A DNA stretch of 58,747 bases, filler included, from Dimargaris cristalligena (lineage: Eukaryota): assembly GCA_003614675.1 (NCBI GenBank). It is 3 parts of 3 records of this genome, joined end to end, with 100 filler letters (N's around TTAATTAATTAA, not from the genome) between each part and the next. Parts side by side here need not be neighbours in the genome. Positions count along the whole stretch, not along the records: positions 1 to 19,610 come from ML002724.1; 2 more parts are not named here. One strand, written 5' to 3'. Of the stretch, positions 1-58,747 are shown piece after piece. A program made the translations under genes and the position numbers. The notes beneath the pieces were generated by a model, which was not told the DNA's origin, made no database searches, and was given only the letters and a program-made list of their open reading frames with translations. How positions within the stretch are numbered: the stretch's first letter is position 1; each line of letters opens with the position of its first letter.

Positions 1-13249: not shown

Positions 13250-15313
13250 ATGCCCCGCTTACACCGCCCCGAACTTCGGCCGCCTACCCGGTCGTCGCCT
13301 TCGTCGCCACCCGCCCTAGCCACCAAATCTTCACCAGCCCTTGTTTCTACCCTTGGGGTGTCCGACCCTGACGGCGACGACGCTCCACCCCCCTATTCCA
13401 GTCTGTTCGCCGACTCCATCGACCCCACTAAACGTCCCCCACACTCGTCGCCTGCCACCTTCCGCCCCAAGCCCCGTGGCCGGCCCTTTGACTCGTTTGT
13501 CCCCACCCCCACTGCTGCAGAGGCCCCCGCCGCCCTGGCCGATTCCCACTCCACCGTCCCTGTCTCCAACGACCACCTCTTCTACGGTCGCATCCAGGAA
13601 CTCGAGGACCTGGTGTCCTCCGTTCAGCATACGCTTTACTCCCAAACTCGGGCGTACCGGGACGTAACCAGTCAGCTGTCCGAGATAAACCAGGCTCTCT
13701 CCCGTATCCGGCCCCCTAGTCCTGCCGCCGTGGGAGTGGACTCTCCCTTGGAATCTCCTACGCTCCCGGTCGACGCACCCACTACCCCGCTTCCGTCAAG
13801 TAAGCCATTCACCGCCCACTCTACCCCTGGAAAGACCACTCCCCAGGCCAATCATTTAAACGCATATACGGTCAATATCGAGGATGCCAATAATGACGAC
13901 AACGATAACGATGGTGACAACGATGACGATGACGATGATGATGTCCTCCTTCGTACGCTACTAAACGACCTGGATTTATCCTTTACCCCACCACCCACCA
14001 CGCCAACGCCTCGTCCACGAGCCCGAATCACCCGTCCCTCCCCTCCCCTTTCCACTCGGCGGTCTTCACTCGCTGGCGAGCCCGACGATGACGAGGCCTA
14101 CAGTCGCATCAATAACATGCTCCAATCCTTAATCGACAATGCCTCCGAGGCCATTCAAAATACCTCCATGCCCACCTTGGACGCCCAGGACATTGCCCTG
14201 GCCGAAAAGCACGACGAGTACCTTTCCGCCTATGGCAAGCAACTCGCCGTGGCTCGGGCCCCTGGCCTGGGTAGCAGTCCCCACCGTCAAGCCACTGGGC
14301 CGGGCACATCCCCAATGGGCGAGGAGGCCGAGGCCGAATCAACAGTTACGGACCTGGAGGACCTATTAATGGACTCGGACTCCGGCTCCACCTCCGATCC
14401 CCTCGCCACCGACAATGTCGAAGTCCAATTCTGGTGCAAAGTCGTCAAAAAGAGCCAGGTCATTCAAGAGTCGTTGGGTAAATTGCGACCCGGGCGTACT
14501 CCGGCCGAGGACCTAGTTTTGAGCGAACATCAACTACAGAATTCCTTCATGATGCCTCTCATGACGGCTGCATCACCCCACCAGCCCCTCCCGTCGCCCT
14601 TTTCCCCCACCATCTCCGCGAACGCCAAATATTCCAACGACCAATCCCCCACCACCTCCAGGGCTTCCGTCGGCACGCTACGTACTTCCCTTCGCCGCAG
14701 TTTAATTGGTACCAAATTGCCGTTTGATTCATCCCCCGCCCCTAAACACCCCGCCCCCAGTCCTACCGCATCGGCCTATCGGCTACTCCGCCGGCGTCGC
14801 ACGATGCCCACCCGCTCCGACGGCGATTCCACCCTGGCTTCCGTCGCCGCGACCCCCTCAACCGCCGACGACCTAATGATCGCCTCCCTTCGCCGGTCCT
14901 CCGAAGCCGGTGCCCTGGTTGACCTAGCCTACGGTGGGGAAGTGGGTGCTCCCCGCGACACCACCCGTAATTTTGTCACCATGCTATACTGGACCCTATT
15001 GTTTACCATTGGGGCCATTTTGCTGGACTCATTTATTTGCAACGTCGCTGGGCACCAGGTCCTCGGCCTTATTGACCAGATCCACGCTGGTCAGGAGGAA
15101 GGTGGCGACGGAGTGGACTGCATTAGCGACGACGAGTCGGAACGGGAGACCATCGCCAAGGCCCCGTCCCATTTCCCCCTTAACGATGAGGTCGATGCTA
15201 ACCCCATCGTCACGGAACCCTCGGCCGAAGGGTACGACCCATTGCGACATATCATCGATGCCTACCCGTCGGATTTCGAGGATAATCTAATCATCGAGGA
15301 GCTCGAGGAGTAG
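13250..15313 (+). CDS. Uncharacterised low-complexity protein (~687 aa) with a short coiled coil and one C-terminal transmembrane segment
   Basis: Long ORF. First ATG at 13250; the upstream in-frame part is pyrimidine-rich UTR-like sequence. Hydrophobic segment FVTMLYWTLLFTIGAILLDSFI. Confidence 0.8.
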   Translation: MPRLHRPELRPPTRSSPSSPPALATKSSPALVSTLGVSDPDGDDAPPPYSSLFADSIDPTKRPPHSSPATFRPKPRGRPFDSFVPTPTAAEAPAALADSHSTVPVSNDHLFYGRIQELEDLVSSVQHTLYSQTRAYRDVTSQLSEINQALSRIRPPSPAAVGVDSPLESPTLPVDAPTTPLPSSKPFTAHSTPGKTTPQANHLNAYTVNIEDANNDDNDNDGDNDDDDDDDVLLRTLLNDLDLSFTPPPTTPTPRPRARITRPSPPLSTRRSSLAGEPDDDEAYSRINNMLQSLIDNASEAIQNTSMPTLDAQDIALAEKHDEYLSAYGKQLAVARAPGLGSSPHRQATGPGTSPMGEEAEAESTVTDLEDLLMDSDSGSTSDPLATDNVEVQFWCKVVKKSQVIQESLGKLRPGRTPAEDLVLSEHQLQNSFMMPLMTAASPHQPLPSPFSPTISANAKYSNDQSPTTSRASVGTLRTSLRRSLIGTKLPFDSSPAPKHPAPSPTASAYRLLRRRRTMPTRSDGDSTLASVAATPSTADDLMIASLRRSSEAGALVDLAYGGEVGAPRDTTRNFVTMLYWTLLFTIGAILLDSFICNVAGHQVLGLIDQIHAGQEEGGDGVDCISDDESERETIAKAPSHFPLNDEVDANPIVTEPSAEGYDPLRHIIDAYPSDFEDNLIIEELEE

Positions 15314-16462
15314 TCCCACGACAGACGGCTGTTTCCCCACCCCCCACCCCTTTGCTGCCCGGCCCTCGCTCACTATATCACACTGGGTGACTTGTATTAC
15401 TCCCTAACCCTCCCCTCCTTCCACCCTGTAAAAGTCGGTGACCTGGCCTTCGGGCTCCTTGATTCACACCACAGTATGCTGCTTCCTTTAATGTTTCCCT
15501 TTGCTATTCTAATAGATTCGCTTATCCCTTCTTATTTTTATTTTCTATTAGTATTATTATTATTATTATTGCTATCCCTTTACTTTTACGCTACCCCTGT
15601 TTTATTATGTCTGTTTTTAGCTATATGCTTATACGCATCTACTCCCCAATATACATATATGTGCCGGGTATCGTCAGCGCCATAATGGGCGGGTAACTAC
15701 TACCATTGGGTGGCCTACTTCTTTCGATTCCCCTATTTTACGCCTTACCATCAGTTTAATCTCCGATCATGCCGTAATAATGTCTTGACACTTACCCCCC
15801 CCTCCGTTCTTACTCCCAATGTATTTATCTATCCCCCATTTCTATCTAATTAGTACCATTGCGCTGCATCTTGAATAGTCCTGCTGCGGTCAATGTCGGA
15901 TTCGTCCAGGAGCGTATTGGATATAAGAATCAGCAATCGTCGGAATAAAACACGGCGTTTTCACCCTTCGCGCACCTCCAAATCCCCCTCCCTGTCGAAT
16001 TACGTGGTATAAGTAAAGTATATAGTGCACCATACCCCTCGGCAACCTACTATGTAGCATTGGTACAACGTCTATAGTTTATCCTCTTTGTCACTGTTCT
16101 TTATACTATCTTTTTTTTTTCATCGGATATTCGTCGATTAATTAAGTTGGCATTTTTATTGAACCAAAACACCACCACTATAACTAAAACTAAAATTAAG
16201 CGTAATAAAAAAACATTTCGATAAGCGCAAATCATTAGAAGCTGCCCCTCAACGATACGGCTATATCCAGTTACGCACTAATAGGTATAAATCGGAAATG
16301 AATAAGGAAAGTCGCCTATTTAAAAAAATACGGGAGAGGTCCAGTCCAGCTGCAGAACGAATAATTCGTTGAGTGGAACAGGACCAGTATTACGGGCAAG
16401 CAAATAGATGGCTCACTGGCCTATTTTTAAGCTTATTTCGCGCCGTGTATGTTGAAATTGTA

Positions 16463-18065
16463 TTACACGTTATCTTTCGGACACATCAGGTTGGTTGTGG
16501 TCAAGATGGCGACCCGGGTTTCCTGCTCTTCCTTGGTTTTAGCTGTTTTCAATATAGCATTTAGAGCTTGCGTGGACATGACCGCGATACCACTCGTAAG
16601 TAAAGTGGTTGCAATTGCAGTGCCCATGCCTGTGGAGACCGCCGCGCCAGTACCTACCGCCGCTGCCGTACCCACCCCTACTGCCGCTGCCCCTGTCGCA
16701 CCCATCCCTACCGCCGCTGCACCCACCGCACCCGCTCCTACCGCACCCGTCCCTACCGCCGTTTTCGAAAAGAGCCCCGGTGCGATTTTGGTGCCGGCTT
16801 GGGAAATCTTGGCCCCGACCTGCGGGAGGATTTTAGCGCCGACTTTGGAGCCTGCCTGGACCGTTGCCTGTGCGACCTTCGGGGCCACGGCGGATATGGC
16901 CTTCGGGGCGAGCGCGGCGGCGGCTTTCGTAACGACTGCGGCTACAGCTGCGAAGGGAATGAACCGCCGATTTAGCGTTTGGGCGGTCCCGGTCGAAGAA
17001 CTACTACTACTGCTGCTGCTGATGCCTGATTCAGGGCTAAGGGTCATTTGCACTTGCTGAAGCTTCTGATTAATTTTCATTTCAATCAGCTCGCCGATCA
17101 CGTTGGTGCTTTTGGCACTCTGCATGAATTTCTGCAAGGACTCGCCAATCGCGTCCGGGGTGGGTAGCTTATAGGTGACGGAATAGGGGGTATCCGTTGA
17201 GCCGTCGCTGCTGCTCATCGCGTAGCCCAAGGTATCCGTGGCCGCCAAAGGTTCTTGGGTCACGACCACGCCGCCCAACATATACCCGACACCATTATTC
17301 TTAAACTGCGCCCGGTTGAAATCACAAAGGGTTTCTTGAATAATGTTGGCGGCAGTTGGAAACCGTTGCTTAAAAGACGAAAAAAAATCCAGGACGGTTT
17401 GGAAGACTTCGCGGTATTTGAAGGATTCGTCGTTGGCTTGGACGGCCACGGCTTTGGCGGTCGTGTCCGAAACCCCGGCGCTTTGGGTCAAAATAACGGC
17501 CTGTTGTTTGACCTCGACCGGGAGTTCGTCGTACTTTGCCTTGACTATTTCAGACAAGGGTGCCTCCGCTTCGATAACTTGCGGTTCGGTATTAGTGACA
17601 ACACCATTAGCGGCGGTTCCCGGCGTAAGAGGGTCCATCGCGGTCGGATTCTGGCTAGGCCCGGTTGGCCCCAGGTTGGCGTTGGACGGTTGAAAGCCTC
17701 CGGTGGAGCCGGGGCCATAGTTGTTCATTACCGGCGGATAGCCCATGGTCATTATGTCAGGATTTCCACTGTTCGGGTTGAATGGGGGGGCTGTAAAAGG
17801 TGCTCGAGAGTGAGGATGTCCGCTGTGGCGGCTGGTTTTGCTGGCTCTGCTGATTCTGCTGATACTGCTGGTTTTGCTGGTCAGGAACCTCCTCTATATA
17901 CGTTTGATAGCCACCATTGTTGCTCAGTTGCTCGGGATTCTGCGAGAAATTTTGGCCCATGTACTGCGCAGTATCAGTTTGACCCTGCGCGTCACGTGGG
18001 AAAGGACTGGCCGTTGCCATATAGGCGTAGAAGAAAAGCCCCAAGGCTACACGGTGACTGTACAT
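16463..18065 (-). CDS. Secreted precursor protein (~533 aa if repaired), interrupted by a 1-nt frameshift in a C7 run (17784-17790); C-terminal Ala/Gly-rich hydrophobic domain after RR
   Basis: MYSHRVALGLFFYAYMATA signal at 18065, then Gln-rich repeats. Removing one C gives FYSPPFNPNSGNPDIMTMGY, in frame with the 429-aa ORF 16463-17752. Confidence 0.7.
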
Positions 18066-19610
18066 AGTGTTAGTAGACAGGGATTGGATACTGTAGACAC
18101 GGCGGTAAAGATGAGGGTGATAGAACTCTTCAACTGTGGAAGACTCGTTAAGTGAAGGTATTGAATAGTAGTAAAAGATAAACGTATCCCAAGCGCAGGC
18201 TAGTTCGGGAAACGAGGCAGCTAAACTCAAAGGGAGGGATTGGGTAGGGCCTGAGGCTGTTGGACAATAATACGAAAAGGAACAAGGCAGGGAAATACTT
18301 ATCAGCCAAGAGTGCCTCTGGCAAAGTTCCCCAAAAACTTATATATAAATATATATACCGATAAATCAAGTAACGCAGAGAGTCAATAGCAGATATGTGA
18401 AGACAGAAAGCCCAAGAGTAGGGGGCGGAAGGGTCGGTTTATATAAAACGACGGCATTTCCCTATTTCTCTCTATTTTTGGCATCTAATTTCCTCAATTG
18501 CAACGACAGCGCGCCCTCCCTCTTCTCCAGCCCAAATCCACCTTCCCCTTCTCTCCCCTCCGGTCAATAGATACAGATACAAAGTCGTGGCACGGGCACC
18601 ACGACCGCTTTTGTCGACCCTTTTATCTCAACGACCAATAGAAATACAGATACACACATTTTTCTCCCCCTTGGACTTCGACGTCGGCTAAACTGTGAGA
18701 GGAAAAGGAATTAATAAAGGGCCAGCAACCACAAGAAAAGGGCCGACAACCAATGAACAGGAGCCTAGCGAGGCATTCCGGGATGGGGGTTCCGAACCGT
18801 GGATAGCCCAATGAACAGTCACTCAATAATCACCATGAAAGAAAGAAAGGAATAATGAAAGAAGGTGGATATATCGGCTAAACGACGGAAGAAAAGAAGT
18901 TCCATTTATTGATGGTTCCCCTTCGGGTAAAGTAATTAGCTATAGGGACTTTGCTACGCATTTACCTTCACAGTCCGACTCTAAACCAAATACATAACAT
19001 GCAGAGGCGGTATGTCTATTAACGATGTTGGTCAGCTTCGTTGTCGAAAAGGAGGACAGAATGCAGGGAGGAAGGTCGATTATCTTAGAGTGTGGACTCT
19101 TTGTTTTTACATCTAGCGACTATTGGAATCCCGCCCATGAATCTCGTTATAATCGGGAGCCTACGGGAATGTCGATAGTAGTTTGCTTTTAGCTCTTACC
19201 TAAAATAACCGAAAAAGAAAAGTTTGATAGATGTTGCGGTGGTTAAATGTAGACCCCGAAAGGGAACCATAAAGGAATAGAACGGGTCCCGAAGGAGAAA
19301 TGTGGCGCCGATGGTGGGGAGGGAAATTGATGGAGAGCGGCTAGCTCCACTCATCTTCAAACAAGAGTTTGCTTCGCTCACATCTGGCATCTCTATCCCT
19401 TCCTCACCCTTCCTTTTATCTCTAGGGTAAGGGGGATTCGAAGTGGCGGGGGGGGTATGCGGGTCCTTGATACCAACAAATGCCTTTGTCTGTGTGGTTT
19501 GGTTTTCCACCAATGACCATCAACAGGTAGCACTATGTTCACCGAGTTGGCTACGATAAAGGATAAAGAGGAAAGGGAGTGGGTGGGCCATTAGCGGATA
19601 TTTTTCACCC

Positions 19611-19710
19611 NNNNNNNNNNNNNNNNNNNNNNNNNNNNNNNNNNNNNNNNNNNNTTAATTAATTAANNNNNNNNNNNNNNNNNNNNNNNNNNNNNNNNNN
19701 NNNNNNNNNN
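19611..19710. other. Assembly join: 100-nt N spacer with artificial TTAATTAATTAA six-frame-stop linker
   Basis: 44 N + TTAATTAATTAA + 44 N; identical structure at 39200-39299. Confidence 0.95.
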
Positions 19711-19799
19711 CGCTTCCCAATACTAACGAGACCCCCCAAAAGTGCTATACTCACCCTGGTTTACGATTTAATTGACATGCGTCCCCTCGCCCTATCTAG

Positions 19800-20244
19800 T
19801 CGAATTAACCGTCAAGGGACCGGTAAGTCAATACTGGAGGTGGAAGGAATCGAACATTTATCTCTCCACATGACGGGTTTCTATTCACGTTCCCAAACCT
19901 AATCCTACCCACCTACCGTAAATTAACCACTCCAATATCCGATATATAATGCACCTGTGTAAATCGCCCCATGGTATCCTTTCCAGGTCAACGAAACCAC
20001 GGGAATGGTTATCAACATTAGTCATCTCAAGGAATGTATTCAAGTGGCCATTATGGATCCCTTAGACCACCAGAACCTCGACCGCGATGTCCCCTTTTTC
20101 CATCAGCGCCCGAGTACCACCGAAAATTTAGTGCTATTCATCTGGCAAAATGTCCAGGCGTTTTTGGGCCCCGGTTGGCTATACCGAATCAAGCTTTACG
20201 AAACTGATCTTAACTTTGTAGAATACTTTGGCGATGAGGTGTAA
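19800..20244 (+). CDS. PTS: 6-pyruvoyl-tetrahydropterin synthase, 3' part (exons 19800-19822, 19987-20244); 5' exons lost in the gap
   Basis: ELTVKGP|VNETTGMVINISHLKECIQVAIMDPLDHQNLDRDVPFF..PSTTENLVLFIW...IKLYETDLNFVEYFG matches the animal-type PTPS C-terminal half; GTAAGT...CCAG intron. Confidence 0.93.
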
Positions 20245-20526
20245 GTAATAAACCTGCCAACTCATTACACCCACCTGGCAATTCTCTCCCAACAAATAGT
20301 GGCTGGACTCAATGTAAGAGGGGGGTTTTTATACGGACATTTGGAAAAGTCGGCGTTCTTGGGGGGATTGGTGCCGATGGAAATATGGAACGAGTAGTAA
20401 GGAAGGTATAGTTGAGGGCCAAGGCTGTGCCTGTAAAAAGAAGTGATGTAAGGAGGGGGCGAGTAACAAAGAGACAGTAGTGAGTAAAAGAGGGTGGGGG
20501 CGGTCATTATAACGAGCGCGGGGCGC

Positions 20527-21394
20527 TTATGGAACCTTGTGGTATTCAATCTTATCCACTTTGACCTCTCCGTCAATGAGTTGGTAGACGTAGGTGACAG
20601 CCCCAGTGTCTTGGACATCCATGAGCACAAATGACGGTACGGCGGGGCCCTGGGTAAGGGCGCTGTAGGCCCCCGTGGCACTCCCGGGGTTTACGAAAAA
20701 CTTGTTTTCAAACTCGAGGGCCTCAAAGCGGTGGGTATGGCCGCTGATAAGAATATCCACGTCCATCTGGCGGGCGGCAACCGCTAAAGCGTCGGAGTCA
20801 CCGTTGGGCACGATTTGGTGGCCGTGGAGAATACCAATGCGGATATTTCCATGGGTGATAATCTTGGACTCGGGCCAGAGGGAGGTTGGTTCGTCAAAGT
20901 CGCCCTTAACGACATGGATCTCGGCAGCTACCGACCGCAAGTACTCGTAGGTTTCGCGGTCGCAAACGTTTCCGGTACATAGAATTTGCTGGATTTTCCC
21001 GGGTACCTGAAGATTTTGAAGGAGTGGATGCGGGAAAGGGGGGACCAGGGTTCGGGGTAGCTTGTTAGCTGGTGGAAGGTTGGGGCTAGGGCCAATAGGG
21101 CGGGCCAGGTAAAGGGTGTTCTATGACAATGGCAATGGTAAAGGTAAGGTGGCTACTACTACTACTACTACTACTTACCAAGAGCTTCCGGAACTTGGCG
21201 GGCAGGCTGAAGCCCCGGTGGGGAATGTGAAGGTCACCGATGGCGAGAACCAGCTAGGATAGACAGAGGTAGAGAATAGAGGCGGCAGGCCAAGATGAGA
21301 AGAGCTTGGCAGGGGAATGTGGGGGTTATTGGAGTCGACGAAAGCGTTCAAAAGCGGCTCAGCAAACGAGAAGAGAGGGGTGACTTACAACCAT
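20527..21394 (-). CDS. VPS29: Retromer subunit Vps29, 186 aa; exons 21389-21394, 21179-21253, 20527-21006
   Basis: [37 protein letters not shown]..., plus [31 protein letters not shown]. Confidence 0.97.
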
Positions 21395-21829
21395 GGTGAA
21401 CGAAGACGACGGAGTTGGATATAATAGAAGGGAATGGAAACCGAGGCAACGCAAAAGCAAGAGAAGGATGAAGTCCAGGACAAGGAAAGGAGGCGCATAT
21501 ACGAAGAAGATTCACCGGCCACAGCCAGTAGCAGTGGTGCGCCCCCCTTCCCTCTTTCTTTCTCTTCCTACCACTAGACAACGCGTACTATTTATTGACC
21601 CTTAGCCGTTCCCTCCATACTTTCCCCTACTTCTTTCTGTTTACACTTTTCTTCTACCATTCGTTTGTATATCTTTTCACGTTTCTCCTGTGCTTCTCTT
21701 CCCCGTTTCCTTCTCCCATTTGCACCGCGTGTTCTAAATCTCCTTACCAATCACCCGCCCCAGTACTAGTTACTAGCGGACCCCTCCCCTAAACTTCGGC
21801 TTCTCATTCAGTATTATTCGATCTGCACC

Positions 21830-22859
21830 ATGGCCTCGAATCTCGACATGGATCTTGATGACATCATCAAGCAGGAGCGCAAAACCAAGTCCACCCGGAC
21901 CAAAACTAACGGCCGCTCTGCCAAGGTAATTCTTCCTTCCGCATCCTAGATTACCCCGCGACCACCGACTTACCGACCTTCCTCCCACCTGGGCCCTTTC
22001 AGCGCGCCCCGTCGAGGGATTTGGGAACCCCTTCCTTTCGCTAACGTGCATATCCGGCAGTACCCTTTTCGCCCCTGCGCTTCCACGACACGATAAGGGA
22101 TACCCATCCACTCCCGCTCCCTTGCCTTTAAGGGCCCAGGGCGGTGGTCTACTTTATCCTACTGGAATATTTTTATAGTTGTAGATTATATTGTATTGTA
22201 GCTGTTTTTTCATTAATTTCTTTACTTATTCCTTGTTATTCACCACTGCCTGTTATTGACTTTATCCCTCCGCCCATTATTTAACCGCCGGACCCCAGAC
22301 CAAGAAAGGCGGCAAAGCCGAGCCCACTACAGTGACTGTCGATAAGCTGACTTCTCCTAAACGCACTTCTCGCACCAAGCGGACCGGTGGTGCTTCTGGG
22401 AAGGTGGGCAAAACCAGTATCAACAGCCGGCTCGGTCTATCCACCCGTGTAGCACAAGCTGTCATCAGCTCTGCTGGCGGCGCTCGGGAACATACCGTCA
22501 AGATTACCAACCTTGACCCCGCCGCGTCTGCCGAGGACCTGCGCACCTCTTTCAAAAAATTCGGCCATATTGTCAAGTGCAGTTTGGTATACGCGCGCAA
22601 TGGCCAGCCCTCGGGCGACGCGGAAATTACCTACGAGAAGTGGGGCTCGGCCAATGCCGCTATCAACGCCATGGACGGCATTACCGCCGATGGCCGCAAG
22701 CTCTCCGTTCGCCTGGTTACACCCGCTCCCGTCGCCAGCACTCCTGCGCCGACCACCCGGACTTCTACTCGCCGTACAATCGCCAGTAAATCGAGTAGCT
22801 CACGGAGCAGCTCCGGCCAAAACAAGAAAGAACCCACCACTTTCCGGTTGATACTCTAG
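21830..22859 (+). CDS. RRM mRNA-export adaptor of the ALYREF/Yra1/POLDIP3 family; exons 21830-21925, 22299-22859
   Basis: N-terminal UAP56-binding-type motif LDMDLDDII; RRM (VKITNLD...DLRTSFKKFG...SGDAEITY...AINAMDGITADGRKLSV); GTAATT...CCCCAG intron. Confidence 0.88.
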
Positions 22860-23250
22860 AGGAGGGTCAGTAGCCCCCATCCTCCCACTTTTTTGATTGA
22901 GAGAGAGCCCCGCTTTAGTCATCATAACAGTCTCTAACCCATGAAAATACAGTTTTGCCTATTGTTGTGCGGGGTGGTCACTCTTTTATTATTTTTTAGT
23001 TTGGTTTAATTATCCCCCAACCCCGCCTGAGCTGTCCAGATTGCAGGATATACCAGGTTGGTTCCTTTTCCGGATTTAGCCCTCTAACGGAATTCTATCA
23101 GTGTTGAGGGCGTTTAAATTTTTTTTATAAAGTTCATTTAGCGGCCAATTGCGAAGGTGGGTAGTAAATTAATGATGTTGGTGGGGAGCAATGCATATCT
23201 CATTAAACTATGGTTGGTTTGGTTTCAAGGGTCAGTTCGGGTGGGCTACG

Positions 23251-23983
23251 TTAAAGGGCAGGGGTGGACTCGTCGTCGGCTTTGGGGCTATCGGGCTTCG
23301 GTACTTCTAGTTTCGAGGGCGGGGTTTCTAACTTAAGCTGGGCATCGTAGCCGTGCTTTTTGAGGTCCTTCCAGGTTTCCTCATCGTCCCCACTGGCGGT
23401 TTGAAGATGGTATAGCTGAATAAACCCGGGAAGAGTTAGTGCCAGCCCGTCATCCGTCGTGGTAAAACTCTCCAAGATTTCGGAAACATCCTCATCCGAA
23501 AACTAGTGGTATAGTAGAACGCCAAAGTGAAGGAGGGGGGGGGAACAATGTGGGATAATCGTTAGACTAGTATCTTCAATGGATTCGGTTTAAATGTTGT
23601 TAGGGAGGTTCATAGATACTGCGTTTCCTCGTAGGGTATATCCTGTCGTTTTGGGTATCCTTCCATTAATAGTGATAATCCACCAATTGTATGTATGAGG
23701 GCCACAAGGGGGGGAAGATTCCCATTCTAAATGCAGCTTAGCTTAGATTGGGCGGTGGGGGTGGGTTCGCCCACCCCCACGGACAAGTGCAATTCAAAGC
23801 AAGTAAGGGGGTACCTACCGGTTCACCGTTGCAAAAGACGGCAAAGGCCTGGAGCTCAGATTTGTTCAGGGACTGGTCTCCATCCCGATCGTAGCGACCA
23901 AAGATCTCGGAGAGGGCCTGTTCGAACTCAGGGGTGAGATCATCCGAGTCATCGAGTAGAGGGGCCAGTTGGGGGTCAGTCAT
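23251..23983 (-). CDS. Small EF-hand protein, 138 aa; exons 23819-23983, 23251-23502
   Basis: EF loop IFGRYDRDGDQSLNKSEL; after the GTAGGT...CTAG intron it continues FSDEDVSEILESF...LTLPGFIQLYHLQT...ETWKDLKKHGYD. Confidence 0.85.
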
Positions 23984-24932
23984 GTTAGCCGGCTAAACTA
24001 TTCAAAAGTAGGTAGGTGTAGCAGCGAAAGTAGGGAGTCGGAGCAAGAAAACGGAAATATCGAATGGGATGAAATGGCTTGGAGTCCGGGCTATTTTCTA
24101 GCTTGCCTGTTGACTGGGTAGGTTCCCCTTGTGTCCAAAGGGCGGGTATACAAAAAGCCGCCTTAGCTAGGCAGGCACTGTGCCCAAGGGCTATTATATA
24201 TGCGATAGAGACGAACCATGCGACTCTCTCTTTTATATAGGAGGTGGTTGGTATACCCATATCATTCATGGAACCGCTTGGCACTACTCAAGAGGTGACT
24301 ATAGCCACTATTGGCTATTGAAGTAAACCCATCACAACGGTAGCTCTAGCCCTGTGAGTGGTGTACCTAATATAGAAGGTGACTTGGAATAGTTGGACAG
24401 CCACTAGGGAGCATGCAAAGTGTGGCTAACAAGGGTAGGTGGGTTATTCATTTATCAAGGATTAGGAGGGGGCCAACGGAAACGGTGATAATTAATAGGA
24501 GGGAGGTGAAGGAGGGGGGGGGGCTCGATATCAAACAGGAAAGAGGAAGAAGGGGCGGTGGTGGACGGGTCCCGAATAGTTGACCGCCGCCATCCAATTC
24601 GCCGGGTCTAAGCCGGCCCCTATGCCGTTATTGAATAGGCCAAGGAATGGACGGCAGAGGAAAATAAAGGGTTGGGACACATCTCATTTCATTTAACCAC
24701 GGCTTCGTCCGTTGGGGGTATCAAAGTATTTAAACCCACCGACTCTCCACCCGTCTAGCGCAAGCCCGTCGCCACTGCCACCACCACTCAATACTCCATA
24801 TATTTAATGACATTTTCCCTACGTTTTCCCGGCTAGTCAACCCTTGCGAAAAGGCAAAGCACCCATTTCCATTTTTATCGCAAACCCCCAGCCTATCTAT
24901 TGGCCGCGGACTATTATCCCAGTATTGCCACC

Positions 24933-25307
24933 ATGAAGTTTGTCACCGCCGTTGCCTTTGTACAGGCATATGTGATCCTGTCATCGGCCATGCCCTTTTC
25001 TCAGCCAGGCGAACCTAACCAGCAACTGACCCAGTCACTCTTCGACGACCCATCCTACTACAGCCCTCAGTTGACCACCAACCTTGCCTACTCCGATACG
25101 ACCAGCCTCGCCCCCGACACGGCTCAAAATGACCTGCCGAAATACCTGCTAATGGATACCCGCTCTGCTTCGGTCGCCAATGACCCCAGTGCTGCCTCAA
25201 CTGTATCTTCGAATAACACGCAAGACCAAGGCAAGTCAATTATGGGGTACTGGAGCAGCTTTAAAAACTGGTCTGCTAATAAAATCAATTCATTCAAGCA
25301 GTCTTAA
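24933..25307 (+). CDS. Small secreted orphan protein (124 aa)
   Basis: GCCACCATGAAG start; MKFVTAVAFVQAYVILSSA signal; polar body; amphipathic C-terminus IMGYWSSFKNWSANKINSFKQS; TATTTAAA upstream (~24727). Confidence 0.75.
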   Translation: MKFVTAVAFVQAYVILSSAMPFSQPGEPNQQLTQSLFDDPSYYSPQLTTNLAYSDTTSLAPDTAQNDLPKYLLMDTRSASVANDPSAASTVSSNNTQDQGKSIMGYWSSFKNWSANKINSFKQS

Positions 25308-25635
25308 TTTTAAGCCTGCTGCCACCAACTTTGCCCATTTTTTTAGCCCTCTACAGTCGGCAATTTGGTGGTTTCTGGGTGCCACATTTTCTACTTCAAA
25401 TGCGCGGTACCCGCTGCCAGGATTGCTCGCCACTGGGTGCGCTTTAATGTCTACCGATACGTATGTATATGTATATAAAAACGAAATGACATTCTCCCTG
25501 TTCCATTCCCCTACTCTACCCCGCTGATGGGCAGTTCATTAAATAAATATATTCGGAAAGAGTAGGAATAGTAATAGGACGAGAAGGGTACCCTCTCATT
25601 CATTATAGGGATGGGGGATATTCGGGGTTTATTTT

Positions 25636-26813
25636 TTACAAGGCAGTTCCACGTTCAAAACTATCGCGGATATCTTGGGTGTGTTTATCGTAGGCCTGGG
25701 CAATGCGCTTATTAAACCGCTTGTTCTTCTCGTTGATGTAGGTGAGATTTTCGTCGTCCCGTTTCCTACGAGACAGCTTTTGCCGGTGGTCGATTCTGTG
25801 GGGGGTTTGCAAAGGGAGTGAAAGAGAAGGAGAAATGTTAGATTGGGTTGGATTGGATTAGGGGGATGAGTCAAGACAAACGATAATACCAGCACTGCAA
25901 TAGGGGAAAAACCGCCCCAGTCAAATATATATATATATATATAAGGATAGCCAGTCTCCATAGTGAACTCTTAGCTTACTCTTTCTCGACGTGTTTAGCC
26001 AACTTGTCGGTGGCATGTTGGGACGGCTGGTGCAGGAGGTCCACTGGGCCGGAAATAGTCGGTGGAGGAGCAACTACGCTATCCAGGACTTCGGAGTGGG
26101 CCCAGTCCTGGCCCTGGCCGATGGCAGACTGGATCTGCTGCTCCCGGTAGGCCTGTAGGTCGGGCTTGAGCTTGTCTACCATTTTACGGTACTTCTTTTC
26201 CGCCCACTGGCCATGGCTGGCGAACCGGGCCTCCTGTTCGCGGGTCTTCTTCGCCTCTTGTTTGGCATTCCACTTTTCAACGGCATCGATGGAATAGTCC
26301 CAAAAGCGGCTTCGTTCGTAATCCACACCTTGTTCGGTAGCGGTCTCTCGGGCCTGGAGGATTTCAGCCTCGCGCTTGGTCCGCTCCTGTTTCGCCTGCT
26401 GCCGAGGATCGGACTTTTCGCGCTGCTTTTCCGCATAGAGGTCGCGTTTGTTTTCAGTGGACGAGGAGGCCTACGGGGAGAGTATGGTATCAAAGCACCC
26501 GGGGTGCAACGCAAACTTTAGAGACCATAATTGGGGCGGAGGCAGAGACAGGCCAAATATCTATTATTCTTATATATATATATACCCAACGGGTATATGC
26601 GCCATAAGGATGGTGGTGGTGCGTACTTATACTTACCAGCAGGCTGCGCACTTGCTGCAAACGAAGGGCCCGCTCTTTCAGGGTATCGGGAGCGGTCTCA
26701 CTGGTGAGCACGGCCTGGACGGCATCGGGGGTCTGTTCATCGACCTCGCTATCGGACGATGACGACGGGCTGGCCTCGCGGGACTCAGACAGCGGGAGAG
26801 GCGAAGTGGACAT
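25636..26813 (-). CDS. SYF2: Pre-mRNA splicing factor Syf2; exons 26637-26813, 25980-26470, 25636-25795
   Basis: G.DYERSRFWDYSIDAVEKW, KYRKMVDKLKPDLQAY and the diagnostic C-terminus TYINEKNKRFNKRIAQAYDKHTQDIRDSFERGTAL. Confidence 0.95.
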
Positions 26814-27580
26814 GGAAGAATACTACAAGTGTAAACCTGGCTTAGGCCAAAACGGGAGAGGGCTGAAGTGGAACACAGGTTGGCAATGGAAGAAGCACCA
26901 ATGGATTCGGGGAGGGTTATTAAAATATACTCAAGAAATAAGGAAAGAGGAGGGAGGGAGGGTCATGATCGTTGGAAGAAATGGCACACCAGTTCGGGCC
27001 AGCTTGCACCACGCGGCTGAGCAGAGGGTGTGTGACGACGGTACAACACGGGTGTGATATTATAAATAGGCGGCAGAGGGAGGATTTAAAAATACAATCA
27101 ATATATAGGCTTTTAATCCCGCCCCTCCTCCTCCTTTGCTTCCTTGCTATTATGCTACTGCCCGCCCACTGAGTCTCGCAGCTGTCTCGGCCCGTTCTGA
27201 AACCCACCCTTCTTTTCTGCTTGGCCTGACCTAGCCTGCTTTAATACTAATATTTATATTCATACATACACATATCCATCTATCTATATTATATAGTTCT
27301 ATTTGTATCTATCTATCTAACTATCTTTGCTTCGCTCATCTCCTCTATAAGAAACACCTACCCCAGGGTAAAGAACCCTTGGCTGCCCATTCCTTCTAAC
27401 CTTGACCTCTTTCTCAGTCTCCCTCCTTTTCCCCCGCGTACTGTGTGTGTGTTCTATCCAGCGGCGCATCGGTTCCGGAGGCTCACTCTGCCTCTTGGCG
27501 CCCTCCTCCTACTTTACCACCTTGTTGTACTTTCACTTCCCTAGTATTATCGAGTCCTCCCCATCCTCCATACTTGCATC

Positions 27581-30500
27581 ATGTTGAAATTCAGTAAAAG
27601 CAAAAAGTCCGATCCTCGTTTGCCGGACGTCCTGCCGGGCAGCGACAACAAGGCCCTGGGTAAGCGCGACAAGTCCCCTCGCATAAACTTCTTCCCGTTC
27701 CGGTCCCATCACCCCCAACCCGTTCCCGTACCGGCCCCCACGCGCCCCCCCGCTGCCACCACCGCCAACGATGACAACGACGACCGCCCCGCTAGGTCGT
27801 CTCAGACAGGTGGGTTACTATTACTATTTAGCTAGCCTATTCAGTGCTTTTGAAGGTCTTGGTGACGGCTATATGCCATTCGGTACTATACCCTCTATCT
27901 GTAAATACGTCGCCCATACAGCCGCCCCATGATATCTAACCCAACCTAACCTTCCTGGCTATACGCGCATGTATCCCCAATTGTTCCCCCCTTTTCTCCG
28001 CTACCCTAGTCCGTGAATCATCCCACAAACCCGCTTCTTCCCCTGCGACCTATCTAACCGTTCCCGATTCCGCCCGACGAAGCATAGACCATGACCGCAC
28101 CACTGCTCCCTACGATACCGCCGCTCCCAAACTCAGCCTCGATGAGGGCACCCTATACCAGCACACGCAGGGCCTGGCCGGTGATGCCGAACCAGCGGCG
28201 CCCTCCTCCACGACCATGCCTATGCTGTCTGCCTCCCCTATTCAGCACCATTTGGCCGTTTCCCCCTCCTTTACCCCATACCAAATCCGGACCTCCCCTA
28301 AATCTGGGCCCAGCGACCACCGGGGCAAGCGCAAAGACAAGGGCCCTCCCCCTCCCAAGGCCCCGTCTGCCCATGTCCCCAAGGACGCGGCTAAATCGTC
28401 CAAGTCCCGTGCCCTGGGCATGTTCAGCGGCTGGTCGGGCAAGAAACATCCAGGTAAGTGGCGTTGTCCGTCTTTCTATAGTAGAGTAGAGTATACTTTA
28501 CTTCCCCATGGCTTCCCGATACAGCCCCCTCCAAGCTCCAGCTAGATGACTTACTCCCAAGTGACCCCTATCCATACCATACGGTACCTGGTATATTATA
28601 TCTATAATACTACTTTGCCTACGCCCCCATCCACACCGACAGATATCCCTCCCGCCTCGCTTCCTTTGGAACCCACGAGCAGCTCCGAATCCCTCAAGGG
28701 AGTACCTCTCAAGAAGTCTACTCACTCTCGTCACCGTAATGTTCCCGTGTTTGGCACCGAAATTGCCGTGGCGGCCGAGGCCACCCAACTAGACGACGGC
28801 CTTCCCCTTCCCGCCGTAGTGATACGCTGCATAGAATACCTAGACGACCAGGGACTTTACGAAATCGGGCTGTATCGGATACCAGGTAGCTCCAGCCGGG
28901 TGGGTAAGCTCCGGGCCATCTTCGATAAGGGCCGGGATATCGACCTGGAACAGTGCGAAACGGACCCCCACTCCGTGGCGGGCCTGCTGAAACTCTACCT
29001 CCGCGAACTCCCGTCGGCCCCCTTAACCGACGAATTGCTCCCCGAATTCAACGCCGTCGTTAACCCCCCGGTGAATGCCCAGACCGACCAGCACGACCGA
29101 GACTACCAAATTGCCCTGGTGCTAGCCCAGATTGCTAAACGTCTACCAGACCCCAACTACTACCTATTTCACTGGCTGTGTCGCCACTTGGCCCGGTTGG
29201 ACTACTATAGCGACATTAACAAGATGAATCTGTCGAATCTAGGCCTTATCTTTTGCCCCACCTTGCGTATCAAATCCTACGTGTTTCGAGCCTTTGTTAC
29301 CCAATCCGACGTCGTTTTCCCCCTACCCCGTCGGACGTCTGTGGCCGTGTACGACTCTTACCAGCAGACCCATTATTCAGTGGCGGGGGCTGCTGCTGCT
29401 GTCCCCACCATCAATCACCCAGCCGACGCCTTACCCTCGGCCAATGCCGCGGAGGGCGTGAATGACCCCTACTCCCGCCTCAGCGGAGGTGGTGGTGGTG
29501 GGGACTCGGTGCAGCTGGTCACCTGTTCTGCGGAGAATTTAAGTTTGGCCACTGATCCCCCACCTGTCCTCCGCGGTATGAACCGGCGCAGCCACCGCGC
29601 CCCACTCTCGGTCTGCGAACCCCCAACGTTTAATACCCCCCGTCACAGCATCAAGGCCGCACCACCGCGATCACGCACCAGTGGAGGGGGGCCACCCTCA
29701 TCCTATGACGATATGGACATGGAACGCATGTCGAAAGTGTACGATACCGATGAAATACTACGCTACTTTAACGCCTTACGCAGCTCTATTCACGAGGGTG
29801 GCTCGGACCCTGGTCCGCCTGCCGTCGTGGACCCAGTATCCCCAACCCCCGACGAACTGGACTCCATTCCCCATATGCCACCCCACCTGGCCCATTTAGA
29901 ACACCTGCATCAGTTCACTTCCGACGGTGGCTCCGCGATTGCCCGTTCTAAAATGACCCGGAGTCAACGCCGCCGAGGAGTGTTTATTCTGCAGCAGGGC
30001 CAAGATGCGACCTTCTCGGATGATACTTCGCAGGGCCTCTCCGACGGCCCCGAATTCTCCCCTCTGTCGGATGCTTTTGCTGACTCAAGTCCGGAACCCC
30101 GGGCCGCCGGCCTGGCGAGTGGAACTGACCTCCCGGAGCATACAGCACCGCAAACAGAACCTGAACCCGAGCCCGAACCAATCCCGGTCGCTAGTCCGCT
30201 GGTGAACCCCTTCACGGACGACCTTATTCTTTCTGGCGATGACTGCACCACCTCCAGTGGCTCCAATCCCGATACCACAGTATCGGCTGAACCCAATTGC
30301 CTGGAGGCCACCCCGCCACCCCCTCCGGCGCCCGACCTCCCTGATCCTACCCCCGACAAGAGTAGTAGTAAATACAAATTCTTTAAGTCTCTGTCCCCCT
30401 TTGGCGGGGCCAATCGTTCGCCTCCCGATGTTCCCACCCGAAAGGAGTCCCTGGAGCACGGTACCCCCAACCCACCGCGGCGCTCTTCTAAGCGACGACC

Positions 30501-30858
30501 AGCGCTCCCTGTCCAGACGGACCATCCCACCGATTCGATTGCCTCCACCCCACTGACGGCCCCGCTTCTCCCCACACAGTGGACGCAACCGGGCTCCCCC
30601 ACTACGCCGTCGACCCCCACCGATACCTCGCGACTGATTTTCAGTGGGGTGGGATCCGGCACTACCCCTTCGGTCAAGCGTAACTACAACCCTTTTCATA
30701 GCCTGACGGGGGGATCCCAGCGTAGCCGAAGCTCGCTCAAGAGCAGTCCCACGGCGGCCCAGGTGGCGCTGCTTTCTTCGTCACCTACACCACCTTCTCC
30801 CGCCATTTGTCGGCCCCTTTCAGCATCGTCGATGCCCCGCACCAGTCCTACTCTATAA
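27581..30858 (+). CDS. Rho GTPase-activating protein; exons 27581-27809, 28010-28453, 28643-30858
   Basis: RhoGAP domain VFG...LPAVVIRCIEYL...GLYRIPG (arginine finger)...DPHSVAGLLKLYLRELP...NKMNLSNLGLIFCPTL. Phase-1 introns join the upstream ORFs in frame. Confidence 0.92.
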
Positions 30859-30886
30859 CCCAGCCCCCTTTGCGCCACTCCCTCCT

Positions 30887-30889
<3 letters not shown>

Positions 30890-30918
<29 letters not shown>
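30890..30918. repeat. (CT)n microsatellite in the RhoGAP 3' UTR
   Basis: Perfect dinucleotide run. Confidence 0.9.
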
Positions 30919-30922
<4 letters not shown>

Positions 30923-31490
30923 CTGCAATAGAGCGGGTGTTTGTGGATAATCAGAGCTACGTTAGATATAGTCCGGGGGAATGACAAAGAACATAAACTA
31001 TAGGGAGGGAAGAGCACTTTAAAGGTACTCTTCTGGTGTTTGTACTACCGGATTGTATTTGCTATGTCATTTTTAGTTTTATTATTGCCACACCATTATT
31101 CTTTCATGCGCCACTATTATTCCGTTCGTTCCCAATTTCCACCGTTGTTTTATTTATATTTTAGTGTAGTAGCCATACAGTGTGTTTTAGTAGGGGATTG
31201 TCAAATGTTACGATGTCGATTGAACGTGGACTGGATATCCCGATTCCCCTCGAATTGAATTATTTTTTTATACAGGTGGGCTTTACCTTTACCCCCTCCC
31301 GATCCGTTTTAAGTTGATCTTTATAGTGCCGTTCACCTCCAAATGATTTGGAGGTGGTTTTATTATTATTATATTATTTGGGTGATTTTATATTTTTATT
31401 TTTATATTTCTAAATAGAGGCATATTCGGTTGTCCTTCTTGTAGTGTTGGTTTTTGGTGAGACGCGAGCCTAACTCACCACTATTATTGA

Positions 31491-32291
31491 TTAAGCGGTG
31501 GTGGGACGAGGGCTGGCAGTTGGTTCGTTGCCGGTTAGGTCCAGATGAAACTCAAACCACGGATCCGGACCTATGTATTATTATAGATACACAATTGATG
31601 TTCAGAATATGGGGGGGGAGGACATGAGTCGGCAGGGTGGGGCTAAAATGGGGAATTAGTTAATTACAGGATGAAGTGTGGAGGAGTCCCACCGACTCGG
31701 CCAGGGGACTTCAACTGAATTGACACGGTAAGGCGGACTGATCCCAAACTCATTAAGCTTAATGTATGGGATGTAATAGTGGTACTTGCCGTGTTCCACA
31801 GAGGAGCGACCGATCAGAGTGTAGCCGTTGGCCTGATACAGAGGAAACAGGGGCTGGTGGGCGATGAGGCGTATACACCGGTAGGGCTTATGCATACCGG
31901 GGGGCCAAGTAGAGCGGGGGGCTTGGTTCAGTGCTCGTAGACGCTGGGCCAGTTCCTTTAGCAGAAGGGAGGCAATGCCTCTACGCTGATAGTCTGGGTC
32001 CACGCACACCGAGTGGAGATTGACGGTGGTGCCCTCGGGGTCGTGGGTGTACATGGCGGCGTGGGTTAATGTGTCGCCCTGACTAGCCGTGGCACTCGTA
32101 AAGCCCACTAGCCGACCGACAGGGGAGTCTCGAGTGTAGGCCCCGATGCAAAAGTGGGGGGCCATTTGGTGTCGGCGGACGAGGGTGTCCCGGGAGGAGG
32201 CTTCGGAGGCGGGGAATCCCCGCAGCTCGAGCTGATAGGCCGCTTCCACGTCGTCTACGGGATGGACGTCATACGCGGCGGAGGGGGCCAT
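31491..32291 (-). CDS. GNAT N-acetyltransferase, Paa1/arylalkylamine N-acetyltransferase-like; exons 31790-32291, 31491-31570 (GC-AG intron)
   Basis: LELRGFPASEA, HDPEGTTVNLHSVCVDPDYQRRGIASLLLKE (acetyl-CoA motif A), and spliced C-terminus VEHGPDPWFEFHLDL. Confidence 0.9.
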
Positions 32292-32489
32292 GGAAAGAGA
32301 AGTTAATAAATAATGGGGGAGGAGGAGGGTTGGGCGGTTAGAAGCAACTCCGGAATAAACAACAATGGCTTCCAAACGCTGTACTGTGCCAGTAACTGCT
32401 GGTGGTACAATTTATTAAGGTAGAATGGCCTGTGACGATGTCTCTAGCCCAAGTAAGTGCGGTGTAGTAATATAGTGAGGCACGTGTGG

Positions 32490-32493
<4 letters not shown>

Positions 32494-32525
<32 letters not shown>
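32494..32525. repeat. (TA)n microsatellite between the divergent GNAT and thioesterase genes
   Basis: Perfect dinucleotide run. Confidence 0.9.
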
Positions 32526-32532
<7 letters not shown>

Positions 32533-32847
32533 ATTATTATGGGTGAAGAAAGCAAAGGGGGGGAGTGGCCCGCGTAATTTTATAATCAGCCAGCCACTAC
32601 TTTTATTTATGTTCGCTGTTGTCCCTCCTCATTTGTGGCTCATTCTTAGGAACCCCCTCTAACACCTCTTCTCTCCACTCTACTAAATTAGTTGTAGTAG
32701 CATAGCAGTGTTGGTTTCACCTCTATATCCTCCCTTTCTTACGTGTTTGTTACAACGACCACCGGCTACTCCGTACGTACACCAACCCCACTGAAACCGC
32801 CGGCCAAGTCCGTTATTATTATTATTTGTCGATATCTCCCCCACACC

Positions 32848-33597
32848 ATGTCCGCGGCGGACCAGCTGAGGGACTACAAGGACCAACTACTTAAAACGAA
32901 CACCTGGTTTGGGGTGGACCAGTCCCGAAGAGCCCAAGTAGTTCGGGTGAGTGAACCCGAGGACTCGACTAGTAGCAGCGGTTCTGGCCTGAGACGGGTG
33001 GTGTTTCATTTCCTTGTTATGCCTAGAGACGCCAATGGCGAAGGGGTCCTAGACGAGGCCAGTCTTATCCGACTCAATGACGATTTGTCGACGGTGGCGG
33101 TCATGTGGATTCAAGGTATGTATGTGGCTTAGTAGTAGTAGTAGTAGTAGTAGTAATGGTAGTAGTAATGGTAGTGGTAGTAGTAATGGTAGTGGTAGTG
33201 GTAGCAGGAGCAGTAGTAGTGAGAGGGAAGAGGATGGAATAGGGCCAAGGCGGATGCTATAAGATAATTCTATGTAGCTTTATGAACGATGGATATATAT
33301 ATATATATATATATGTATATTATGTGCTGTTGGTCTTCTGGTTGACGGTGGCAATGAATAGGGAGAATCGATGCGGCAGGAGTGTCGACCACGATGACCA
33401 GCCACCTGCGCGACCAAGCTCGAGTGGGAGACACGGTCCAACTCGAGTGCACCTTGACGGGGTATAGCGGTGCGTTTCTGTATTCGAGCACCCGGGTTAG
33501 CGTGGTGGATCCGACGGAACGGGCGCGGAATCTGGGGATACTGGCGCATACGAAATTCGTCCCAGAGCGTGTAGCAGCAGCCAGGAGCAGGCTGTGA
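32848..33597 (+). CDS. Hotdog-fold acyl-CoA thioesterase (ACOT13/PaaI-like) with PTS1 (-SRL); exons 32848-33115, 33362-33597
   Basis: N..G.L....L..L.D spacing (NGEGVLDEASLIRLNDD), GVST.M...L..A..GD.V, HTKF near the C-terminus, terminal SRL; GTATGT...AATAG intron. Confidence 0.75.
33130..33220. repeat. Imperfect (AGT)n microsatellite inside the thioesterase intron
   Basis: agtagtagt... with aat/ggt variants. Confidence 0.85.
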
Positions 33598-36527
33598 ATC
33601 GAAGCATCAATAAACGACTTGAGGCTTTTCTGGGCCCCAGCACATTATACATTGCACACCTATTCTCTCTTGGGCTGGTGGAGTGAATGATATTGAATCG
33701 AAGTGAGATTAGTTTGGTTTGGTTTGGTTTGGTTTGGCTCGGCTCGTTTTGGCCAGGGAGAGGGATCCATCCAAGATGTACATGTCAGCAGCCGATGCGG
33801 AAAGAGTTAAAGTAAGAGAAAGAGTGAGTGAGTGAGTGAGTGGCAGGGAGGATTGACCTGTCTTTGCACACAGTGGCTCCCGACGTAGCCAATCATCTGG
33901 GTAACAACCGTCCGGTTTTAAATCATCCATGATGAGACGCGAAGAGGTCCCTAAAATCCTAGAGGTAAAGAGGTTGGATAAATTGCAGTGCTGCGTCGTA
34001 GAAGATTATAGAATGAATCGAGTAGGTGGGTAAGTAGTAATCGGGGGTAATACCAATACCAATACTAATAGGAATAGGTGGCATATTGTGACGACGAGCC
34101 TCTTTGCTTTAGGCCGTTCGTTTCCAACGGGCCCTGCTGTTACACCAAAAAAAAAACGGCCGCTGTGGGCGATGGTGGCCAATCTAAGATACTGCACTAT
34201 TATAATAACCATGACCCTAATAAACCCTTTCTTTGGCCGGCGGTCGTGGACGGACGGGGTGACTGCGAAGCAACGACCGGCCGTATCCGTCGATGCTATA
34301 TTATATAATATAATAGTGTAGTATTCGAAGCGGGGAGCCTCCTCCGCTATAATTACTACTACCTCTTCTTCTCTTATCCACTGGTTTTTTTTCCGGTCCT
34401 ATCAGCGCCGCGTGCATCGGGACGGTTCTGCCACATTGGCACGTCTCCTCTTTATTTGGTGGCCTTTCCTTTCTTTTATCACTCACACCCATTATATTCC
34501 TCTCCCCTTCCCCCTCTCCCTCCCGGCCCGTCCGCTTCTATCCTATTGCTTGCCAGTCTTTCCCCATCCGTCCTGACCTGACCATTCCCTTCGGCTGGGT
34601 CTCTCCGTTGTATGCATATTGCCCGAACTTCGTCTCCGGCTTAGTGTGATGTCCTACGACTCTATGCACTTTGTTATATTCCCTTCTTTTCCTGGTCGTT
34701 CATTTATGCTATCCCTTTCCCCTCTTCTTTCAATATATTATATTTAATTATCTCTCTCTCTCTCCATTTAGTCGTCGTCGCCGCCCTCATCCTTAGACCA
34801 ACCCTCCTCGCTGGAACACTAGTAGTCGCCTGGTAAGTAAGAGCTGCGGTGCATAGCCTCCAACCACCCTCTCCATGTAACTCTTGAACTATAAACAGAG
34901 TGACGACCGTCAGTTGTGGTCCCTAAAAGGCAGTGAAACCCACCCACCCCACCCCTCTCACTGGCGGCGTCACCATGGGTGGGGCCGCACTACCGTTTTT
35001 TTAATAGCTGGCTGTGGACCTGCAGTATACTTCGAAACTCTGCGTGTGCTTGGGCGCGGGTTCGGGGGGGGGCGTTATGGAAAAGCAAGTGGAAGCCATA
35101 CGGACTGCAACGTGTGCTCCAAGCCGAGATAGTGTGCGGGCTACGGCAACGTGCTTGATTTCCCTAGCCCCCAACCTTCTCTCCTTTTCCAGCCGCTCGC
35201 CTGGTTTTGGTAGCCGAGGCCGCCTGCCTGACTTGATTGACTTGACCGAGGCCTCTCCGCCTTCCATGGTTCACCAAATTCTGCATATAGCCCCCCCCCC
35301 TTATTTTGTTTCCACCGCACAGGCGCTTTGGGGGTCGGTATTTGGCCTGTGTAATCCTGCGACCTTGCTTAGTCTGGCTGTTGTAGCCAGCTGATATCGA
35401 AGCGTATCAACGGCATCCTGCCCCACTTTGCTGCTTAATTAATGGTAGTGGTTAGTAATCTCCCGCTCAATATGCTGCCTCTTCACTTACTAACCCTCCA
35501 AAGTATATGCTCTACCCCTTTATTTGGCGGCTGTTTTTCGTTATCTTTCTCTCTTTCCCCTCCTCTCGATGTCCACAAACCGCGGCCTCTCTCCCTTTAT
35601 TCCCCCCCCTCCTTTACCACTGATCGCTCACTAGCCAATCGTGCGCCTCCTGGCTGGTTACAGTGTTCGGCTATTGGCTGCATTCCACTATTTTTTTCGC
35701 CCTACATAATAATACTCCACTGCCAACAGCTGTAGTGCCGGTGTACTGTTGGCCTGCCTCATTCCCAACCCCCGGATCATTTTTCGGCTCGTCTCGGGCC
35801 TCGTCATCCTGTCATTGGGGTTTCCGCATCGCCCGGCCCGCCTTTAACCCTATACGATCCAGTGATTTAACCTTTTCGGTAGCATCAGGTAAGCCAGCTT
35901 AAAAATACACTGTGTCCCAGACAGATTGGTACAATAGTTAGTTCCCTGGGATGTGGCTCTCAGCCCAGACTTTCTCTCTCTCTCTCTCTCTCTCTCATGG
36001 GCTGGGCTTGCGTGGTCCCCAAAGGAGAGTGGTGGTCCCTCTCTCCGTTTTCCTTGGGGGCTGCGGCAGTAGGTCACATACATAATATACGCGCCAATTG
36101 ATGAGTGGGAAAGGCAAGAAATAACCAAAGAAAGAAAGTGGGAGAGGGAGAAGAAGCTATATCTACTTTGTGAGGGTTATCTAAGTTGATATTGGGTGGT
36201 GGGGAGGTGCCGTCCTCCTTCCGCACCGGGTCTTTCTGTCCTTGGACCACTTTTTTATACACGACTGACCTAACCATGTTACTTACATGGTATTACTTTA
36301 AAACTCGCCCATTATGCTAACCTTTCCCTCTCCGCAATAACCTCCTTACCCTTTTAACCGCTCCTTCTCACCACTGCCTGATGACCGACGGCCCTCTGCT
36401 GCTCTGAACCGCATCTTAATTAGGCCCTCGTATTATACACAAAACGTACCTCGCAGCTCACGCTTCGTCCCCTTGGCGCTCCCCACTTGCCTTTCCGCTT
36501 CCAATTGTTTCGTGTTGACCCACCGTT

Positions 36528-39199
36528 ATGGCGAGTGCCCGCCAATCCCCTGGGCCAACTACCCCCTCCCCAGCCGTACGGCATGGGCACGCTACCCGGT
36601 CCAGTTCGGGCGGCAAGAGCCTCCCTCCCCGTCAGGGTTCATCATCCCCTCCCCCGGACTCACCCCCCTCACTAGAGATGGCCGAGGCCATCGAATCGGT
36701 CGGTTGCACATCAGGGACTAGTCCCACCAAGCGACTGCCCTACAACCTGGAGAACCTCCACCCCGACGATGCTCGGGACAAGGTCTTCGTGGCCATTCTC
36801 AAGGCCCTTATCTTTATGGGCAATCGGCCCAGTTCCCCCAAAGAGCTGGCCCATTGCATCATGAAGCAGAAATTCACCATCCTCGGGGGAAACACCCCCT
36901 ACGCCACCGTGTCGTCCCGTATCTCCCAGCACTTTAAACGGGCCGCCGAGCACAAGCCGCCCCGGCCCCCCATTTTGGGTAAAGCCATCGATAGCAAATA
37001 TTCTAGGAAAATTCATTATTATTTGGCCACCGGGGGCCCTCCGCCCCCCCCCCCCCCCCCCCCCCCACTGCAAGGCGACGACACCGACGAACCCCTTCCG
37101 CCCTGGCTTTCCCCCGCCGCCAATATCGACCCCGACGGTTTCCCCGGCCCCTCACGGGCTTCCGCACAGAAAAAGCGCCAAGCCCGGGGCCGGCCCGGCT
37201 CCGGTAAAACCGCCCCCAAGAAACCCCGGCTCCACAATGCCTCGGATTCCTTGGATGCCCCGCCCGCTCTCGCCCGGGGTCGGAGTCTGGACCCTGACCG
37301 AGAATACTATCACCCGCCCCCCAGCGATCCAGGTGGCCCCACTTCCCACCTTCATCGTCTCTCCCGCTCCGTTTCCCTGTTTGACCGGGACCGGGGGACT
37401 GACGAGACCATCCCGAGGTTCGATATTCCTCTCCCTGGTCGGGGTAAATGGGTCCCCGGTCGGCCTTCCCGTCCGGTCCAGCCCACCGAAGACTTCCCCG
37501 TCCCCCCCAGCCCCTGGGTTCCCCTCGGATCGGCCTCGGTCAAGGCGGGGCCGTCCCCCCCCCACCCGCGGCCACCCCTCTCCCCCGCCCCCCCCCCCCC
37601 TGAAGCGGCTCTCCCAAGCCAATCCGCCGCCCTTTGTCCCCCACCTCGTCATCTGACGGCCATCACTCCCCCCACCATCACCCCCGGGCCCACCACCGAT
37701 GCCTCCCCCCATCGGGCCCGTCGGACCGAAGCGACCGGCCCCGGCCCTCTTCCCCCGCCCGACGAGATTATGGATTTTCACGAGGAAATGATGAGTGGCC
37801 ATTTGGCCGATAATGTCTCCCCGTTAATTCTCCCTGCCAAACCACCGGCCTCCCGGGACTCGCGCGTCGGAAGCCCCGCTATCCCGGGCATTAATATCCA
37901 CACCGAAATCGAGCCCCTCTTGCTCCAGGTTCAGGCCGAGCGAAACCAGTCCCCCGCTCATCCCAGTGTATCCGGTGGCTTCTCTTCCACCACTTCCCAC
38001 CCATCGCCCCGGTCCCATAACCCCGCACCTCTCGACTCCACTGGCACGAGTCCAACCCCTAATAACGGTAGCCCCAACTCACGGCGGATCCACATGGGGG
38101 CAAATAGTCCCTCGGATGCGAGTGACAGCCCCCTCCGCACTCCCACCACCCCTCCGGTCACTTATTTTCAACCCTTTGCCACCACTACCCGCTCTCTTTT
38201 GCCACCATCCAGTGTAACAATTGGGAGCCCCTTTCACCTGAATAATCTATGGCAAACCTCGCCCTTTCCCCCCGACTCCATTTTTGCCGCCTTTCCATCC
38301 CACCGTAAGAATTCCCTCGCCGATATCTACGGCGAGGACGCTGTCGCTCTAGGTCGGTCCCCCTCGCCGGCCCAACGCCCCCCCGTCACTCCGTTGGGAG
38401 TGCGGCTCCAACAGGCCGCTGCTCTACAGCACCACCCCACCACCTGCGCTTCTTCCACCGTCTCCTCCTCCTCCCATCCTAGTGACCTAATTACCGCTGA
38501 TTCGGACCTGGAAATGGAATTTAACAACGAAGAGGGGCTGCGCGATGCGGAGGACGATGGTCATCCAGTGACGGATACGGACCTTGATGGCGATGCGGGC
38601 CCCTCCGTTGCCATGGGGCCGGGGTTGGACGAAGGAGCTGACCACCATTCCGCTGTAGGCCGACCTACCCCCATCGCGATCCACTCGGCGGGGCTTAGTC
38701 AGAGTCGCCCCGTCGCCCTTCCCGTACCCGCTAACCCCTTCCTGGCGGGCACCAGTTTTGGTAGCACTAGTGGGCTCAATGACATCAATGACCCCGAGAG
38801 TATGTCGTTGACTGAACTTGAGCAACTTTGGTCCTCCCCTCCCAGCCATTGTACTTCGGCTATCGCCTTGTCCGTCTCTCCGTCCGATGATGCCTTGTCG
38901 GGTACGTCGGGGATCTGCCGGTGCACCCCGGTTTGGCGGGAACGGTCCACTGCGAGCATATTTCCCCGGCATCGGTCCGTTTCCCTCACGGACCCACCTC
39001 TCGCCCTGGTTGTCAGTACATCCCGACGGTCTGACCTTCGTCGCGGAGGCGACCGACTCCTCCCTCGACTCCTTGACCCGGTCTTGGAACTCGAGGGTGA
39101 CGAGGATAATGCGGGCACGGTCACTGGTTCCACCGAGTCGGCAAAAAGAACTAATGGTCAGCGTTCCCCAGACGATCTGTCCTTTCTGTATTCATCGTC
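36528..39199 (+). CDS. GDS1-like / HARE-HTH winged-helix protein, 3'-truncated by the assembly gap
   Basis: DKVFVAILKAL..MGNRPSSPKELAHCIMKQKFTILGGNTPYATVSSRISQHFKR winged-helix motif followed by a long Pro/Ser-rich region; the ORF runs into the N spacer. Confidence 0.8.
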
Positions 39200-39299
39200 N
39201 NNNNNNNNNNNNNNNNNNNNNNNNNNNNNNNNNNNNNNNNNNNTTAATTAATTAANNNNNNNNNNNNNNNNNNNNNNNNNNNNNNNNNNNNNNNNNNNN
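39200..39299. other. Assembly join: N spacer with TTAATTAATTAA linker
   Basis: 44 N + linker + 44 N; the genes on both sides are truncated. Confidence 0.95.
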
Positions 39300-39354
39300 A
39301 TTCAACCCATCGCCAATGCCCTGGATATCCTCGACGGCGAAATTCTGGCCGGCC

Positions 39355-40832
39355 GGGCGGCGGGGCAATTGGGGTCGTCCGCATCCGGATCCAGCGGGGG
39401 TAGTGGTGTGGTCGAGGCCAGATACAGGGCCAGGCCGATGGGGGAGGTTTCCTCGTCCCCCGGACGGGTGAGCGGCAGTGCAGGTCCCAGTCCTTCTTCC
39501 AAGTCCCAGACCTCCCAGCCCCGGAAGACCCCGTTAACTCCTTCCACTTCGATGTCGGTTCGCTCAGCCAGGAAACCGAAATACGGCGAAGGGGTTGCCG
39601 CCAGTATCACGATGCGCGGGGTTAGGGCACCCCAGTGATTCAGCGTTATATTAAAGTATTTGTCCTCGCGTTCCTGGATCCCAGTGGGCCCGCATATGTA
39701 GCCACATCTGCGAAACGTGACATTTTCCACCCCCTTATCCCACGACAGGACATACACTTTGTTATCGTGTGGGGGTTCGCGATCCAGTTTCCCGGCGGGG
39801 TCGAAAAACGCCGAGCTGGGCTCTTGCTCGCCATAGACAACGGTATTGCCATTATTGTCCAATAGTTGAATGTGGGCCACTTGGTGTACGGTGTCCTCGA
39901 GGTCGGAAGGGGGGGGTACCCGCTTAGTGACACTGCCGTCGAGGGAGCACCGGCGAAGTTCGCCATGGTAGGTGCCTATCATTAACTGTTTCCCAAGGCG
40001 AGACCAGGCCAGCGCAGTGACGCGATCCTGGCCACCAAATCCACTGGTGTAGGCTACATTTTCAGTGGCAAAGTCGATCAGGGAGTAATTTCCGTTCGTG
40101 TAGAGTACCGCCACCGTATTAGGCAGTGCCTTCGGATTAGGCTGCAGATCCCGAATTGCACACGACCGGTCACCGATGGCGGTGGGTACCGGTAAAGTGC
40201 GCAGGGGCAGGCTCGAGGCGGTCAAGGTGCGCAAATCGAATACCAAAATCTCGCCCGATGCCAGGCCTAGCAAAAGGGTGGATTCGTCAAGCGAGAGGGC
40301 AACGTGGTGGACCCGCCCCTGGGGAATCGGGATTGCTTGGTGTCGCCCGAGGTCGGCCAAGGGCGGGGTGCTACCCCGGCTAACCTTGCGCCACCGCTCA
40401 CTGAGGTCCTGGACGTCAATTACAATAATGCCATCCACTGTGGCGGCGATTAAACAGCCATAGGCGGAGGATGTGGCTAACAAGGAGCAGAAACCGGGAG
40501 TTGATTCAAGCGGTAGTGGGGAAGTGATCCGTGCCAACGAGCCTGACAACAGCTCCCGGGTCTGGAGGTGGCTAACCGTAAATTCCTGGATTTCCTGGAC
40601 TGGTTAATGAAGCAGACCGCGGAAATAAACGGGTGGGAATAGTACATTGCGCAAATAGGACAGAACGGGCCAGAGAGGGGGGTTAGTAAACGGCAACCAA
40701 GAAAATTCCGGAGGTGGGACTTACCGGGTTTTGACTTCTCAACGGACCTGTAAAGGCTACGGGAGCCGGCAGTCACCCGTTGGGGACAAACAACTTACCA
40801 GTTGGGTTCAGTGTGGCGAGAATCGACGACAT
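39355..40832 (-). CDS. NUP159: Nucleoporin Nup159/Nup146/Nup214 N-terminal beta-propeller, 3'-truncated; exons 40799-40832, 40725-40747, ~40594-39355
   Basis: SLLATSSAYGCLIAAT, IRDLQPNP, VTALAWSRLGKQLMIG..G, ETSPIGLALYL..T.PLP resemble the Nup214/Nup159 propeller. FG repeats and coiled coil are missing because the contig ends. Confidence 0.8.
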
Positions 40833-41535
40833 GGCAGCGGGGTAAGGTTAAAAGCGGGTCGATTGAGGAGGTAGTAAATGCGAAGTAGTTGAATATATAG
40901 TGGCTACTGGTTTCAGGGTGGGGGAGTTGAAAATGTGCAACCAGTCGGAGCGGAAGCCCTTGATCCGGAAGGGCGGGGACGACTCGTGCGTTTACCAGTT
41001 GGGAAAGTCGGAGCTAGAAAAAAAACAGTAGCTGGGGCGAAGCGTCAGGGCTAGTGATGAATGGAAGAAGAGATGGGGGGATATTGGACAAGTATTTCAG
41101 CAGAAAGGGAAAAGGAAAGGAGGAGGAGCTCGTTAATCGAGAAATCAAGGAAAGAGCCACAACACTGACCAGCGGCCCACTCAAACTTCGTTTAACAGTT
41201 TACCTTTGACCAAGCCACTGTAGGCAAGGCTTCTGGAACTTAGGCTCGTTAGGGCTGATGCATACAGCTCAGAAGCCCTCCCCATTGGGCCTCACTTTAG
41301 GTCTTTATTCCTTGTCTGCTTTCAACACCAAGGGTTCTTCATTTCCTTATAGAGCCTTGAAGCACCCACGGGATTCCCTACTTTAAGCCGAGAGTTGCAT
41401 CCGCTTTTAACTAGCTCTCCTATATCTTTTACATTACTACCTTGATTAGCCCCAAAGTGTCTTCTCTTCAATAGCCGACGGCTGGCCCCCCTCTGTACTT
41501 CTTCAGCGTCACCTATTTGAGGAAACTAAGCGGAC

Positions 41536-44325
41536 ATGGTCACCTCCCAGCTGGCTTCACCAAAGGGGCAAAATAAATCGGTGCGGTTGGCTCTCCAAGT
41601 GCCTGGGCAGCTCTTTCGGAGTCGCCCGGCCACCTTGCTTCGAGGCCAGCATACTTGGGCCAGTCGCTCCCGGGCTCCAGGGAACCAACCCGGCCCAGCC
41701 CCAGTAGCGCTGCCATTTGGGGTCTACATGGAGTCCTCACGTAAACCCACTCCGGTCACCCACCCGCCCCTCGATTTCCACCTGGCCCCCCCGGTATACC
41801 CAGCGCAGGCTCCCGCTTTATGGCAGGAACTTTTCGCTCATAATTGGTTAATGGACCGGGTCGCCCCCCAGCGGATTCCCCTCACGGCTTCCGAGGCCCG
41901 ATTCTATAAACGACAGCGCGCGGCGATCCCCACAGCCCCCACACCCGCAGACTGTGTTTTGCCCACTTTACTTAACGACACCAGCCCGTTGTGGCCAGCC
42001 CTATCTTTGGGACCAACTCCCCGCCCACGGACTTTACCTTTGATCAGCAGTGACAGGGAGCTCTTTCGCCGCCGAGAAAATCTCGATCAGGTCACCAACT
42101 ACGGTCGCTATTTAGAGGACCCTTATTACCGTAGTCTACGCTTTTTCAACAAGTCGGATTTTCTGGGGAACCTGTGCACATGGTCGCCTATGGCCCCCTG
42201 GTTCAATGAACTCTTTGTATACACCCTTACCCAGGCGATTCGCCATCAGGATATATGGACCTTTAATGTGCTGGCTGACCACCTACGGGCTCTTGTAGCG
42301 AAGGGCCCTAGGGACCGATTGCCCAAGCTAATCCCTAGCTGTAAGGCCTTGCTGAAGCACCTGGCCAGCCAGAAGGACGTTGGGCCCTTTCAAGACTTTC
42401 TCAATCAGATGCTAAACGCCGGTTTCCGAGTGGATGAGTGTACCCTGTCCCACCTTTTGTTATTGCTTGTGCGTGCCCAACTCTATCCGGCAGTGGTTCA
42501 CTTTCTCCACGGTCTCGATCCCTGTGGCCCCAAGCCCTCCATCGCAGCGATTAATAGTTGGCTTCAAACGATACTGCTCCAAACCCCCTCGCATCAGCAT
42601 ATCGGTGCCCTATGCCAGGTACTAATAGAGCGCTATCCGCCAAGGGATTTCAGTGGCCAGTTTCTTCCTGACCGTTACCAGATCAATGGCGCAACCTTAG
42701 GGATACTCCTGCAGGCCTGTAACACGCGCAACCAGATCCGAAGCGTGTGGCTGCTGATCTGCCAGCTCCGGGTGCTCCGCCCCTCAAATGCTCTACTAGA
42801 TAGCCCCGCGTGTCAGCGGGAGCTTCTACGTGCCTGTGTCCGGGCGGAGGGGTCCTTTAACGGTAGCCTGGCCTCTAATTTCATGGAGACAGCTCAATGT
42901 AGACAAATCCGCCCTAATCTGTTTAATGCAACTTCAAGCAAGCAAGTACCGGCTGTATTGGCGGCCTTGTTGTCACCCTCCGCCCAATCCCAGGTCGAAG
43001 CGACGGGAGTGCTGGCAAGTTGGCGACCGTCCCCGTCACTCCAGCTAGACTTCCTCCGAGCCCGGCGAACCTTCCTGACCTGGGCCGAAATCAAGCAAAT
43101 CAAGGCCCAACTGACCCTGACCCAACCGAGGCTAGATTTAGGTATCATCGCTGGACTGTGGGTCGCCATCATACACGACTATAAGATCACTCAGACACGA
43201 ATCCTGCGGCGTAGTACCCGCGAAGCCCAAAGGCGGGAAGCAATATGGCGGGAAACGCTGCAACGTCCCTCCCTCAATGTAACCACCCCTTCCTTCTCTA
43301 CTTTATTTAAACAGCGCCGTAGTGATTTCATGCAAAAATTTGTCTACACTGCCCAATTGCGAAGGACGAAGCAGAGCCGAGATCACCCCACTGTCACTAC
43401 AATTCATAGTCAACTGGCCCTGCGCGGCGCCTTAGTCACCCAGCTGTGGAAATTGGGTCTTCAATTGGCCGTCCGGCTTCATTCCCCCTTCGCTAACCCC
43501 ACCCCAGCAGCCCGCCAGGCGACCAGTTCGGCTTCTTGGGCGCATTTTGGAGAAATGATAGAGGCACTGTCCATTGTCTCTGACACTCCAGCTCGACCGG
43601 CCCGAAAGCCAGTGGCGCAGGCTTCTACGGTACCTAATCCGACCATGGCCCCCCTTCCCATGTATTTTATCTTGACCTACATTCGCAGTCTAGGTGCGCT
43701 AGGGGCGCCCCAATGGTTGGAAGGGTTCACCAACGAGCTCAGCTCCCACTTGGATGACAGCACCCGGACTGGTTGGTGGTCCAATGCGCCCGTTTTTAAA
43801 CCCCGCGTTTTTCGATGCATCTTGGTGGCAGCATGGACCAGCACGAGGGGCCGTGATTTGGATCTGGTATGGCGGATATTCCAGCAATTGTATCAGTTCT
43901 ACTCTGACCACCACAAGCAAACTAGCCCATCTTCCGCCTATTCAGGCGGTATGACTGACCCTGTTCATAGTGGGCAATTGGATCGACCAGCGGCCTGGCT
44001 GGTTGGCCTAGCGGCAAGAACCACCGACTCCCACCTAAGTCTGGCTACGGTCCATAAGACGGTAACTTGGTTGCTCCAAGCCGGAATTACCTTTGACCCC
44101 GAGGAACTCAATGGCCTGCTTGTTCGTATAGGCAACCAAATTTACAATTCTCATTCTATAACCCCATCTTCCGGGCATCTTAACGGCCCGCGGGACGACC
44201 TACCTTCCACGCCTGATGCCGTTTTGCAGTGGGCCCATACAATTGTTTATCTGATGGCTGAACTTAACACCCCGGCTCAATTCGAGGATATGTGTCGCAA
44301 CTTAGAGTCAGCGTCTCTCAAATGA
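41536..44325 (+). CDS. Uncharacterised 929-aa helical protein, possibly mitochondrial PPR-like
   Basis: Long intronless ORF; Arg-rich, acid-poor N-terminus (presequence-like); PPR-like helical segments (MLNAGFRVDECTLSHLL, KPSIAAINSWL, INGATLGILLQAC). Confidence 0.6.
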   Translation: MVTSQLASPKGQNKSVRLALQVPGQLFRSRPATLLRGQHTWASRSRAPGNQPGPAPVALPFGVYMESSRKPTPVTHPPLDFHLAPPVYPAQAPALWQELFAHNWLMDRVAPQRIPLTASEARFYKRQRAAIPTAPTPADCVLPTLLNDTSPLWPALSLGPTPRPRTLPLISSDRELFRRRENLDQVTNYGRYLEDPYYRSLRFFNKSDFLGNLCTWSPMAPWFNELFVYTLTQAIRHQDIWTFNVLADHLRALVAKGPRDRLPKLIPSCKALLKHLASQKDVGPFQDFLNQMLNAGFRVDECTLSHLLLLLVRAQLYPAVVHFLHGLDPCGPKPSIAAINSWLQTILLQTPSHQHIGALCQVLIERYPPRDFSGQFLPDRYQINGATLGILLQACNTRNQIRSVWLLICQLRVLRPSNALLDSPACQRELLRACVRAEGSFNGSLASNFMETAQCRQIRPNLFNATSSKQVPAVLAALLSPSAQSQVEATGVLASWRPSPSLQLDFLRARRTFLTWAEIKQIKAQLTLTQPRLDLGIIAGLWVAIIHDYKITQTRILRRSTREAQRREAIWRETLQRPSLNVTTPSFSTLFKQRRSDFMQKFVYTAQLRRTKQSRDHPTVTTIHSQLALRGALVTQLWKLGLQLAVRLHSPFANPTPAARQATSSASWAHFGEMIEALSIVSDTPARPARKPVAQASTVPNPTMAPLPMYFILTYIRSLGALGAPQWLEGFTNELSSHLDDSTRTGWWSNAPVFKPRVFRCILVAAWTSTRGRDLDLVWRIFQQLYQFYSDHHKQTSPSSAYSGGMTDPVHSGQLDRPAAWLVGLAARTTDSHLSLATVHKTVTWLLQAGITFDPEELNGLLVRIGNQIYNSHSITPSSGHLNGPRDDLPSTPDAVLQWAHTIVYLMAELNTPAQFEDMCRNLESASLK

Positions 44326-44448
44326 AAACTTTATTAGGACTGTATAAATTAATAATAGATAAATACTAGCATAAAGCATATAATGATTTATTTGATGTGA
44401 TTTTGGATGGTTGAAATGGGGGGGGGGGGGGGGATTTGTTTTTTTTTT

Positions 44449-44504
44449 NNNNNNNNNNNNNNNNNNNNNNNNNNNNNNNNNNNNNNNNNNNNNNNNNNNN
44501 NNNN
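44449..44504. other. Scaffold gap flanked by poly-G/poly-T tracts
   Basis: 56 N with a G-run plus T-run on each side. Confidence 0.9.
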
Positions 44505-44778
44505 GGGGGGGGGGGGGGGGGAATTCAGTTTTTTTTGATGCCAGTTAGTTGTGGCCAGATAAATTGGGCCAAGGTACGGGTAGATGCTAAGCTTAGTGTT
44601 TAGTACTGGTTACCCAAAGTCGTTTTAGACCATGGGGTGATTTAATGCGTAGGTTATATTGCAAGTGGGGATTGCAATGTATAGTTACGGGTTCTTAATG
44701 AAAGCCCAGTCGATTGACACTAAAAAGAAATGGCCAGTGGTAAATTATATCCATGTGGGATTAGTAGAAATAACCCGG

Positions 44779-47700
44779 CTACAGTTCGTCGTGAGTTGGG
44801 GAGACCGTTGATACCGAGGGTGTCGGAGTCGAGTCAGGGAGGGGTTCCCGCAATTGGCGAATTTCACTGTCGTACACTTCCCACTCGGGCAACAATCGCA
44901 CGGCCCGCTTCAGTTTCGGTTCTTTGGTCAGGGGGTTGTTACATAGATCAATAGTCTTGGCGGTACCCAGGGACTCATCACTACACCAGGTTTCGCACCA
45001 GAGCCAGTCCTGGGGTAGGGAGAAAATGGGCACCTCGTGTTGCATATTGTTGGGTAAGTCCTGGTCCAGGTTGGCCAGCGAGTTGGGGTCCTGGCTGAGT
45101 AACTGGTACTGCTGCCGAAGCCGGTCGCCGGCGGCCAGTTGGCGGAACCGGCGGAGATCAACTACGTACAGGGCACTAATGTGGTACGGTTTGTGCCCAA
45201 GGTGTTGGGCCCACCAGCCGCCCTTCCAGAACCGGAATTTGTCCATTTCCGGACGGTTATCGCAGAAGGGCGTGTAGCCGTAGGGGGCCCCTTGTAAATC
45301 GATATTGGCAAGTTCGGCCAGGTCAACCCGCACAATCTGGTCAGCATCCACAAAGATCACCCTGTCCAAATCCAAGGGAAACAGCACGTCCAAAAACAGG
45401 ATCTTGTAACCCCAGATGGTTCTCTGCTTCTCCTTCTGTGGGCGAAGCCAATAGGGCCATTGGTAAGTCACCAATTGGTAAGTAAACTGGTAATGGGCGG
45501 CCAACGTAGGTAGGAACTGCTTGAAGGAGGGCGACAGGAAGTTTTCGATAAACCAGAACTTAACCGGATGTTCGGTATGACGCAGTACACTCACGATCAT
45601 AATGGCCATAAACCGCTCGTAGAGATGGCCGGAGGCTACCGAGAACACGTGGATGGTACGGAGAGGTCCAACGCCACTGCTCGAGGAGCCGAGGAACGGG
45701 ATGTGGATGCGGTGGGCGGCCTGCCCTACCCAATCCTGCAGGGTACGGAGGAGGCCCGAGGTTGAACCGAAATACCCGGGGGGAGAGGGGTTGGCGGTTT
45801 CCTCGGTGGTCTGCAGGAGTTGAGCAGCTTCCTGGCCGGGGCGACGACGTACACGGGGGTAGACCTTGGCCCCCTGGAACGAGTTGACAATTATTTGGGC
45901 CTGAACGTCACGGAGGGCATCTCCGGACCAACCGTCGCTAGCGATATCCTCCAATACGTAGATGTCACTGGAGCGACCGTCGCGCAGGCGAAGGGTCCAC
46001 ACGCCCGGGTCAGCCAGGAATTGGACGTAGCCATAATTGGCCATAACAATAGTATCGGCCACATGGGGTTGCGCAGGGTTGCCCAAGACCAACTGTAGGC
46101 CCCGGGGTGGGTAGCCCAGGGTTAGGTCCTGACAATGACCCTCTACCATAATGTGTTTCAACTGGAAATGCGCGCGGATTCCCTCACTAGCCTGGGCAGA
46201 CGGCACGGTGGCCAGTTGGATATTATCCAGATCGTAGGCACAGGCCACGGGTGTGACCATCCAGGCCGACGGGGCATCAATCGCCAAAGTAAAGAGGGGC
46301 TGAGTGGGCAGGCCATTGAATGTTAGAGAAGGTGGGTAGACTTGGCCATCTTCGGGGTCGAATTGAAGAGCCGCAGGGGCCAGGTAGCGGTAGAACTGCT
46401 TTAGCGGGAGTTCATCGAGGGATAGGTCAGGCCGCAAATAAACCTCCACCGCCACCCGCGGCAGGGAAGTCACCGTTTCAAGGATCGCACCCCATTTTTG
46501 GGCCTCTTCACTGAGTGGGTCTACGATGACCTGGATATGAAACCAGGCCTGTTTAAGATCACCCCGTGTGAACTTCAACTGGTTCAGGTTAGATAGCATA
46601 CTCTGAAGGTCCTGCCGGTAAATGGGAAGTTCGGAGGTGGGGTATGTGGCCGCTGGGGTGACACAGCTATGCACAATGGAGCCGGCGGCTAGAATCTTGT
46701 CGGCAATAGCACTAAGGTCATTGAACGAAGCCGGGCCGGCCAGAATTTCGCCGTCGAGGATATCCAGGGCATTGGCGATGGGTTGAATTCGGGTCTTGAT
46801 TTCATAGCTAACGAGGAGTTGTAGGGCTGTGGCGGTAAGAGGGAGCGAGTCGGGCAGATCCGGTAGACGGCGCCCGTTAACTACCAACGTCCGGGTGGTA
46901 TCACTCAGATGCAGAGCTACTGCAGCCTCAGGAGCGGGGGCCAGCGGACTAGCCTCGGACTCGTAAACCAGCTGGTATAGCGTAGCCCAGGGTAGGTCAA
47001 GGGAAGCGGCGGGGTCCAGCTTAGCCAGATACAAGGGAAAGTCGCGGACAAAATCGTCGGACTTTATATCAGAATGTTCCAAGGCGAAACTCAGAGCATG
47101 GTAGAGATACGGCGCAAAGGGGGCGATGGCTTGGTTGGACGCCTCCAGTTCCTGTGAAAACACTTTGGCATTATAGAGGTCCTGGGCAAGACGTTGAACA
47201 GCACCAACTAGGCGAGCCAGCGGGCTGGCATCCAGTGCATCCGTGGCCACGGGCGAGGGTAACCAGGCGACCCGGACGGTGGGGTCACGTAAGCAGAGCT
47301 GGAGGGAGGCCTGCAGATCCTGCCGAGAAGCAGGGGCCTTTAGGTCACCGACGACCCAAATGGACACTATAGGAAGGGAAGTAGTGTCCGTCAAAGTGAA
47401 GGGGTAAAAATAGCCCAACCGATGGATCCAATCACCTGAAGTTGACTCTACCCCCGCAGCAAATACGTTGTAAACGGTAAGAGGCCTAGCGGGGCTAGGG
47501 ATAATGTATGGGTTACGCTCCGTTAGTGCCCCTGGCTGGGTCAGTAAATATTCGTAAAGGTCGGTGTCATTGTCGATTTGTCCCTGAAAATAGGCCTGGG
47601 CCAGAAGCATCGAATCGCTTTGGTAGACCTCCATCACATGGGTACGGTAACCTTCAGCCAGTTCAAAGTATTTTCCGTTGACGAAGAGAGCGCCACTGTC

Positions 47701-49638
47701 GGCCGGGTTCACACCCAGGCGGGCCAGTAGAGTGGTGGCAGAATCCATGGAAGCCCGGTAGGGGCCCTCGGACCCTGTGATGGTAGCGAAGTCCACGGTT
47801 GCGGAAGGGAACTGCTCGTCGAATACCTCCCGAGCCACTGTAGTAATATCTTGCTGGGGATGCAGGCGTTTCAACCGAAGCACCTGGGCAAAGTATTGGG
47901 AAACTTCGTCCCGGGTTAGGGTAGCCATGAGGTGGTAGAAAAGTCGGGCCATGACGGCGGACGGGGTGGTGGCTTCCGGATTGGCGGGAATAAGAGGCAG
48001 GATGCCAAAGCGAAGCGGTAAACGCTGGCGCAAACTCACGGCAATATCATCAACCAGGATTTCAAGACCGCGATGGCTGGCGAGGTCCACAACAAATAGG
48101 ATTGAGCACAAATTCTTGGACATGGGACGCAGGCCATTGGAATAAAGCGAGTTTCGGAAATACTCCAGTTTGGACCAGGCCGCATACGCCGGGTCCCGCT
48201 CAACGTCATTATACCATACCAGGGCGGGGGCTGGGCTAAGCGGGTCTTCCCGAACATCGTAGATGGGTACCTCCCGGGCCAGCGAGGCGGCGTAGGGATC
48301 GTTTCGGTCAGCTAGAAACCGGCTATCGGTGGGGACCAGGCTGGGTTCAGCGTCTTTAAAGTGGTTGACTGCAGTCCGACCCTGTTTGGGATCCAGAAAA
48401 GACGAGCCGAGTAATTGCCGGGCCTGGCACGGGGTTAGGGGAAGACGGAGAAGGAATTCGATGGTCTGGGCCTCGGCCCGCAGGGACTGGACGAGACCGA
48501 AGGAATCCAAGGGCCGGAGGGTGGAGTGCTTAAGCGGTAGGCCGTTCAGCCAGATGCCGGGGTTGAGCCGCTTCATTATCAGAGCGCGGGCCTCCTGGGC
48601 CAGAGCCGGCGAATAGGTCTGAGAGGCCAGTTGGGCGGCGTACTTGGGGAAATTCTGGGCGACTAGTGTCAGGGCCCGAAGGGGATCCACGGTGGATTGG
48701 GATTGGTTGATAATGTATTGGGCAGCGATGAGCCCCAGGTCCTTAATTTCGGACGGGGAAAGGGCTCGCACTAGGGGCACGTCGGTAGCGAGTTGACTGT
48801 CGTCAATGACCTTGTACTCGGTGCTCTTGAGAGTCAGACTCACACCATACCCGGTGAGATCCAAGGGGGCCGGGGCGGAGAGGCCAGCTGCCCGAGGAGG
48901 ACGGGGCCGGAAGATCAGGGTACCGGTCACTGCCCGGGCCAGATGGCGGGCTTGGCGGAAGAAAAATACAAAGTCGGGGTCAGTGATATCGGCGTAGAAT
49001 ATAAACGTGGGGCCGGCTGAGGTGCCCCCCGAGCGGGCTGAGTGGGAAGAATCCAGGTGATCAAAGGGCAGGCGTGGGGGAGCTACTTGGATACTGAACC
49101 AGGAAGAGCGGTCGGAGTCCAACCAGGACCAATCCTCCTCGTCCATCGCACCCGAGGCCGGACCGCCCAAGGCTTGGCGAAGACTACCCCAGCTGCAGTA
49201 CTGGCGCAGGTTGTACCACACCCAAACGGGGCAGTTCGGATCGAACTCCGACTCGGCCCGGTGCATCTCGGGAACCACGGTACCGGTGTAGTACTGGTAG
49301 AAAGTCTGGACAGCAGGGGCGGCGATATGCAGGGCCATGGCCCATTCCAGGAGCGCCTGGGCGGGAGCCCCGGGCAACATGTGTTCCTGGTGGATGAAGG
49401 CCAAGGCCCGCTCGTAGATGACCTGGGGAGGGGCCGTCGGAGTGGCGACCAGGTGGTCGAGCAGCGGGAGGTAGGCGGTACGATTCTCCGTGGAGATGTA
49501 CTCGGCTATCTCCAGGGCCAGCGGCGGGGCGGGGAATTGGGCGGTTAACGAGACTTGGACGGGAGGGGACTGGGCGTGGGCCAGCCCCAGGGGGGCGAGG
49601 GCCCAGCAAAGAAGCCGACGATACGGAAAGCGGCCCAT
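44779..49638 (-). CDS. UGGT: UDP-glucose:glycoprotein glucosyltransferase (GT24), ER-resident, 1619 aa
   Basis: Signal peptide; GYGV.L.LKSTEYKVIDD; GT24 domain IHVFSVASGHLYERF, WGYKILFLDVLFPL, FVDADQIVR, LANLDQDLPNNMQ, WLWCETWC; C-terminal HDEL. Confidence 0.98.
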   Translation of the reverse strand: MGRFPYRRLLCWALAPLGLAHAQSPPVQVSLTAQFPAPPLALEIAEYISTENRTAYLPLLDHLVATPTAPPQVIYERALAFIHQEHMLPGAPAQALLEWAMALHIAAPAVQTFYQYYTGTVVPEMHRAESEFDPNCPVWVWYNLRQYCSWGSLRQALGGPASGAMDEEDWSWLDSDRSSWFSIQVAPPRLPFDHLDSSHSARSGGTSAGPTFIFYADITDPDFVFFFRQARHLARAVTGTLIFRPRPPRAAGLSAPAPLDLTGYGVSLTLKSTEYKVIDDSQLATDVPLVRALSPSEIKDLGLIAAQYIINQSQSTVDPLRALTLVAQNFPKYAAQLASQTYSPALAQEARALIMKRLNPGIWLNGLPLKHSTLRPLDSFGLVQSLRAEAQTIEFLLRLPLTPCQARQLLGSSFLDPKQGRTAVNHFKDAEPSLVPTDSRFLADRNDPYAASLAREVPIYDVREDPLSPAPALVWYNDVERDPAYAAWSKLEYFRNSLYSNGLRPMSKNLCSILFVVDLASHRGLEILVDDIAVSLRQRLPLRFGILPLIPANPEATTPSAVMARLFYHLMATLTRDEVSQYFAQVLRLKRLHPQQDITTVAREVFDEQFPSATVDFATITGSEGPYRASMDSATTLLARLGVNPADSGALFVNGKYFELAEGYRTHVMEVYQSDSMLLAQAYFQGQIDNDTDLYEYLLTQPGALTERNPYIIPSPARPLTVYNVFAAGVESTSGDWIHRLGYFYPFTLTDTTSLPIVSIWVVGDLKAPASRQDLQASLQLCLRDPTVRVAWLPSPVATDALDASPLARLVGAVQRLAQDLYNAKVFSQELEASNQAIAPFAPYLYHALSFALEHSDIKSDDFVRDFPLYLAKLDPAASLDLPWATLYQLVYESEASPLAPAPEAAVALHLSDTTRTLVVNGRRLPDLPDSLPLTATALQLLVSYEIKTRIQPIANALDILDGEILAGPASFNDLSAIADKILAAGSIVHSCVTPAATYPTSELPIYRQDLQSMLSNLNQLKFTRGDLKQAWFHIQVIVDPLSEEAQKWGAILETVTSLPRVAVEVYLRPDLSLDELPLKQFYRYLAPAALQFDPEDGQVYPPSLTFNGLPTQPLFTLAIDAPSAWMVTPVACAYDLDNIQLATVPSAQASEGIRAHFQLKHIMVEGHCQDLTLGYPPRGLQLVLGNPAQPHVADTIVMANYGYVQFLADPGVWTLRLRDGRSSDIYVLEDIASDGWSGDALRDVQAQIIVNSFQGAKVYPRVRRRPGQEAAQLLQTTEETANPSPPGYFGSTSGLLRTLQDWVGQAAHRIHIPFLGSSSSGVGPLRTIHVFSVASGHLYERFMAIMIVSVLRHTEHPVKFWFIENFLSPSFKQFLPTLAAHYQFTYQLVTYQWPYWLRPQKEKQRTIWGYKILFLDVLFPLDLDRVIFVDADQIVRVDLAELANIDLQGAPYGYTPFCDNRPEMDKFRFWKGGWWAQHLGHKPYHISALYVVDLRRFRQLAAGDRLRQQYQLLSQDPNSLANLDQDLPNNMQHEVPIFSLPQDWLWCETWCSDESLGTAKTIDLCNNPLTKEPKLKRAVRLLPEWEVYDSEIRQLREPLPDSTPTPSVSTVSPTHDEL

Positions 49639-50613
49639 TTGAAGAGCGGGCGGAGATAGAAATGCAACGACTAACTCGCGTAAGTGGTGAACAAAGACGG
49701 GCCCTGGTGACTGTTGACTAGTTGCCAGCCGAAGGGGCAGTAAGTGGTGATGGTGATACAGTACAGTATGCCCTGGTAACCATCACTGACTGATCCAGGG
49801 GATAATAGTTACTCCCGGAAGATCAAATCACCCAAGAAAGATAACCTAGGAAAGTCACGTGCAACCTCGGCACAACCCTCCTTCTCTGCCCACTTTCCCT
49901 ATTTGGGTCTTTTCTCCGCTGACACAGCAAGGTTGGACTGACTCTACACCCAATTGGCGGATAAACTGCTTTGAGGCCAAAGGGGGAGAGAGGCGTGTCT
50001 CATTACTGTGGTTTCATGTTGAGGAGAGGCCAGTTAGAACTGATCTAAGCTACGAAGTATACGCATGCATGTGGGCTGATGGTTACACACGATAAGAACC
50101 CAAGCGCATTCATTCGCGACCCCGGCTAAATGCTACGAGTGAAGTTGACAAATGCAGGTACAGGAAGTATTGCCCTAACGCTACTCCAATGGCGTGACAC
50201 TTCCCACCAAACCTTTACCCCAACCGTCACCCTGGTCGTTTCAGGTCGGCGGTTGCTTCCTTGGCGCTGCCCCTCGGCTCGACTATATATAGCCACCACC
50301 ATCCGCCCCGCCATTTCATCACCATTCCCTCTACGCTCGCCTCTTTCGCACACCCCTCTTCGCCCCTCCTTCATTTCGCCCTCCCCACCCTCCGGTTTCT
50401 TAACCACCCGTTCGTTTTACATCAGCCAATTTGAGTTGGCTGGCCGTCAAGACGTTCTCCAACCAACTGAGCTCGCTGCATAACCCGCACCGGGGTCACA
50501 AGAGAACCTGCTCCAAACCTCGTATATCCCATTAACGGTTCTCCTGTGTCTAACGGCTTCTTGACCGTCCCGCTGCCCGTTACCTTCCGCTTTCCCTTTC
50601 CCGTTCAACAAAC

Positions 50614-52230
50614 ATGGTTACTAACCGCAAGTCCCCCTCCCCGGCCCCTGGCCGCAACTTGCCCTACGTCGTCCAGTCCCCCAATGTGTGCTACACGGAC
50701 ACCCACATTGAATCCGATTACGTTTACCAGAACACCCGTGTACGCCGTGACCCTGCCGGTCACTTGGTGGCCGAGCCCACTGAAACCCACTACCAGTTTC
50801 AAACCGACCGAACCGTTCCTCGCGTCGGTGTGATGCTGGTGGGGTGGGGCGGCAACAATGGTTCCACCTTAACCGCCAGTATCCTTGCCAACCGCCTGGG
50901 CATCGAATGGCACACCAAGGAGGGCCTCCAGCGCCCCAACTACTTTGGCTCCGTGGTGCTCAGCTCGACCCTGAAGCTTGGCGTCGACGATACCACCGGT
51001 GCCGATGTCTTCGTGCCCTTCCACGACATCCTCCCCATGGTCCACCCCAACGACTTGGTCATTGGCGGCTGGGACATCAACAAGGCTAACCTGGCCGATG
51101 CCATGTCCCGCAGCCAGGTCCTCGACTACGACCTGCAGCGCCAGGTCCGCCCCCACCTGGAGAGCCTTTCCCCTTTGCCGTCCATCTACTACCCGGACTA
51201 CATCGCCGCTAACCAGAACGAGCGCGCCGACAATGTAATTCCCGGCACCGACAAGTGGGCCCATATGGAGCATATCCGCCAGGACATCCGCAACTTCAAG
51301 CAGACCAACCAGCTGGATCAGGTCATCGTGCTCTGGACCGCCAACACGGAGCGTTTCTCGGCCGTGGAGGCTGGTCTCAATGACACCGCCGATAACCTGC
51401 TGGCATCGGTCCGGTCCTCCCAGTCCGAGGTGGCCCCCTCCACTGTCTTCGCTCTGGCCGCCATCCACGAGGGTGTCCCCTTTATCAATGGGTCCCCCCA
51501 GAACACCTTCGTTCCGGGTGTCATTGAATTCGCCGAACAGCGCGGTGTGTACATTGGTGGCGATGATTTCAAGAGCGGCCAAACCAAGGTCAAGTCGGTC
51601 ATCACCGACTTCCTGGTCAACGCCGGTATCAAGCCCCTGGCCATCACCAGTTACAACCACCTGGGTAACAACGACGGGTTCAACCTGTCCGCCCCCCAGC
51701 AGTTCCGCTCCAAGGAGATCTCCAAGAGTAACGTCGTGGACGATATGGTTGCCGCCAACCATCTGCTGTACCCAGCCAAGAAGACCAAGTCGGGCGAAGC
51801 GACCACTGAGCACCCCGACCACGTGGTGGTGATCAAGTACGTCCCAGCCGTGGGTGATTCCAAGCGTGCGCTGGACGAATACTACAGTGAGATTTTCATG
51901 GGCGGTCGCAACACCATTGCCATGTACAACACCTGTGAGGACTCTCTGTTGGCCTCCCCGCTTATCTTGGATTTGGTGATCATCACTGAGCTCATGACTC
52001 GCATCCGCTACCGGGTGCCTACTGCTGCCGACCCCGAAACCCCCTACGCCCCTTTCCATTCGGTCCTATCGATCCTGTCGTACATGCTCAAGGCCCCTCT
52101 GGTGCCCCCGCATACCCCCGTGGTGAACGCCCTGTCCAAGCAGCGCACGGCCATGGAGAATGTTTTCCGCGCCTGCGTGGGTCTGCCGCCCCAGAATGAT
52201 ATGTCTCTGGAGCACCGGGCCTTCCACTAA
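50614..52230 (+). CDS. INO1: myo-inositol-1-phosphate synthase
   Basis: The four MIPS signature motifs [37 protein letters not shown]; strong codon bias. Confidence 0.99.
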
Positions 52231-52618
52231 TGGGTGGGTGAGTTACTCTAACCCCGTTTATTTAGTTGCTAGCCGTGGATAGCTTGGACGCCAGGGATGG
52301 ACTGTTAAATTCTGTTGTTTTTTTGGGCCTTGTGTTACCAGCACCCCGCCTCCCGGGCGATTGTTGGAACACCGCGCTTCTTTTTTTTTTGGGAAGAAAA
52401 TAGAACTCATTTCTGGAACCATTTGTTTTGTTGTTATTTGGCATTACTGCCGTACTCCGGGGGCGGCTAGCGACATTTTAAGGATTACCCCCACATGCCT
52501 AATTTTGATTTGTTTGTAATTATCACTTGCGTGATACTAGCTTCCAATGCTTTGGCTGGCGGTAAAGCTATTAATAAAGGAAAGCTATTAATCCGATATT
52601 TCTCCGTGTTCACCCGTA

Positions 52619-52675
<57 letters not shown>
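52619..52675. repeat. (ATT)n microsatellite
   Basis: About 19 perfect trinucleotide units. Confidence 0.9.
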
Positions 52676-53878
52676 GTATTCGGATACGATGCTATCTGCC
52701 TTTATAAGGCCGTGCTTTTATTATCTTGAGGTGGAGTCACCCCCTCTCTCTATTAGACTATTAAGCCCAAAGGGATAGTGCCCAACCCACGTTGGAGAAG
52801 GATATAGTGTTGTAATAGTATAGTACAGAGGCAAACAGTGTGGGCTCCGACGAATCGCGATTTATTCCAAACTGAACAATGAATGGGCTTCAGCTTCCTG
52901 AATCGGATGGAGTTATTGCGAAACTAGATGGCCAAAGAATAGGCCGAAGTAGGCGGATTGAATAAAACTATTCAATGGCAGCCGGTAATGGCGAAACCCC
53001 AACTCCACCCCTTACCTTGATGCACCCACTGGGCACTTAACACTTGCTTGTGCGGTAGCCATGCATGTTGGTAACAGGCGGCCTTGTAGGAGGGAGATAT
53101 CACTGCGCGAATAATATACTAATGATGCGTGGGTAGATTTGGCTCACTAAAACCCAAGCGACCCGTTTTCGTGATTAGAGGGGGAGGCATTGTTTAGTGG
53201 CCGACATTGCCTTAACTAATTTAGTGTCGAACGGGGCCATTGAATTAGGCATCTTTATGCCGTACCACCCCCGCTACGACCAACCTAGGGCAACTGCCAA
53301 GCAATAAGACGGACCTTGGCAATCCAGGAAGATGACATTGTTCGTATTGACATTGAGTTTAATGATGCGCCAGGGTCTTTCCTCCTCTTGCAAAGGCTCG
53401 GTCGGATTAGCACACTAGACGGCAGAGGCACTAGGGGAGGGGCAGGTCCATGTTTCGGGAAAGGCGGCCCCTCAGACCCGCACGAGTAGTGTTTGAAACC
53501 ACCACTCTCCTGCCTGTGCTTCGACACCGCCATATACTCCGCCACGGCGCTCCACTGGGCCGCCTCTCCAGTATTTTCTCTTTCTTCCCTCCTTCCTTCC
53601 CTTCTCTTACATTTTCCCCTCGTTTCTTCTCAATCTGCGCGCCCATTGGTTCCAGCCTGACCAACGAACCTGCTCGAATATCACACGGGCTTCTCACCCT
53701 GCTTACCTCGTTTTCCCCAGTTTGACGGCCTAGTCTACTCGCTACCTATTTATTGATCGGCCGTGCTTTAAGGCCACTGCCACAGTATCCACCAGCGCCA
53801 TTATCTCTGCGGCTGTCTGACTTACCATCTCAGTTCGGGGTATAACACCGCTTTATCCATCTTGGCCCCATCCTCATC

Positions 53879-56800
53879 ATGACCAGCGCATCGGCCTCCC
53901 CCGTCCCGCCGCCCCGTTCGGCCCTCCGCCGTTCCCTAAATCCCCCTCCCAAATCCGCCACGGGCAGCCAGCGCGGGTCGCCTCGCTCGGGCACTCCCCC
54001 CATATCCCCTGCTGTAGCCGATTTCGGAAAAGCCCTTCCCCCCATGACCCAGGCCGCCCTCCGAAACTATGTGACCCAGCGCCGTCCCTCTTCCGACAGC
54101 AGTCCCTCGGCCTCCTCCGGGGACAGTTTTCATTCCACCAGTCCCGCCTCTTCCACTACCGAACGGTTATCGTCGCCCATTCCCACCTCCGCCGCTGCCC
54201 GAGCCAACCGGGCCTCCCCGATACCCCCGGCCAAGCCTCGTATGCCGCCCCCGTCGGAGGACGAAGACGAGGACGACGAAGAGGAGGTGTTCATCGTAGC
54301 CCCTATCCACCGGGAACGCCAGCCTTCGGTCCATACCCGGTCTTCTTCGGTGTCTTTGCCCCAGGCTGACCCCACCAGCCCATTCGTCCCCGACGACAGC
54401 TCCACCCGACCCGTGTCTCAAATTGTGGCGTTCAACCAGGTCAATGTGAGCGCCCTCTCACGCCCTAAAATTATTAGCAAGTCCGACTATGTGAAAAGCC
54501 CCAAGACTGCCAACATTTCCCTCTCCCGCCATAACTCCCAATCGAGCGCCGACTCGGTGGACTTCGAGGGCTCCCCCTCCGACGATGGTCGAGGTGGTTC
54601 ATCATTTGTGCGCCCCCCTCGCAATCGGCGGCGTAGCACCCTACGGTCGTCCATGACCTTCCCGCCGTCCGCTGAAGAAGCTACCCCCCGGCGGGGGTCG
54701 GCCGTCTCGTCCATCCCCCCCACGGTTCACTCCCCCAGCCGCAAATACTCCCTTCAGGACGGTGCGTCCTCCCGGGGGTACAGCTCCGGCCCAAGTTCGA
54801 GGGCCAGTCCTTCGAAGCCCCCCTCCTACACTCACAAGTCCCCCGAGCCTTTGAAACTCCCCGCCCACCCCACCGACGATCCGATTGATGGGATTAGCCT
54901 TTTCGATGATCAGGGACGAGTCAATACGGACACCAGTGCGGTGTTGTCGTCATCCCCAGAATTTCCCACCACGCTGCAGACACCCTGGGACGGGGATCAG
55001 AGTGACGTTTTGAGTTCCAAGTCCGGCCACTCACTGCACACCACCAGCCCTCCGACCCACCGGGGGGCCAATCCACTATCCCCGCGTATTCGGGTGGTTT
55101 CCAACAGTAGCTCGACCGGTGCCGGGGATACAAGCCCCACCAAGCTAGGTATCCGCCTCACTTCACCCCAGGTGTCGCCTTCCAAGGCCTCGGGTCTTAA
55201 GAGCCGTGCTGCTCCTGGGGCTCCCTTGGGTCTAACCCTCGCCAGTTCTTCCCGACCAACTGTTGGGCACCCCCCGGCCATCCCCGAGGGCGGCCCACCG
55301 GCCACTTCACCCCCACTCAAATCCCCCGACGATGAACCCCTAGCATCCTCCTCGTTTATGACCTCATTCTCCTCCCAACCTTCCCCTCCCTCTGGTCCCC
55401 GACGCCCCTCCGATGCCTCTACCATAAGGCTCAACCACGCCACCCGCACTTCCCTATCGGACGCCGCCGCCTCACGGACCGACGACTTACTCAAACCCCG
55501 CGATAACAAACCTGTTGCTGGCGGATTAAGCTTTATGAATAACGCCTATGACAAGTTCTCCTCTCTATTTAACCGGACCTCCCAGGACACGGCGGGGAGC
55601 ACCGTACCTTTGCACTCCCCGTTTTACGAACAGGAAACCCGTCATTTAGCCGACAGTGCGGCGGCCCAGCGTAAACCGGGCACCCCGCCGTCACCGGGGT
55701 CTCCCGGCTCCACTGCCGGCCAGAGTGATGTGAGTGGTTCAACCACTGCCACCGCAGCGGGCGTGGAAATGCTCCTGGCCCAGCTGGAGGCTCAGAACCA
55801 GACGATCCAGGACGATCCCAAGGCGGCCCGACTGGCCAAAGAGGCTCTGCGACGGAGCTGGCTTATGATCAAGGAGAAGGCCTCCGGTTACTCCACCGGC
55901 CCCGACTACCTGCCCCCTAGTAAAGAATCATCCCCGACCTACGACCCCACCATGGCTCTCCGTAGCCCGAACAGTGGTATCGACTGGGATTTCTGGGGTA
56001 GTCTTATTAACGACTACGAGGGGACCGTTAAACGCCAAAGTCGTCTAGTTTCCCAGCAGATCCAAAACGGTATTCCACCAGCCTTGCGAGGCACCCTGTG
56101 GCAGCTCATGGCCCGGAGCAAAAACTCCAGCCTCGAGCAGCAATACATCTTCCTCCTGGAGCAATCCACCCCGGCTGAAAAGCAAATCCAGCTCGACCTG
56201 CCCCGGACCCTCCCCCACGAGGAGTATTTCAAGGACCCCCAGGGCCCGGGTCAGGAATCGCTATTCCATGTCCTCAAAGCCTACGCGCTATTCGATCCTG
56301 AGGTAGGCTATTGCCAGGGCATCGCGTTTATTGTAGCACCTTTACTGCTTAACATGCCCGAGGAGGAGGCCTTCTGCCTACTGGTTCGACTCATGCAGGC
56401 CTATGACCTGCGCGGCCATTTCACTCCGTCCATGGAAAAACTGCACCTCCGCCTTTTCCAGCTCGAAAAGTTAATTGAGGAAACCCTGCCCATGATCCAC
56501 CGCCACTTCATCAAGGAAGGCGTCCACACCACCATGTTCGCTTCCCAGTGGTTCATGACCCTGTTCGCCTACCGTTTCCCGGTGGGTCTGGTCTTCCGTT
56601 TGTTCGATTTGGTCTTCGCCGAGGGTATCGAGACCTTACTTAAATTCGCCCTAGTGCTCCTGCGGGTCCACCAGAACCAAATCCTGTCCATGCACTTTGA
56701 GACCCTGATGGAGTTCCTCCATACCAATCTGCTGGACCAATACATAGAAGACCCCACCGAGCTTCTGCGGGAGGCAGCCAAAGTGAGCTGTGTCAACCCC

Positions 56801-57283
56801 AAACGGTTACGGTCTCTGGCCAAAGAATACGATGCGGTGGTGTCGCGTCAGCGGGCGGAGGAGAATGAAGTGGAGCGCCTGAAGCGCCAGCTCCAGCAGT
56901 ACGAACGGGAGAACCGCCATCTGCAGGGCACGCTGCAGCAGCTTAACCAGGAGCACTGCGACCTGGCCAATCTCCTGGTCCAGGTGAAGCTGGACTGTGC
57001 CCAGGAGAAGGACAGGGCTAACCAATTGATGGAGGATCTAGCCCACCTCCAAGGACAATTAGTCCGGGAGCGGGAGCGTGCCGAGGAGGGCATGCAGGCC
57101 GACATGGATACACTGGCACGGAAAAATTGGGAGCTGGCCGACCGCCAGGAACACCTGTTGGCCCAATGCAGCGATCTCGCTGATCAACTGGCAACCGCAA
57201 AAATGTCATACGCCGAGTCGGAGAACGATAAGGCCATCCTCCAGAAAAAATGGGATGATCTACGTAAAGCAATGCGAATGTAG
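53879..57283 (+). CDS. TBC-domain Rab GTPase-activating protein, EVI5/Gyp5-like, with C-terminal coiled coil
   Basis: GIPPALRGTLWQ, IQLDLPRT (IxxDxxR), YCQG (YxQ), FASQWFMTLFAYRF; long Ser/Pro-rich N-terminus; coiled-coil tail. Confidence 0.95.
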   Translation: MTSASASPVPPPRSALRRSLNPPPKSATGSQRGSPRSGTPPISPAVADFGKALPPMTQAALRNYVTQRRPSSDSSPSASSGDSFHSTSPASSTTERLSSPIPTSAAARANRASPIPPAKPRMPPPSEDEDEDDEEEVFIVAPIHRERQPSVHTRSSSVSLPQADPTSPFVPDDSSTRPVSQIVAFNQVNVSALSRPKIISKSDYVKSPKTANISLSRHNSQSSADSVDFEGSPSDDGRGGSSFVRPPRNRRRSTLRSSMTFPPSAEEATPRRGSAVSSIPPTVHSPSRKYSLQDGASSRGYSSGPSSRASPSKPPSYTHKSPEPLKLPAHPTDDPIDGISLFDDQGRVNTDTSAVLSSSPEFPTTLQTPWDGDQSDVLSSKSGHSLHTTSPPTHRGANPLSPRIRVVSNSSSTGAGDTSPTKLGIRLTSPQVSPSKASGLKSRAAPGAPLGLTLASSSRPTVGHPPAIPEGGPPATSPPLKSPDDEPLASSSFMTSFSSQPSPPSGPRRPSDASTIRLNHATRTSLSDAAASRTDDLLKPRDNKPVAGGLSFMNNAYDKFSSLFNRTSQDTAGSTVPLHSPFYEQETRHLADSAAAQRKPGTPPSPGSPGSTAGQSDVSGSTTATAAGVEMLLAQLEAQNQTIQDDPKAARLAKEALRRSWLMIKEKASGYSTGPDYLPPSKESSPTYDPTMALRSPNSGIDWDFWGSLINDYEGTVKRQSRLVSQQIQNGIPPALRGTLWQLMARSKNSSLEQQYIFLLEQSTPAEKQIQLDLPRTLPHEEYFKDPQGPGQESLFHVLKAYALFDPEVGYCQGIAFIVAPLLLNMPEEEAFCLLVRLMQAYDLRGHFTPSMEKLHLRLFQLEKLIEETLPMIHRHFIKEGVHTTMFASQWFMTLFAYRFPVGLVFRLFDLVFAEGIETLLKFALVLLRVHQNQILSMHFETLMEFLHTNLLDQYIEDPTELLREAAKVSCVNPKRLRSLAKEYDAVVSRQRAEENEVERLKRQLQQYERENRHLQGTLQQLNQEHCDLANLLVQVKLDCAQEKDRANQLMEDLAHLQGQLVRERERAEEGMQADMDTLARKNWELADRQEHLLAQCSDLADQLATAKMSYAESENDKAILQKKWDDLRKAMRM

Positions 57284-58218
57284 GACTCCCGCTTATCTGG
57301 AAGGAATGCGCCCCGGGCCCATAATTCCACTATTGTATTTTTTATCCACCTCCAATCACACACTATATATATGCCCATAAGTACATTGACACTAGTTTTT
57401 ATTCACTGGTTTTAGTTACTCCCACAAGCCGTTGGGTCTATAGAGGAGCCATTTCATGCCACACTCTGCCTTATTAACCCTATTATTATTCAGATCATTA
57501 CATTAAAAATATTTAAACTAATCCTGAATTTCGGCTGCCACTGTCGTCATGCAGTGAACTGAGTCGGGATAATCCACCCTAGCACTAATATAGATTCATG
57601 GGGCGTTCATCTGGCATTTTTAATTAAATTAAATTTAAATACTCTGAGGGGGTTGTCAAGTACTTTGTTTTCCAGGCATTCACTATTCTTAGAAACTATA
57701 TAATGCTGGCACTGTACATAAGTGAGGGTATTTTTCTGTGCAAATAAACCAATGAGTCGCCGGCTGCCTGGTTGGTCTATGTTTACCCCCATTTAATCCC
57801 TCGTCCAATTAATCCACCGATCTAGCAGACCCCGTAACTGCCAAAAAGGGAGATTCATGCAACCACAGTTACTTATTACGCTCCACCACTACATTTCCTA
57901 ATAGCCCAGTCTCTTCACCAGGGCCGCTGACTGAGTTAACACTTACAGCGCGGGGCTTTTAGGTTCCAATCCATTGTTTCAAAAGCAGGTGGTATGGATC
58001 GTATAATATAACCATTGGTTGGATTTTTATGAATCAAGACTTGTTAATAAAGTATACAAAAAGCAAACGTCGTAAAGGATTAAATCCGGTTCGAAATGAA
58101 ACATGAGCCCGCTTAAAGAGTTAGTGTGAGAATGGGGGGGGGGGGTGGAGCGATGAATTAACCTAGGCCCACAGGACTAAGGTTGAAAACCAATCATTAG
58201 GAATAGAATACACGTCCC

Positions 58219-58747
58219 TTAAGACCGGTCAGGCTCTCGGCCCTCGATGCTGGAAAGCTGGCGATTATTGTCGCTATACTCCTTCAGGTACATGGTCAAT
58301 CGCACAGCTGCTGGTCGGCTCTCACGGGGAATTATAGGTACAAACTGGTTGTGGATGAGTCGTACAATTTTATGGCCCGCCTCACGGTATGTCAGGATGA
58401 ACACGGTACCGCAAACCTAAATCAGCAAAATAATTAAATACAATATAAAGCAATACAACCGTTAGAATAAACCGTGGATCAATACGGGACATGTCAGTAA
58501 CCGTAACAAGCGGCGAATTGCATCAACATAGGGACGGTAATAATAATTGTATAACTAAGTTATCCTAAAATCCCTTGACAAGGGGCTATGGAATACGGAC
58601 TTACCTCTAGACAGATTTGCACCAAGGAGGGTGTGATGGGGTGGACAGGTAGGTTCAGTATGCGGGACAGCCATTGCCAGGCATGGTGGATGCCAATGGC
58701 GTTGTCGCCTTCAATCGGCACAGTCTGGGCCATGGCCATATACAGCG
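58219..58747 (-). CDS. GLE1: mRNA export factor Gle1, 3' end (exons 58605->58747, 58219-58416)
   Basis: LYMAMAQT...GIHHAWQWLSRILNLP..PITPSLVQICLE|VCGTVFILTY...K....I...F...AAVRL..YL resembles the Gle1 C-terminal domain; GTAAGT...TTTAG intron. Confidence 0.8.

What the first reader, a model, noticed from the sequence alone, without database searches (positions are those of the whole stretch)
16463..16969. RR-released cationic amphipathic plus glycine-zipper domain: candidate pore-forming peptide toxin
Seen: after a Ser-rich linker, LNRR is followed by a 166-aa tail. It starts FIPFAAVAAVVTKAAAALAPKAISAVAPK, has Lys-punctuated repeats (VGAKILPQ/VGAKISQ) and no acidic residue until near the end, then a long small-residue zipper (GTGAVGAGAVGAAAVGMGATGAAAVGVGTAAAVGTG) and a hydrophobic helix. 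The upstream pro-region contains acidic stretches. Established: an acidic pro-piece, a dibasic site and an F-x-P-start amphipathic helix describe many cytolytic/antimicrobial peptides; Candida Ece1 releases candidalysin through Kex2; GxxxG/AxxxG zippers drive membrane oligomers. Inference: a novel fungal membrane-active effector held inactive by its pro-domain.
Basis: partly seen in the sequence, partly recalled or inferred. Interest (0 to 1): 0.75.

Follow-up and report, generated by a model that had tools for sequence, protein, structure and literature searches.

The report
Orphan secreted fungal protein, membrane-active tail
A mycoparasitic fungus encodes a secreted protein found in no other organism, with a protease cutting site followed by a positively charged, membrane-seeking tail, which makes it a plausible but untested antifungal toxin.

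Summary
The window carries one extra C in a C7 run (17784..17790). Contigs of 4 of 4 sequencing runs lack that base. Without it, ORF 17757..18065 (signal-peptide-like start) and ORF 16463..17752 form one reading frame, matching an intact 530-aa Dimargaris cristalligena protein.

The only other relative among 1.84 billion representative proteins is a 557-aa paralog from the same species. It keeps the signal peptide, L-x-R-R, the Lys-rich part, the Gly/Ala-rich part and both cysteines.

The Lys-rich 56-67 residues hold one amphipathic helical phase (0 of 5000 shuffles reach it; 8 of 8 Lys on one side).

The "glycine zipper" fails as a motif: 0 GxxxG, and small-xxx-small is not above shuffles. 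It is a GAVGA pentapeptide repeat.

No family, fold or oligomer evidence was obtained.

Best reading (about 0.4): a kexin-cut secreted protein whose cationic, hydrophobic C-terminal chain acts on membranes, possibly still disulfide-tethered like yeast killer toxins. Activity is untested.

The parts
16463..18065 (-). Whole single-exon gene (coding sequence with stop). As printed in the window it is split into two frames by one extra C. The intact form would be 533 aa here; it is 530 aa in the other assembly's protein P0005.
   Evidence: two ORFs, frames overlap open. (the paralog P0004 aligns to both ORFs). (intact 530-aa protein, at least 90% identical). (tblastn of P0005: 18065..17775 and 17797..16466). 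No convincing intron.
17784..17790 (-). C7 homopolymer (G7 on the + strand) holding the one-base assembly error that breaks the frame
   Evidence: table 4: contigs of 4 of 4 runs (3 possibly the source, 1 from another study) leave out 1 letter at 17784; the intact protein reads ..TFYSPPFNPNSG.. across it.
18006..18065 (-). Signal-peptide-like N-terminus (aa 1-20, MYSHRVALGLFFYAYMATAS)
   Evidence: 18 of 20 identical in the paralog. Judged by hand (basic n-region, 12-residue hydrophobic core, small residues before the likely cut). No signal-peptide predictor was available.
17877..18005 (-). Conserved acidic N-terminal region of the mature protein (aa 21-63, net -5, one N-x-S sequon)
   Evidence: 30 of 43 identical to the paralog, the best-conserved part after the signal.
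17591..17876 (-). Gln/Asn- then Pro/Gly/Asn-rich low-complexity region (aa 64-158 of the intact form; holds the frameshift and a 9-nt CAG/CAA-type tandem repeat)
   Evidence: 44% identity with 43 gap columns against the paralog.
17030..17590 (-). 187-aa folded-looking domain (helices, then a few strands), net -8, with conserved Cys (ETLCDFN); no known family
   Evidence: 53% identity, 3 gap columns. (secondary structure only; pLDDT 35-43). (no family or look-alike).
16964..17029 (-). Ser-rich linker ending in L-N-R-R, the candidate kexin (Kex2) site; cleavage would fall between 16964 and 16963
   Evidence: It is the only [KR]R in P0005 and is conserved as LKRR in the paralog. Motif definition from PMC8528282 (passages).
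16763..16963 (-). 67-aa Lys-rich amphipathic segment (8 Lys, no acidic residue), built of roughly 15-aa units of the type K-h-A-P-x-h-h-x-K, punctuated by Pro
   Evidence: whole-segment hydrophobic moment 0.344; 0 of 5000 shuffles reach it; 0.47 in the paralog. (best phase 94 degrees; 8 of 8 Lys on one half; 16 of 19 V/I/L/F on the other).
16622..16762 (-). 47-aa Gly/Ala/Val/Thr repeat ('zipper' of the finding): a GAVGA-type pentapeptide repeat encoded by 15/30-nt tandem DNA repeats; length differs between strains
   Evidence: G spacing 2,3,2,3; 0 GxxxG. (tandem repeats 16638..16759). (3 aa shorter in P0005).
16547..16621 (-). 25-aa Thr/Leu/Ala-rich hydrophobic helix candidate (TAIATTLLTSGIAVMSTQALNAILK)
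   Evidence: Predicted helical at low confidence. 52% identical in the paralog.
16466..16546 (-). 27-aa charged C-terminal piece with the second conserved Cys (NLMCPK)
   Evidence: 15 of 27 identical; Cys conserved.

Best explanation
One gene encodes a secreted pro-protein of about 530 aa from the haustorial mycoparasite Dimargaris cristalligena or a near-identical strain. Proposed course of events, all inferred from sequence. (1) The N-terminal signal peptide takes the protein into the ER. No later segment is hydrophobic enough to stop in the ER membrane, so the whole chain is translocated. (2) The acidic N-terminal part (net about -12) folds. The two conserved cysteines, one in the 187-aa domain and one five residues from the C-terminus, may form a disulfide that ties the end of the tail back to the domain. 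(3) In the Golgi a kexin cuts after L-N-R-R in the exposed Ser-rich linker. This gives an acidic chain and a basic 166-aa chain, either free or still disulfide-linked, as in yeast K1-type killer toxins. (4) Outside the cell, the 67-aa Lys-rich, proline-punctuated amphipathic helix lies on an anionic membrane surface. The following uncharged stretch of about 70 residues (GAVGA repeat plus Thr/Leu/Ala helix) enters the bilayer and makes it leaky. The likely target is the host fungus at the parasite-host interface, or competing microbes. Shown here: the gene structure, the motifs, their conservation in one paralog and the amphipathic periodicity. Inferred: secretion, cleavage, the disulfide, membrane action and the target.
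For: The gene is whole. An extra C in the window is contradicted by contigs of 4 of 4 runs, and an intact 530-aa protein at least 90% identical exists. The signal-peptide-like start is 18/20 identical in the paralog. There is a single [KR]R in 530 aa, placed after a poly-Ser linker and conserved as L-x-R-R. This matches the Kex2 preference for P1 Arg, P2 Lys/Arg and P4 Leu (PMC8528282, passages). Charge is split: the pro-part is about -12 and the tail +9. The Lys-rich segment keeps one amphipathic phase over 67 residues (56 in the paralog). 0 of 5000 shuffles reach the moment in each of the three sequences. 8 of 8 Lys lie on one half in both paralogs. An uncharged stretch of 71 residues (68 in P0005, 52 in the paralog, where a single Glu interrupts it) follows. 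Its lowest summed insertion cost for any 19-23-mer is +2.7 to +3.7 kcal/mol on a recalled, position-independent Hessa-type scale. Kyte-Doolittle means are about 1.5. So it is marginally hydrophobic: too weak for a co-translational anchor, as is usual for parts that insert after secretion. There are only two Cys, one on each side of the site, and both are conserved. In K1 killer toxin an interdomain disulfide is described as forming before Kex cleavage and holding the heterodimer (PMC13211469, passages). The organism is a haustorial parasite of other fungi (PMC9866270, passages).
Against: There is no homology to any toxin, antimicrobial peptide, bacteriocin or other family: Pfam, NCBIfam, PDB sequences, the Atlas and 1.84 billion representatives. 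The canonical glycine zipper is absent, with 0 GxxxG in the window and P0005, and small-xxx-small is not above shuffles. The Gly/Ala part is a tandem-repeat low-complexity tract that varies between strains. That equally suits a structural or self-assembling role. The hydrophobic start after RR (FIPFAAVAAVV) is not conserved in the paralog. The tail is 166 aa, far longer than known linear lytic peptides. The best 18-residue hydrophobic moment (0.525) is exceeded by 1.6-5% of shuffles; only the whole-segment coherence is striking. Structure predictions were of too low confidence to use (pLDDT 35 and 43). No signal-peptide or topology predictor was available, and the insertion scale is recalled. 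The two-member family in one species gives almost no evolutionary leverage.
Confidence: 0.4

Rival explanations
1. It is a surface or organelle protein of the fungus itself. The RR is not cut, or cutting is irrelevant, and the tail is a membrane- or lipid-binding anchor. The amphipathic repeats would lie on the membrane (apolipoprotein- or perilipin-like in manner) and the Gly/Ala/Val plus Thr/Leu/Ala stretch would dip in as a hairpin. This would hold the acidic domain at the cell surface, for example at the haustorium.
For: A signal peptide is followed by an uncharged stretch of about 70 residues. If that stretch forms a two-helix hairpin, the C-terminal Cys returns to the same side as the domain Cys. 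Proline-punctuated tandem amphipathic helices are typical of lipid-surface binders (recalled knowledge). Kyte-Doolittle means of 1.5-1.9 are borderline for a membrane span.
Against: No 19-23-mer has a favourable summed insertion cost; the lowest are +2.7 to +3.7 kcal/mol on a recalled scale. The +8 Lys-rich segment would sit on the non-cytoplasmic side, against the positive-inside rule (established knowledge). The conserved L-x-R-R in a Ser linker would pass the Golgi kexin if exposed.
Confidence: 0.2
2. It is a kexin-released self-assembling or surface-active material rather than a toxin. The amphipathic cationic part plus a silk- or elastin-like GAVGA repeat would form films, fibrils or adhesive on aerial hyphae, spores or the appressorium. 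It would work like Ustilago repellents, in a lineage that has no hydrophobins.
For: The Gly/Ala/Val part is a pentapeptide tandem repeat from 15/30-nt DNA repeats with strain length variation, as is usual for structural repeat proteins. It lacks zipper periodicity. The same Kex2 logic applies. That repellents are Kex2-cut and that hydrophobins are confined to Dikarya is recalled, not checked here.
Against: There is only one processing site and one copy of the module, not a polyprotein. The repeat is short (47 aa). The conserved Thr/Leu/Ala helix, the conserved C-terminal piece and the Cys pair suggest a defined fold rather than a bulk material.
Confidence: 0.2
3. It is a young, fast-evolving orphan gene pair with no specific function, or a pseudogene as the window's broken frame suggests. 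The motifs would then be by-products of low-complexity sequence.
For: The frame is broken in the window. The family has two members in one species. Much of the protein is low-complexity.
Against: The break is an assembly error, since 4 of 4 runs lack the base. Full-length open frames of 530 and 557 aa are kept in two paralogs at only 50-54% identity. Both paralogs keep the signal, the site, both Cys and the amphipathic phase. The same paralog is annotated in two assemblies.
Confidence: 0.05

Closest known systems
Saccharomyces K1/K2-type killer toxins (ionophoric, Kex2-processed pre-pro-toxins)
   Same: They are secreted by a fungus against fungi. They have a signal peptide and dibasic Kex2 sites at domain borders. 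In K1 a disulfide made before cleavage holds the two chains together, and hydrophobic helices are thought to act in the membrane (PMC13211469, passages). The protein here has one conserved Cys on each side of a conserved L-x-R-R, and a hydrophobic uncharged stretch.
   Different: There is no sequence similarity (one search found only self and one paralog). There is one site instead of several, and no gamma piece is removed. The membrane part here is a Lys-rich amphipathic repeat plus a Gly/Ala repeat, which killer toxins lack. The gene is chromosomal in a zygomycete mycoparasite, not on a dsRNA satellite.
Ece1 / candidalysin of Candida
   Same: It is a secreted fungal precursor cut by Kex2 to give an amphipathic, membrane-damaging helix (abstracts of PMC5784256 and PMC12153327 in the listing).
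   Different: Ece1 is a polyprotein of short peptides, and candidalysin is 31 aa. Here there is a single site and a 166-aa C-terminal chain. There is no homology.
Kex2-processed pro-domain (K2PP) effectors of plant-pathogenic fungi
   Same: The layout is signal peptide, N-terminal pro-part, a KR/RR or LxxR motif after disorder-promoting residues, then a mature C-terminal part (PMC8528282, passages).
   Different: K2PP pro-domains are short and unstructured and lie in the first half of small effectors. Here the 'pro' part is about 350 aa with a conserved folded-looking domain, and the 'mature' part is largely low-complexity.
Linear cationic amphipathic helical antimicrobial peptides (cecropin- or dermaseptin-like; recalled)
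   Same: They share an acidic pro-piece, a dibasic site, and a Lys/Ala/Gly/Val/Gln-rich amphipathic helix with Pro/Gly kinks followed by a more hydrophobic part. Amphipathicity was measured here.
   Different: Those peptides are 20-50 aa and come from animals. This segment is 67 aa inside a 166-aa chain. The resemblance is in composition and is recalled from memory, not tested.
Transmembrane glycine zippers (GxxxGxxxG; Pfam Gly-zipper families; recalled definition)
   Same: It is a Gly- and small-residue-rich uncharged stretch next to a membrane-seeking segment.
   Different: The defining i, i+4 Gly register is absent: 0 GxxxG in the window protein against 2.8 expected from shuffles. No Pfam Gly-zipper family matched even at E up to 10.

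Membership tests
Kexin (Kex2)-processed secreted pro-proteins | N-terminal signal peptide | tested here: met
   By hand only: a basic n-region (R5), a 12-residue hydrophobic core VALGLFFYAYMA and small residues just after it. 18/20 identical in the paralog. No dedicated predictor was available.
Kexin (Kex2)-processed secreted pro-proteins | Cleavage motif: P1 Arg, P2 Lys/Arg, P4 aliphatic (Leu preferred) | tested here: met
   LNRR in the window and P0005, LKRR in the paralog. It is the only [KR]R in P0005. Motif as given in PMC8528282.
Kexin (Kex2)-processed secreted pro-proteins | Site lies in an exposed, disordered stretch | tested here: inconclusive
   It is preceded by a run of 9-10 Ser. 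The models are too poor to show exposure.
Kexin (Kex2)-processed secreted pro-proteins | Cleavage observed in the native protein | not testable with these tools
   Needs mass spectrometry or an in vitro Kex2 digest.
Transmembrane glycine zipper | Repeated GxxxG in register (GxxxGxxxG or close variants) | tested here: not met
   GxxxG count is 0 in the window and in P0005 (shuffle means 2.8-3.0) and 2 in P0004. GxxxGxxxG is 0 in all three. G spacing is 2,3,2,3.
Transmembrane glycine zipper | Match to a Pfam Gly-zipper model | tested here: not met
   No such family at E up to 10 for the tail or for either full protein.
Ece1 / candidalysin | Sequence relationship to Ece1 | tested here: not met
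   An exhaustive phmmer search found 2 proteins only: self and one Dimargaris paralog.
Ece1 / candidalysin | Several short peptides, each flanked by KR sites | tested here: not met
   One [KR]R site in P0005 and two in P0004, of which only one is shared.
Linear cationic amphipathic lytic peptides | Net positive charge with an amphipathic helical period | tested here: met
   +8 with no acidic residue in 67 aa. 0 of 5000 shuffles reach the moment. 8 of 8 Lys on one half.
Linear cationic amphipathic lytic peptides | Short free peptide (about 12-50 aa) with shown membrane activity | not testable with these tools
   The chain after RR is 166 aa and has no further dibasic site. Activity needs an assay.
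K1-type killer toxins | Sequence or fold relationship | tested here: not met
   No hit by sequence. The fold could not be compared because the models had pLDDT 35-43.
K1-type killer toxins | Two chains from Kex2 cleavage, held by an interchain disulfide | tested here: inconclusive
   The precondition is met: there are exactly two Cys, one on each side of the site, and both are conserved. The bond itself is not testable here.
Integral membrane protein with stop-transfer anchor | A segment hydrophobic enough for translocon insertion | tested here: not met
   The lowest summed cost of any 19-23-mer in the three tails is +2.7 to +3.7 kcal/mol, on a recalled position-independent scale. This is rough, so it is weak evidence.

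The most novel reading that the evidence does not exclude
The protein would be the first ribosomally made, kexin-activated membrane-permeabilising protein of a zygomycete mycoparasite. It would be a two-chain 'killer-toxin-like' molecule of a wholly new sequence family. Its acidic domain would target or mask, and its Lys-rich 15-residue amphipathic repeats plus GAVGA stretch would open the host fungus's membrane at the haustorial interface, either to kill or to make the host leak nutrients.
Probability: 0.3. Interest if true: 0.75.

Novelty: new variant of a known kind. Interest (0 to 1): 0.45.

Why it matters
Almost nothing is known about the molecules that haustorial mycoparasites of the Zoopagomycota use on their fungal hosts. 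In the searches made here, no paper in the held library dealt with this protein. One search listed 8 of 9 papers, none on it by title or abstract start. One search found the locus-tag prefixes in no relevant paper. Only the ten best-ranked rows were seen. If the tail is membrane-active, it would add a new sequence class to the short list of fungal protein or peptide toxins made through Kex2 (killer toxins, candidalysin). It would also give a lead for antifungal peptides aimed at Mucorales. If it is instead a surface-active or anchoring module, it would still be a new solution in a lineage without hydrophobins. Practically, the finding corrects a gene model: the 427-aa database protein is a truncation caused by a homopolymer error.

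Tried and rejected
1. An intron to join the two frames. Enumerating GT..AG pairs that restore one open frame gave no donor or acceptor of good fungal form. This was rejected in favour of the one-base error shown and the collinear protein.

2. Family searches gave nothing usable.
- Pfam. The best hits were DUF3783 at E 0.15 and HN at E 0.02, both far under their cut-offs.
- NCBIfam.
- PDB sequence profile: best E 1.1.
- ESM Atlas, domain and tail. No usable feature hit; TM at most 0.36 on a model of pLDDT 0.38.

3. Homolog searches.
- Word-seeded search of 5.8 billion proteins with the whole protein.
- The same search with residues 55-255.
- The same search with the two-paralog profile.
- Exhaustive phmmer over 1.84 billion representatives.
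- Together these found only self and one paralog. Searches scored only the 8000 candidates sharing most words.
- Metagenome contigs: 232 pattern matches, none confirmed.

4. AlphaFold2. The whole 429-aa ORF with a 2-row alignment gave pLDDT 34.9. The domain alone with 3 rows gave pLDDT 42.7. Both are too poor, so no fold search was run.

5. Oligomer prediction of the tail, 4 copies: no verdict (score 0.00, the tail's own fold uncertain, my alignment not used). This is no evidence either way.

6. RNA evidence: no RNA holder listed.

7. Whole genome: none held, so paralogs and a Kex2 gene could not be sought in the genome. No second copy lies in the window.

8. Earlier findings of this scan: nothing.

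9. Ideas considered and dropped.
- A GPI anchor: the C-terminus is charged, not hydrophobic.
- A class I fusion-protein-like layout (cleavage site followed by a hydrophobic peptide): no heptad-repeat region, and the hydrophobic start is not conserved in the paralog.
Full report
**What is in the sequence**

The finding lies on the minus strand. ORF 16463..17752 (429 aa, P0001) reads a low-complexity start, a domain of about 190 aa and a run of serines. Then comes L-N-R-R (Arg codons at 16969..16964) and exactly 166 further residues to the stop at 16465..16463. In the tail the first acidic residue is number 145, and the net charge is +9. The part before RR is acidic, about -12 summed over the regions.

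Five bases upstream of the ORF's ATG, another minus-strand ORF ends (17757..18065). It is in a different frame and starts MYSHRVALGLFFYAYMATAS. Both frames are open across 17760..17890.

The only relative found (P0004, 557 aa) aligns to the upstream ORF (64% over 97 residues). It also aligns to the downstream one (39% over 487 columns including the low-complexity parts; 50% by MAFFT). The switch between the two alignments falls at a run of seven C (17784..17790).

Laying the contigs of four public runs on 16300..18300 showed one letter left out at 17784 in 4 of 4 runs. Three of these runs may be the source of this DNA, and one is from another study. A protein at least 90% identical to the window's, named hypothetical protein H4R33_003136 of Dimargaris cristalligena (P0005, 530 aa), reads straight through..TFYSPPFNPNSGNPDIMTMGYPP...

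No good intron explains the shift. So the broken frame is a homopolymer assembly error, and the 427-aa database protein (P0002) is a truncated model. The true product here would be 533 aa from one exon, 16463..18065.

**Organism and family size**

The neighbours are ordinary eukaryotic genes: UGGT, inositol-1-phosphate synthase, RhoGAP, RabGAP, a GDS1-like gene and NUDIX.

An exhaustive phmmer search of 1.84 billion representative proteins gave 2 hits at E up to 0.001: self and P0004. P0004 carries names from two D. cristalligena assemblies. P0005, the near-identical copy of the window's protein, comes from one of those same assemblies. P0004 is therefore a paralog in the same species, not an ortholog.

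The other searches added nothing:
- three word-seeded searches;
- a metagenome scan, with 232 pattern matches and none confirmed;
- a tblastn of the window.

Whether other Dimargaritales have the gene is open. Their low-coverage genomes exist (PMC9866270, passages read), but I could not search them as DNA.

**Anatomy**

Coordinates are those of P0005; identities are to the paralog.

| Residues | Part | Identity and charge |
|---|---|---|
| 1-20 | signal-peptide-like start | 18/20 |
| 21-63 | conserved acidic piece | 30/43, net -5 |
| 64-158 | Gln/Asn then Pro/Gly/Asn low complexity | 44%, many gaps |
| 159-345 | domain predicted as helices followed by strands | 53%, net -8, holds Cys247 |
| 346-367 | Ser linker ending LNRR | 9/16, net +2 |
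| 368-434 | Lys-rich segment | 8 Lys, no acid |
| 435-478 | Gly/Ala/Val/Thr repeat | 28/43 |
| 479-503 | Thr/Leu/Ala-rich hydrophobic segment | 13/25 |
| 504-530 | charged end with Cys525 | 15/27 |

The LNRR is the only [KR]R in the whole protein. The paralog has LKRR at the same column, plus one unshared FRRP. The two cysteines are the only ones in the protein, and both are conserved.

(a) Amphipathic cationic segment: upheld.
- The hydrophobic moment of the whole 67-residue segment peaks at 94-95 degrees per residue (period 3.8). Its value is 0.344 in the window, 0.341 in P0005 and 0.47 in the paralog's 56 residues.
- 0 of 5000 composition-preserving shuffles reach the observed value in any of the three sequences.
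- At that single phase, 8 of 8 Lys fall on one half in both paralogs. In the window protein, 16 of 19 Val/Ile/Leu/Phe fall on the other half.
- Lys spacing alternates 8 and 7, and Pro recurs about every 15 residues. The segment is thus a set of roughly 15-residue, proline-punctuated amphipathic units, the last being K-I-A-P-x-L-F-x-K in both paralogs.
- Local 18-residue moments are less remarkable: the maximum is 0.525, reached by 1.6-5% of shuffles.

(b) Glycine zipper: not upheld as a motif.
- The uncharged 71-residue stretch has 0 GxxxG against 2.8 in shuffles, and 0 GxxxGxxxG.
- It has 22 small-xxx-small against 19.9 in shuffles; 1189 of 5000 shuffles reach 22.
- The looser pattern [GAS]xxxGxxx[GAST] occurs 10 times against 5.0 expected, and 37 of 5000 shuffles reach 10. 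In the paralog it is not enriched (7 against 5.8).
- Gly spacing is 2,3,2,3, a GAVGA pentapeptide repeat. It is encoded by 15- and 30-nt tandem DNA repeats at 16638..16759.
- The repeat is 3 aa shorter in P0005. A second-study run has no contig across 16542..16724, so that difference could not be checked independently.
- No Pfam Gly-zipper model matches.

**Is the tail an anchor?**

Kyte-Doolittle 19-residue means reach only 1.4-1.9. On it, the cheapest 19-23-mer in the tails costs +2.7 to +3.7 kcal/mol. On this rough measure no segment should stop in the ER membrane, so the chain would be fully translocated and secreted. The +8 segment would also be on the wrong side for a conventional anchor, by the positive-inside rule (established knowledge). 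This is weak evidence but points to a secreted protein.

**Mechanism proposed**

Kex2 is described as requiring Arg at P1, preferring Lys then Arg at P2, and preferring Leu at P4 (PMC8528282, passages). Both paralogs fit exactly, after a linker of disorder-promoting serines.

I therefore read the protein as a kexin-processed secreted precursor. Its C-terminal chain would bind membranes through the Lys-rich amphipathic repeats and insert its marginally hydrophobic, uncharged 70 residues.

One conserved Cys lies on each side of the site. The two chains may therefore stay linked, as described for K1 killer toxin, where the interdomain disulfide is said to form before Kex cleavage (PMC13211469, passages).

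The producer is a haustorial parasite of Mucorales and some Ascomycota (PMC9866270, passages). That makes the host fungus's membrane the obvious target. None of secretion, cleavage, disulfide formation or membrane action has been shown.

**What speaks against it, and the rivals**

- No homology or fold evidence links the protein to any toxin.
- The Gly/Ala part behaves like a variable structural repeat.
- The hydrophobic start after RR is not conserved in the paralog.
- The chain is much longer than known lytic peptides.

The rivals are:
- a self surface protein whose tail is a lipid or membrane anchor (0.2);
- a kexin-released self-assembling or surface-active material (0.2);
- a functionless orphan (0.05). 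The intact, conserved paralogs and the read evidence argue against this one.

**Structure and complex predictions**

These gave nothing usable. AlphaFold2 gave pLDDT 34.9 and 42.7. The four-copy tail job returned no verdict. For that reason no fold search was run.

**Novelty and verdict**

The kind of molecule, a Kex2-processed secreted fungal protein with a membrane-seeking part, is known from killer toxins, candidalysin and K2PP effectors. The sequence family, the 15-residue Lys/Pro amphipathic repeat joined to a GAVGA repeat, and its occurrence in a zygomycete mycoparasite are new. I file it as a new variant of a known kind.

Function remains a hypothesis at about 0.4. Interest is 0.45.

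Noticed in passing
window 17784..17790: The assembly has one G too many in a G7 run on the + strand. Contigs of 4 of 4 runs have one fewer. This splits a 533-aa gene into two ORFs and explains a truncated 427-aa database protein.
   Followed up: yes
window 16807: A run from a second study reads A instead of T, changing Ile to Phe in VGAKISQ. The same Phe is in protein P0005. The change keeps the hydrophobic character of that repeat position.
   Followed up: partly
window 16622..16762: The Gly/Ala/Val repeat differs between the window and P0005: it is 3 aa shorter in P0005, with GAAAVGMGATGAAAV against GAGAVGAGAAAV. The second-study run has no contig over 16542..16724, so a true strain difference cannot be told from repeat collapse.
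   Followed up: partly
window 16449..17060 (+): A 203-aa antisense ORF rich in Ala/Pro/Thr overlaps the tail. It is most likely a mirror effect of the GC-rich repeat codons rather than a gene.
   Followed up: no
window 13250..15313 (+): The neighbouring 687-aa ORF has long Pro/Ser/Asp-rich low-complexity stretches, a hydrophobic segment near its C-terminus and no Pfam match.
   Followed up: no
window 17831..17881: A 9-nt tandem repeat (5.7 copies) encodes the QQNQQ-type stretch of the same gene. The paralog has a shorter, different Gln-rich piece there.
   Followed up: no
window 18016..18300: Contigs of all four runs break at about 18016..18045, just inside the start of the gene. Word depth changes several-fold on the far side (for example 432 to 1336 in X4, and 394 to 57 in X1). 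This suggests a repeated or variable sequence in the promoter region.
   Followed up: no
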